From: Podarcis gaigeae
Taxonomy: Eukaryota
DNA: 64,000 nucleotides
Reading direction: 5' to 3' (one strand)
Assembly: GCA_964106915.2 (NCBI GenBank)
Contig: OZ066915.1
Shown here: positions 1-64,000 of the stretch, one piece after another
How the letters are laid out: each line of letters opens with the position of its first letter
Position numbering within the stretch: the first letter of the stretch is position 1
Made by a program: the position numbers and the translations under genes
Notes under the pieces: model-generated
What the model was told of the DNA's origin: nothing
What the model saw: only the letters and a program-made list of their open reading frames with translations
Databases searched by the model: none

Positions 1-19
1 TGTTCAACTAGTACAAAAT

Positions 20-650
20 CAGTGTTACATGCTCCAGCTGCCCTATCCTCATCAACATGTGGGTTCTGCCCAAGTTAAAGTTTCCCAGCTGTATTCAGTT
101 TAACCTGTATGTCACTAGTGCGTGGATCACTAGGGTAGCAGCCTCAGCTAACAAGTCACTCCTAGCAGTGCCTCTAGCTGTGCTTCCACAGACAGAACCC
201 TGTGAAGACCCCTAAGATGTGAATTTCGTCCTTCAGGGGAAGTGCAATCCTGTCCAAGGCTACTTGTAAACCTCCCCCCAGATTTACCAGTTTCCTCACC
301 CACAGTACCTCCATCTTGTCTAGATTAAGCTTCAAGTTTCTTCTCATTCATCCCCAAGCCACCACTTGAGGAGTGGCTGAAGAGTTTCACAACCTACTGG
401 GGCAAGCAGTTGGAAGTGAGAGGAAGAGCAGCGTGCCACCTGCATATCGGTGGCCCCTCACCTCAAGCCTCCAAGTGATCTCTTGCAGAAGTTTTGGGTA
501 GGTTTTTTTTTTTTTTTAAAAAAACACACAACAACATGGCAGACAGAATGGAACCTCGTAAGCCAAAGGCCGTTTGGCTGGAACAGAGGTCCCCCAGCAT
601 CATCTTCTGGGTTGACTCTTCAGGAAGTTCTCCTATAACACTGTGCCCCC
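20..650 (-). mobile_element. Decayed L2-clade LINE, RT-region fragment
   Basis: The minus strand of ~298-337 reads LKLNLDKMEVLWV (L2 consensus LKLNPDKTEVL). At ~430-452 it reads HRYAGGTLL, a decayed HQYADDTQL. Boundaries approximate. Confidence 0.6.
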
Positions 651-1129
651 AACCCTGAAAATATCACTTAGAGGAATTCCGGTGCTTCCCCAAGCATTCT
701 GGTATCAATATTTCCTTGCTGTGTGAGTGTGATCCCTGCCCCCTTGTCAACCAGTGCTTCCATTGTGACTGAGATCCCTTAAACTGCAGTTTCATTGCTA
801 CTGTAAACATCTGTTGAACAGTGCCCAGACATCTCCATGATAAATGGTACCTACTCTCCTGGCTCCATTTTGTGACATTCTAAAACTAGATTGATTGATT
901 GTTTCATTGATGTAGAGGTTAAGAATTCTGCTATTGTGGCAAATACAGGGAGTGGGGGGACGACAACACCAGCAAGGCCAAATTATTATTCTGCAGCAGC
1001 CCTCTTACCTCACAGCAAGGCTACCGGTTACCCCCCCCCCACTCCCCTTCATTACAGGGATGGGATAAAGCACTTACACTGATCTGAGTGGGTATAGCCT
1101 TGGAGGGAAAGTTTCTGTTTGCCAGAAAT

Positions 1130-1535
1130 GTATTTATTTATTTTTATTTTATATCCCTCCTTTATCCCAGAGCAGGACCCAGTGCAGTTCACAGCATGTA
1201 TTAAAACAATTTAATTAAATGACTATGCCTATACCTATTGAAAGCAGCCCTATTAAAAGCAACACTTAAAACTATTAAATAGCAGAACGACAAAAGAGAA
1301 AAAGAAAATGTACACCACCACTCTCAGAAGACCTGTTTGTGGACAAAGGCCTGTCTGGACAAAAGATATATTTGCCTGTCTGGCGAAAGGAAGGTGGAGA
1401 GACAGCTAGGCTGGGCTGGTGTCACTATCAGGGAGTAGCCACTGAGAAGGCCCCCTCTTGTGACCTCACCAAATGTGTCTGTAAGAGGTGGAGGAACCCA
1501 TAGAAAAGCCTTCCCAGAGGATCTCAAAGCCCCCG
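1130..1535 (-). mobile_element. L2-clade LINE 3' end
   Basis: (TTTA)n tail at ~1130-1150. The minus ORF RSSGKAFLWVPPP resembles the L2 ORF2 C-terminus (LRSSGEALLxVPP). Confidence 0.6.
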
Positions 1536-2173
1536 TAGGATCTTTCTTCTTCTTTTAATATGCCTAAGTTATTTTGTTTTGCTGGAGGAACTGGTGGCAT
1601 GCTGAGTCAGAGGGATGTGCTTGGGCTCTCTTGTCCTTTTAGTGTTTTACAAGGTATAAGAGCAAGGCACCCAAGAGATTATGACATACATTTTTTATTT
1701 ATGCATTTAAAAATGCAAACTGCACCTTTTAACCTATAAACAAGCAAGGTTCTCAAGGGTGGTTACAACCATTAAAACACAATAAAGGTAATTTTAAAAC
1801 ATAATAAAATATACTGCGTAGCTAAAAAAACACACACCCTAGAACTTCCATTCTTCACAGCAGCCAAGCACTTTACATCCCAAAGGCCTATGAATATAAA
1901 ATAATATATATTAAATATACAAGTATAAATTAAACATCCAATAAATATTCAATTAAAAACTTTGCTTCTGTTCATGTTGGACCTGAGTCTAAGGGATCTC
2001 ATTATGGCTGCATAAAAACCCGAGGCTCTAAATATGCTGAACTTGGGAGATGTATAGTTTTAGAATTAGGCAAATTTATAAGGGAGGGAGGCTGAGTTAC
2101 AGGCGGTCATGGAGAAACATAAATGCTAGGCAGGGAGAGAGCAGATGTAAAATCAAAGCAGATGTCAAGCCCT

Positions 2174-2174
<1 letters not shown>

Positions 2175-2208
<34 letters not shown>
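2175..2208. repeat. (TG)n microsatellite
   Basis: Direct reading. Confidence 0.95.
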
Positions 2209-2211
<3 letters not shown>

Positions 2212-2228
2212 TGCACGTGTACATACGC

Positions 2229-2436
2229 CAGTGGTGCCCAAACTTTTTTCGAGGAGGGCCAGATTTGATGAAGTGAAGGGCCGTGAGGGCCAACCAAAGT
2301 TGTTGCACTTTTTAAAGAAATTGTTGAGCTTTTTTTTTTTAGAGTTGAAGTTGTTTAGGGTGTTTTTGAGGATTTTACCCCATAAACTGCCGAAGGGGCC
2401 GGATTAGGCCCCCAAAACGGACTTTGGACATGTCTG
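2229..2436 (-). mobile_element. Complete ~208-bp hAT MITE forming the left arm of the composite element
   Basis: Its own termini are CAGTGGTGCCCAAACT and ACTTTGGACATGTCTG (rc CAGACATGTCCAAAGT). The inner flank TGGTAGAG (2437-2444) also fits nnnTAnnn. Confidence 0.75.
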
Positions 2437-2586
2437 TGGTAGAGCCTTTGGCCAACAAGGGAATCAAAGGTGTGCTAAAGGTGGGAAAGGAGATTGCAGA
2501 GGAGCTGAACGGATTATTTGCATCTGTCTTCAGAGCACAAGACTCGCAAGTAACATAAAATTAATAAGGTGAAACAGGAGAGATGT

Positions 2587-3390
2587 GAGCCGGGAAGGGT
2601 GACGGAAGTGCTGGCCGGGCGGCGACTCACCTCACAGGCAGTGCGCCATCCCTTTGGCTCAGGCGAGGCGGCGGCTGCTGCTGCTCGGTGACCTCCTCGC
2701 CCGTCTCCTCGTGAGGGAAACGCGGCGTCGGGGCGCCTCCGGTGGAGCAAGGCCGCTGGCCTTTGCCTTCCCCTCCGCCTTCCTCCTTTTCGCCGCGCCG
2801 CCTGCGCCTCCGCTGCCTCCCGCTCTCGGCGGGCCCTCCCGGGCGTCGGGCTCCGAGGGCGAAGGCGCCCCTCCTCAGCCCCACTCCACCACGCCCATCT
2901 GCAGCAGGGGCCCCGCCGCCGCGCTCCCGCCAGCCGCCCTGGCCGCTTCGCCCGCCTCCTCCTCAGGCTCGAAGCCCAGGTTGTCCCGGCTCCAGGCCTG
3001 CCTCGAGCAAGGTGAGAGAGGCAGCGACGGTGAGCAAGACGAAGGAGGAGGAGAAGGAGAAGAAGCGCCTACGACGACGACTCCGCCGCCGATGCCCGGC
3101 GGGTCCCGCAGCCGCCCCAGCTCCAGGCCGCCAGGAGGGCAAAGTCCCACCATGGCCCCCCGACCCTGGACAAAGGCCGCCTCCGCCTCAGAAATTTTCT
3201 CTCAGGCTGGCCGAGTAACGGCGCGGGAAGGGAGCGCCTTCGCTTTTTCCACTGCCCGCCTTCCAGCCCCCCATCCCCGCCCACAGCGCGCCACCTCGCA
3301 GGGGGAAGCAGGCTGGCGGCTACACGGGCCACATGACGAGGTCTGGCGGGCCGGATTCGGCCCGCGGGCCTTATGTTTGACACCCGTGAC
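2587..3390. promoter_or_regulatory. Imported CpG-island-like segment
   Basis: An abrupt, very GC- and CpG-dense block in an otherwise CpG-poor intron. GC box CCCCGCCC at ~3275-3282, upstream of the PKD2-like ATG. Activity is not shown by sequence. Confidence 0.6.
2631..3153 (-). pseudogene. PKD2: Duplicated, disabled copy of PKD2 (polycystin-2) exon 1 with its splice donor
   Basis: The frame from ATG 3153 reads ...[17 protein letters not shown]...SPSPPPSSC...[18 protein letters not shown]...MGVVEWG*...RLA*AKGMAHCL*G|gtgagt. Human PKD2 exon 1 as I recall it: [24 protein letters not shown]...[26 protein letters not shown]...MDVEW...RVAWAERLVRGLRG|. Length is 523 nt (phase 1), followed by the donor GTGAGT at 2630-2625. 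In-frame TGA at 2877-2875, 2661-2659 and 2634-2632. The middle (SGRQRRRRRR...QRPC) fits better in a shifted frame. Confidence 0.85.
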
Positions 3391-3488
3391 ATACGCACAC
3401 ACTGGTATTTTACTGGGCCTTGAGTACATTTACAGGGCCCCATAAATCATATACACAAGGCCCTTTTATGAGCACTGCACACCTACAT

Positions 3489-3521
3489 TGTGTGTGTGTG
3501 TGTGTGTGTGTCTGTGTGTGT
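3489..3521. repeat. (TG)n microsatellite, interrupted
   Basis: Direct reading. Confidence 0.9.
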
Positions 3522-6124
3522 ATTAGCATTAGCCAGGCACAGAAAGGGAAATAGCACTGGATCTTAGAAATCCAGAAAGGTTGGTGGAGGGGCGAGCCTC
3601 TCTCTCTCCAAGCAGCACCGACATTTATCTTTCCTGCAGCAGTGTTTAAAGTGAAAAGGGAGTATCAGGAGAGTTTGATAGGATCCAATTAAATTCTAGC
3701 AGATAAAATAATGATGAATTGCAGTTGAGCCCCGGCGAGACATGATGCGCATTACTGCCCTCCCTATAGTGCTGGGAAGGCATTGAGGTCATCAACTATA
3801 GAAAAATAGGACACAGTTGCAACTGTACTATTCGTGCAGAAAACAGCCTAGGGAAATGAAGTTGGAAGCTGATTGTGTGAGTATATACGTTCAAGGTGGA
3901 TGTTCCCACTGTAACATGGTTGTTTATGAGTCTATGAGATTAGCGGACAGGCCGTATTCCTTGTTGAGAGCCTTTCTCTTTAGCCATTGCACACACTCTG
4001 GATATGGGACTGACCAAAAATAAACAAAAATATTAGATACATAAGCTTCTTACTGTGATGGAGAGCATTTTTACAGGTTTGTACTTCTCTGAATGAATGA
4101 AATAAAAGTTCAGAATAGGTCCACTAAGCAAGCGTTGATAAAATTATCCATTGAATTGCTGAGATTGCTTACCTTTTTCAAACCCCTCCTTGGTGCAGCT
4201 GGGTGCGTGTTTAACGTAAACTAGTCTTGCTAGAGTTCCCCTATTAGAATAAATAAGTAAAATACATTGAAGGGACTATTGTTAGTCAGGAATAGCATGC
4301 ATTACTTAAGAGTGTGAGAATCGGGAATGAGTAAAAACATTTCATTTCTTTCATCTTTGGGGTGGACTGAAACTTTCTCTAGCCTGTTTCCAAAACCATC
4401 CATCTGAGTGTTTTGTTTCAAGTGCTTTTGATACTTTGGTGGAACATGGTAAAGAGAAAACTCATCAGAAAACAATCTGAAAAACTCCAAATACAGTATC
4501 CTGGGGGGATATAGGCAAATCCCTTCATTTGAGTTTAAATCTGGACTGATTTGGAGCCTTGTGGAGACAACACTGTAAAAGTGTAGCATCTTTCAAGGAA
4601 TTCACTAAGGTGTTCATGAGGTGTTTATTCCATACTACAGACATTTGGAGGGTGGGATGCCTAGTATAAAGATCTTGGGCATCTTAGCTTTCACATTGAA
4701 GAAACAGGGCCTAGCCTGCCTAATAATAAAGATGCTGAAAACGTGTATGCCATGAGCATCTTATTTTTCCTCCCCCTGTTACGTTCCTCTGTAGTGGATC
4801 TTTTGCACTGGATTCTGATGCTCTTCCTCCTTTCCTTCCTCTGCCTGTGTTTCCATATCTATACTATGTCTCTGGGTGTCCTTCTGCATCCATCTGTTTG
4901 CTTGCTTATCATGCTGTGTGCCCATCTGTGTAAGTTTCTATCCACCTGCATATGTGTGTTCCTCTGATTTCTAAAGACAGATCATTTGTTTTGAATATTT
5001 GGTGTAGACTTTGGAAACAAGGAGCATTGGTGGTAGACTTGCAACAGGTGATGGATTTCTCAGTCAAGAACGGAGACAACATTATGTCAAAGGATGGAAG
5101 CAGGCAGGCAGCTAGTATCCACTTTGGCCCACTCATAATTAAGGACAGCCAGGATAGGCTAAGAAGTTGGTAGGGACATTAAATAATGTTTATGATGTGC
5201 CTGAGTCCTTGGGTTCATTGAATTTTGATGCCACATAAAGTCCTTTCTGCCGCTAAGTGAAATTGTCAGAGTGCCACCCATGTTTTGTCAGCCTCTTACT
5301 GTGTATAGCCACATGGGAAGTCTGCATGACTACATGGTTTAGGCATGTTATAGCCTCTGTGTAGATTGCTGCTTGTGGAGATACTTTTATGCTCTACTGT
5401 TGAGATATGGAAGACAAAATTTGGACCTTGATGAAGGGTGGGGTGGGGAGACAGAGCTGCATAAGGCAGCTCAGTTTTTATGGACTCTCTCATCCTGTGT
5501 TGGATCCCGCCTTCTGACCAGTGTGAGCCAATGCCATGTTTCACAGGGAAGAAGAGTTTTGACACGCACCGGGGTGTGAAGAATGCTAGACATTCCCAGG
5601 GCGGGAGCAGAGGAAGCTGGGCCATCTCAGGTATAAAGCGTTGCTTGGGATCTCCTATCTTTCTTTCAGACATCCTAACCTTTATCCGAGAGAGCTGAAT
5701 AACAGATAGGAACCACATGCTAGCTTCACTCAGAGAAAATAGAGGGGCAGGAGACAGACTTTTCTACACAAAGGTTTCCAAACAGACCAAGCTGTGAAGC
5801 CATTGCTGAAAGTTGGCTTGTGAACCCTAGCTTGTTTGGAAGCCATTTACCATAGTTTCCTGGCTTGCATGAAACAGGAAATGAAGGTGCTTCCTGGCTT
5901 GTTTCCGCACATGGGTGAAAGGACAACCAATGCAGGGTCCATACGGGGTGCGTTCAGGTTCATGGAACTCATGCATATCCTCACTTGCTAAACCAGGATC
6001 TGAATGTCCAAATATGGCCATTGATTAATTTTAATCTTACTGTATTGTATTAATATGTTGCCAGCTTTCTGGAGGTTGCTTTTAAAGTTTGTAAACCACC
6101 ATAAAATCTTGAATGAAGATCAGC

Positions 6125-6360
6125 GGGACCAGAGTTCAGTGGTAGAGCAGCTGTTTTGTACACAGAAGGACCCACGTTTAGTTTTTGGCATCTCCAGTTA
6201 ATATAGAACCATTTAATCCATTTAGTCCACTTTGATCTACTCTTACTAGCAGCAGCTCTCCAAAGCCTCAAGCAGGGATCTTCCACGTAATCTGCTAGTA
6301 AATCAGAGATGCCAAGGGACTGAATCTTCTCTCATTTGCATGCAAAAGATATGCTTTACG
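6125..6360. mobile_element. Two decayed tRNA-derived SINE fragments in opposite orientation
   Basis: Plus-strand tRNA-like head (AGTTCAGTGGTAGAGC...CAGAAGG...GGCATCTCCAG) at ~6125-6200. A similar reverse-complement copy lies at ~6235-6360. Confidence 0.45.
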
Positions 6361-7827
6361 TGCCCTAAATTTGGTCCTGTCCCAAATTGCACACTTTTGG
6401 CCATTTCAGCAATTTAATGAAGAGAAAAACAATGCCAAGAAAGTTATTTGATATTACCCCCCCCCCCGTTTAATTAATTTTAGCAGATGAAAATAAGAGA
6501 AGCCACTACTATATGATTACCCAGCCTTCTTCAAGCCGCTTCTTAGAAACCCATTTTATATAAAATAATTGCACTGAAGGTGGCTTGTCCTGCTTTTACA
6601 GCTGATTCTTTCAGTTGAGGCAAAATGGCCTGTTGTGAGCACACAGAGCAGAAATCCATGCACATCTCGGTGTTCGTTGTGACAAAGGCCTCTCACTTTG
6701 CGTACCGCTCACTTTGCGTATATTGTTATTGTTGTTGCAACTCCCTCGTGTGTAAAATGAGGATTATAAAATAGATTTGCTTCTCACATTCTCCAATGAA
6801 GGCTGCGAGAGGGCAGGTGGGAGTGTTGATTAGTTACTGTGTAAATTTCTGTGGTGCGTAATTGCAGAGTGTTGTAATCTAAATATATGTATTACGGAAA
6901 GTAAAAACAAATCCTGTTTGAGCTTTCAAGGCATGCACAGGATCCATCTGGGTATCTGTCAACAACAAATAAATACAGCTTAAATGAAAATAATTGGAGT
7001 GCGGCCAAGTCTTGAGGTCAGGGATCTGTAGCAATCACGACTGGCAAATCAGCAAGACAAGTGCAGGAGCTTTTGTTGTAGGAGAATGGCACAGAGCGTC
7101 AAATTCAGGCTAGTCTGGTTAAATGCTCTTCTTCTTGGTGCTTTCCAAAGATGCACTCATCTATGAATACAATACCTCTCTACCCCCACCCCGCCCCCTT
7201 AAGGCACTTGCCACCAGATGCAATTTATGAGTGTTTGGATTATTCATATCTTCCAGTTGATTCCCTTTAGATCCTGATTTTGATAATCTGCTTAGTAAAT
7301 TCTTCAAGAAGAAACAGGGCAGAAGACTGACACTTGGGTTGGACCGCCAAGCGGGGAAGCTTGATAGTGTATATGTACCAACAGTTCAACTATTAGGTCT
7401 GAAGTAACAAGTAGTACTGTTAACTTGAGAAAAACCAGCATTAGTCATTTTCACTCAGATGTGTAGATATTCATTCTCATTAGTTAATGGTGATTTATTG
7501 ACAGCCGTTTCCACTAGAAACTAGATTTGTTTGTGGGGCTGGTCGTATATGTATTGGGGTGACTGTCCCCCAAAGTCAAGAAAATTGGGTAGCCAACATG
7601 GTACCCTCCAGTTGTTTGTGAATTACAATTCCCATCGTCCCTACCACTGGCCTTAATTGTTGGGGCTAATGAGAATTGTCATTGAACACCTCAATGGCTT
7701 CTACTCCTGTTATGTCTTGCTATTCCAGAGATCCAGTTACAGATAGGTAGCCGTGTTGGTCTGCCATAGTTAAAACAAAAAAAATTCCTTCCAGTAGCAC
7801 CTTAAAGACCAACTAAGTCAGTTCTTG

Positions 7828-7865
7828 GTATGAGCTTTCGTGTGCATGCACACTTCTTTAGATAC
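7828..7865 (-). ncRNA. Type I hammerhead ribozyme motif with G5A core substitution
   Basis: Minus strand GUAU-CUAAAGA-A-GUGUGCAUGCACAC-GAAA-GC-UC-AUAC. Identical to the 8483-8520 copy except at 7859. Confidence 0.75.
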
Positions 7866-8482
7866 ACTGAAACAGAAGTTTCCAGACCCTTCTATATAGT
7901 GAGAAGGTGGGGAGGGGTATTACTCAGAAGGGTGGTGGGAATGGGTGATTGGCAGATAGCTGTGATGAGCCTGTTGACAACTCTTAACGACTGCAATAGG
8001 TCTTACAGGAAAAAGCAAGGGGTGAAAAGGTGAAAAATGACTTTGTCATGTATAATGAGATAAGAATCCAAGGTCTTTGTTCAGACCAGGTTTCTCCATG
8101 GTTTTAAGTTTAAATCGGACATCAGGAATCACAAGACAGAGAAACCAGTAGGAGAACACTTCAATCTCCCAGGACATTCTATACAAGATCTCAAAGTAGC
8201 TGTTTTACTACAAAGGAATTTCAGAAATTTATCACCAAACTTAAAACCATGGAGAAACCTGGTCTGAACAAAGACCTTGGATTCTTATCTCATTATACAT
8301 GACAAAGCCATTTTTCACCTTTTCACCCCTTGCTTTTTCCTGTAAGACCTATTGCAGTCGTTAAGAGTCGTCAACAGGCTCATCACAGCTATCTGCCAAT
8401 CACCCATTCCCACCACCCTTCTGAGTAATACCCCTCCCCACCTTCTCACTATATAGAAGGGTCTGGAAACTTCTGTTTCAGT

Positions 8483-8520
8483 GTATCTGAAGAAGTGTGC
8501 ATGCACACGAAAGCTCATAC
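8483..8520 (+). ncRNA. Minimal type I hammerhead ribozyme motif (PLE-type), intact core
   Basis: GUAU (stem I), CUGAAGA, A, GUGUGC-AU-GCACAC (stem II), GAAA, GC, UC, AUAC (stem I). Stem III is the palindrome AGCU. Predicted cleavage is 3' of C8516. Confidence 0.82.
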
Positions 8521-8863
8521 CAAGAACTGACTTAGTTGGTCTTTAAGGTGCTACTGGAAGGAATTTTTTTTGTTTTATTCCAGAGATGTTATTTTGTCTA
8601 TGTATAGTGTGGCACGGCAGAAATTTGAAAGGCCAATCCAGGTAGCACTTTGTCATAACTATTAACTCAACCAATAAAATATCTTTAGAAATGTGTATTT
8701 ATAAACATTCAGATGGCATCATGCTACTACTAAGACAACAAATCAGCAAGCATTAATTCTATTTTTATAGCCAGCCTTACCTCATTTTATGTTTATTTGG
8801 AAATAAGCTGCTTTGATGTTGGTGAGAGTAACTTGCAAATAAATGCACCAGACCCTTGTTATA

Positions 8864-9089
8864 CAGTGGTACCTCGGGTTACATATGCTTCGGGTTACAG
8901 ACTCCGCTAACACAGAAATAGTACCTCGGATTAAGAACTTTGCTTCAGGATGAAAACAGAAATTGTGCTCTGGGGGCGTGGCAGCAGCAGGAGGCCCCAT
9001 TAGCTAAAGTGGTGCTTCAGGTTAACAACAGTTTCAGGTTAAGAACAGGCCTCCAGAACGAATTAAGTACTTAACCCGAGGTACCACTG
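8864..9089. mobile_element. Tc1/mariner (Tigger/pogo-like) MITE
   Basis: 18-bp TIR CAGTGGTACCTCGGGTTA / TAACCCGAGGTACCACTG, TA flanks, internal (TTCAGGTTA) repeats. Confidence 0.9.
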
Positions 9090-11679
9090 TATATTGTAGA
9101 ACATTTACAATCTGGGTTGTTAAGTAAAGGGAAAAAGTGACACAAACACACACATAACTTTCAGTTTCAATACATATCAGCATGAAGATTCTTATCTGCG
9201 TCAACAATTATGGCCACAATACTATGGGGTATATACTTTGCATATACTTTGAATAAAGGGTGAGATTTTCTGTATGTGCCTTTAAGAGGGTTAAAAATAT
9301 CAAATGGCATAGAAAATAAAAACAAAGTAGAAGCACGAGTAAGTGTTTGGCTTTGTCTGTGTAACTCGAGCATGTGGTGTCAGACTTCTGGCCAAAGCTC
9401 GAGCTTGTTGGCTGCTTTCTGCTCTGTCTCCTCCAAAACACCCACCTTCCCTGGCTTCCCCTCTGGCTCTTGGGATGCATGTCGGGCTCCCTTCCTATAC
9501 ACAGTGTTAGGAAATCCAGGAATAGTTCAGGCTGTTGTTGGCAAGAACCAAAATCTGGCTTGTTCTTCCTCCGGTTGAGTCATGGAGAGACTGGCAACTG
9601 TGAAGGCAGACAGATTCCTAGTTCTTTCCCGCCCCCCAGATGTGCCGCTCTGTCCTTCTTTCTGTCCATGGAAGAATTGAAAGAGACAAGTTAATCTCTT
9701 TTAGCATGTTCTTTAATGTGCACAAACATGGTGGGTGTGTTTTAAGCAAGCCACTCGTCTTCTTTGCAATGATTCTTAGTTCTCCAAAACAGCAGATGAC
9801 AGGGTAGAACCTATGGTATATCGAGACAGCAGGTAAAGGCTCATATTACTGACTCGCCTTCCACACCGCACACAGAAAATGAGAGGTCAGGATTCCACCC
9901 TAGCTCTAGTTTTCTGTGCATAAGCTATTTTGGGATTCTTCTCCAGTACATTCTACAGGATGTAACTGAGCTTCCTCTTTCTACCCCTGCAATGGCTTGC
10001 TTTAATGGTGTTGTTTACAAGGCAGAAGTAGAACGCTATCAGGAAATGTTTCCAGAGTTCTAGATAAGTGGGACTCTTGAATTAGTTGTAGCAATATTGT
10101 GCTATCTCGGTTCTGATGTTCCACAGTCTTTGGCAGAACAATGAGAGTGAGATCTGGATTTTGAAAATTGTTGTGGGCTCAACTCTCTCCCACAACCCAC
10201 TCTCCTGCCAGATAATGATGGCAAGGAAAGAAAAGTGTAGTGCTGCTTATTTCAGAGGGCAAATAGTGATGATGATGATGATGATGTTGATGAATTAAAA
10301 TACAATAAAACAGTCACAGCAATTAAACATTAACGTGAAGCAGCAGCAGAGCAGATAAAATATTAATATTGTTAAAGATAGAACAAAGTTGTTTTATTCA
10401 TTTATGCTGCTTTTAATATAGTCTTTTGTTTTTGCAAGCTTCCTTGAACTATATGAGGAAAAGTGGGGTATAAACATTTCAGATATATATATATTTAAAG
10501 CATGAACTAGATCAGTTACCTAACAATCTTTGGGATCATTTATGTGGGAATCAGTATTGTGCACAGTGGTTGTGGGAGACTTTTGTCTTGATAAATTATT
10601 GGCTCATAGTGTGAAGTTTCATTTTGACTCAGTCAAAACCTGTTGTTTCCAATCTCCCACAAATCTTGCTTACTAAGGAAGGCAGGCCTGCATTTCCTGA
10701 AGCAGAAATGCACCTCTCTCCTACATGTGAGTTTCTTTTGTCAGTGCAGGCACCTGGAGGGTTAAATAATCTCTCCCCGCTTCCCCCTACTCCACACCCA
10801 AATCAGAAGTAACTCATTTCCAAAAGGAGCCAGGGCAGAGAAATGCAAATAAGTGTTTCGGACAGCTGCAGGCTGTATGCCTTCCTGAGATGCCAGTGCC
10901 CCAAATGAGACATGTCAGAGTACAAATTGAAAATGCCAATTTCACTTACTCTGCCACGCTGCTCGTCACAGCTAAATCCTTCTCTGCCGCCCCTCCCCCC
11001 ACACTTTCCACTTACCGAATGATGGGTGCTTCTCCTTAATGTAAATCTCCCTGACTTCTTGGGTTATTTCTGCAGTGGGTCTCTTCAGCCAGTCTTAGTG
11101 GGACACAGCTACAAAGGAATGGGAGGGGAAAAGGTACACAGAAACCCTTCCCTCATCCATATTATCTGAATGTCAGTTATCTTCTAGTGATCCATATTTA
11201 ACTCCTGTACTGCGTAAAGGCCTTATTGATGTGAGCTTACAGTAGCTGTACCCCCATTTATCTGAACTTCTGGTTGTTTCGGTGCTGCCCAGCCCATTTG
11301 TATAAAAAAAAATTCTGGAATTTGTGTGAAGTTGCTTGGAATGTACTGGGTATATGTTTATCTAGGTACAGATGTAAATATAAACAGTGACTAACAGATT
11401 ACTTTTTTAGAACGGAACATTTCACCTCCTGCCTTCCTCATTTGCCCCGCTGCGAATTCAAGTCCACTGGGCCAGAATTTTTTCCCCTTGTTTCCAGTGT
11501 TCTTGGATCGGGTGGCATTGCCATTGCAATAATGGATAAATCAGCGAGGGGGTGTGGCTATCTGAATGGAAGTGTTTTCCAATTGGTTGTTGCATCCCCC
11601 CCCCCCCCCAAGATTGGCTGTGTGAAATTCTAAAGCATTTGTGTGCATCAGTTGCTGTTTTTAAGATGGAAAATAAGAG

Positions 11680-11900
11680 AGGAGGGACTCCAGGTGTTTG
11701 AAATAATGTTCATTCCAGGCCCAATGTGTTTCGGAACAAATCCATCCTTGGGGGCACATTTTTAGCAGTGTTTTGCAGTAGTAAGAGTCCTCATGCATTT
11801 GGTGAAAATTGCTTATAAAACTGTGCCCCTGAGCAAAGCTTTCTTCCCAAACATGTCAATCCTGAAATAAATCATATCTCAAACTCCTGGAGAGTCTCCT
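11680..11900. repeat. Old degenerate inverted repeat with hammerhead-like remnants (probable ancient PLE pseudo-LTR pair)
   Basis: The reverse complement of 11680-11778 aligns with 11801-11900: tgtgcccccaaggatggatttgttccgaaacacattgggcctggaatgaa vs tgtgcccctgagcaaagctttcttcccaaacatgtcaatcctgaaataaa. Confidence 0.6.
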
Positions 11901-12351
11901 AAACGTATATGTGTACATACACAAACATGTAATTTTCTTCTAGAAGTGCTTCCCCAGTTTTAACGGCTGGTTTCCTTCAGTTATCATTTCACCTATGTAC
12001 TGAACATTCACAGTCAATGATGTAAATTAAATTGCTGGACCTGGCAGTGAACTTTTTGTTTGATATACTAAGTCATAGTATATCATGGTTATAGCCAGTC
12101 ATGGTGCTCATGAAGTAACTGTCTCCAGGAGATAAAACACAGGTAATGCTGGGTTGTATCCAACGTTAGGCATACTCAGATCTAACTCTTAAAATGAACA
12201 AACATGACTAGCTTAGGTCTACAAATTTCTATGGGTCAATCTTACTAAAGCTTAGCTGGATGCATCCTAGTACATTTGAATCCTTCCACGATCCAGAGTA
12301 AACTCATCTGAAGTGCAGTTTGATGCTTTGAAAACCATCTCTCTGGATGTA

Positions 12352-12738
12352 AAGGTAAAGGTAAAGGTATCCCTGCCCGTATGGGCCAGTCGTGTCCGAC
12401 TCTAGGGTTGTGCGCCCATCTCACTTAAGAGGCCGGGGGCCAGCGCTGTCCAGAGACACTTCCGGGTCACGTGGCCAGCATGACGAGGCTGCTCTGGCGA
12501 GCCTGCACCAGCGCAGCACACGGAAACGCCGTTTACCTTCCCGCTATAAAGCGGTACCTATTTATCTACTTGCACTTAAGAGTGCTTTCGAACTGCTTAG
12601 GTGGGCAGGAGCTGGGACCGAACGACGGGAGCTCACCCCGCCGTGGGGATTCAAACCACCAACCATACGATCGGCAAGTCCTAGGCACTGAGGTTTTACC
12701 CACAGCGCCACCCGTGTCCCTACAGCGCCACCCGCATC
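12352..12738 (-). mobile_element. Sauria SINE, full length
   Basis: Minus-strand A box TGGCGCTGTGG, B box GGTTTGAATCC, (ACCTTT)n tail. TSD TCTCTCTGGATGTA at 12338-12351 and 12739-12752. Confidence 0.9.
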
Positions 12739-14869
12739 TCTCTCTGGATGTACATGCACACAATTCAAGGAGCTGGGGAAGGAAGGGCTCAGTTTGTTTA
12801 GAACATTAAATGAACAGTGGACTTTTGCATAGATCTTGGAATAACATTGATGGCTTGTGCAAAAGCATCATTTTGAAGAAGGCACTCCCTTGTGTGAGCA
12901 GACGTTTTGCTCAGTTATGTCATCAGTCCTTTTTTTTAATGCTAAAGTTACATTTTTAAAAAATTGAAAAATAATAATTACCTTTTAAAAATGTAAAGTG
13001 CTCTTTTATGCATATTATTGTGAGCATTCTAGGTTGAATTTTGTTTTTATAGTTGTATTGAAATGTTTTTGTAAGTCAAAACTTAGGGAAATTACAAATA
13101 CATATAGATCACCATCATCTGCCTTGGGAGTTTTTATTGAAGGATGGTATAAAAGCATATTAAATAAATTAGTTCCTGAATGGGAACTTTGGCTGATACG
13201 CTTATTTTCTCCTTCAAAATTATTGTGCAGGATAGACTGTCATGTTCAACACCTTAGGGCAGCTAAATTTTACTGATTAGACCATACTTATATACAGTGA
13301 ATGTCTTACTATATACAGTATTGCCTATGTTGCACTCTTTGAAATTGAAGGAGCGTGATGTAAACATATAATCTGTAAAGTAGTTATGCCCTACTGTTTG
13401 TAATGGGATTATTTTGCGATTGGTTGTCCTATGAGAAACACCCTGGTCTTTTCTCAGGAGCTCGGCCTTTCTCTGGTGGGTTTCTTACGCTAGTTCTGTA
13501 CTTTCACCTGAGCGCTTTACACTGTAAAGCATTCAATCAAAAATGCAAAACCAGAGTCCCTTCTGTTTCTTTGCGCTTATCACTGAATTAAGCACAAAAT
13601 AGGCTTTGAAGGAAGATGAGGCGTGGAAGCTTCTACCTTCTTTGAGTGGCAGGAGGATGTGGAGAAAGGGTGCTTGGGGGCATGGATATGCGGGGAAGGG
13701 AGGGGACCATACGCACTGCCTTCATCTTTCACTTCTCTGTGTCCTCATCAAGGCAGACTCAGTGCCATGGGCTGTGGGTAGGTGGGTGGGGTGGAGTGGG
13801 GGGGGGGAAGGATCCAAGGCACAGGGAGAGCTGATTCTCCAGTGTCCATAGCTCCCTAACAAACTGCAGCAAGCCATGAATCTTTCATTTAATCTCTCCT
13901 GACACGCCTGTCATTTTCTCCGGAGAGAAGCGGAGAATCTCTCGCCGAAGGAGGTCATTAGCTGTCAGGGAAGGTTCCGACTGCCTTCCTGTCTCTGTAT
14001 CGATTAAGCCTCCACATGCACGCAGGCAGTGTGGAGGGAATATTGATGGGGCTGCCAGAGGTTTGGCTTGGGCTAGAGATTGGGTGTATCTTTTCCCTGG
14101 GTGGGACAAGGGCTCGTGGGGCTGCTTGATGAAGATATAACCCCAAATTTGTCTGCCTCTGCAACTCTGCCCTCACAGAGCTATTGTCCGCCTTAGGCTC
14201 TTGCTTTTTCGTTTTCTGTGTGGGAGCTTTATTTCCCTATACCCTAGGAAAGGCAGAATCTAATATTGCCAGCTCTGGAGAGCAGAGAGTGATGACTCCA
14301 GCTGCTGCTTAGTTTGAGATATCACTGTCACTCAGTTTGTACAGTTCACCAGAAAATCCTCCTCCTTTCATTGGAGGAGCAGGTTCAACATGAACACTGA
14401 ATGTTAATCTGAATCAAATGATTAGCATGTTTAGTTTTTATTATATATCACCATAGTGACAATATTGTACAAGGGCTGTACACTATTGGAGGGGCTCTGA
14501 AAGCCACTTAGCCCACAGTGTGTGTATGCCAGCAGTGCTTTTTTTAAAAAAGTACAAATTCTTCACCCAGGTAACCTAATTCCTGTGCCAAGAGAAGCTG
14601 GAGTCTGTAATGCAAATAAATTATGCACATGATGTGACTTCAAATAGATTTGCTTATTTCCCACCAGTGATTCTGTTTCTGCTAGCTATAAGAGAGGCAG
14701 AAGAGCTATACGAAAGCATATCCAAACTCTTGCAATATTGTCTGTGCAAGTAAGAAGATTTGCAGGGGGAGGTTCTTGAGGCGCCTTGGAGTCCAGACTC
14801 CAATTCCTTTCCCTCAGAAAAGGCCTTCCGCCTGGCAGAATTCTAGGAAGCAGCTGGGAACTGGAAATA

Positions 14870-15111
14870 CAGTGGTACCTCGGGTTACATATGCTTCAGG
14901 TTACATACGCTTCAGGTTACACACACTGCTAACTCAGCAATAGTGCTTCAGGTTAATAACTTTGCTTCAGGATAAGAACAGAAATCAGGCTCTGGTGGCG
15001 TGGCGGCAGCAGGAGGCCCCATTAGCTAAAGTGGTGCTTCAGGTTAAGAACAATTTCAGGTTAAGAACAGACCTCTGGAACAAATTAAGTACTTAACCCG
15101 AGGTACCACTG
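14870..15111. mobile_element. Tc1/mariner (Tigger/pogo-like) MITE, second copy
   Basis: Same TIRs and TA flanks as 8864-9089, with one extra internal repeat unit. Confidence 0.9.
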
Positions 15112-15316
15112 TATAAGTGCTGCCCCTGGATTTTGGAGACTTTGCATTTGACCAGAGTGTCTTGCTTGGGACCACAGATCCAGATGGGTACACTTAGAAC
15201 GGGTCAGAAGAATGCAAAGCTCCCCTGTGGTCTGTGGTCTGATTCCTGATGTATATCTGTTTCTTTCTGTCTGAGGGTGCCTAATGGACTCTTTTCTCTT
15301 GTGTTTCCTCTGGCAG

Positions 15317-15413
15317 TATTCCTATGAAGGGAATGGCATCAGTGACCTCCCGGTGAACCTTTCCGTGGTATGGAATGGGAACTTCATCATTGACAATCCC
15401 CAGAACATCCAGG
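15317..15413 (+). CDS. PLXNA1: Plexin-A1 exon (YSYEGNG...NPQNIQ)
   Basis: ggcag|TATTCC...CAGG|gtaagc; 97 nt, phase 0 to 1. Confidence 0.95.
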
Positions 15414-16426
15414 GTAAGCTGATGAAGTCGGGTGGGGTGGAGCACCCTTGGCAAGATACTGCAGGAGTTCCCTGCAATGAACTGCTTCTGCATTCCACTT
15501 CTGAGCCATCCACCTCAGGGCCAGATTGACACTAGTGCACCCCTACAGGTGTAAAATCAAATATTATGCTAGCCTGAGCAAACAAGCTTTCTAACACAGA
15601 GCAAAGTTAGAAGTGGTGGTCTGGGGATTACTGGTTTCTCTCCTGCCCATCAAAGTGCCTTGACCCTCCAAACGCGGTGTACTTGCTCTGAAACATTTTC
15701 TTGGTAGTGTGCTGTCCTTGTAAACATGCCCAGCCATTCAATAACTCGTTTGAGACTTAAATGCACGTTCACTTCCTAGACATAAAATGAAATCACTTTG
15801 AAGGCTGCTTTACGATCCTGGCTCCCGCTGCAAGGAACTTAGGACATGATAGTTAGGTTAGTTCTGTAATGGGCAAAGATTATTTCACACACACACCAAA
15901 TAAATTCACAACATTCTTACAAAATCGTAAACCTCAGAGTTATTTGGGGAAGCCGTGACAACTATGCCAGTTCAAACCACTTGAAATTTGTGACCCTGAT
16001 TGTGGCTTTCAGCTGAGATCCTAGCACAGGGAAAGGCAATGTTGTGCCTTTCATATGTTGGTGGATTGCAATTCCCAGCATCCCCGGCCACCATAGCCAT
16101 AGGCTGGGGATGATGAGAGTTGTAGTCAGCAGCATGTGGAGGGCACCACTGGGTTATCCCTTCATTAGTGGATAGGCATTTGCATCATAAACAAATCCCT
16201 TGCTGGCTGTATTCAGTAGTGAAAGCTGAAAACTATATAGGCAGTGAATACTGTCAAAACTGGCCTGATACGACAAAGCATATGGAAGGTGGTAGACCTG
16301 AGGTCCTTTAGTGGGCATTGTCAACAATTACCCATCAGAGGGGGAATCTGTGTAGCAGTTCTGTCCCCACCCCACTCCCCAACTTCTTTTTGAATGTAAG
16401 CAGGGATTTGTGTTTTCTTCTTGCAG

Positions 16427-16617
16427 CTCACCTATACAAGTGCTCAGCTCTGCGCGAAAGCTGTGGGCTGTGCCTCAAGGCAGATCCACGCTTCGAGTGT
16501 GGCTGGTGCGTGTCAGAAAAGCGATGTTCCCTGCGCCAACATTGCCCAGCCTCTGAGAGCAGCTGGATGCATGCCAGCAATGGCAATAGCCGCTGTGCGG
16601 ACCCCAAAATCATTAAG
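16427..16617 (+). CDS. PLXNA1: Plexin-A1 exon, PSI domain (HLYKC...[16 protein letters not shown]...DPKIIK)
   Basis: ttgcag|CTCAC...ATTAAG|gtatgc; 191 nt, phase 1 to 0. Confidence 0.96.
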
Positions 16618-18546
16618 GTATGCTTGTGAAGGGTAAGCAGGGGGGAGGTTTTTCTTCTTCTCCTTTATCCTCAGTGCTGAATGGGAAATCGCCTATGGTG
16701 GAGGGTACATGGTGGTGGGCAGTTCTGAAGTATTTTAAGGCGTGGCTGGCCTAGCTACCAGCGTATGCAGTGTTCTTGTAGCATATGATACAAGATGTAG
16801 TATTCTCCTGACACTTTCTTTGTTCAGACACCAATAACTGGTGCGAAGCCTCTTCTTCCCACCAACCAGTGAGTGCTCAATGAACAGTAGCGAGCAGAAT
16901 TAGTGTCTCCTGTGATATGCCGCTGATGGGGCAATGCAGCGGTGATTGTAATGGAGAATCAGTGGAATATGGTTGAGTGGTCAGAGTTGGATGCAGCTAT
17001 CCTGTCTTCTGTATCCTGTCTTCTGTTCCTAACCCCAATTGACATTTCCCCCACTTCCAGTTTCTCCTTGTTCTCCTCTATCTATAGCAGGGATGGGGAA
17101 ACCATGGCCCTCCAGGCATTGCTAAGATTACAACTCTCATCATGGTCAGTGGTCACTGTTTCGCCATTCTTGATCTGTAGAAGCATGGTCGTTTTGGAAT
17201 CTGTTACTGTGGCTTAGGTTTTCGATGTCAATGTTTTGCTCTTAATGGGTATTGTTATATATGTTGTGAAAATCAGGCAAAGTGTACGCTTTTAAATAAG
17301 ACATAAATAGGATGGAGATGAATAATATCAGGTGACACTTGTGACCTGTGCAAGTTCATTGGCCAGTGCTGGTGAAGACAGGCATTTCAAAGAGGGGTTG
17401 GACTCAGATTCACCGCATTATGAGAGGGCTTTGTTTCCAGGACTGATGATACATACTGAAATTTCACATAGAATGACTTTCTGTCGACTTACTACAACAG
17501 GCAGAGTAGTAGGAGTATATTTTTTTGGCTTGCATACCACTTTCTTTCTCTCCTGTGTTGACAGTGAATGTTTGATTCCCATTCTGGCCTGTTACACAGG
17601 ATTCCTAGCAAATAGGATTCTGGAAGAAGATGAGGTTTGGTGTGTCGTGGATTCCTCACCCCCCACCCGGTTGTGTTCACAGTTTTTAGCCACCCATCTT
17701 TTCACTTCCTTAAGACTGGTTGTTTATCATTCCTCTTCTCTTGACAGCTGCTATGACCTTCATTTAATAAGATTGTGTATATTAATGTTAACATGTCGGT
17801 TGGGCCAGGCTCCAAGTGCATTAGCAGGGATTGGCAGGTAATTCTATTTGATATGTTCTATTTACCCATATACTGCAAGCCAGGCAGGCCTTGGTGGTGT
17901 TAATTACCAGAGTCTTAGCACAGTATCTCATCTATTTGGGTTTCAGTGTCTTATCTGTTGAAGGCTGGAAATTAGAGTAGTGCCTCTTGCACTCCCCAAA
18001 GCTAGTTGCTTCTTATTGCTGATTGGCATTGTGGGGCCCTGCACTGCGTTTGCCAAGGCCTTCACTCTTTGGAAGCCCCCAGCCCACCACAAAATCTGAT
18101 GGGAGAGAGCCTGCCTAATTAGTGTCTGCATCTTCTATAAAAAGAAGTAATGACTAACACTGGAGATGGGAGGTGGGGGAATGACAGGGGAGTCTTACCG
18201 TCTCAAATCACGCAAGTTATATTACAGATTTCCAATGGAATAGTACTTAGCATTTATACAGTGCTTTAGGGTGCTCAGGATGTTTCAAATACAGTGGCCG
18301 GATACTATTTATTTTATTATATTTTTATACCGCTTTTCAGACAAATTGTCTCTTCCAGAGCAGCTCTCATCAATTAAAGAGAGAGGGAAGAAGAGAGAGA
18401 GGGAGAGATGGTAGCCTTCCATCAGGCTTCCAAACTTAAAAAAATAAATAAGAAGGAACACAAAGAAAAGGGAGGTGGAGGGAAAAGGTAGAGCAAGGGA
18501 TATCATTTTGACAGTACTACAGCAAGGTGGTGAGTTGTAAATAGGC

Positions 18547-18960
18547 ATTTATTTGATTGTGGGTTGTGTTTATGAGATGACTCATAAACTAAATTCTCCA
18601 GGTGGCAAGCAGAGATTGAAAACACAATAATAAAACCACACTACAATAAAACCCACAGTAAGATTAAGAGACATAAAAGCAAAGTACAAAACCAGCACAA
18701 TAAAATGCCACAGACAGCACAGAACTAAAACAGCCATCAGATGCATGCACTAAAGCCACCATATGCCACAGGACTTAAAGTCTGATCTTAAAAGACCTGG
18801 GAGAATAGAAAAGTCTTAGCCTGGTGCTAAAAAGGCAGCAATGTCGGTGCCCAGCAAGCTACCCTAGGGAGAGTATTCCTTAGTCAAGGGCTGCCACCAG
18901 AAAGTCCCTCCTTTGTTTCTACCCTCCAAGCTTCACATTGAGAAGCTAAACAGAGAGGGG
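18547..18960 (-). mobile_element. Decayed L2-clade LINE 3' end
   Basis: AT-rich tail, TAAAA-rich 3' UTR, and similarity to the 1130-1535 and 32187-33156 copies. Confidence 0.5.
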
Positions 18961-18961
18961 C

Positions 18962-19125
18962 ATAACCAGAGAGAATATAGCCATTGTGACTAGTAGCAAT
19001 TGATAGCCTTGTCCTCCATGAATGTGTCTGAACCTCTTTTAAAGCCATCCAAGTTGGTGGCCATTACTACTTCCTGTGGGAACACATTCCGTAGTTTAAG
19101 TATTCACTGTGTGAAGAACTGCATC
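18962..19125 (-). mobile_element. CR1 LINE 3' fragment
   Basis: CCTCCATGAATGTGTCTGAACCTCTTTTAAAGCCATCCAAGTTGGTGGCCAT is the reverse complement of the CR1 ORF2 end (ATNLDGFKRG...FME). Confidence 0.65.
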
Positions 19126-22100
19126 TCTTCCTGGGTCACCAGCTCCTTTTAGACAAGTGTATGATACTAGAATCCTAAATCTTGATTTAAGATATTCACA
19201 CTGACTCCTGATTGCAAGGTATGAAGCTCTCAAGAACCAATTCTGACTGAACCCTGTTATGTGAAGTGTGGGGCTGTCATGAAGAGCTTTGTGAACCTAA
19301 AACCATTATGTAGTGTCACGGCTACTAAATGGTGTTGATAACGTACATTTTGTTTACCTGCCAATTTTTGAGCACTTGCCAGCATTAGGTTTTAATGATA
19401 CTCTCTGCATCATTAAATAATTAAAATTAAATTAAGAACTTGTCCCACTAATTGTAAGTCCTGTGTAGGCAAATCAAGTAGTGTGCCTCTCCATTCCAAG
19501 TTTGGGGACTTAACATTGGTGCTTTTTCCAACTGTTGCTCTAGTTGAAGCCTTGAAGGCCATGCAGCCTTTGTAGGTGCTCCTCCAGACAATTGTTGATG
19601 ACTTCCTGGTGCTTTCTAGATGTTGTTGGGCTCCAGCTCCCATTAGCCTTGACCAGTGTAACCAATAGTAATGGGAGTTGGACCTAAACAGCACCAAAAG
19701 GGCACCACGTTGGCTACCCTTGCGATAAGATCAGCTTCAGTGCAGTGGAATGAATGATGGGCACAGCATGCACAAAGAAATAGAATATGTAACCTTTTCT
19801 CCTGGAAAATGTTAAACTGTATGGGTCATTAGTCTGGAACAGGTGGAGAACTTTCTGCTTGGCACTCTGATTCCTTCTACTCCAAGGGTTTCAGAAGAGC
19901 ACCATTTGAGTTAAGACTAGAGCCATCGGATGTCCTGCTGAAATAATTTATCAGCTTGCATTTTGCTTTCACTATCTCTGTAGCACCGTTACTGTACAGA
20001 AGGCTTTACAATGTTCTAATCTCCTCAGAACGATAATACTATGCCAAATATACGAGTTTAGCCTTAATTTTACGGTGGCGAGTCAGTGCTCCATTATACC
20101 TTCCAGACTTGTCTTTTATCAACCTGGCATGATGCTATGTTCCAGAATCAAGCCCAAATGTAGTGCCTTTCTTTCTTAACACAGCTTGGGAAGCAAACCC
20201 ATCATTCTAAGTAGCCGTGCTACCGATGTCAGTATTGCTTCACTTTTGAAAGCCTGATCTCAGAGACTCCTAATAGAAGTTTTGCTGCTGCACAAGAAGA
20301 TGGAAGGTTGCTTCTGTGTGCTTTCAAAGCTCCAGTTTTAAGTGGTACATTCTCAGATAGAATATATGCATTCAGGCGCAGGAGGGCCATTTTGAAATGA
20401 AATGATCAAATGGCCAAACCGGTTAGTTGATGATTCATTATCTCATCTTTTGGGCACTGATATATCTTGTGTCCACTTCATTTGGCAGATCTGAAGGGTT
20501 TGTGCTCTGAAACCAATTAGCAAAAGAGTGCTGTTGTTTGTCAGGGATGGAGCTGGGGTGGGAGAGTGCCTGCTTCTGTGACTCTGTGTGTGAGTGTTTA
20601 AGGGGAGACGGTTCAAGAAAGAGCCAGATTTCGCTGCCAGCTCTGGTTCCCAAGTGCCTTGTTTAGCCGCGACCTCCCCACACAGTGTGTCAAGCAGTGT
20701 CAACTTTTTCCCAGAGTTGCTGCTCCCCAAACGTGTGGCCCTTGTCAGTTTTGCTGCAGTGGAGGGGAAATCTAACATACCACGGCAGCCTTTAACACTA
20801 ATTTAACAATACCAAACAAACAGCCACGGCTCACCAAGTATCCCAGAGGAGCCCAATTTAGGAAAGAATGACTTGGGTTGCCTGCTGCAGCAGCTGCCTT
20901 AATGAGTTCTGATCCAGGACTTTAGCAGATGATTGGATTGAATTTAGGCGAGCAGCAAACCCCCAAAGCTCAAATCGGTTTGACTGTTGTATAAATTCTG
21001 AGGCATAGCATGTGATTGCCCTAGGCCTGCTTGTAAGTTAACTCGTGGAGCAGCCTGCAAGTCAGGGAGCGGAGAAGGGAGCCAGGGTTTGTGGGCTTTG
21101 GATACCTATTCCAAGTTGGCTTTGGGCAAGCTACAACCTCTTTGTGCCTTGGCTGCTGGTAATTCTCCAGCGTAGCCTCCTTTTGCTGCTTTGTTAATGA
21201 GACTTGGATGGTGTTTGTGAGGCAAGAATCGGAGAATGAAAAATGAAGTGTTACGTTTTAATGACGCATGTTGATACCTTGGTCAGGTATGTTGAAGGAG
21301 ATGTTCTTTACGTTTGCACTGTCCCCTGGGACTGGAGGAAATAGTTGGTTTTCTACTTCCCCTCTACCAAATCTGTCTGCTCCAAATGATGGCCCATATT
21401 GTAGAATGAAAGGGCCCCGTTCTGGAGGCGAGGAGTGTCTGAGGACCTGTGATTCTGAGAGTACAGGCCTAACACAAATTTTGCCTGTCTTTAGGGGCGG
21501 CTACTGGAGGAGCGTAGTGTTACAGAGGCTGAGATCTCTCCAGCTAGAAAAGAGTTGCATCATACACGAGCAGCCTTTTGCCATCTTATTATTGTAGCGC
21601 ACTCTGCCTGCTGCTACCCTCCTTGACAAATATTCAGAAGAGATGCCTGATACACAGTGAGATAGCATGGGGACTGCAGGATTGCTATGTATTTTCGCTC
21701 AAGTCTGTGGCCCTATTGTTAGCCATGGTAAGGCTTGTCTGCCTGAAGCAGCATAGTTTGGGGTAACATTAAAAGGCAGCCATTCCTGCCCCACCCCCAG
21801 CTATTTTATTAATATATTTTACCACCATTGGTGGTGGTGGCAGAGTTGCCATTTGGATTATCGGCCTCAGGCATGAATTTTGGGGGGGCTGTTTCTCATT
21901 ACGTTTATGTTTCAAGATCTCCATTGATGCCTTACTAGTTATCCAGCAACAATAGAAGATACTGGCTTAGAACTAAGAAGTTTGGCCCACACATGCCTTA
22001 GAAATCTCTTTCCCATCTTATGACACATCTTTACTGTTAAAATCAACACAGTCTGTGCCTTCCTAACAATGCAATCTGTGCAAGAGCGTGTAGTGAGGTA

Positions 22101-23841
22101 ACTTTGTGGCTGCCTCATAATTATAGAAATCCCTGCTCCTGGAGGTTTGCCAGAGCCTGTGCATTATCTGTAGATAATATAAGGCTTTTCTGTTGGAAGC
22201 AGCAATGGGAGGCCTGTAGTGGCTTTGTCTTGATGATATTTTGATGCCTTCGGTCTATTTTTAAACATGAGATCCTTTCTGAACATTTGGAAGCTGGCAG
22301 GATGCAGATTTAAACAAATAATGGGGATGTGTTCTCAGGCATGGTTGCTACTTCCCACCAGCTTAGAAAGTTTAGGCTGTATGCAGAGCCAGCAGGAACG
22401 GTGGGACCAGTAGCTTTAATGTTGACTGGTCAGGTAAGCAATCTGCAGTTGGTTTTGCTAGGCCTATTTCAGTGCATCGACAATGACTATGCTGAGGCTT
22501 CTTTCTCCTGGAGCCCACTTCCCTTGGCTTGGGGTTGCCAGTGACCCAGCACAGAGCTTTCCCCACCTGCATGCCCATTAATCGTCTTATCACTTGCAGG
22601 TGTGTGCTGAGCACCAGGGGGGCAGAAAAATGTGGTGTAAAATTGCCCATAATTGCCTTGTTAGTGGTAATGGTGGGCCCGTGCCACACTGCTCATCCGT
22701 CATCACGCAGTGTGTGTCAAGCCACACCTGTCCGCTTTATTGGGAATCATCTTAACAAATGAGGCATATCGTGCTCACTGGGGCTCCCCTCCCTCCCCAG
22801 CTGGTGCTGTCAGAAACTTCACATGCTGGGATACACCAGAGTTGGTAGGGGAAGAGAGGATCCACTTTACAGGGGTTAACTGGTGTCTCCCTTGGTGGGG
22901 AGGGCTCTGGAGAGATTACTTTCCCTCCGTTAACTCACAGCATGAAAGAAAAATAGCCTCTCTGCAAGTGTCCACTGCCCTTGCCAAGAATATGCAGAAT
23001 GCAAAAAAAGTAAAAAAAAAAGTGGGACGTTCTGTGCCATTCTGAAGGATAGTCCATTGTTGAGACCGTGAGCAAGCCATGCTACGGAAAAAAACTTTTA
23101 CTATTTCCATTTTCATGTCACCATACCTACAGAGTGAGCCAGAGCGAATCAGCAGCTTACATACATTAGCCATTGTGATACCTTGGAGCCACCTGCTTGA
23201 ATATTAGCAGAATCAACAGTCCAGCCATTCCAAACATGTGGTTTAGGCGTCCTGAAGCTTATTCACAGGGGGATAGATGCATGGGTGTTATTTTCTTTTT
23301 GCTGTGCTTCAGCACAATGAAACTCCCGGTGCTTTCCAGAAATGTAAAATGTATTTTCGTCGTGTGCACGGCCCAGATGCCTTCTCTCCAGTTGCTGTGG
23401 TTGGAAGGGAATGACTGGGACTCGGTCCTTCAGGGCAAAGCTGAAATATTGCACTGGTTGTCCTTAATACTACCAAAGTTCTTAGCACCATGCAGGTGGT
23501 GAATAGTTGGTGTAGAACAATACCTGGTTTGTGTGGCAGTACTGTGGGGAGCAGAGAAGAGGATGTTGTGTCAACAGGTTGAGGTGGGAAAGGTGGATTA
23601 TTATCACTGCTTGGAAGACAGCAACCTATTCAGAACACCTGTCTGGGTTTTAAGCATTTGCAATCTTCATTTTAGTTTACCTGATTATATGTTTATTTTC
23701 TAACCTGCATGGAGCTGTAGATATTTAAATAAGCCCTAGATATATAAATGTTGGGCGAGCTGCTGAGTTGTTATGGCATGCAGGCAAGCTGTTGACAATG
23801 GCCTAATGAATCCAATAACAGTCTGGTTTGTTTCTTCCTAG

Positions 23842-23993
23842 CTGACACCTGAAACAGGCCCCCGGCAGGGCGGTACTCGCTTAACCATCACTGGAGAGAA
23901 CCTGGGCTTGAAGTTTGAGGACATACGCTTGGGTGTGTGGGTTGGCAAAGTGACATGCATGCCCATCGAGAGTGAATACATCAGCGCTGAGCA
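23842..23993 (+). CDS. PLXNA1: Plexin-A1 exon, IPT/TIG ([22 protein letters not shown]...EYISAE)
   Basis: tcctag|CTGACA...GAGCA|gtaagt; 152 nt, phase 0 to 2. Missed by the ORF track. Confidence 0.96.
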
Positions 23994-24444
23994 GTAAGTA
24001 ACTTCCAAAAGAGGGCTGGCAATGAAGGGATGGGCTGTGGGAATATCTCAGTAGTATATTGGTCCTCTGGTTTGCTGGACCAAGATACAAGCCAAAGCTT
24101 TGCTAAAGAACAGCTTTTGCTAAAGATGCTGCTTAGGGTTGATGAGGTCATATCTGTTTCTTATCCAGTCTAGTTTCAGGCTTAGTTTCGGGACCAAAAC
24201 AGCATTGGTGGATTATCTGTGCCAGAAACTAGTTGGGGAGTTTATCCTTTTTTGGTTCTGCAGCATTTGATACCATGGAGAATTCCTGGGATTCTTGGCT
24301 GGTATAGGCACTGGGAACATCATTTTATGGTGGAAGTAGTTCAGAAGGTAGTCTTGGGGAATGTGTTGCTCAGCCTCTTGGCTTGTGGCTCTTTTTCACC
24401 TCCTCCATTTTTTAAAAAACGTCTAGATGAAGCTGTAAGGGTAC

Positions 24445-24742
24445 GGCTTCATCTATACGCTGATGATACCTAGCTCTATCGCTCCTTTTCAACTAATCTG
24501 ATGAAGTGGTGGAAATTTTGAACCATCGACTGGATGCAGTGAAGGACTTGATGGGGACTAACAAGGCCTCAGTCCACATAAGACAGAGGTGCAATTGTTC
24601 AGTAGAGAAGCTAATTCAGGACTGAGAGTCCAACTAGTCTGAGATGGGGTTGCATTAGCTCTGAAGAATCAGATTCACTATTTGGGAGTGTTCTTAGATG
24701 CAGCATTACTCCTGGAAGTTCAGGTGGCTACTGTGACCAGGT
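24445..24742 (+). mobile_element. L2-clade LINE RT fragment
   Basis: HLYADDT*LY followed by a decayed DGVALALKNQIHYLGVFLDAALLLEVQV. Confidence 0.75.
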
Positions 24743-24785
24743 GGTCTAAATGTCACTGCCAGCAGATCGTGGGATGTGAAGGACC

Positions 24786-24980
24786 AGTGTGGTCTAGTCA
24801 ATAAGAGTTGAACTGGGACTAGGTTCAGCTCCCTGCTTACTTATGAAGCTCACTGGGTAACCATAGGAGTAACCACTGTATCTCTTGTCCTAACCTCCCC
24901 ATATGGAGAAGTTACGATAATAAATAGGATGACAAGTGAATGAAAAACTCTCTTGAGTTGTTTGGAGAAAAAAGATGGAT
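24786..24980 (+). mobile_element. Old tRNA/CORE-type SINE remnant
   Basis: tRNA-like head followed by AAGCTCACTGGGTAACC...CCTAACCT. Related copies at ~37526-37740 (+) and ~40210-40375 (-). Confidence 0.45.
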
Positions 24981-26008
24981 GGAAGAGTGGCTAGAAAGAC
25001 CTATTGAATCTTTCTAGATAGCTTCTGTATTTGGTTGCACAAAATACTGGCAAAATGTGAGTATTTTGCAACATTTTATGAGAATGATTCATCTGACTTC
25101 ATTAGTAAGAAATATTTGGTGAATGGCTCTACATGACTGACTGGAAGAGTTAGTCTTCCAGTCTTTCACAGGCTTTCTTGAAGCTATGATTTTGGAAGAT
25201 TTTAACTTTCTATACTTAGTGGTGGTGGGTTCTTTTGCAGAGTTAGCATTAGTTTAAAGTCCCGCTCTGGATATTCTGAATGTATTTTCTGGCTTCTTAG
25301 CAAAGTCCTTGATGTGTGTTGGGAGATCTGCACTATCTAAAGCTGATCAATTCTGGCTAGCCAGCTGGAAGCAATAACTTCCTTTTCTCTCTGTATATCC
25401 TCCTTTGTTCTACTGTCTTAACAACTCAGGCTATTCCAATTTAAAAACATGTATAAATTTATAGAGCAAGTTCAAAAAGCAAGAGGATTTAATAAGAGAA
25501 ATCAATTTATGAACATGTGGGTGCCTTTCCTTTCATATGCAGATAGCAGTGATTTCAAATACGTGTGCTGGAAATGTGTAGGATTTTTTTCGCATTGTTT
25601 AATTTATGGACGGTGCATTAACACAACTGCAATAGGAATAAGGGAGGAGGGAAAACAGGGGTTCTTTTCTGTTTCTCTTTGTATTTTGTTAAATTTTAAT
25701 TGATTTCCTGCTGAGTTGAGTGTTATAGCACTCGTAATATTTTATATATTTTGCAGTTTTGATATGCCTATTGTTCAAAAGTCAATTTGATATGTGCTGA
25801 GAAATCACTTCCTGAAATTGTGAAATGGCATTTAATTAAAAAGCAACAGCAACAGCCCAGGAAAATGTGACGACAAGTGCTTGTCCTTACTATAAATTAG
25901 AGCAGAAATAACTGGCTTCTTGCCTGAGCAGGTGGCCTGAGAACTGCAGGCCAGCTCTGCTGAGACATTGCGTACATGTTACACAATCACTTACTGTGCC
26001 TTCCCTAG

Positions 26009-26129
26009 GATCGTCTGTGAGATTGGAGAAGCCAGCCCAAGCAAAATCCAAGAGGCCCCTGTGGAAGTTTGTGTCAGGGATTGCTCCCCCAGCTACAAGG
26101 CTATATCCCCGAAAAGCTTCACCTTTGTG
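26009..26129 (+). CDS. PLXNA1: Plexin-A1 exon (IVCEIGEA...PKSFTFV)
   Basis: ccctag|GATC...TTTGTG|gtaagg; 121 nt, phase 2 to 0. Confidence 0.95.
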
Positions 26130-26426
26130 GTAAGGATGTATTCTTTTCTATCACCTTTCCTTACTTTGAATCCCACTTCCCTCCTATAATTAGTTTTATT
26201 TATCTAAATTTTGCAAGGCCACCTATGCGCTTGACTATCTAACTCACTTTTTATTATCAAGAGGTGTCTAGTAGAGTGAAAGAATGTATTGTGGCCCTGT
26301 GGTGCACAAAATGGCTGAGGTCAGAGGAATTTTCCCAGCATTTCCCTCGCAGCATTCACTTTTATTGTTCCTGGGCACCAAGGACACCTTCTGAACTCTG
26401 TGACTTGCTGTGTTTCCCTTTGACAG

Positions 26427-26563
26427 ACTCCCACTTTCTCGCAAGTGTCACCAGCACGGGGCCCTGTCTCAGGGGGCACCTGGATCAGCATAAAAGGAAA
26501 GCACCTTGATGCAGGAAGTGACATCACAGTAACCATTGGAGGGCAACAGTGCGCCTTTCCAAG
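26427..26563 (+). CDS. PLXNA1: Plexin-A1 exon ([19 protein letters not shown]...QQCAFP)
   Basis: tgacag|ACTCCC...CCAAG|gtgagc; 137 nt, phase 0 to 2. Confidence 0.95.
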
Positions 26564-27613
26564 GTGAGCCTCTCATGGGTGGAAACCGTTGTGGAGTGGA
26601 GGGCTCCAAACGCACTGAGCAATGTGAACGAAGGGGATGCAAGGATGTGTGTGTGAGAGAGTATGTATTCTAAAATAAGGTACCACTCTTAAGGAGCCAA
26701 GCAAAAACTCCCGTGTAATTCTTTTCAAGGCTCATTTTTTTATATTTTGGGGTTAAAAAGACCGAAGACTGTTGAATTTCTTTTCCCTCTAAAAAGCACA
26801 AATCCCTGAGCCATGAAGTGGATAATTTTTAGATTAGGGATGATAATGGAGCGGCTCTTTAAATATTTTCGTGCAGTAATTACTGGTTATCAGCTCTAAT
26901 CGCTGCTGTTTGCAGCAGCCGCACGATGGGGAACGCTCCGGAGTTGCGCTGGCTCTGCCGGCTGCCTTTGCTTTATTTTTCTTTTTGTGTTAACTGATAA
27001 TTTTAGCATCACTTCCCCGAGTCAGGGAGAAATGGGGTACCACATGTAGAGGGTGGCACTTCACTCCTTTATTCCTTTGTGTCAGATGTGAACAGTTGGA
27101 CTGATCCATGGCCTGGGAGCAAGGCTGGATTCTTTCAGAGTAGGTTCCATTGGGTTCTCTTCCACATTTTATTCATATATGAGCTCAGGGCTACGCCAAC
27201 ATGGGATTTGCATTGATACAATCAATAGCTCAGCTGTCCTTGGGCACTCCTCAGCTCCTGCTAGAATTTGCAGGAAATGCCATGTCTAAACCTTTAGGTA
27301 GACTTATTTTACCCTTTTGTAGATTAGCAGTCTCCCCTTCAGCTGAGCAGCTTTGGGAATCAGACATACAGTCTGTGGCCCATGGTGCTTGTGGTGAGAA
27401 GGCATTGGCGCACTACACACATCTGTTTAATGGGGCACATTTTTGCTGCCATGTAGTGTTGGTAGAGAGATCAAAAAGCTTGACACCAGGCAGAGTATCC
27501 AGCAAGTTTGTTGCTGAGATTGTGGCATGGCATGGCAGCAGGAAGAATATTTGTTGGCCCTTCCTATAGCTAAAGATGTTGATTTTGTTTCCCTCTTTCT
27601 CTGTGTCTTACAG

Positions 27614-27781
27614 GAGAAATGCTGTTGAAATCCGGTGCAGGACACCACCTGGCCAAAGCTCAGGAGAGTCTCCCATCCTCATCCATATAAACCGGGCTAT
27701 ACTTAGCAGCCCTGAGGTGGCATATTTCTATACTGATGACCCCACCATTCAGAAGATAGACCCCGAATGGAGCATCAACAG
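27614..27781 (+). CDS. PLXNA1: Plexin-A1 exon ([13 protein letters not shown]...IDPEWSIN)
   Basis: ttacag|GAGA...AACAG|gtagca; 168 nt, phase 2 to 2. Confidence 0.95.
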
Positions 27782-28065
27782 GTAGCACTGAAGGGAATGG
27801 ATTTGCAGGATAAAAATAAAGAAAAGAATGTGCATATTAGGAATATCGGTGGTTGTTCATCCATTTATTAGCAGCTTTGCTGTTCTTTGAAAAGCTTTGC
27901 ATTTTGCTAAGTCACTCTGCCAGAAACCAGGATGATTTCCTCAGAACCCCACTTCCCGGAACCCACTGCAAGAGGTGTGGTGTGATGTGCATAGCACCCT
28001 ATGTGCCGGCCTGTCAGTAGAGAATAAAACACTGTTCCCATGTTCATTCTCAGTGTCCAGCCATA

Positions 28066-28140
28066 ACAATAATAATTTTATTATTTTATTATTTATACCC
28101 CACCTGTCTGGCTGGGTTTCCCCAGCCAACTGGGCAGCTA
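28066..28140 (-). mobile_element. Short 3'-terminal fragment of the young L2 family
   Basis: TTTATACCCCACCTGTCTGGCTGGGTTTCCCCAGCCA matches the 3' end of the copy at 32233-32290. Confidence 0.75.
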
Positions 28141-29602
28141 GCAGTTTCTAACAGAGGTTAATGCCAACATTAAGCCAGTTAAATCACAACTTTGCCTATA
28201 CTCAATTGACAACAGTGGAGGGGTGCTGCTGCTTTGCCTTGCAGTGCTTCCCATGAGCCACACATAAGAACTGTGTCTGCTGGCGAGTTTTGTAAAGCTC
28301 CTGAAGCAGCAGACCTTTGATTCTGATGCTGACTTTCTTCCATAGTAGAAATACGAAATGTAACAACCATAAGAGCTATAGCAGCAATTACCTGTTATTT
28401 GCAGTGTATACTTCAGTGTGATCTAAGGCCCAGGATCAAAAGAGTCAAAGCAGGACCCAGGAAATTTTCCTCTGCAACTGGGTGCCATGTGGAAGTCCAA
28501 AATGAAAACTGGAAGGAGCATGACTCTTTCAGAATGGAATTTGCTATCGGCTAATGCCACTGAATGTGTGTTTGAAAATGTGTATTATGGTTATTTTAAA
28601 GAGGATCTAGTTATGTAGGGAAGAAAGTAAGCTCTGGTTCAATAGGTTAGGCCAGTGCAGGAGATGTGTTTGGTATGACATAAAGAAGTAGGCCAGTGCT
28701 GCCTGACACCACTTGCTAATTGTATATTTTTCCTCTGTTTTGGTGATTTTGAGTAAAATCTATGTGTTGCTCTACATGGTAAGTGGTGACATCTGTGTGC
28801 AAAGCATAGTTAGATGTGATGTAAGAAGATCTGTGATGTCAGGAGGGTCTCCTTTATTTTCAAGGTTAAAGGAAATATGATGGTGATGGATTAGATTGGT
28901 GTCATGGTGACTGGAAGTAGTGGTAACACTGCAGCATTTTACCTTCTGAGTGACTGTTTTCTCCTAGGGAGAAAAGTAAACTTTTTTTGGTGGGGGGGTC
29001 AATTTGAAAAAATACATGTGAAGAAAGGGTCGGCCCCCACCTTCAGGCAAGTGCCGTGACTCCATTTCAAGGGTCTCTGTAGCTGCTTTTTTCTCAAAAC
29101 AGCTGTAAGATCTTATTATGGATCTCCCAACGTCATGTCCCTTTGAAATGGTCCTCAGAAATATTAGTCTTAAAAAACAGCCTACATTGTCATCTTCGTA
29201 GAATTGTAGAATTGGAAGGGACCCAAAAGAAGCACAGATAATAGACTGAAAACTATTGTACGATGCATCTCTTGTAGTCCTGGCTGTTCTGAACACAAAT
29301 GTAGAAGTGGTAGTCTGGGACAGAAGATGCTGGTAGTCGTAGTATTCTTTTAGACCGGCTTAAGGTCTTAAGTGTGCCAGTAGGGCTTCTTGGTTGGGTG
29401 CACCCTGGAGATGAGTGGAATCCAGAAAGCTTTCTCAGTTTCACCAGTTGTAGTTTGGTTTTCCCCAACCTGAACATAAGGTAAGAGAGACCATGCAGCT
29501 TTTAAAATAACAGAGTAGAAGTGACATCCTTGTTCAGTTCATGCTGCTTGTACCCACCCCACTGCAGTTTTTGTCTAACCCCGACTTTTGCTTGCTTTCT
29601 AG

Positions 29603-29696
29603 TGGTGGTACACTGTTGACTGTGACAGGCACCAATCTGGCCACTATCAAAGAACCCAGGATCCGAGCCAAGTATGGCTCTGCTGAGAGTGAAAAT
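29603..29696 (+). CDS. PLXNA1: Plexin-A1 exon ([31 protein letters not shown])
   Basis: ttctag|TGGT...GAAAAT|gtaagt; 94 nt, phase 2 to 0. Confidence 0.95.
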
Positions 29697-30024
29697 GTAA
29701 GTAAATCTTTGACTTAAGGGAGTCATTTTTAAAAGGAATTAGAAGTCACATGGCAGCCATGATTGCCCATACTAATTCTTTTGTCCAGATGTGGTCAGAT
29801 CAGACCCAACCAGCATAGCTAATGGCCAGGGATGATGGAAGTTGTGGTCTAGAAACATCTGGTGGCCACACGTTTCCCATCTCTAGCGTAGATGGAGAAT
29901 GTCAAAGTGCCTTCAGTCTGAACCTCCTACCTAAGCCAGCACTTCTTGCCACGTATTATTATGCTGCTACCTCAATGAAGGGGAAAGGTACAGACAACCT
30001 TCTGGGAATTAATTACACTTGAAC

Positions 30025-30027
<3 letters not shown>

Positions 30028-30067
<40 letters not shown>
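30028..30067. repeat. (TG)n microsatellite
   Basis: Direct reading; ~60 nt upstream of the 30130 acceptor. Confidence 0.95.
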
Positions 30068-30070
<3 letters not shown>

Positions 30071-30129
30071 GAGTCAGATGAAACCAATGGAAGGCAGTGG
30101 GTTAAATCTAGTGGCTTCTTCCTTTCTAG

Positions 30130-30366
30130 AACTGCACAGTCTACAACGACACCACCATGGTGTGCTATGCTCCCTCCATTGACAACCCAGTCCGGAGTCC
30201 TCCAGAGTTTGGTGATCGCCCAGATGAAATTGGTTTTGTCATGGATAATGTCCAGGCCTTGCTGATCATCAACAAAACCAGCTTTGTCTATTACCCAGAC
30301 CCTGTGTTTGAGTCTCTCCCCTCTGGAATGCTGGAGCTCAAGCCAAGCTCTCCACTCATCCTCAAG
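30130..30366 (+). CDS. PLXNA1: Plexin-A1 exon ([12 protein letters not shown]...KPSSPLILK)
   Basis: ttctag|AACTGC...CTCAAG|gtaatg; 237 nt, phase 0 to 0. Confidence 0.96.
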
Positions 30367-31256
30367 GTAATGCTACCCCCAGCCCCATTATTGCAGCTGT
30401 GCATAAGCTGTCCCACCTAGCATAACTAGGGTCCTTACTTCTGCCCCATTCTTGGCATAATTGGATGATTCTCGCCCCCTGCTCACACCTTTCTGCCCAC
30501 TCCTAGCCTTCACTGCCAGTACAGCATGGAAGAGAAATCAGATGGAGTAGAAGAAACTAGTTTTCTACTCACAAATGTGGTCTTCACAACCTATCTTTGT
30601 TTGGTGTTAAATGAGCTGCACTGAAAAAAACCCCACACAATCTATACATTTGTTTGGAAGGAGAGACTTGGCAGTCCCTACAGCAGAATCACTGCCAAAT
30701 TCTGGTAGTTTGTTCCAATATTACAGGGAGAGGAAAACTATACTATAGGAAGAGGCATGGAGCCATAGAATGAGAAACAGAAGATCCTCGTTATAATTCT
30801 TCTCTCTTATAATACTTACGATTTGACTCCAGCCTTGCTGGTCTGCTCCCTTCAACTTAAAATTGTCTTGAGCACACTTGTCACATATTCCTGGATCCAT
30901 TGAGTGGTGTTTCTTTTCATTAAGCTAAGAAATCCTTACACTAATGGTGTGCTACAATAGGCTTCACACCTTGTTCCTGCAAGACTGTAGAGAGGAGAAA
31001 AATTGATTGTGTTACAGTGGAAAAGGCAGGGGAAGTGATGCAAATGTTAGCAAATATTCTCTCTCCTATTGAGCATTTTGTCACCCATTGGTCACTTCTG
31101 TTCAACTAAGGATAGTTTGAGGCTGCTTTTGGACCACTTTTTAAGCCGCATAATGTGGATTGAGATGTTGCTCCTTTTGCCCCCTGATCTACAAAACAGA
31201 ACTGAATGAAAAGATGTCTCTCCTTGTGGGTTAGAAGGCTGAGAGTCTGCTGGTAA

Positions 31257-31475
<219 letters not shown>

Positions 31476-32186
31476 TGACAGCTTTGTTCTATGCACTGGG
31501 TGCTCATTATTTTTCCTCCTGGAAGAGCCCCATGCAAAGAATGTGGAGCACATCGCGCTTTTTAATCTTTTCGCTCTCTCCCACCTATTCCCAAATCCAG
31601 ATCCTGCTGTTGGGAAATCTGTTCTCTGCCAGCAGCTGCTCAATACGCATCCAGTGTCCATACACCAAACCAACTTTGTAAATACACCCACAAAGGTTGT
31701 TAGCCTGAAAAGAAAGTTTACTAGCCTGCTGGGGGTTGGCAGAGGAGAACCACTCCCTCCTGCAGCAGCTTCCCTGGCAGTCCGTTTAGTTTCTCTATTG
31801 GGCATAAAAGCGGGATGGATGGAACACTCCATCCTTCCTCTGCCAGAATTGAACACTTACCTGCCTGCAGTTCCTTATCACTTTGCACATGGCTTTTGCA
31901 TAAATACAAGGTCACGACAGACTATATTATGCATGCTATTAATGCAATTTTTATGTGATTAATTTGCATGTTTGTAATCTCTCTGTTTGAGGCAGCATCA
32001 GAGTAGGAAATCTTGGCAGACCGAAGGAAAGAAATCCAGATTTTGGGATTTGGAGTGGATGATGATTTTTTTGGATCTTAGTGTTTGGTGTTCTGCAGGA
32101 GGGACTTCAAAGATCTAGAAGGCAGATATATATGAATGAATGAGAGAAACCATTCCAATTCATATAAAAACCTTTCTGTGGGCCCC

Positions 32187-32232
<46 letters not shown>

Positions 32233-33156
32233 TTATTATTTATACCCCGCCCATCTGGCTGGGCCTCCCCAGCCACTCTGGGCGGCTTCCATAAAAACCA
32301 AACATACAGTAAAATATCACACGTTAAAAACTTCCCTGAACAGGGCTGCCTTAAGATGTCTTCTGAATGTCAGGTAGTTGTTTATCGCTTTGACATCTGC
32401 TGGAAGGGCGTTCCACAGGGTGGGCGCCACTACCGAGAAGGCCCTCTGCCTGGTTCCCTGTAGCTTTGCTTCTCGCAATGAGGGAACCGCCAGAAGGCCC
32501 TCGGCGCTGGACCTCAGCGTCCGGGCAGAATGATGGGGGTGGAGACGCTCCTTCAGGTATACTGGACCGAGGCCGTTTAGGGTTTTAAAGGTCAGCACCA
32601 ACACTTTGAATTGTGCTGGAAACATACTGAGAGTCAGTGTAGGTCTTTCAAGACCGGTGTTATATGGTCTCAGCGGCCGCTCCCAGTCACCAGTCTAGCT
32701 GCCGCATTCTAGATTAGTTGTAGTTTCCGAGTCACCTTCAAAGGTAGCCCCACGTAGAGTGCATTGCAGTAGTCCAAGCGGGAGATAACTAGAGCATGCA
32801 CCACTCTGGCGAGACAGTCCGCAGGCAGATAGGGTCTCAGCCTACGTACCAGATGGAGCTGGTAAACAGCTGCCCTGGACACAGATTTGACCTGTGCCTC
32901 CATGGACAGCTGTGAGTCCAAAATGACTCCCAGGCTGCGCACCTGGTCCTTCAGGGGCACAGTTACCCCATTCAGGACCAGGGAATCCTCCACACCTGCC
33001 CGCCTCCTGTCCCCCAGAAACAGTACTTCTGTCTTGTCAGGATTCATCCTCCAACCGCCTCCAGACACTCACACAGGACCTTCACTGCCCTCACTGGTTC
33101 TGATTTAAAAGAGAGGTAGAGCTGGGTATCATCCGCATACTGATCATCCGCATACT
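32187..33156 (-). mobile_element. Young 5'-truncated L2-clade LINE with (AAT)n tail
   Basis: The minus strand encodes QYADDTQLY...NPDKTEVL...LGVILDSQLS...SRLDYCNALY...RAFSVVAPTLWNALP...LKAALFREVF*. The (AAT)n tail is at 32187-32232. Confidence 0.92.
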
Positions 33157-33735
33157 TTGTTCCCCATTTCTGATTCCTTCATGAGTTCATCTGCAACAAA
33201 GTTCTTAATGCTGCTCTTGGGTGTCAGGTGAGCCAATTGCACAGGGTTCAGAGGGATGTACAAATTCCAGTGGTTTCCGTTGCATTATAGAGCTTGTGTC
33301 TGGATGGTGTAGTTGCAACTGGAGTGCATGGATCAGTGCTCTCTTTCTCTGCTCTCCTGTGGTCCCTTTTCATGAATAGACTTCACTGAGCCCTCTTTTC
33401 CACCATTTCACAAATGGTGTTCATCATAATAAGCTAGCAACATGCCAGCTTTTCCTTAGCGCTTACTGCTGTTACTTCCACTAAACACTTAGCACCATTG
33501 CTAGTGAACATGCAAGGGCATGTTTTGCCTGTGTGCCACTGTTCTTGAAAATATCATTTTTACCCTTCAGCTGGGCCTCTCTCTTTCTTTTGGTGGAGGT
33601 AAAGTAAGCCCATGATCGTGTATTTTGGATTGTTCTGAATACCACCATTTGGTAGCCAAGCCCAAGCCCCAAACCAAAAGTCCTGTTGGGATGCATTTTG
33701 GCTTGCCTGCAGATGAAACTCAGTGTGTGATGATT

Positions 33736-33788
33736 GATAATATTGTCATTTATCCATTTTAGATAATATTGTCATTTATCCATTTTAG
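33736..33788. repeat. Perfect 26-bp tandem duplication
   Basis: GATAATATTGTCATTTATCCATTTTA x2. Confidence 0.9.
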
Positions 33789-33864
33789 TAGTAGCAGTTT
33801 CCAGGGCATTGTCCTGTCCACCTCTGTTTAGTTCCATCCTTATTTCAGACATTGTGGTACAGTA

Positions 33865-34076
33865 GATTGCAATGTTTAGCTGGTGATATTGTGAGGTTTA
33901 GCTGCTGATAACAATTGCAGTGTTTAGCTGGTGAGTTATCATGATGTTGAAAATCAGATATCACCTAGCCCTTACACGCATTGTGATTTGTGATATGTTG
34001 CCAGCTCAAATATTATGAAACTATTATCACAATGTGAACATCAAACCGGTGTTGGATATTGATATATCGCCCAGCA
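33865..34076. mobile_element. hAT (Ac-like) MITE remnants
   Basis: Ends GATATCACCTAGCCCT and ATATCGCCCAGCACC (rc about TAGGGCTGGGCGATAT), with repeated GTTTAGCTGGTGA units. Confidence 0.45.
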
Positions 34077-34214
34077 CCATAACACTCCCTGCCTGGTGCC
34101 CCGTCCTCATATTTTGGATGCCTCCGACTAACTGTCACAATTACTTGCTAATTTATTTCCATTGACTTTAGAAGGGGAGAGATTTTTTTTTAAAAAAACA
34201 ACAAACCCTTGAGG

Positions 34215-34530
34215 AATTCAATTTCTGTGACTTCTGGTGTGAACTGACTTCCTGGACTTATGTGCCGACTGGGGCGTAAAATGTCCTCTGGATTCCACAC
34301 TTGTCTGAATTTTGTGATGTAGTTCTTGATTCAAGAAATGGACTGAAGTGCGGTTGAAAATATGTATGTTGGGGTAAAATGCATTTATAAATGCATACAT
34401 TGAGAAAGAATATATTTCTAAATACGTACTTCGATATAAAATGCACATTTGAATTTTCATTTTTTAAAAAAACAGATTAAAGTAGAAGCAGGACAAAATG
34501 GACTCATGAATGGGTTAAGCAGGATTAGTT
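34215..34530. repeat. Old AT-rich interspersed repeat (unclassified)
   Basis: A loosely similar reverse-complement copy lies at ~62340-62685. Confidence 0.4.
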
Positions 34531-35853
34531 GCACATTAGACTGCGGCACAGCAATTCTGACTCACTCAGGGGCTCAGTGTGGCCTTGGGTGTTTGAAAGG
34601 GACCCAAAATGTTTCTTACTCCAGGCACCTCATTTATCAGGGAATGCACTTTGCATCCCATCTGTTATTACAACGCTTTGTGAATGAGACATCAAACTTG
34701 CTGCCTGCTCAGCAACATACCAGCCTGTTCCTGCATCCCATCAAATCCCTTTGCAATGCTTTGAACAGGCAGTGTGAGACTTAACCCTGCACTGCTCGGC
34801 CATTGTCCTTCTCTACTTAGGCATTTGCTTCCCTCTGATGGCTGCAGTCAGTGCTACCTAGAAGATGCTTGGGATGTGGGTAGCTAGGCAGGAGTAACCA
34901 TTACCTTGAGTGTACTGAGTGGCAGAGAGCCCCCCCCCCCCGTTGCTTGTTCAACAATCAGTGAACTACCCAATGTGGCAATTGTACTTTTCTTATTAAT
35001 ATTAAATTTTCTGCATCTCAGAAGTTGGCAGCTATTCGCTTACCTCAGGATTACAAGGTGGTAGCAGTGGGCACCAGCTTGAAATACTTAACGCCTTGGT
35101 AACATTCTCAGCGCAAGCAACTTGCTATTCAGGGGTAGCAGGCAATGGGCAAAACGTTCCCCTTCCTGGCTGTTCCTGGAAGACCTCATCTATGCTGGAT
35201 TCTCTGTATATGCTGGCAGAGAACCACGTCTAAGAATCTCTTCTCATTTGACATTATACTTGTGTTCTGATACCTGAATATGAGAGGCATGCTGTTTGCC
35301 TTGGTTCTGAATGGTGCATGTTGTAAAATTAATTTATTGAAAAGCAGTTTGAATTGCCATTTGCTGTAACGCTGTTGAGAGCTTGCACAGGCCATGTGCC
35401 CTCTGAGCCCCTGTGTAGGAATTGGATCTTGCAGCTTGAGGGAACTGCTTCCTTGGCAGCTTTTCTCAGCATGGTCCATGGGCACCTTTGGGAGGATGGA
35501 AGGGATATAAATTCAGAAAATAAGAAGGACAGAAAATTCAGAAAATAAGAATGTCCTCCCCTGACTTTTTTCATCCTGTTATGCCCAACAGCCAACAGTG
35601 CCTTGAGATCTTTGCCATTCCCTTAATAATTACTATGTCAATAACCCACTGCTCAGTTCTTTCACCTTTATCACACTCCCAAAAAGGAGGAATCCCAAAA
35701 TACCTAATTTCAGAAACTACCCAAGCCCCTTATTGCATTATTACTGATGTTGGAAAGCAATTCCCCATCTCTAGCAAGTGGATGGGAATATAAAAGTCCT
35801 TTTTGGCAGGAAGGTGTGAGCTAATATATATATATATTCTCTCTCTCTCTCAG

Positions 35854-36088
35854 ATCAAGGCTGGGGGCTTTGAATTCTCCCCAGGGATGCTGCAGATCTA
35901 TTCAGACAACTTGTTGACCCTGCCAGCCATTATTGGAATTGGTGGGGGCGGGGGTCTTCTCTTACTCATCATCATCATCGTCCTCATTGCATACAAGCGG
36001 AAATCCCGAGATGCTGACCGCACCCTCAAACGTCTACAGCTGCAGATGGACAACTTGGAATCCCGCGTGGCCTTGGAGTGCAAGGAAG
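35854..36088 (+). CDS. PLXNA1: Plexin-A1 transmembrane exon ([11 protein letters not shown]...[28 protein letters not shown]...ALECKE)
   Basis: tctcag|ATCAAG...GAAG|gtgtga; 235 nt, phase 0 to 1. Encodes the TM helix and juxtamembrane coiled coil. Confidence 0.97.
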
Positions 36089-36286
36089 GTGTGAATGATG
36101 GGCCTGGGGTTTTTTCCTTTTCTTTTTCACGGCTCTTGCTACTTATCAGTCTGTTACTTCCCATTTAATCCCACCCCTTGAGAGAGAGTTTTTCCTTGAT
36201 TTTTGGGGCCGCACCAGTTTCTAAAGTCCTTCATTTACTCCATATACATTTTTAAACAACGATAACAGCAATGCCATTGTTTAAAG

Positions 36287-36404
36287 CAGTGTTTCTCAAA
36301 CTTGGGTCTCCAAGTTGGACTACAGCTCCCACAATTCCTGATCACTAGTCTGGCTAGCTAGGGATGATGGGAGTTGTAGTCCAACAACAGATGGAGAAAC
36401 ACTG
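36287..36404. mobile_element. ~118-bp palindromic hAT MITE
   Basis: TIR CAGTGTTTCTC / GAGAAACACTG; 8-bp flanks GTTTAAAG / GTTTAAGG; internal hairpin TTGGACTACAGCTCCCA...TGGGAGTTGTAGTCCAA. Decayed relatives lie near 7590, 16030, 17090, 19620, 29820, 45965, 47875 and 61010. Confidence 0.8.
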
Positions 36405-37059
36405 GTTTAAGGAAAAAGAAGGGGGGGATCTTACCATGAAATGCAACAAGCTTTGCCACCATTTCGGGCAATTAGGAAAACAGGTGGAGATGAACCTTCC
36501 CTGTACCCTCTACTTCCTTCCCCCTAGTCTCTCCCCACATGGGTTTTTCTTCCAACTGAGGTCACTTCCAGTATCTGAACTTGGCAAAGGAGAAAAGCAG
36601 CTGGGTGGGAGGCAGACTGTGGGAGAGAGGTGGAAGTGGGTGTCAGTACCCCCCATTGGTATACTCCTTTTGCTCTGAAACAAAACAAAACAACCCTCTC
36701 CTGCCACATAATGTATGATTGGCACATCTGAGTTTGAAGAAAGAGACCCACTGGTTTCACAGGTAGTTTGACTGTCCCATTATATTCCTCCGCTAGTGGG
36801 ATCCCATCCAATTCTTTTCTCTAATCTAGGTGATTGGGAGGCTCACCAAAACTCACTCCCTTATGGCAATGTTATATTTGCAAGCTGTTACTATGTGGAA
36901 CAATCCAGTTGGATGGAGCATCTCCTTGCCAGCACCATATAGTCCCAGCTGGCACTGGCAATGAAACAATGCATAGATTGAAACCTCCATGTTGAACATT
37001 CTGTACAATAGAAAGCCTCTGTTGGAGACTTTCAGAAAATGGCTTTGAAGGCACATGGT

Positions 37060-37170
37060 CCATTTTCTGTTGCTTGAAGCTGCAGAGGTTTGGCTCCGTC
37101 AGATGCCTGGATAGGAGGCCACCTGGGAACCATGTAAGCCTCTCTAAGCTTTTTGGAGGAATTAACTGTG
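37060..37170 (+). mobile_element. Decayed 5S rRNA-derived SINE or 5S pseudogene fragment
   Basis: GAAGCTGCAGAGG...CCTGGATAGGAGGCCACCTGGGAA resembles 5S box A and box C (GAAGCTAAGCAGGG...TTGGATGGGAGACCGCCTGGGAA). Confidence 0.5.
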
Positions 37171-39375
37171 AAATAACAACCAACATACAATTGGGCAGAT
37201 CCATATGATTGCAACTTGGGTTGACTTCACCCCCATGTGGAGCACTGTTGTAGAAGTTCCCTTCCTGCCAGCAGCCTCCCACTTGGTTGAACCTTGCCTG
37301 AGAATGCGTACTAAGCAATTAGTTTCATCTCTAATCTTTAATGAGACGGGACCTGCCCTGCTCATAAAGTATCCTAATTACCTACGAAGTGGTATCATTA
37401 ACCAACAATCACAAAAATCCTTGCTATGTTTGCAAGATGTTGGAGAAAATTGCCCACTTACCAGTGCTTTGTTTGTGCTGCCTTCCCTGCCCAAAATACG
37501 AAAACCTGGCACATAGATTTCTTTAGCCAGTGTGGTGTATGGATGTGCTAAATTAGGATCAGGAAGGCACACGTTCAGAGATCTTGCTTAGCCATATAAC
37601 TCACCGAGTGACCTTGGGTCAGTTATTACCTCTCTAGTGAACTTACAAGATTGTAAAAGGGGTGTGGGGGAAACTTTGTTTATCACCCCAAACTCCTTGG
37701 TGGAACAGCAGGACAGCATGTAGATAATAACAATAATTATAATAGAACTAGAATCTGACCACTATTGATTTCACCATCATTAATGCCCTCCTCTGGGTTG
37801 TTGTTGTAATATCGCAGGTTAGTGTGCTTGGATGCCACTGTCCTTTGGAGTGAAGGTCAGATTTGGCCAGTACTGGCCAACCTTTTTGCCACTCCCCCAT
37901 CTAAGCAGTATATTTGACTATGGGAAGGAACCCTATCTGAGCAAGTTGGCTGTGGTTTTGATTGAAGCAGAATAGCTTTTATGCTTTAGCGTGTCCATGG
38001 CTCACTCTGACGCTAAGGCTGTGCCTCCATCTCTGGTGCTTCTGCAAAACTGGTTCCTTATTCATGGGTTGTCCTTTTGGGGAGAGACAGAGGGGTCAAG
38101 TGAAGCAGTTTTATTGGAGGTGGTAGATTTTTATTTGGCGCAGTTTGAAGGAAGTTAGCGAGGTTTGAAGAGGGAAAGTTTTAAAGGCAGAGAGAAGCCT
38201 GCCTGCAAAAGGCTGTGGGTCTCTCATTACGTGACAGACAGATGCTGAGAAATTGGACAGAATGCTGCTTCTGATCCTGCTGATAAAACCTAATTGCCCA
38301 TTATCGCCACAAGCCAGTGCCTGGGGCTGTGACCCTGCCAACTCCAAGTTGGCCCAGAGGCTGCCACAGAAGCAGGCACCTAAAATGAGATAATAAAAAA
38401 AGAGGAAAGGGGGGGGGGGGATAGCCCTGTAGATAGAAATAGTGACAGAGAGGATTGTAGAGGGAGGGGGGAGCATGTGGAGGAGATTTCGCCTTGTCTT
38501 CCACAGCTGGCAGATAAAAGGATCTGCTTTTAATTAAAAGCTGCAATATCTTCTCTGCCTTTTCTCTTTTCTAGTCCCACTAGTTACAGATAAGATAGTG
38601 TGCCTTTCAAGCTGACAGTTTGTTTTTTCTCATCAAACTGATCAGCCTACAGCCCTCTGCCGCTTCTAGCTTCCTTTTTAAAGTGCCATTAATTTGATTT
38701 CTCTCTCCCCCCTCCCACACCCCCCCTATAAACTCTCACTTGTACAGCACTGGAACCTATGCACAAGCAACCTGCTTCCTCTTGTAGGTGCCATTAAAGG
38801 TGCAGGATGCCATTTCTCCTCTGGCATGCTCCTCCCAGCAAAACCAACTGCTATAGGACTTGTGAGATGTTAAATCAGATCACAGTGAGGACATTCCTGT
38901 GACATAGGACTGTTTCCTCAAGTCAAGGCTTCCTTAAAAAAAATAAAAATCTGCCGGAATTTTGCCATTTTCCATCTCTTTTTATGTGTGCAGTCTTATG
39001 CCAAAGTGCCAGCCTCCAGGCCTTGTACCTGCCTGCCACCTATGCTTCAGTATCATGGAACTGGACTAGAGGGCACAAGAGAGATCCCTTCTGGTTTCTG
39101 CTCTGTAAATTGGGTCTTGGTTCTCTTCTCTGCTGTTGCTTTGTAACTTTGGAGGAAGCCATTGTATCTTTGTGCTGCGTTTTTTCTTCTGTCTCTTTAG
39201 TGGGGCAAGAAGCTTCTGATGTAATGTTTGTTTAATTTTCTTTTCCTTAAATAAAGTTGGGGGCATTATGTCAACTAGCCATGGCCTTTTAACACTAGAC
39301 TATATTGGCCAGGATTAGGCCTGCAGGCTATTCCCTGGCCAGTTGGGAGCTGATGCATATAGGCTTCTTGTTTAA

Positions 39376-39543
<168 letters not shown>

Positions 39544-41539
39544 TAATGTGTGTATGTGTGTCTGCTTGGATAACATTTCAGCTTGGCTTACATTTGCCTT
39601 CCTGAGCTTTGTGAGTTTATGCCTGTGGGGAGGAGGGATTCTTGCTGCTGCAGTTTCTCTCAGTCTTCTCTCCTGCTTTCACAAGGAACTGAAGTGTCTG
39701 GGGTCTGGGTTTATTGGTGGCTCAGGCTAGACTGATGACCTTAAAGCAAGACAGCTTCACCACTTCCCACCCACAGGATTTGATTCTCTTTAGAGAGGAC
39801 ACATTGAAGATTCTGCTGCTTATATAAGCTTAGGGGGCTGTTTGTTTTGACCTCAAGTGTGTCTTGGAGAGTTTTTCGGCAGGATAACTGTGCTGTTGCG
39901 TCCACTGTTAACTGTTCATGGTGTATTTTTATTTGACTAAAAAGTGAACAACCACTAAAAATGTGAGGGAGACTTATCTGAGATAGTTCCCCTAATGCTG
40001 GCTTATAGGACCCTTTTTCCAGAGTGGGGGGATTTCCAAACTGCTAGGAGCTAGGTTTAAAGAGAATAATGGGGAAACATTGATTCATGGGTGCGATGCA
40101 CATTAGGGAGTAAGACTGACTGGGAGATCCAGGAATAAAAATAATATTCTATTGAGCTTTCCCCAGTTGTTGCCATTTCTTGTAGCACGCTGAACAAAAG
40201 AACAAGTTTGAAATTCTCATTTCATTCATTCTCACAGCAACCTTACAAAGTAAGTCACTGTCATCCCAGTTTTACAAAATGGGAATTGAGCCTGACCAAG
40301 GCCACCTAGCAAGCGAATGGCTGCAGCAAGATTAGAGCATTCATCTCCAGCAACCATAACTGAACCAGCTACACTGGTGCATTCCTACTATTGCTGCTGG
40401 TCCTCTTTCACTAAATTCCAGAGCAAGGAGACATCAGTTCTGCTCATTTTTCCTTTAGTTGCCCTGAGAATAATTGAAGTATTGTGCCTGTGCCTGAGCA
40501 TTGCAGTTGCAGAAAGATGTTGCTTGACAGCAAGCAAGAGAAAGACGGTGTTGCTGTTGTTCTTTAGGTTGTTATGGATAGGTTAAATGGGGCAAGAGCA
40601 GAGTGAGCCGTATGTAATATGGCTAAGCATTGAAGATAGGCAGCAAAGTTGTTGCTAGAGGCAGATCCGAGTAGATAGGATTTTTCAATGAGTAGGAGCA
40701 GAATGAAACCGAATAAAAGCAAATAAGAGCAGAGACATTTTCCTGACAGCAAAATCTATCAGGGTGTGGGAAAGTCTCTTGATTGAATTGATGGCATCGC
40801 TGTCGTTTGGCACGCTGAAAAATAGACTGGGCAAATTGTTTGGAAATATCTGTGCAGCACTGGGCTGTTCTGTACTGCACAGCGGGGCGTTCCTTCTTTG
40901 TGCCATTTTCATTTCAGTGCTTCTGCTTCTGTGACATGAACTGCACTGCTGCTTCGGATCTCCTGTGCAAGCTCACTGTGCTGGTCTTTATTACCTATGC
41001 GGTCTCAGAATGAGCCTGTGCTTTTGCATGTGGGTAATTTTTTGTGTGTGTGCAAAATATCTCAGAAATAACTTCAGCTTCTTGAGAGCCAATGACCCGG
41101 TCAGTTGCCTCTGGTGTTTGTGTTGCTCTGTCTTGAGGCCCTCACTGACAGGTGTGTGTGTGGTACATCTCTAACCAAATACTCTCTCACTGTATGGAGA
41201 ACTTTTTCTGAGAAGTACAGTTTGTGTTTATCTTCAATGCTCTGCACACTTGGTTGGATCTTCACATATTGATTGGTTGCATGTGGCTGTGTACTTCCCC
41301 TTTGATGTGATTTAAGAACACACACATGGACCAGAGGGGCTACCACTATAACTGAGATAGATGGCTGTAGTTCTGAGGTGTTGTCTCCGTAGAAGGAAAA
41401 TGTACAACGGTGCTGCCATCTCTGTAACGTTGAAGGTCAATGAAGGTCTAGTATCTCATAATGCTGAAACCTGTGGCCATATTGAGCAGCTGGGTAGTGG
41501 GAGATTCAAGATAGCATATGTGATGTGAATAAATACTAT

Positions 41540-41815
41540 CAGAAGATTGGATGGCCACCGACTTAGATCGCATTAAGGGGGCACTAGGCAGATTTGTGGG
41601 GCAAAGAGATAAGGCAGTAGATGGCTGCTGGTTGTGATTGCTCTATGCTGCCTCCAAAATCAGAAGCAGTATGCCTCTGAATGCCAGTTGCTGTCGAATA
41701 ATAGTGGGAGAGGACTATTGCCCTTATATGCTGCTTGTGGGCCTCCCACAGGCATCTGGCTGGGTGCTGGGGGAGAATCAGGATGCTGGAGTAGATAGGC
41801 TTTTGATCTGATCTC
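41540..41815 (+). mobile_element. CR1 LINE 3' end
   Basis: GATGGCCACCGACTTAGAT...GCAGTATGCCTCTGAATGCCAGTTGCTG...GGATGCTGGAGTAGATAGGC resembles a squamate CR1 3' region. Confidence 0.65.
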
Positions 41816-44570
41816 TCAAGTCCTTAATAAAAGGGCCAACATGCTGGCAAGGCATACATTTCCACATGCTGGTCAGAATGATTTTTGGGTCACTGCTGCG
41901 TGGCTACCATGCTCACTGACATTAATATCAATATTTATATTAATATCACTGCTACTGTCATTTTCTGCAGCACTTGGTTTATTCAATTGGGCTTGTTTGA
42001 TGCATGACCAGCCGCACATTTCCAAGAGACTTGTCTGACATCATCAGATTCCCTGGCTCCATTTCCCCCAGTGTGGCCTCTCCCTTTCCTTCCCCCCATA
42101 CCGACTCCCCCTCCCTTTGCCAGCCCTTACACTGTCCGCTTAATTTAGTACAAGCAATTGTGCAAAAATTGGCTTTACGTTTTCCTGTATAACAAGGATG
42201 TTTTTGATTGGAGAAGTGAGGGGTGGCCTTAACTTCCCCTCACTGCTGACCTCACAGAGTAATTAATGTTGACGCAGGATTCGTAACATATTTGGGAGAA
42301 GTAATCAGCTCCAGAACACGATGCAATTATTAATTACAGAGAATCAAGCGCTTGTCAGTGCAAGTGCACAGGTTGCTCACTGTAGCTGAGCACAGTCCTG
42401 TGCTTCTGTGATCTAGTCTTACCCCAGTTGTGGGCCTGCCATCAGGTCTTCTCACAGTGGTCCTCCAGTTTAAAAAGCTGTTGAATACTTTTAGCTCTCC
42501 AGCACAAGGAAGGTGTTGCTTTGGGTAAAGAGGAAGGGCCTCCGTTGTGAGGATTTCACACTGAAAATAGCAGACCATTTACAAAATCAATGTATCTGAA
42601 ATAAATATGGATTGCCTCTTCATTCAGTTCTTATAGATTAAAGTTCTCATTAAACCTTTTGGGACACATTTCCATTGCTCTGTTGCTTCTGGTGTTTGTG
42701 GCCTTTGTCTTGCTCATTCAGTAGGGATTAATGGAGTCGAATAGGCTTTATCTACGATTTTGTTCAGTTAGTCAAGGTGGACTTCCATTAATTCATCCTG
42801 TGTTTATAGGAGCCTTCTCACTAACCAATGTTAATCTGTGGCGTTTAAAAAACCACCACACTCTTTAAAATGCTCTTAGGTATGGTGGGGGAAACCTTCT
42901 GTTTTGCTACACTTTAATCTGTCCTCCACTCATAATTTCTGGTGGAATGTACATCAAATATGTGAAGTCAATTCATAATACCCTTCATTTTTGCTTTGGA
43001 AAAAAAAGGTTTCTGCCCTTGTAAATAAAGGGATTCCACTTGAAATGTAAAAACCAGTAACTGTGAATGAGTCCTAGTGATTGTAGTCTGCTATCACCAC
43101 TGCCCCTAGTTGCCAGTTAGGATTTCCTACTCGTGTATCCCATTTGACTTTCATCTATCCAAGCATCACCTGCTAATATATCACCACTTACCATTCCAAA
43201 AAAACCTGCCCCAACTCAGCTGTTGTTTTTAGACTAAAGCATGTTGCAGCAAATACTGGCTTGGGGGGGGGGTATGTTCATGACTTTTATTAAGTTGCCT
43301 AATTTTTTTTGAGGACAGAATGTGAGTTACCTGGGTGACAGATTTGGGAGGCACAAGTTTAGAGTCCTGCCGTTATGCCTAGTTGGACTGTGTGAATTGA
43401 AAAGCGACGCCGTTAGGTTCAAGGCGTACACGATCTGTGTAAAAATGATTGTGTGTAAAGCCCCTTATGAGTTTGAGAAAGCAAAAGGGACAAAAGTAAG
43501 TCGCAGTTAATTTCATGGCGTGTGGATTCTGGTTGTGTGTGCATGCTGGCGATGTGGAGGGGGAGAATAGCAACAGAGTGATGGGCAGTTTTGTAGGTCC
43601 ATTTCACATTTTTGCTATATATTAATGCTGGTCAGTAGCAAGTGGTTACCTTGGAAAAGTATTGTTTCCCCATCTTAACTTGTACCAGAACGTGTATCCT
43701 TTGTGGATTCTCAGATTCTGTCTGCAAGGGTAGCCTGAAATCTAAGCATCTGAATCCGAGAGTTCTGCTTCTATCCTCTCTGGAATGTGCTGGAGGTTTT
43801 TTGGCCCATCTGTGTTTCAAGCTCTTGGCAGTTGCTTTGTTGTGATCACACTCTGCCTGTCATTACCTCCTTAATGATCGAGGGGGAAGAGAGTGAGAGA
43901 GGGGGCACACAGCAGCCAGGAGACAGGGACTTTAAATTACTGGTACAAGGATAAGGTGAAAACAAAACAAAAGAACCACAAACCTTCCAAACACTGGAAA
44001 ACGGGAGACTCTGGAGAACAGTGCACCCATTTTAAGAAGTTCCATCTTTCCTCATTATTGGAGTTTGGTGTGCTTACTCCATTCATGAATCCCTGTAATC
44101 CTGATGAGTAACATTCCCATTATTTACAATTTTTTTATGATTAAATCTGGATAAATTGAGATGACTTTAGAGTGTGGAACAGTCCTCTTGGAAAAGGAAA
44201 TGGGAGCATTGCCTCATAGGCTAGATCTGGCAGAACTTTGAAACTGCAGTGCATAATCAGGTATATAAGTTCAAAGAACTAATTAAACAGAGGACATACA
44301 AGGCTTTCCCAGCTGTAATTTTAATTTCAGAGAAACCATATATGTTTGGTTGGTGAAATGAAATTACAAGAGGGAAAACCCTGTATTAAATATAACTGGC
44401 ATGGCTTTTTTTTTAAAAAAAAAAAAGACTGATATGATGTGTTTGTAATCTTCTTTTTGTTTGTGATCTTAATTAGAATGAGTTTAGTGCTAGGTATTGC
44501 AAATGACTAGGAAGGAGTAGGCACTGTGTGCCCCCCCCCCAATTTCCTTTCCCCACTCCATGTGCACTCA

Positions 44571-44571
<1 letters not shown>

Positions 44572-44623
<52 letters not shown>
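44572..44623. repeat. (AAT)n microsatellite
   Basis: Direct reading. Confidence 0.95.
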
Positions 44624-44624
<1 letters not shown>

Positions 44625-47389
44625 CAAAATCCAGAGCCAAGCATAGGGCTGTCATTAGCACTTTTTCTTATCTATGGGGTTGTTATTTCACTGCTTTTGT
44701 GCAAATTTAAAGCCTTGATTAAATGCTTAATTCTTTTTTGACCATTTGCTTTTGCTAAAGATTGCACAAAAAGGAGAAGAGCAACAGAGTAAGGGGGTGG
44801 GATGGAGAGGGTGTCAGTTTGCAAGAGGGCTTTGCTTCCTTGCTTTCCGAGTTGTAGATGGTAAGCCAAGCCTGCTGAGATCATTTATGTGACAGATGTT
44901 TTGTGCTGCTGCTACTGCTGCTGCTGCTGCAGCCACCACCACCCTGCTCTATTTGCAGCATGCAATTCTGATAAGATCGCTTATGTAGGACAGGACCAAT
45001 TTCCGAGCTTATCAAGTGTCGCTGACTTTAGAAGCTGAGCACACAGCCCAGATAGGAGGAACCTGCCATCTGATCCTCCCTTCATGGCTTCTGGGAGAGT
45101 GAAGGGCTTTGCTTTATTTTGATCACTGAAAATGCAGGGCAGTGGCCCTAGCACAAAACCGTCTGTGAAATCTACTACGAATGGAGCATTAGGCAGCCCT
45201 GCACACTCAGATCCTGGCTAGGAAGAGCCAAGGCAGTGCCTCCCCCCCCCCCCCAACAGCTACTACTCTCTCCCATCTCTTTGTTCTTAACCATAAAGAA
45301 CTCTGGAGAGGTGAGAAGGAAGTCACTTTGTGGGAAAACTTGGAATGGAGTGAAGTGGAGAGAAGAAACTGTATAACCAGGCATAGCTGTTGGGCTTTAG
45401 GTAGGCTATGGGAGGTAGTTTGGACATTCAGAAGATGAGGGGATTTTAGGAGTATACATTTGGCTTCTGAATCTTCACTTCTGTAAAATCTGGTGCTTGG
45501 GGGTGTCTCTAGAAATATGGCTGGCTTGTGTGTCTGAAATTCCTCCTCCTTCTGAATTGACCTGCAGATTATCCAATTATTGCCTGCTGGGCTTGTGTTG
45601 ATATGTGTTTTTTTTCTAGACATTAGGAAGCAAGGAAAAAACCCATGTTTCAAACTGTGAGCATTTAGTTTTCAATGACAACCTTCAGTAGCTGCTGGTG
45701 AGAGCCATTGATTGGAGACGATAATTCCAATATGTGCATACTTTTAAAAAAAGAAGATCTTAAAACATATCCTGCAGCATTGACCGTTCTGTTTGCTCTT
45801 CTTCTCCCCATTTCCCTTCCCCTGCACAGTATGCAAGACTACCCAAATGCAGGAATACTTCCTGTGATACTCTCAGATCTAGGGTTATCTAACCTCATCA
45901 ATGCAGATTCTTCTCCTTTTATCATTATTTATATACCACCACCAGTACACAAGACCTTAAAGGAGGATTGGGCAACCTGCAGGTACCATTGGACTTTAGC
46001 TCCCAGCAGCCCTAGGCAACATGACCAGTGAGCAAGAATGATGGGAGGCTAGCCCAACAACATATATTGGACCACAGGTTCCAAACTCATGCTTTACAAA
46101 GTGACATAAGCAAAAGAAATGTCTCTGCCCAGAGAAGCTGAGAGTCTGACTTTAAACAAGAGTCCATTTAAGTTTTGTCCTGGACTTCTTTGGGGGGGGG
46201 GGGTAATCTGTAGATGGAGATTCAAGACAGAGGATATTGTTAACGAAGAGAGTTACTTGTTTCCTGAGTATGGGGCACCTAAGCAATCTCTGTAGACCAG
46301 AAGCCCTGATCAGATTTAGTCATTAATTATCTGCTTTATGGCTAGGGAGGCACTGAGATCCACTTTGGGATGTAGGGGTGCTCTGACCAGCAAAATCTGA
46401 GGACAACTCAGCAGTCGCAGGAGCAGAATATGTGTGGGAGAGGAGGAAATGCCCTTTTCTGATTTATTTATTTTTTTAAAAAAAACAACACTCAAAACAA
46501 AACCAGGCATGCTTCAAATGGCATCACTAATCTCAGGGACAGACGGTAACATTTAAGACCATATGCAGAAAGTGCAAAAGATCAGAATTTCCTGTGGGGA
46601 CAGCTTGGTACACTCAGATCTATCCAGGAAGAATTTGGCTGTTACTCTCCAGCCAAGCCCAGCATTTTGACAACTTTTCTTATGGAAAAAAAGGATGCCC
46701 AACTGAATTCTATGTTTCTTTTAATAAAACCAGAAAATGAGACTCGTGTGTGCACAGGATGGAAAAGAGTATGTATTAAATATACTCATCCCCCCATGGA
46801 GATACTCTTTATGTATGCACCTGTGCTACAGATTCAAGAGAATCTTATATAGTAGGCTTTGCAAGCACTGTAAAAGGGAGAAAAATAAAGTATCATATAT
46901 ATATTTGAGGCAAGTCAGTCAAAAATTGGTTGATATGTACGTGTTTGACAATAGATCCACAGAGAGCAGAAGGCCAAAGAATGACTTTTAAATGGCAAGG
47001 TGGAATGGGGGAAACCCCATTGCCTCGGAAGCATCCAGAGCGAAGAGATTATTGGTCAAAGCAGTTGTATGGTGTACAGGATGGATACATGTACAGACAT
47101 GTATGGGATGCCACAGACTTTTGAAAGGACTTGCACGTTATTGTTTTATCCTCTAAATCATCACTAAATGGTGATGGCTGGAAAGAAACTCTCCCCAAAC
47201 GGCGATTCTCAATAATTAGAATGTGGGAGGACAAAGAAGACAGTTCTCACTTTGAAAGTGAATTTTCCTGGTTGCTGCTAAAGTCCACTGACTGTCGGGA
47301 CAGCGGGCTTTATCTGTTTTGCTAAGTACTCGTGACCCTTAGGTCCCTGTGCGTGGCCTTTTGAAATACCGAGTCAAAGGAACTCTTAA

Positions 47390-47692
<303 letters not shown>

Positions 47693-50333
47693 TGAGCATT
47701 TCTCTCGGAACATGTTAAAGTGTCTTGTTAAACATGTTAAAGTGCTGAGGCAAGCTTTGGTGTTATACAGAACTTGACCTGGGGGAGGGGAGGGGAAATG
47801 TGAATGACTCACAGACTTCCCCTTTTCATACTTCACCCTTTACATATTAATTCTAATATAATGTAAGATAGCCTTTGCCACCCTTGTACCTTCCACATGT
47901 TTTGACAACTCCTCCCCTCAGGCCTAGCCATGTTTGCTGGGGCCTGTGGGAGTGGTCATCCAAAACATCTAGGAGAAGCAGGTTGGCAAAGGATGATGTA
48001 GGATGATGAGCCGTCGCAGGCTATCATGAGATGTAGTTCTATAGACCAGGGTGGGCAGAAGGAAGACCTCCTGCTAGATCTCTGAGTGAGATGCGGTACA
48101 TCAACATGGATTTCTCACTCCTGGTTTTTTAACAGTAGCAGCAACAAAAGGAATTTTCCTACCTAAATTTGGTTGCTGAAATGAATTAAAATTAAGCAGA
48201 AGTGGACTTTTATGTGGAAAAAAACTGAACTCAGTTCAATTCTGCTACCAATAGTAAATTCCATGGCTCAGAGGCACCCTGTTCTTTCATTCTTATGTAC
48301 GTCTTTTGCATCTGGCATCTGGCTGGTAGATATTGAGGTTCTGGGGGAGAAACAAAAGTAGATTCAACAAGCCTACCTCTACTGTAGACTACTAGTATTT
48401 CAAATTTCTTGAACTCATAATATTACTCCTGTGTCATGTGGCAAAGAAATAGTCATTATTTTCTGCTGCAGAGCAGCTTAGAGGAGTTCAGTGGACAGAG
48501 GAAGATAAGTGCCTTGCCCGTGCCAAGGAGCTTGCAAATAATTTGATAAGGGAGTCAGTGCTAAAGTAGTTTGGATCTTACTCTGTAAACAGGTCTATGC
48601 ATATTTTACGATTCTGTGCTCAGACCTTGCAAGGAAATAAATTGTTATTGGGTGGAAAATTCAATAACCCAAGAATCTTCCCCCTCTCCCTTCTGTCTTT
48701 AAAAAAATAATAAGAAAATTGAAGCCATCAAGGTTTCAGAGATGGGCTTGAGGGTGTGTGGGCAACACATGGTAAGAGCTTAGAAACCAGAGGTGGGTCT
48801 TTGCCTTTAAATGTTTATTCTACACAGCCTTATTTTGTGAGTCAGATAATCAAACCATTGGGGGGAACAGCCTCCTGCCTTGGAATTAGAGAGAATTTGT
48901 TTGTTTCAGAACTCAGTAGATGTCCTGTTTCTGCGTTTTAGCTTAAGAACGGTCTCACTCTGTGAGAGCTGGCGTCATTTTAAAATCCGAGTGCTAGAAA
49001 TGGCAGCTGTTTCATTAATTAAAACTACTTATCACTGAAGGTTTAATGTAGATTTTTGCCACTTCTCACTGCACCCTGTATTACTTCCACTCTCACTTGC
49101 AGTATCCTTGCATCCTTGGCTGCCGACCGCAGCAAGTCATTGCCTGTATTCTTGCATCTCAACCAGCAGTCTGTCCCACAAACCCTGCATTTTACAAATT
49201 TCGTAAATGCTCCTGGATGGTCCTGAGGTTGTTAATAGCAAACGCTTTCACCCTACATCCAAAATGACTATGGGCCTTCTCCTATTGCCCCTTAAACACT
49301 ATCTGATGTTTTGAATGGATGGCATCAAGAGCAGGCTTCCTTGCTCATGGGTCCAAGAGAGAGGTATTCTCTTCCTATTCGCTTTTGCATTGGGCTCTAC
49401 CTTCCCTTGTCATTATTTTCCAATCATTTATTCAGGGCAGATCCACACCACTCCTCCCAGGTGATTGTTGGGATGGGTTAATGTCAGAGCCCAGCAGATT
49501 TTCTTAAGCAAATAACCTCAAGACAGGTGAGGGAAGAGTGTGAGCCAAGGGCAGCGTTCCAGCTCCACTCTGCATCTGCTCTGCTCCATCAATTTTTAAA
49601 TGGTAGCTAGATAGGTCTCCTGTATCACAGGCCAATGAATATTGAAAGAAACACCAGCTGCAGAACCAGTGCAATTATTAAACATACACCACAGTGTCTG
49701 TCGCTGTGCTTCCCCTTCTTTGTCCTCTAGCAATCCAGTCCTTGAAAAGTTGTTCCTAATGAAAGCCAATATTTAGAATAACAGCATATTAAGAAAATAT
49801 ATTTAAGATTCCTTATCTGATCATGGGCCATTTGGAACAGTGTGGTGCCAAAGACACAAATGAATATCCTTTCAGAATGTTCAGCCTAGGATTAGGTCCA
49901 ATTCACACTTTACAGAGAAGTTGCACATGCTGTGTATATACTTGTTTTTGGGCCAGACACCATTAGCACATGAAGGGAAGATGCATATCTGTATGCAGGC
50001 AATGAACATGTGCCTGAGATGAGTTCCTTTGCCAGCATCTCCCCATTGCATATTCCTGCATGTGCTTTACATGTCATGATGTTGTACCTGTGGCAAACAG
50101 AACTGCCACGTGCAGTGTAAAACTGAGAGGGTCTGTAATACCCTTGTTAGGTGAATGAGCTCAGGAGCCAAAGGATGGTGACTTTAGTGTGTGAATTAGC
50201 TCTTATTGCGAGTCTAGTCGTGGTGGATATAGCGAAATCTATCTAAAAACGGAGGGAATTTTCAAATGTGCAGTGAACTGAGCAGGAATTTGAACTTAGT
50301 TCTCCCGGATCCTAGTTCAATACTTTAACCATC

Positions 50334-51696
50334 TTTCTTCCTTTCTTCTTTGGTGATCACTCGTAGCCGAGTAAGATTGTCTTCCATAGACACAGTTTTA
50401 ACAATGAGTTCGCAAGTGACTGTGGAGGCCATTTCTGGACCCACACGTCCTTCCACAGTGGAGACATTGGTTTCTGGGTGGGAGTTGATCACGGTGTGGA
50501 TTTGCCAAGCGTGCCTTCCTCTTAGTATGTTTCTCCCTTGCGTCCTGAGTTTGAGTGTCTTCAAAGCCCATGACACCTTTGGTAAAGGCTGTTCTCCAAC
50601 TGGAGCGCTCGCAGGCCAGTGTTTCCCAGTTGTCAGTTTTTATACTACATTTTTTTAGATTTGCCTTGAGACAGTCTTTAAACATCTTTTGTTGACCACC
50701 AGCTTTATGTTTTCCATTTTTAAGTTCGGAATAGAGTAGTGGCTTTGGAAGACGATCATCAGGCATCTGCACAACATGACCAGTCCAACGAAGTTGATGT
50801 TGAAGAATCATTGCTTCAACACTGGTGATCTTTGCTTCTTCCAGTACACTGATATTAGTTTGCCAGTCTTCCCAAGTGATGTGTAAAATTTTTCGGAGAT
50901 ACCATTGGAGATGGCGTTTATAAGTGGTCCATGTTTCACAAGCATATAGTAAGGTTGGTAGTACAATAGCTTTGTAAACAAGCATTTTGGTTTCCCTTCA
51001 AATGTCCTGGTCCTCAAACAATCTGCACTTCAATCGGGAGAAAGCCAGACTCGCAGAGCTCAGACAGTGCTGGATTTCAGCATCAGTGTTGGCCCTTGTG
51101 GAAAGATAACTGTCTAAGTAGAAGAAGAAGTCAACATTTCCCAACGTTACACCATTGAGTTGGATTTGTGGCGCTGCAGAGGGGTTATTTTGTACTTGTT
51201 GGTGTAGCACTTTGGGTTTTTTTGGATGTTGAGTGATAGGCCAAGCTTTTCATAAGCTTCTGCAAAGATATTTAGGATGGTTTGGAGGTCATCCTCTGAG
51301 CGTGCGCACACTACGTTGTCATCAGCATACTGAAGCTCTATGATGAAAGTTACAGTAACCTTACTCTTTGCTTTCAGCCTGCTCAGATTGAAGAGCTTCC
51401 CATCTGTTGGATATATGATTTCTGCTCCGGTGGGGAGTTTCCCTTCGACAAAGTGTAGGATCATGGCAATGAAAATAATGAATAGAGTTGGGGCAATAAC
51501 ACAACCCTGTTTAACACCTGAGCCCACTGTGAACGGTTCACTTTGAGAGCCATTGTTATCTGCGATTGTTGCTGTCATATTATCATGGAGGAGCTGAATG
51601 ATGTTTACAAATTTATCTGGGCAGCCAATGTTCAGAAGGACAGTCCATAGGGCATTACGATCTACAGTGTCGAAAGCCTTAGTCAGGTCAATAAAC
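50334..51696 (-). mobile_element. 5'-truncated RTE-clade LINE (RT plus C-terminal Cys/His motif), frameshifted
   Basis: FIDLTKAFDTV, GVKQGCVIAPTLF and LQYADD motifs, then LRWTGHV and CLHCGRTC...LHSHLRTH, spread over three frames. (AAG)-type tail. ACCATC flanks at 50328-50333 and 51697-51702. Confidence 0.93.
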
Positions 51697-52063
51697 ACCA
51701 TCACAGCACACTTGTTCCTATAGGGTTGTCACTTTCAGAACATAAGCCAGACCCACACACTGTTTGATCCATCAACCAGAACACAGCCTGCTGCCAAAGG
51801 CAGGCTGCAGCAGCAGGAAATTAACTGGGCAATGGGCTGCATTTAGCTTGTTGGGTAACAAGTTGTGCAGGCCTCAGTTTTTATGGGAAAGTGAAAGAGA
51901 AGGTTTATGGGCATTGATAATGTGCTTCCTCGTGCAAGCACAGATCTGCTCTTCTAGGAAAACAAAGTCAGGGAAACTCACCATTTAATCAGAGCAGAAC
52001 GAGAAAATCGGCAGGAATTATATTTGAGCCGACTACGTGAGAAATAAGAAAAAATAAATTTTA

Positions 52064-52450
52064 GAGACGTGGGTGGCGGGCGCTGTGGTCTAAACCACTG
52101 AGCCTCTTGGGCTTGCCGATCAGAAGGTCGGTGTTTCGAATCTCCGTGACGGGGTGAGCTCCTGTTGCTCGGTCCCAGCTCCTGCCAACCTAGCAGTTCA
52201 AAAGCACGTCCAAAAGTGCAAGTAGATAAATAGGTACCGCTGCGGCAGGCAGGTAAACAGCGTTCCTGTGCACTGCTCTGGTGTCGGTGTTCCGTTGCGC
52301 CAGAAGCGGCTTAGTCATGCTTGCCACATGACCCGGAAAAACTGTCTGCGGAATAGACAAACATCAGCTCCCTCGGCCAATAAAGTGAGATGAGCACCGC
52401 AACCCCAGAGACATTCGTGACTGGACTTTACTGTCAGGGGTCCCTTTACC
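52064..52450 (+). mobile_element. Sauria SINE, full length (different subfamily from the 12352 copy)
   Basis: Head GTGGCGGGCGCTGTGG...TTCGAATCTCC; shared core AAGTGCAAGTAGATAAATAGGTACCGCT; 3' end CCCTTTACC. Confidence 0.88.
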
Positions 52451-54394
52451 GGTTTTTTAGACTGCATCAACAACAGGCAAGGTGGTTTCTCTCAAAGCAA
52501 TCTGCAGTAATTAACTCTTCCCTCCTGCCTGATACTCCCATTGTTTCATGGGAATTCCACTCAAAATCTGTGCAGCTTTTGGTGGGATTTTGATTGTTTT
52601 GGTTTTGCTATTTTCAATAACACCCCATAGCCCCTCCCTTCTGCTCCCTTATAGCAATGAGGAGGCAGTTTCCTTCTTGAGGTCATTAGCGTCGCTTGTA
52701 CTTTTGTGAGCATTTGAATATGAAATAACTGATCTGATGATTAATAGATGGAGCAGCCAAAAAGGCATAAATAAAGAATTTCAATCAGAGCCACCTGCAT
52801 ATTTTTCTCCATTTTAAGGAAGAAATGTGCATAGTTTTAAATATTGTTTGATAAGTATGTTAAGGTGAATCTTAATTTTTGTATCAGAGCTATGTTTTCA
52901 TTGGTATGAGGTGATGAATAGTGAAGGCAGTCAACACAGACTCAGTTCTTACAGCCCTGTCTCTGTGTACTAATCTGCTCATGTCTCTGGTGATCAAGCC
53001 CTGAGCCTCCACCAGCAGCTCTCTCTGTCTGCCTACAACTCTCTATGGTTTCAGTCTTACCTTCTTCCCAGCTCTCCCTTTGGCCTTGGCCATGATCTCC
53101 TCATTCTGGGCTCCTTCTGCTTTGAAATACTTTGGCTTTGTGTGTGTGTGGTGTGTGTGTGAGAGAGACGGAGGCTGATGTGAATAGGAAAATATATTGA
53201 AACTTCCTTCCTTTCTGCCGTCCCCCAGTTTGCCATGTGATGTGTTTTAGACTGGAACTCTTCCTTCCTAGATGACAATGTCTTTAGTCATGGACAAAAA
53301 GCAACACAATGATCATATAATGAGAACATACATTCTGGAAATGCAAGAAGGTTCACTTGCAGTTAAATGCAATTACTAAGCATCTGCACTCTGGAGTAGT
53401 ATGTATAAATATAAAATCCAAATCTTATATTGTCACTATATAATAGCACATCAATGGGAAGCTAGTATGACGATGTTTCTTTAGAAAACCTTAACGAGGA
53501 TCCACTGATATATTGACATATGAATAATTCATTTTTTGTTATATTCAGCGGTTTCTCCAACTCATGCAGACATTGGGAACTTGGCAAACCCCAGAATCGC
53601 AAGAGTTTTAGTTTTCCATTAAATGTCAGTATACCAATATACAATGCTGCAGATCCTCATGATGTCACTACATTGATCTGTTTAACATGGTCCCACACTC
53701 AGACGGAGGGAAGCGAGACTCCTTAGCTCTTTCTTACCATATCTCTGTCCGGTCAAGTATTATGGTGTGCTAGAAATGATAAGTGAGAAACAAGTGCAAT
53801 AAAACCGAGCCTCTCAGATGCAGATAAAATTTGGGCTCTTTTTATCCTACCTTTCTCACAATACTAAAGAGGAGGAAGAAGCTTTTCATTGATCACACTC
53901 TCTCACATGCAGTGGAATTTATAGAAATTGCTCTCCCCATATTTTGCTGTAATAGAAACCCATGACTGCTGTGGATGGGACAGGCATTTGAATTGCAGCT
54001 TAGAGATGTAAAAAATAAAACAAAAACCCTGTTTGAAAAAAACCTGCAACATATTCTAGACTCATGCATGTGAGTCTAAGCTGAAATTGGTTGTAGACCT
54101 CCCCTCCACAACCTATTGCAAGAAAACAAACAAAACCCATCTTAATCTTTCAATTGGGGTATAATCAATGACAAGAGGCAACTCAGCTCACTACTAGACC
54201 AGACCAGAGATTGGAATGATGCTTGGCAGCATTGTCTAAGCATCATTTAAGCTTCTGGAGGCTGACTTCCTTTGTAGGGAATAAGCTGGGCCAGTTGCTC
54301 TTCCCCCCCGCCCCAATTTTGGAAATACTATATGTTCTTCTTTTCCTTTTTAAGGGCAGGCAATGTCTACCACCTGGTTTTGGAGTTGGTCAGT

Positions 54395-54498
54395 GTGAGC
54401 TCTGTCATGGATGCTTTAGCTGAGATTCTTGCATTGCAGGGGGTTGGAGTAGGTCACCTTTGGGATCCCTTCCAACTCTACAGTTCTGTGATTCTATG
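54395..54498 (+). mobile_element. CR1 LINE extreme 3' end
   Basis: GGGGTTGGAGTAG...CCCTTCCAACTCTACAGTTCTGTGATTCTATG, the CR1 terminal (ATTCTRTG) repeat. Confidence 0.75.
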
Positions 54499-54942
54499 TT
54501 CAATTATGTATGGCTGTTACAGAGTACTTTCCAGCTGAGATTATTCACTGATATACAAAAGTATTTCAAAATAGTTCAGAGTTTTCTTGCCTTTTCCAGC
54601 TATTGCTCTCCTACAAAACGTTAACTGGGAAGCTTTGTGAATTCCATTAAACTCAGTGAAAATACAGATCCTTGAACTCTTTAGAAATGCGGAGCAAGGG
54701 CCAGAAGATGATTCTGGGGAGCAGTCTCTGGAGATTTGCTGATGGAGGTTGGGTCAACTCTTTTTCTTTAGCTGTATTTTTATTGCTGTGGCCAGCAGGA
54801 GTCCAGGTTTTACTCTAATGAGCTCTGTGGGGGCAAAGTGGGATTGGCTGTTGCCAGGACTATCTTTAGATTTTGTCATGGCAACCCCCGTGTTCTGGCT
54901 ACCTTCCTCTTTGCTTTGAGGTTCCTGCCTTTCATGGTTTGA

Positions 54943-55149
<207 letters not shown>

Positions 55150-56675
55150 TGAGGCTGGAGAAAAGATTTGGGTGCTTGATTTGTAAGAGCCATTGCTTGT
55201 GTCTTGGGAATCGGGAACACCAAGGTTTGGGAGGGCTGGTCCCACATTTGGTATACCCCAATTTTCTGCAAAACCAAGCGAACAATTGTTACCAGTCTTC
55301 CTATTCTTTGCTATCACCACAGGGACTTCTAGATAACATTTAGAGAACTTGGATGCGTTTAGAAGTCACTCTGATGCGCTGTTCCACTCACTTTCCTGAT
55401 ATTCCCAACCCTTTCTCCCCTTCATGATAAACCAGTTTAGTGCAGAGGTGGGTTAATGGTTTTAGGGAGGTGCTGATAGAAGGAGGGACTAAACGGCTGA
55501 AGGATGATGGAACAGCGTAAACAATTGAATTCCTACATGGAAGGGAAACAAAAAAAAAGGCAATTGTCATTGTTCAACCAGAATTGTTGTGGCACTGAAT
55601 TACAGTATTTCCCAGGATCTCAGTGGAGGTGGCATGGCTGCAGCTGCATTAAATTGGTGCATTAAGTTGGTGCAAGGTTCCCTCCCCGCCCATTACAGCT
55701 CATTAGTATGTAGCACATTTCTTCCTTTGGTCTTTGCTGGAGAAAAATCAGTAGGCACAAACAGATTCAGGTACATTCCGTGGAGGTAAAACCTGCAGGC
55801 CCTGCCTAGCCCCGAGCTACGAGCTGCTGCACCATGGATGAATTATGGCTGCCATTGCCTGGCACTGCTGTGGCCCATGTGTCAGGGGAGCTGTAGTTTA
55901 CCCGCACTCCAGAAGGAAACCCAGGTTAATGACAGTTACATAGACCTGTTTGTCAGTCAAAAGTGATGCTTCACTGGGATCTTGCCAGACTTTCACTCAG
56001 CAAGTCATTGTGGCGCAGAGCTGTTTTTCGTGGGATACCATCCCTCATTAAGATAAAGAAAGCTTGAATTGTTTCCAAGCAAGTTGAGAGCTATGCAGAG
56101 ACTGCAAGTGATCGGCCACTGAGAGGTGATTTATGTTATCGCTTACATGCACTTCGCTCTTTGCCTCTGTCTAGGGACGTCCCATATCTATAAACGTATA
56201 TCGCTACTGTAGAGCATATATCACTTTGCAAGGATGTAAGGAGAACAGTGCTTTGTCGCTGTTTAAACATTTTTTTTCTTAAAACCCAGCTCTGTATATC
56301 CTTGTTTCGGTGTACTGTCTAATCGCCATTGCGTTAAGTTGGTCCTATGGGCGACAATGTTTACTTAATTCTAGCTACAGCTCTTACATGACTTTGGGAT
56401 TTGGCAGGGGCCAGGTGAGGGAATAATTTAGGAGAGCTCAGGTGGTGAAGTCATGGAATACATGAGTTTGTTGGGAGAAAGGTTAGATATGGAAGGAACC
56501 CATTCCTAATATACTGCTGCCTTTGCCACAGACTCTCAGCTGTAGGGGCTGCCTGAAGCTTGGGATGGGGTTTGGCTCCTTTCCAACACCAAGGGATTCT
56601 GTAGCCAGAAGCTTTTTTATTTTTGCAGCTCTTCTGCAGAAGCCTCAAAGTTCTGCAATAGCCCACTCTTTAAGG

Positions 56676-56838
56676 AAGGGTTGTGGATCATGCTTTGCAT
56701 GAGAAAGGTCCCGTGTTCAATTCACAACATCTCCAGGTATGACTGAGAAGAAGCCCTGCCTGAAACCCGGAGGAGCTGCTGCTGGTCAGACAGTTCTGAG
56801 ATAGATGGACCAATGACTTGACTCAGGCAACCTCATAT
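56676..56838 (+). mobile_element. Decayed tRNA-derived squamate SINE
   Basis: TGCTTTGCATGAGAAAGGTCCCGTGTTCAATTC...CCTGCCTGAAACCC...GAGCTGCTGC...AGATGGACCAATG. A similar copy lies at ~60630-60730. Confidence 0.55.
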
Positions 56839-56899
56839 ATTAGTATCTTTACTGGGTCTGTGACAGTACAATAAAGATAATAACTCTTGAATTTATATT

Positions 56900-57085
56900 C
56901 TAGAGTTTTTAGGAGACCCCTGTTCCCTTCACAGAACTTAACATTCAGCCAGGGAATCTCTGGGAATTGTAGCTCTGCAAGGGGAACAGGGGGTCTCAGT
57001 TTTCAGCATCTTTAATAAACGGCACTACCCAGGATTCTTTGGGGAAAGCCATGACTGTTAAAGTGGTATTGTAGTGCTTTAAATG
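56900..57085. mobile_element. Palindromic MITE-like repeat remnant
   Basis: Internal inverted repeat GAGACCCCTGTTCCC (56913-56927) / GGGAACAGGGGGTCTC (56982-56997). Confidence 0.55.
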
Positions 57086-57666
57086 TAGCCTTAGCCTTAA
57101 ATGTAAAGTTCCTATATAGCCATGACCAAGAGAAGGCTCCATGTAGCGTTTCAAGCAAAGGTGCACAAATTTTTGAGAATGTGGTGCTGTGTGGTCTGGT
57201 CTGGAAATACACCTCAAACTGTGTGTAGGAGACACCGGGAGCCCATGTGGTGCTTTAAAAGAACCCCAAAAAGTCTCTCCTTCAAAAATATCTATGTGCA
57301 CTGAGCTCCTGGAATAGATAAATTGCATTCCAAGCTGGATAAAGGAAGGGTTGACTTCATGCTGCTGGAATTTGGCAGCGCCATTTGTCACCACCCAAAT
57401 CCAATGGACTGGCTCTTTCCATTCCTCCATTCCTTGTGCATGGAAGCACAAGTATATAAATCTGTCCTGCAGGTTAGTTACCAAGCTCTTAGAGCTGCTT
57501 TGAGGAAGAGGAGCAGGATCACATCAGTTGCTGAAGTTCATTTCCATGCAGCGTTCTCCTTTCCTCTTCCCACATCTCTGAAAGGTACAAAGCAATCGAG
57601 CCTACCAGAACGGTTGCCATTGCAGATGGTCATTAGTGAGCCAACATATACCGAGTTCTAATGATA

Positions 57667-57671
57667 ACACA

Positions 57672-57730
<59 letters not shown>
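57667..57730. repeat. Compound (AC)n(AG)n microsatellite
   Basis: Direct reading. Confidence 0.95.
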
Positions 57731-57732
<2 letters not shown>

Positions 57733-58584
57733 AATGTTGTTTTATGTGCTTAAGCTTCTGGAAAGCATGGTCCTTGGATATATTTGAACATTGATCCCCA
57801 GATTTTCTGCATTCGGAGAAATGGGCTCTACAGTCTCAGGGCAGCATTCTTTCACAGCACAGATCAGAATACACATGTGGTGGCTTTTCCCCAATTGATT
57901 TGGGGACAAAATATTTAATCCGCTATCCTTAATAACTAAGCAAACTGTCCCTAAATCTCCTGTACTTGCTCTTGCTGCCCATTTACCGGCCCAAGGCTGC
58001 TCCATAGAGACATTTTGACTTTCCTCCTGACAGCTGCTTGCATGGCTATTGGGGGGATGGAAAAGGCCTGATTTTATGCTTGAATCATGGTGCCAGTGCA
58101 TGTGGCAAATAGATTTATCAGAAAAGTTTATTCGCGTGAATTGTCTTGAGTATGGACCAGGCAAAGCCTGATGCTTTTGCTGTCACCCAATTTCTATTCC
58201 TCTCATTTATAAGCGATTCAGTGGAGGAATTCCTCCCATCTGCTACCCAGATGGTCTTCTGGAAAGACTCAATATAACAGTGACCCCAGGCCATTGCCTC
58301 ACTTTCCACCAAGCCTTTTCTTCCTCCCCTTTCCACCTTTGCTCAAGATATATAAGAAACTGTGACCCATTATTTTGTTCTTTTAATCTCCTTTGCCGCT
58401 TGCTTGCTTGCTTGCGTGCTTGCTTGCTTGCTTTGTGCTTGTGTGTTCTGTTGCTTGTATTATACAGTTCAAAATTCTTCAATAAAAACTTATTACAAAA
58501 AAGATAGCTCTGACAATATGTGAGAAGGAAACCTTCTTGCTGGTTTTTATTTTGTTTGGAGTGGCAGTAAGCCAGGCTTTATTT

Positions 58585-58587
<3 letters not shown>

Positions 58588-58615
<28 letters not shown>
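58588..58615. repeat. (AC)n microsatellite
   Basis: Direct reading. Confidence 0.95.
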
Positions 58616-59447
58616 GATAAAAACAGACTGGTCAAAAACTGACCATATGGCAAGTTTTAGTTTGAGAGTTTATGAAGGAGAATGAGAATGAGAATTTCCC
58701 TAGACAATAGAAGGGTGCATTCCCTATAGACATGCTATTGCTGACTATGATGTAAATTTGTAGTTTAGTTCATCGTGTTCAGACTTGGTTCTTAGAGCTC
58801 TTCAACCATTACATCTCATACGAGCCATTGTCATTTGAGCCAAGTGCACCACGGTTGCAGCCACCTACCTTTACCCTGCTCCCTGTTCCAGTCTCCTCAG
58901 TACAAAAGAGCAATGTATGTAACCAGCAGCAAGAGACAGCTCCCATCAATTGATGTCTAGAATATTATTTCTCTGAGTAGCTTTAAAGGGGTGAGGATTG
59001 CAGGTGGTTGTGAAATGAGAAGTAGTAGTCAAGATACTTGAAACAGGCTTCCCCACAAGCACTTTGCCAGCAGGGAAATATATGGTCCCACCCCACACTG
59101 TAGCAAAAGCACATGCAAATCCAGCAAGTGAACGTACTTGCATTTTTGTGTGTGTAGCCTTTGGTGAATTTTTGCAAAAACATGTCTTTGGAGAAGGACC
59201 TGACAAGGGAATGCCTCTGCAGCTGGGGCCTGAGTTTGTGTCCTTGAGTCAAAATGAGCTGTTGATGACTAAAACAAAGGAAAGAAAGAATGGTGGTATC
59301 TTATATTTACTGCCTTTCCTGTAGGGAAGGGTTTGTAGGACCACCTCTGATTTGCAGCACTAAGGATGCCCCCCAGATTTGGATTATGTTTGTACACTTG
59401 CTGGTCGGCCCACATGTCCTCAGATAGGCATGAATTATTCCCATGGG

Positions 59448-59820
59448 TGTGTCAGGGACCAGAAGAGGTGTTGGAGCTAAGGACTCCAAATCAGAAGAGG
59501 GAGAGCATATGTGGTCAGTTCAGAAGTGCCGCTACTCAACAAGCTTGCGGGGACCAGTGTCCCATCAGTCAGAGGATGTGACACTGCCATCCTTCGACTC
59601 AGAGAACTCTGTTGAAGACCTAGTAAGACCAGACGCTCTCCCTCTCCATTGCAGAAGTAGCTCTGCTGGAGAGGACTCTACTCAAAGCAGCACCTTCCAG
59701 TATGGGCAGCGGGGCTCACAATCAGGATGCAACTCTTGCTGCTATATAGAGCCGAGCTCTGCTCTCCCATAGCTCAGCGCTTATCTCCAGCCTGAGCCCT
59801 TCATGAGATGAACACTCACA
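59448..59820 (+). mobile_element. Possible solo LTR
   Basis: TG...CA ends, flanks ATGGG / ATAGG (4 of 5 match), TATA-like CTATATAG at ~59742. Family not recognised. Confidence 0.35.
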
Positions 59821-61584
59821 ATAGGTGTAGCATACAAGGATGTAGCATTAGCTAGCCTCTTGTGACAGCTACACAGCAACAGCACAAGGCCCTTAAAGGA
59901 ATGAAAAGAAACCCTGCCAATCATCTGTAAGGGAAATGATATATTGATTCAGCACCACTGAAGGCCGAGATCAATGTGCTGCTCTTCTTCTCCCTCCTCT
60001 CTCTGTCCTTTCCCAGCTTCCTTCATCCTTGCTGCCCAGGTGTTGTTTGTGGCAGAGGTAGGGACAGGCAGGCATCGTGGAATCGGCAGGCCCGGGCAGT
60101 GGTGCTTTTGTTGAGGCCTCGAGCGCCATTCATCAGCCTCCTAATGAGCCATCCCAGGGAATGGGAGAGCGAAGCAGATAAAGAGGAGCATTGAAAAATG
60201 CACAATATTAGGTGCCTGATGAGCTAAATCTCATCAATAAGACACTGTGAGCGTTAGATAGTTTGGCTCATGCTGCTTCAGGCTTTCTCTCCACATATGC
60301 AGGCACTCATATGCAAATGCCAATGTTTACACTTTACTCTGCATCCTGCAGCTTCTCTTAATCTGTTGAGGGTTAAAGGAGGTGCTCTTCTCAAGAGCAT
60401 TTGGTCTTTTGGCCCTTCTGCTTTTCGCAGGAGCTGGGGTCTACAGCCACTGTGCCTACTTAATATTGGCCAGGGAAAACTGTAGATAGGAGAACTCCTG
60501 GAAACAGTGCTGAGTTGTCAGTGGAACAAAGGTAATGGAAACATTTGCAGACAACATTTGCAGAGCAGAGCAGGCCTCTAGATCCTTCAGTTTATTTGTG
60601 AGATCTCAGCCCTGCATTTGTGTCAGAGGGCCAACTGATCAGTGGTAGAGCATGCAGAAGGTTCAAGCTCTGGAATCTCCAGTTAAAAGGCTATTGGGTC
60701 AGAGGACCTGGAAACATCTCTACCAGAGATTGTGGTGTTTTCAGTAAGAGTTCGGAGTAGTGGTTACAGTACTGGGCTGGGAGAACCAGAGTTGAAATCC
60801 CTAGTTGGCCTTGAAGCTTACTGTATTGGGCTTCTTGTACGCTGCTTAGCGATGATTGTGATTAAGCAGTATACAAATAGTTGAAAGGAAATGAAATAGA
60901 TTCATTTTGATAGGTCTACTCTATCTAAGTTACTAACGACCATTACTTTTAATGTGCCTACTCTGAGTAGTTTTTGCATTGGATAGAATCCTATGTTAGC
61001 TTTCCTCATTGTGGCACCCTCTTGATGTTTTGGATTATACAAACTGGCAGGGGCTGATGGGAATTTCACTCCAAAAGATCTGGAAGGCACCAGGCTAAAT
61101 TGAGGAAGGCTGGGCTATGTGCTGGAATTGCCATACTTCCAGGGTTTGGGGAGGAGCCATCTCAGCAAGTTATCGGTGGCTTTCTTCGTGTTTTGTCTTG
61201 TATTTTATGCTCAAATGTTTGGTTTTGCCTCAGATCCATTCCTTCCAGGAACTGGGCTCAGAGCCATGAATTCTAAAAGCTCATCCCATACTGACTGTGC
61301 AGTCACTGTCCTGTTGCATAAAACTGTGTTTTGGTCTATGTCATTTTTAAAAGATTGAGCGCAGACTTATGATGAGCCCAGGAAAAGCATTGTCTTCTTG
61401 CACAGAGAGGTTGTTAGAGCTATGTGGTAGGTGCTGGCTGGTGTCTCGCTGTCAGCTGCTAAAGTGCTTCTCATCTTGGCAGATCAGCACATAATTCCTG
61501 CTCCAAAGCTGTTGGGGAGCATGTGGTGTTAACATAAGTCCTTGCCTAAAGATGCCAAGCTACCTTTGCCTGGTTTTATGGGTT

Positions 61585-62230
61585 TAGTTACTATTTTATA
61601 CTTATTTATTAATATCCCATCCTTCCTCCTAAAGGAGCCCATGGCAGCAAGCCACATCCACAACAAAACATTTTTTTTAAAGCATCCTGAAAACAGCTAT
61701 GGTTAAAAACATTCTCTCATCCAATGATTTTGCAGTTGCCAGGAGCACTGTCCTTCAGCTGTCGAATGCCTGGGTAAACAGCAGTATTTTCAAACTCCTC
61801 CTGAAAGTCAATAGTGATAGAGACAATCACACCTAACCATGGCATTCCATGAACAGAGCCACCACTGAAAAAGCCCTGTCATAGGTCGCAGCCCCCTTCC
61901 CTCAGTCACAGCCAACAAGTCCTCACTAGATGTTCATTGGGGCTGAGATAGGTGATAATGGGGAAGGTGCTCTTTTGGGTTGTTGGGTCATTTAAGGTTT
62001 CATATGCTGGCACTAACACCTTCAATTGTGCCAGTAGCTCATTGGTACTCAGTGCAGTGCTTTCGGAACTAGCGACACATGGTCTCATTGGACTGCCTCA
62101 GTTACCAAACTAGCAGCCTCATTCTGTACTGACTATAGCCTCTGGACTTTCTTCAAGGGCAGGTCCTTATACAGCACATTACATTACAGTAGTCCAGACA
62201 GAAAGTCACCAAATTATGGGGGTTTGCAAA
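61585..62230 (-). mobile_element. Decayed L2-clade LINE 3' portion
   Basis: TTTA tail; minus-strand remnants LVTFCLDYCN and AQLKVLVPAYETLN resemble the L2 ORF2 C-terminus. Confidence 0.7.
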
Positions 62231-64000
62231 ATGTGTGGTGGGGGAGAGATTTGGGATTTTGGCCAGTCTTAGACAGTATTCAGAGTGTTGAAGACCAAGG
62301 ATGGACAGAACCATCTTATTTCCAGTCTGCTTCAACTTTGCCTGTGTTTATAAGTCTGTTCCATCCCATTTCCACATTAATCTGTGGTTTTTAAAAGATT
62401 CTCTATGAAAATTAATATTTACACATTATTGAAATACATATTTTATCACAAAAAGCTTATTTAAATATGATTTTTTTCTAAAAGTATGTATTTCTAAACA
62501 TGTTTTATGTTAAAATATGCCATTAATACTTTTTTACACATTTTGGTGCATATTTTGAGTCATAAAATACAGAGATGTGCAACATCTGAATAATAATTGC
62601 ATTCCAATCTGTATATTAGTCCAGGAGGTGCGAATTAGGTTGGTTTGTTTAAAAATGTGGACTGAATGTAATTATCCTCTACCCCAATAGACACTCACTG
62701 ATTTATTCTACAGTGGGATCCATCCAGATTTCACTAGCCTTCTCCATGTAGCCAACCCATCGTATCAGAACTTGGTGCCTGCCAGTGATATCAGCATACA
62801 AACGGGGGTTGGGGCTCAAGGTCTTCTATGGCCCTGGCAGGTACCATTCATGCCTCCAGCACGTACCACACCTACAGATCTCTCAGCAAGCCTGGCATGG
62901 GCCTGGTGCAATGAGGGGTCCAACCAAATGCTTTGTGAACCCTATTTGCCCATGTACCCCCTTTAAGAGAAGGCAAAAGTAATTTCATCTTTTGTGTTTG
63001 GAGACTTAATAAAAGTGGCAAAGAGCCAAAGCAGGTTATCCTGGAGTCAGTATGTGTGATAGCCTTCCCGTAAATAAGAAAGAGCTGGCTAACACATCAT
63101 TTGGCATAAAGTTGATCTACTGAGCTCACTGTTGGCTTTGCTAGAGCAGATTCAGTGGCCTGTTTTAAATGGGTGTATCACTGTTAGCTTGAAACCACAA
63201 TCTGCTCTCTAGCAGATCCATGCCAAATCCTCCCACTTCCCTTTGCAAACAGATATTGAACCCGCTAATTCTTAGGGAAAGTTCTTCTACTATTGCATGA
63301 TTATGGCAACCTGCCCAACTGCACTTGTGTAGCTGGGAGTCAGACAGTTCAAGAGCAGTTACCAAATGTAATTAACTAGTTAATACTTACCCCAAGTTTT
63401 AAAGAACACGAAGCCCTCTCTGTCTGTTGTCCATTGTATAAGACGCAGTATCCAGAACCTCTCAGGACAGAGAACATTAAAACAGGGTTAGTCTTCAGAG
63501 GTGATCAAAAGGTAAAAAGCAATCCACTGCTCTCAAGAGTGCCTTTAAACAGCCCTGATAACAGGTCAGGCACCTCAGCTCTCAAGCAATGCATGGCTCC
63601 TCAGCTGACTGCAAGTGGGAGAAAACTGTGTGATGAGAGATCACAACAGACAAACAAGATACGACCAAGGAGCCATCTTCAATTTATTCTCCATCTGTGT
63701 TGCTTTTTTGTGCCTGAATGGTTTGCAGTTAGCTTTTATAAGTAATAAAAGCCCTCCTTGGAAGAGGCTTGAATTTCTGGCCTCACCTGAAAAGGGAGGA
63801 GGGCAGGCAAAAATGGGAGAGTCTTGCCATGCTGGAGTGTAATTGCCATGCATGCCTGTTAATGTACGGCCATCATTTGGCTTGTGCATTATGAGGAGAC
63901 AAGACAGTTATTAATAAACAGCATAGCACCCACATTGGTTCTCTCTCTCTCTCTCTTTCTTTCCCAAGCTGACTTAATGAAGCCAAGTTTACAAATGAAA

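Follow-up and report, generated by a model that had tools for sequence, protein, structure and literature searches.

The stretch of DNA analysed here (hereafter the window) comprises 64 kb from Podarcis gaigeae, and its plus strand carries exons of a plexin-A1-like gene. A PSI-domain exon (16312–16626), an IPT-domain exon (30130–30417), exons with the transmembrane segment (35794–36165) and further plexin exons at 47414–47695 and ~55000 were recognised in the list of open reading frames. A protein search added a cytoplasmic exon (39376–39543), which matched the cytoplasmic domain of plexin-A1 (E=1e-27) more strongly than that of plexin-A3 (E=4e-21). No Sema-domain exon was found in the first 16 kb of the window. 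This places the element described below inside the plexin gene, upstream of the mid-gene exons, and from these exons we infer that its position is intronic. The original prediction had named plexin-A1 as the host gene, which agrees with the plus-strand exons downstream of the element. The window also contains reverse-transcriptase-like LINE open reading frames of 195 and 185 aa on its minus strand (50398–51704).

At 2229–3388 lies an element of ~1.16 kb whose ends are of hAT type and which is bracketed by a perfect 8-bp target-site duplication (TSD), ACATACGC. The two identical TSD copies, at 2221–2228 and 3389–3396, directly abut the element termini. The left terminus, CAGTGGTGCCCAAAC, begins at 2229, and the right terminus, the reverse complement of CACGGGTGTCAAAC, reaches 3388. 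Hence, 2221–3396 reads ACATACGC, CAGTGGTGCCCAAAC..., ...GTTTGACACCCGTG, ACATACGC. GC content is ~45% in the flanks versus 70–78% within the element. The insertion site is flanked by (GT)n tracts (2168–2220 and 3480–3534), the left of which abuts the TSD.

The short terminal inverted repeats of hAT elements start with a CAG-type (YARNG) motif. Here, the termini form imperfect inverted repeats with ~11 of 15 positions identical. The first five nucleotides are CAGTG at the left end, in agreement with the motif, and at the right end CACGG in the window and in one further copy (L007) or CATGG in another (L001), with a non-purine at position 3. A hAT transposase consists of a BED finger, a DDE/RNase H fold and a hAT dimerisation domain; none was found among the open reading frames of 2229–3388.

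By chance, two given positions would carry a perfect 8-bp repeat with a probability of ~1.5e-5. The 8-bp TSD was found at four independent insertions, namely three copies of the composite element and the resident MITE of the parental gene, which are both discussed below. All four TSDs (ACATACGC, GACTAGGA, ACCTACAG and CTCTACCA/CCCTACCA) have TA at positions 4–5, which by chance would occur with a probability of ~(1/16)^4. This pattern matches the consensus nnnTAnnn of the Buster family (PMC3517528). Our results bear out the predicted termini at 2229 and 3388, the perfect TSD and its Buster/Charlie-type form: ends and TSD are read directly in the sequence, and the same termini recur in two further copies.

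Most of the element consists of host DNA. Its minus strand reads MVGLCPPGG... to RRLA*AKGMAHCL*G and then GTGAGT. This is the coding part of PKD2 exon 1, which runs from 3153 to 2631 (ATG at 3153–3151, 523 nt, phase 1) and ends at a GTGAGT donor (2630–2625). The PKD2 sense of this cargo is antisense to the plexin-A1-like gene. A stop-free piece of 92 aa matched the N-terminus of polycystin-2 in the PDB (E=3e-9; next unrelated match E=0.28), and in a search of 1.8 billion representatives it matched squamate polycystin-2 proteins. The end of exon 1 of Podarcis raffonei polycystin-2, ...RRLAWAKGMAHRLRG, is letter by letter almost identical to the text of the window. Hence, the protein search for polycystin-2 in the cargo succeeded with this piece, in line with the predicted PKD2 exon 1 in phase 1.

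The cargo extends beyond the exon on both sides. The 194 nt past the donor (2630–2437) are colinear with intron 1 of PKD2 in five lacertids, as expected from the predicted retention of the donor and ~190 nt of intron. Likewise, the 164 nt before the ATG (3317–3154) are colinear with the parental loci, to 3317 in Podarcis and to 3309 in Lacerta and Zootoca. Thus, nucleotide comparison matched the 5' region, exon 1 and intron 1 of PKD2 alike. Because intron and 5' flank were kept and a poly(A) tail is absent, the exon with its donor must have been copied at the DNA level, as proposed earlier. The traits of a processed retrocopy (intronless, poly(A), variable-length TSDs) are not seen in the element.

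The window copy is a decaying pseudo-exon. It contains three TGA stops (2875–2877, 2659–2661 and 2632–2634), where other copies in the reads and the parental genes have CGA, TGG and CGA (at 2877, 2659 and 2634). In addition, the frame is lost by a 7-nt deletion near 2846 and regained by a 2-nt deletion near 2674. The original minus-strand reading was therefore right about the PKD2 text and its end at GTGAGT, but it had missed that two frameshifting deletions break the frame besides the stops. Of the 27 substitutions relative to the parent, 12 are CpG transitions. On the plus strand, an open reading frame fragment (EELNGLFASVF, ~2455–2540) resembles what we take to be a CR1/L2-type LINE ORF. 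This CR1-like fragment is present in PKD2 intron 1 of all five lacertids; it therefore belongs to the old content of the intron and travelled with the cargo.

To characterize the parental locus, PKD2 was obtained through annotated proteins from P. lilfordi (L002), P. muralis (L003), P. raffonei (L006), Lacerta agilis (L004) and Zootoca vivipara (L005). An ABCG2-like gene adjoins PKD2 in all five species, which indicates that this is the true parental locus. In the three Podarcis species, window positions 3317..2229 are contiguous at PKD2, in the order 5' region, exon 1, 194 nt of intron 1 and the whole 208-bp left part of the element. The parental copy is thus identifiable: L002, L003 and L006 match 3317..2437, or 3317..2229 if the resident element is included.

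The left 208 bp (2229–2436, plus strand) are a complete high-copy hAT MITE, hereafter MITE A. Its summed contig depth in public reads is 15,000–77,000 versus ~10 in the flanks, equivalent to thousands of copies, and ~115–150 contigs per run stop at 2436 and run on into unrelated DNA. In PKD2 intron 1 of the three Podarcis species, MITE A has its own TSD (CTCTACCA-[MITE]-CCCTACCA). A relic of this TSD, tggtagag (the reverse complement of CTCTACCA), is still present in the window at 2437–2444. In Lacerta agilis and Zootoca, MITE A is absent, the site is single and unduplicated, and homology to the window ends at 2444. This shows that MITE A entered PKD2 intron 1, ~195 nt past exon 1, in the Podarcis lineage after the split from Lacerta and Zootoca. 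P. muralis (L003, ~4690) and P. raffonei (L006, ~4720) have an 8-nt duplication (CAGGCATG/CAGGCTTG) where the intronic MITE reaches its inner terminus; this duplication is absent from P. lilfordi and from all three mobile copies.

These findings modify the view of the left end. The predicted hAT end is a real terminus, but it does not belong to a separate capturing arm, because the complete MITE was already resident in PKD2 intron 1. Accordingly, the element has three ends: MITE A contributes its outer terminus at 2229, where the composite begins on the left, and its inner terminus at 2436, and the remaining one is the right terminus at 3388. The inner terminus is a passenger, and the composite moves from its two outermost ends.

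Only 3318–3388 is foreign to the parental locus, being absent at all five PKD2 loci. This minus-strand segment, which gives the right terminus CACGGGTGTCAAAC, is a fractured arm (~71–79 nt) of a related hAT MITE subfamily. Its depth of ~4,400–7,300 corresponds to roughly 400–700 copies. Host segment and arm meet at an approximate breakpoint (3310–3322) with AGCC/CAGCC microhomology. At this point, the L001 copy reads ...GTAGCCGCCAGCC|CAGCCTGCCCGC and the parents read ...CGCAGCC|CGGCCTGCCCGC, such that AGCC or CAGCC is common to the arm (...GCCAGCC) and the parent (...CGCAGCC|CGGCCTGCCC). A free copy of either MITE type, from which a consensus of the right-end subfamily could be built, was not found in the seven loci (~170 kb) or the 64-kb window, and both the breakpoint and the extent of the microhomology are therefore approximate. 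All five parental loci are colinear at position −164 upstream of PKD2 and contain no transposon trace or footprint there. Taken together, our results show that three parts are joined in the composite: the 71–79-nt arm of the related MITE, the PKD2 segment between −164 and intron position +194 with exon 1 inside it, and the resident MITE.

The same composite occurs elsewhere. A P. lilfordi hypothetical protein that matched the 92-aa piece led to L001 (on OX395139.1), of which positions 10935–9757 aligned with 90.6% identity to window 2229–3388 in BLASTN, from terminus to terminus and no further. This copy has its own perfect TSD, GACTAGGA. A second protein in the same protein cluster led to L007 (OX395136.1), also in P. 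lilfordi, which aligned end to end with the window element at 90.8% and has the perfect TSD ACCTACAG. The flanks of the window copy, L001 and L007 are mutually unrelated. These three are the full-length composite copies seen in assemblies. Searches for the termini and a subterminal motif gave no further copies within the window, the search with the 92-aa protein returned only the P. lilfordi hypothetical protein, and a search with the parental exon-1 translation returned only gecko and exon-1 read-through open reading frames.

Public reads point to a larger family. The summed contig depth of the cargo was 100–300 versus ~10 in the flanks, and single positions were covered by as many as 13 distinct contigs. 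This suggests ~10–25 cargo copies per genome, where summed depth at 80% likeness across a GC-rich stretch is a rough measure. In organism E (run X9), single contigs covering window 2415–3287 had a depth of 52–78 versus ~11 in the flanks. Such values suggest five to seven near-identical copies in this organism and a very recent burst. The expectation of a multicopy family thus held, with L001 and L007 each bearing a TSD of its own (GACTAGGA and ACCTACAG) and the cargo at 10–25 times single-copy depth.

Reads from other samples also cover two of the junctions. A contig from an independent sample of the window's species (X3, record 15) starts at 3360 and crosses the right junction, while its flanks differ from the window at 1 of ~1,000 positions. 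The inner junction 2436|2437 is spanned by contigs from two runs (X9, record 24; X15, record 4). No listed contig crosses the left junction (2228|2229), which lies next to the masked (GT)n tract.

The predicted empty plexin site was found in a close relative. In organism C, a 2,537-nt contig of single-copy depth (run X5, record 16) covers 1700–2167 and 3389–3900 with 37 letters in between. It skips exactly 2229–3388 and resumes exactly at the right TSD copy (3389). The 37 letters compare with 53 nt expected, the difference falling in the masked (GT)n tract; more generally, the length of the left tract varies among species (37 letters in organism C versus 53 in the window). Either the site was never filled or the element was recently excised with a small footprint, and the 37 letters do not discriminate between the two. 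For organism E (X9), the contigs on either side stop at 2167 plus 27 letters and at 3411, which is compatible with a filled as well as an empty site.

The three copies with three different TSDs, combined with the empty site in a relative, demonstrate that the composite transposes whole, by its outermost ends, and duplicates 8 bp of target sequence (nnnTAnnn). The claim that cargo and ends transposed together is thereby confirmed by two further copies with the same termini and distinct TSDs. Overall, we conclude with a probability of roughly 0.85–0.9 that the window element is a mobile, multicopy, PKD2-carrying non-autonomous hAT composite of Podarcis.

The copies also provide information about age. 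In a phylogenetic tree, the three composite copies form one clade (support 99/97), which points to a single capture. Its end branches are long and star-like (0.027–0.038), and pairwise differences among the copies are 5.8–6.6%. The tree gave no firm placement of this clade relative to the Podarcis parents. The copies keep a 10-nt piece of the MITE, CCTAATCCGG, which all three Podarcis parents are without, and a 21-nt intron segment that is present in Lacerta and Zootoca but lost from the Podarcis parents. Because they retain sequence that these parents have lost, the capture predates the last ancestor common to P. muralis, P. lilfordi and P. raffonei. The split between P. muralis and P. lilfordi has been placed at ~18–20 My (P. 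lilfordi genome paper). By this sequence record, the composite arose in the Podarcis lineage after MITE A entered PKD2 intron 1. At the other end of the time scale, the plexin site differs between organisms A and C, even though their flanks differ by only ~0.5%. Such a presence/absence difference between close relatives indicates that the family has been inserting or excising recently.

How could this composite have been formed? We favour template switching with the resident MITE as landing pad, to which we give slightly better than an even chance among the possible origins. Formation would start with interrupted repair or replication of a related MITE elsewhere in the genome. Synthesis would leave the MITE arm and re-prime on the region upstream of PKD2 via the CAGCC microhomology. 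Copying would continue across exon 1 and the intron until it reached the resident MITE, whose homology to the broken element would then close the repair. The transposase would be supplied by a putative autonomous hAT of Buster/Charlie type. Such a scheme would amount to gap filling or FoSTeST with a homologous landing pad. Both models have been proposed for animal Pack-TIRs (PMC8277862), and the resident MITE would add to them that it sets the far boundary of the cargo. This route leaves the donor gene untouched, which fits the intact PKD2 locus that we observed. The formation step is, of course, a reconstruction from present-day sequences.

An alternative explanation, possible but rather doubtful, might be that the macrotransposon was assembled in situ. 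A second MITE or fractured end would once have been located directly upstream of PKD2 on some haplotype; the transposase would have paired the outer ends and moved the whole interval, and the donor haplotype would later have been repaired or lost. In its favour, a complete element, host DNA and a fractured end are the layout of the maize Ac/fAc units, which excise, reinsert and rise in number, and the resident MITE is indeed present at the parental locus. Yet, none of the five lacertid PKD2 loci has a transposon-end trace or footprint at −164. Assembly in situ would also require a further insertion, its internal shortening to ~75 nt and the disappearance of that haplotype, and excision would take out exon 1 of an essential gene. 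A clean insertion boundary would, moreover, be less compatible with the CAGCC microhomology at the junction than template switching or end joining.

Another candidate, which we consider improbable, is alternative transposition of the intronic MITE, either with reversed ends or between sister chromatids. Flanking DNA would be re-replicated, and the aborted fork would be end-joined to another MITE fragment, giving a composite insertion. This type of transposition is known for maize hAT elements and yields transposon termini that flank duplicated donor DNA. It would also suit the cargo, which adjoins the resident MITE precisely and stretches away from it to one side only. However, the present-day PKD2 loci are without duplication or rearrangement, and alternative transposition is undocumented in vertebrates. 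Sequence alone cannot separate it from template switching onto the resident MITE, which we continue to prefer.

A last idea is that the element is not a mobile unit at all, but a retrocopy, a segmental duplication or an assembly chimera between two MITE fragments. With three ends and (GT)n tracts on both sides, nesting or misassembly was at first conceivable. This idea is refuted and has hardly any probability left: an intron and 5' flank are present without a poly(A) tail, three copies from two independent assemblies share identical termini and internal junctions amid unrelated flanks and different perfect 8-bp TSDs, and independent reads back the right junction, the inner junction and the empty allele.

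The captured exon may be expressed. In the L007 copy of P. lilfordi, the exon-1 frame is intact, and a gene model of 250 aa (CAI5787293.1, L007:6001–10432) begins with the captured PKD2 ATG and includes the captured exon 1 in full. It joins the captured donor (6547|6548) to an exon at 10226–10432 with a ttttag acceptor, located outside the element and 3.7 kb downstream. As a gene model, CAI5787293.1 may represent a chimeric transcript. A contig from organism G (X15, record 7), whose match stops at the end of the exon and continues unlike the window, looks like spliced parental PKD2 mRNA and offers no evidence for expression of the captured copy. This contig extends 660 nt further upstream than the captured segment, and hence the captured 164 nt may lack a promoter. 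A second contig from this run (record 4) spans 2331–2606 without the parental deletions and is probably a copy of the mobile family, with the RNA status of the run being a guess.

More speculatively, the family could be a natural shuttle of a first exon and splice donor, in which ATG–exon–donor cassettes splice into local sequence. Here, related hAT elements would use resident MITEs in introns as homologous landing pads for copying the exon next to them, a suggestion that is equally tentative. If the shuttle exists, CAI5787293.1 would be the first example of its chimeric transcripts. If it is general, it would offer vertebrates a route for exon shuffling and provide a testable rule for the cargo boundaries of Pack-TIRs. 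In any case, a start codon, a first exon and a working-looking donor have been spread to many sites, which supplies raw material for chimeric genes. The dispersed cassettes are also raw material for antisense transcription within host genes such as plexin-A1.

Plants offer well-documented cases of DNA transposons that capture gene fragments. Animal cases are rare and mostly single-copy according to the one broad survey, which found 370 Pack-TIRs in 100 genomes, 208 of them hAT elements (Tan et al., 2021; PMC8277862). Multicopy Pack-TIRs accounted for only 4 of these 370, three in frog and one in alligator, and the survey could not reconstruct their origins (PMC8277862). Lizards are not mentioned in its main text. 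Our literature search for the PKD2-carrying element of Podarcis returned no paper.

Following the description in this survey (PMC8277862), the closest animal counterpart is Pack-hAT-N8_XT of Xenopus tropicalis. This, too, is a non-autonomous hAT element with a 5'-end fragment of a host gene. Its copies are located on different chromosomes with distinct 8-bp TSDs and show microhomology at the breakpoint, and the element is absent from the orthologous sites of relatives. In line with such Pack-TIRs, the Podarcis element carries host sequence with an identifiable parent, and the same chimera recurs with distinct TSDs. The two differ in copy number, with three copies of Pack-hAT-N8_XT versus ~10–25 by depth for the Podarcis element. 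Moreover, one terminus of the Podarcis element is a resident intronic MITE that was copied along with the cargo, an arrangement not found in the accessible part of PMC8277862.

This layout resembles the Ac/fAc units of maize, likewise of the hAT superfamily, in which a complete element and a fractured end bracket host DNA; these units excise, reinsert with 8-bp TSDs and can multiply (Huang and Dooner, 2008; Zhang et al., 2014, PMC4270019; Wang et al., 2022; via PMC9910405). In the same way, termini of two separate elements bracket the PKD2 segment, and the unit has moved at least three times. In contrast, the maize units are tens of kb long and originated at the donor locus in marked laboratory alleles (sources as above), whereas the Podarcis unit measures 1.16 kb, is natural, resides in a vertebrate and is at least as old as the sampled Podarcis species. 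It also differs in that no composite is present at the donor locus. Assembly there from two linked insertions is not what we observed, since only one end is found at PKD2 in the five species, although a haplotype now extinct may have carried the other.

Plant Pack-MULEs and Drosophila Ssk-FB4 are similar in that they are TIR elements with host gene fragments, amplified by transposition and sometimes transcribed as chimeras. However, they belong to the Mutator-like superfamily, have 9–10-bp TSDs and long TIRs, and hold their cargo between the two arms of one element.

We therefore read the Podarcis element as a multicopy Pack-hAT shaped like a maize Ac/fAc macrotransposon. It is a known phenomenon in a new host, and differs from earlier cases by its higher copy number, its recent activity and a three-ended layout whose origin is legible at the parental locus. 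The Podarcis case supplies what earlier ones lacked: a parental locus sampled in several species, outgroups without the resident MITE, three dated copies that each have a TSD of their own, and a presence/absence difference between close relatives. It also points to an origin, in which an intronic MITE gives one terminus and a microhomology-mediated switch the other.

Follow-up and report, generated by a model that had tools for sequence, protein, structure and literature searches.

A three-ended hAT-type element carrying a decayed copy of PKD2 exon 1 in Podarcis, and the possible routes of exon capture

We identified the element at positions 2229-3388 of the window (the whole 64,000-nucleotide stretch of DNA analysed here) as a non-autonomous Pack-hAT of the Buster/Charlie type whose ends come from two families. 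The odd three-ended build of this element is real, and the route by which it captured exon 1 of the kidney gene PKD2 is not settled. Most likely, the last step was the pairing, by a Buster-type transposase, of a 75-bp outer end with the far end of a 208-bp MITE that belongs to another family. That a transposase paired ends of mixed family at some point is probable; that this pairing was what captured PKD2 is a claim we make tentatively, and at least three other routes yield the same three ends. Each ingredient of the element is known already, and their combination is a variant with a readable history. The coordinates and the minus-strand order proposed by the sequence-only reading (a first type A end, the cargo, a second type A end, a type B end) all held on re-examination, and the features of the locus are as follows.

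2229-3388: whole element, 1.16 kb, bracketed by an exact 8-bp duplication, ACATACGC
2221-2228: left target site duplication, ACATACGC, of the Buster-type form nnnTAnnn
3389-3396: right target site duplication, ACATACGC
2229-2436, minus strand: MITE-like arm of 208 bp with two hAT tips
2229, plus strand: tip CAGTGGTGCCCAAAC, end type B
2436, minus strand: tip CAGACATGTCCAAAG, end type A
2437-2444, plus strand: inner flank TGGTAGAG, with TA at positions 4-5
2437-2542, plus strand: LINE-like relic, stop-free frame up to the MITE tip
2543-2630, minus strand: beginning of PKD2 intron 1, which passes into an AT-rich linker, with the donor GTGAGT at 2630
2631-3153, minus strand: coding part of PKD2 exon 1, dead, with two frameshifts and three stops
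3154-3313, minus strand: GC- and CpG-rich stretch, defined by composition and absent from the Podarcis lilfordi copy of the outer end
3314-3388, minus strand: outer hAT end of type A with a CAC tip, 75 bp, apparently of a second, dispersed family, broken internally at 3314
3388, minus strand: tip CACGGGTGTCAAAC, end type A with a CAC start

The limits of the element are marked by its target site duplication. Both copies of ACATACGC directly adjoin the outer tips 2229 and 3388, and TA stands at positions 4-5 of the 8-mer, as in the nnnTAnnn duplications of Buster-type hAT elements; TA at these positions is given as the target preference of the Buster group in two papers (10.1101/2022.09.16.508221; PMC3517528). 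An exact 8-mer match at the same spacing was found in 44 of 1,346,154 sampled position pairs, an empirical background of 3.3e-5, and because the insertion site is a purine-pyrimidine tract the local chance rate of such a match may exceed this value. A (GT)n tract (2175-2228) faces an (AC) tract (3389-3402) across the element, so that the empty site would form a quasi-palindrome. A CpG-rich stretch drops off at both ends of the element, and no transposase is encoded within it. The 64-kb window held no second copy of any part of the element, and no second copy of the whole unit was found in the protein sets, which contain predicted proteins only and make a weak test. The query of these sets with the sense frame returned four matches (two gecko PKD2 fragments and two unnamed short matches), none of the seven ORFs of the element was present in the protein collection, and no Rfam family was found within 1500-9500.

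The three tips resemble Anolis hAT terminal inverted repeats (TIRs). Every one of them matches the hAT-N5_AC TIR, as printed in PMC3014272, at 13 of 16 positions, a score reached at only four sites on both strands of the 64 kb and exceeded at none. Tip 2229 further matches the hAT-HT3_AC TIR at 13 of 14 positions, the single best site in the window (PMC3014272). The best match of tip 3388 (16/18) is to a family labelled TcMar-N15, with a TA duplication, in the same paper, and the CAC start of this tip deviates from the YARNG start stated there (PMC3014272); despite this match we take tip 3388 to be hAT, because the duplication present is 8 bp long. A GGGCC..GGCCC palindrome follows inward of both the 2436 and the 3388 tips and occurs nowhere else in the window, and these two ends are therefore assigned to the same type (A). 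Aligned locally, they agree in 34 of 57 columns, a score that 16 of 1000 shuffles also reach, and by this comparison the two type A ends appear to come from different families, about 60% alike. The 2229 end showed no significant likeness to either of them (371 and 360 of 1000 shuffles were as good). Thus the short imperfect TIRs with subterminal repeats characteristic of hAT elements are present, as are the second, distinct hAT 5' end at 2436 and the far end at 2229 described earlier. The outermost pair consists of one type A and one type B end, and hAT transposases are described as using an asymmetric pair of ends (10.1101/2022.09.16.508221).

The left arm is short and non-coding and has two inverted tips, as a MITE does. 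Its type B side carries three GGGCC motifs (at 2256, 2278 and 2287), its type A side carries a palindrome (2396-2411), and the 2229 end runs continuously into the arm. The arm had been called a complete MITE in itself; its 208 bp and two tips agree with this, but the tips are alike at only 10 of 15 positions and no free copy of the arm was found in the 64-kb window. The arm did not occur in a prokaryotic genome collection, as expected there, and two scans of that collection for stray host contigs carrying the element gave no matches.

The outer end could be delimited with the help of a second species. When the antisense frame 2603-3442 was searched against 1.84 billion protein representatives, the one match was the P. 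lilfordi protein CAI5769727.1, which is identical at 23 of 24 residues over 3317-3388, the unusual CAC tip included. This copy sharpens the hAT 5' end, previously put at ~65-80 bp from 3388, to 75 bp. The gene for CAI5769727.1 sits on a P. lilfordi sequence of 119.7 Mb, and P. lilfordi PKD2 sits on one of 77.0 Mb. R/W swaps account for the single mismatch and for the codon just inside it, the kind of change expected from CpG decay. From 3313 inward the identity ends, and a different GC-rich interior begins at the same base; G, A, R and P together make up 26 of its first 40 residues, which indicates the GC-rich DNA, and the interior had no named match in the homology searches. Beyond the tip the protein reads F and then a stop, a different flank; were that stop codon TAA or TAG, the flank would fit TA at positions 4-5. 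The 75-bp end may thus represent a young dispersed family, judging from one predicted protein rather than from DNA. CAI5769727.1 is a spurious gene model that reads through such an end, and the interior behind it may be either the usual one of the family or a second cargo, in which case this would be a second Pack element. That the P. lilfordi copy switches to other GC-rich DNA at the very same base could mark a template-switch hot spot. On our side the sequence around 3314 is GCC-rich, and the junction comes 9 nt beyond a fold-back of the outer end (7 of 200 shuffles fold equally well). Two other readings of this region were rejected and a third was set aside. We do not take the CAI5769727.1 interior for a rearranged PKD2 copy, since it aligns to 2798-2911 (44%) on the opposite strand and in low-complexity sequence; a splice junction behind the break at 3314 would need an AG acceptor, and none in the window sequence fits the reading frame; and a complete 66-bp element at 3323-3388 (CACGGG..CCCGTG) is disfavoured, as pairing covers no more than 6 bp and the same motif returns among the subterminal repeats.

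The cargo had been identified as PKD2, and our searches confirmed it as exon 1 of that gene. Its best match, among six that are full-length, was Podarcis raffonei polycystin-2 (E 1.5e-44). With the frameshifts bridged, the translation of 3153-2632 is identical to that protein at 154 of 171 residues; the corresponding values are 150/168 for P. muralis, 153/173 for P. lilfordi, 146/168 for Lacerta agilis, 147/169 for Zootoca and 107/161 for Rhineura, so that amino-acid identity to Podarcis is 88-90%. These values point to a lacertid genome, probably that of a Podarcis. The copy starts at the true start codon and stops at the exon 1 donor. It is interrupted by frameshifts near 2844 and 2660-2680 and by TGA stops at 2877, 2661 and 2634. 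Against a lacertid consensus 15 of 165 codons differ, with changes at 8 of 71 CpG-transition sites and at 7 of ~271 other sites. These differences and the excess at CpG sites indicate a copy that is diverged by a few per cent, decaying neutrally, and at least partly methylated. The observed/expected CpG ratio is 0.86 in the element vs 0.24 around it, and the element is still a CpG island. A retrocopy origin was rejected, since the splice donor and the start of the intron are present. A PKD2 fragment with its splice donor between terminal ends is cargo of the 100-5000 bp size range set for Pack-TIRs. The stretch 3154-3313 is probably the PKD2 5' UTR or promoter and could in part be the interior of the carrier element. 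In the gecko Eublepharis macularius, the 168-aa 'polycystin-2-like' model XP_054846375.1 ends at the exon 1 donor; it is either a split annotation or another exon-1-only PKD2 copy.

On the other side of the exon, the donor side of the copy is genuine: the end of exon 1 agrees with gecko models, and the first intron codons resemble a gecko read-through model. Further in, the sequence changes character. GC content falls from 0.77 to 0.27 within 2550-2640, and the translation of 2437-2542 seems to resemble an inner stretch of CR1 ORF2, the one that separates the endonuclease from the reverse transcriptase. The homology searches gave no confirming match for a CR1 identity of 2437-2542; they offered as leads a chordate RVT_1 cluster, at 0.79, and unnamed clusters, at 0.94. 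If the relic is CR1, it is an internal piece that points at exon 1 and ends 90 nt from the donor, and its whole 3' part has been lost. A second repair junction therefore probably lies within about 2543-2600. The sequence-only reading had treated 2437-2630 as PKD2 intron 1 running unbroken from MITE to exon; that contiguity is not borne out by the LINE-like stretch and the GC step, and a MITE inserted ~190 nt into PKD2 intron 1 becomes doubtful, as the LINE-like DNA beside the MITE ends ~90 nt from the donor at that step.

The inner tip of the left arm keeps its own record. At TGGTAGAG tip 2436 gives way straight to foreign DNA, the arrangement expected of an insertion junction, and TGGTAGAG is probably the surviving half of the MITE's own older target duplication. 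The proposal that this flank fits nnnTAnnn was right as to the sequence and its TA, but the fit is weak evidence alone, TA making up 5.6% of dinucleotides. At the opposite side of the cargo, the outer element's inner end and its whole interior are absent. Transposase does not cut inside an element. The junction at 3314, being internal to the outer element, must hence be due to deletion or template switching under every model.

These features suggest a path by which the PKD2 exon was captured as part of a macrotransposon. The 208-bp MITE would first have landed somewhere within PKD2 intron 1, in an old LINE fragment situated probably beyond 190 nt, and an element of the second family would have come to sit upstream of exon 1 in the same orientation. 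Once a transposase had brought the outermost ends together, a larger piece with four ends would have been mobilised. During abortive gap repair the inner end of the upstream element would have been deleted (the junction at 3314), probably together with part of the intron and the LINE (the junction near 2543-2600), which would leave 1.16 kb. This unit would finally have inserted into a plexin-A1 intron and decayed there. The path is the earlier model with the repair steps it needs and without its distances, and we consider it the single most likely one while granting it somewhat less than an even chance.

Several observations bear on this path. The outer ends belong to two elements in complementary orientation and share one duplication, as in a macrotransposon. 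With two families only ~60% alike, pairing by a transposase is favoured over recombination; at that level of likeness, TIRs and subterminal motifs may well suffice for a shared transposase while offering a poor substrate for recombination. Thus the claim of compound capture by pairing of the outermost ends gains from the two end families and from the insertion-like junction at 2436, but it is weakened by the missing fourth end. Two neighbouring elements would give four ends, and since only three are present in the window an extra deletion or template switch is needed; in this the unit resembles Ac plus fractured Ac, not two whole elements. As for mobility, Tol2, Tag1 and Ac require 100-200 bp per end (10.1101/2022.09.16.508221); the 75 bp left at the outer end falls below this and counts against mobility of the present form, and a left arm of only 208 bp for two ends counts in favour of it. 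Precedents for the movement of neighbouring insertions are available in plants: joint mobilisation in which the inner ends are lost has been modelled for Pack-TYPE elements (PMC8903248), and neighbouring insertions have moved together as maize macrotransposons (PMC9910405). Multicopy, transposed animal Pack-TIRs always lie distal to the parent gene, and ~40% of Pack-TIRs are also off its chromosome, with most single-copy cases put down to gap filling, according to the available text of PMC8277862. In anoles, hAT families commonly share ends, recombine and absorb genomic filler with old CR1 pieces (PMC3014272), so that compound capture is not required.

The exon could have been captured before the ends were exchanged, a route on the unlikely side in itself but close to the first in likelihood. 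An element of the outer family would have taken up PKD2 exon 1 and LINE filler by gap repair; the MITE would have inserted into it or been nested beforehand, and a transposase would have paired the 75-bp end with the nearer end of the MITE, so that the original far end stayed behind. The three ends would then be the work of a transposase and yet uninformative on the capture. This route is favoured by the repair junction at 3314, with its GCC-rich surroundings and the fold-back 9 nt away, and by the switch at the same base in P. lilfordi. Uptake of filler and sharing of ends are routine in anole hATs (PMC3014272), and gap filling with microhomology is the chief route for animal Pack-TIRs (PMC8277862). 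However, the MITE must land in a small target, and no longer sibling element was seen in the predicted-protein sets.

A second route, which we regard as decidedly unlikely, is repair or recombination in which the MITE serves as the homologous sequence. Synthesis at a broken or excised element of the outer family would have switched, by way of similar B ends, to a MITE near PKD2, copied the MITE, the LINE relic and exon 1, and then been rejoined to the 75-bp end; in a variant, two B ends would have annealed after a nested insertion. The target duplication would then belong to the original element, and the unit would never have moved as a whole. Such a single event accounts for the three ends together with the missing fourth, the (GT)n..(AC) quasi-palindrome at the target may be fragile, and recombination between elements is known in anole hobo families (PMC3014272). 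On the other hand, the A ends are only ~60% alike, and strand invasion would be unlikely if the unseen B end of the outer family were equally diverged.

Highly unlikely, in our estimate, is a composite insertion of the kind known from maize Ac plus fractured Ac, in which reversed-ends transposition is coupled to re-replication. Here the MITE and its LINE flank would have lain upstream of PKD2, facing an already fractured 75-bp end beside exon 1; the re-replicated flanks would have fused near 2543-2600, and the product would later have moved as a macrotransposon. This accounts for the LINE relic breaking off 90 nt from the exon, but it leans on a probable internal junction and on a presumed CR1 label, and the fractured end must have become fixed less than 160 nt from the PKD2 start codon. 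The same anatomy (intact element, flank, repair junction, flank, fractured end and 8-bp duplication) is described in PMC4270019, whose available text shows it for maize only. The state of parental intron 1 would not be decisive by itself: a MITE at the donor locus also fits gap repair, and a MITE-less intron 1 also fits composite insertion or a swap of ends. That a free MITE and a lone end came by chance to lie beside a segmental copy of PKD2 exon 1, with the 8-mer repeated by coincidence, is scarcely credible, for although the flanks are low-complexity purine-pyrimidine tracts, an exact match with a background of 3.3e-5 touches both tips, positions 4-5 of this match are TA, and the CpG-rich stretch drops off at the unit's two ends.

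Bacterial composite transposons consist of cargo bracketed by two mobile elements; these are IS copies, complete and almost identical, that together supply four ends and a transposase. The lizard element shares the bracketing, but the intact IS pair, the four ends and the transposase are all absent from it. Maize Ac/Ds macrotransposons, reportedly described by Huang and Dooner in 2008, are another parallel. Like these and the plant Pack-TYPE elements, the lizard element suggests outer ends that moved the intervening DNA as a unit (PMC8903248; PMC9910405). In those systems the inner ends are either lost or kept, and the partners come from one family or cluster with known donors, whereas here the partners are ~60% alike and one is cut to 75 bp. 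Maize insertions of Ac plus fractured Ac likewise have three ends, an internal repair junction and an 8-bp duplication (PMC4270019); the model for these composite insertions has a reversed order of donor flanks, and unlike the lizard element they span 10-36 kb and carry an autonomous element. Anolis non-autonomous hATs share Charlie-like TIRs, TA-centred 8-bp duplications, CR1-bearing filler and mixed ends, but the available text of PMC3014272 has no occurrence of the word 'exon' and puts the mixed ends down to recombination between close relatives.

The nearest animal counterparts are Pack-TIRs such as Xenopus Pack-hAT-N8_XT, which also has non-autonomous hAT ends, an 8-bp duplication and 0.1-5 kb of cargo that derives from a gene's 5' part and lies apart from the parent (PMC8277862). 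That survey reported 370 animal Pack-TIRs, 208 of them of hAT type; in the portion available, it lists none for Anolis, its sole 'lizard' row, and its 12 supplementary files make no mention of PKD2, PLXNA1 or Podarcis. The Pack-TIRs of PMC8277862 have both ends from the same element, but here no more than 34 of 57 columns agree between the A ends and one end of the unit holds an entire nested MITE. The element works like a Pack-TIR and yet falls outside the definition used in PMC8277862, unless the 2229 tip is of the outer family. The screen demanded both ends from one element and a unique parent at 90% DNA identity or more that is free of flanking TEs, with microhomology at breakpoints among its features, and is stated to possibly miss cases of end bypass (PMC8277862). 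How cut-and-paste transposons pick up genes is still debated between gap filling, replication switching and pairing of neighbouring elements; since mixed-family ends and TE-linked parents were excluded by design, the third route lies outside that survey (PMC8277862). Capture of a host gene by hAT elements is also known in fungi (PMC6710886). A search confined largely to openly accessible papers, without bioRxiv supplements, gave no report of the lizard element, nor of any vertebrate hAT that has three ends and carries a gene.

Because the inner tip and half of an older target site have been kept, comparison of lacertid genomes can decide the route of capture. A wider idea, which we think unlikely, is that wall lizards harbour a young family of 75-bp hAT ends that repeatedly pairs with unrelated MITE ends and so relocates CpG-island first exons within the genome. 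If so, this would be a vertebrate counterpart of Pack-MULE exon shuffling through two-element transposition, invisible to same-family Pack-TIR screens; the P. lilfordi copy would be a second cargo, and units of this kind would give rise to orphan CpG islands within introns.

The element probably lies in an intron of plexin-A1, upstream of 15317. The coordinates of the relevant exons are as follows.

15317-15413 and 16427-16617, plus strand: first two plexin-A1-like exons in the window

The best PDB match of the plexin exons was Plexin-A1 (E 3.4e-32), and the first of them encodes the second half of a TIG_2 domain (15275-15526). No earlier plexin domain was found in the 120 of 186 plus-strand frames scanned (at least 42 aa, starting in 1-30,000). 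With an exon that starts mid-TIG and no plexin domain upstream, the element is probably in a long intron with its cargo antisense to plexin-A1. The window contains no further PKD2 exon, and exon 1 alone among plexin exons places the copy away from its parent gene. The cargo is dead as protein, and any effect would be regulatory, through the CpG island or through an antisense first exon with a splice donor in a plexin gene.

Other repeats were noted in the same window. An inverted repeat at 7771-8577 has 341-nt arms that are 99% complementary and 125 nt apart, resembling what we take to be a young Penelope-type insertion with inverted terminal repeats. Two copies of a short element, at about 8864-9090 and 14870-15112, are 88% alike over 220 nt and have CAGTGGTACC tips and TA flanks; the element is probably a Tc1/mariner MITE. 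LINE reverse transcriptase frames (RVT_1, E 3e-21) lie at about 50398-51725 on the minus strand, presumably of RTE/BovB type. The sole other CpG-island-like stretch in the window, at about 12355-12720, has an 82% inverted partner at 52106-52192, and we assume it to be a squamate SINE.
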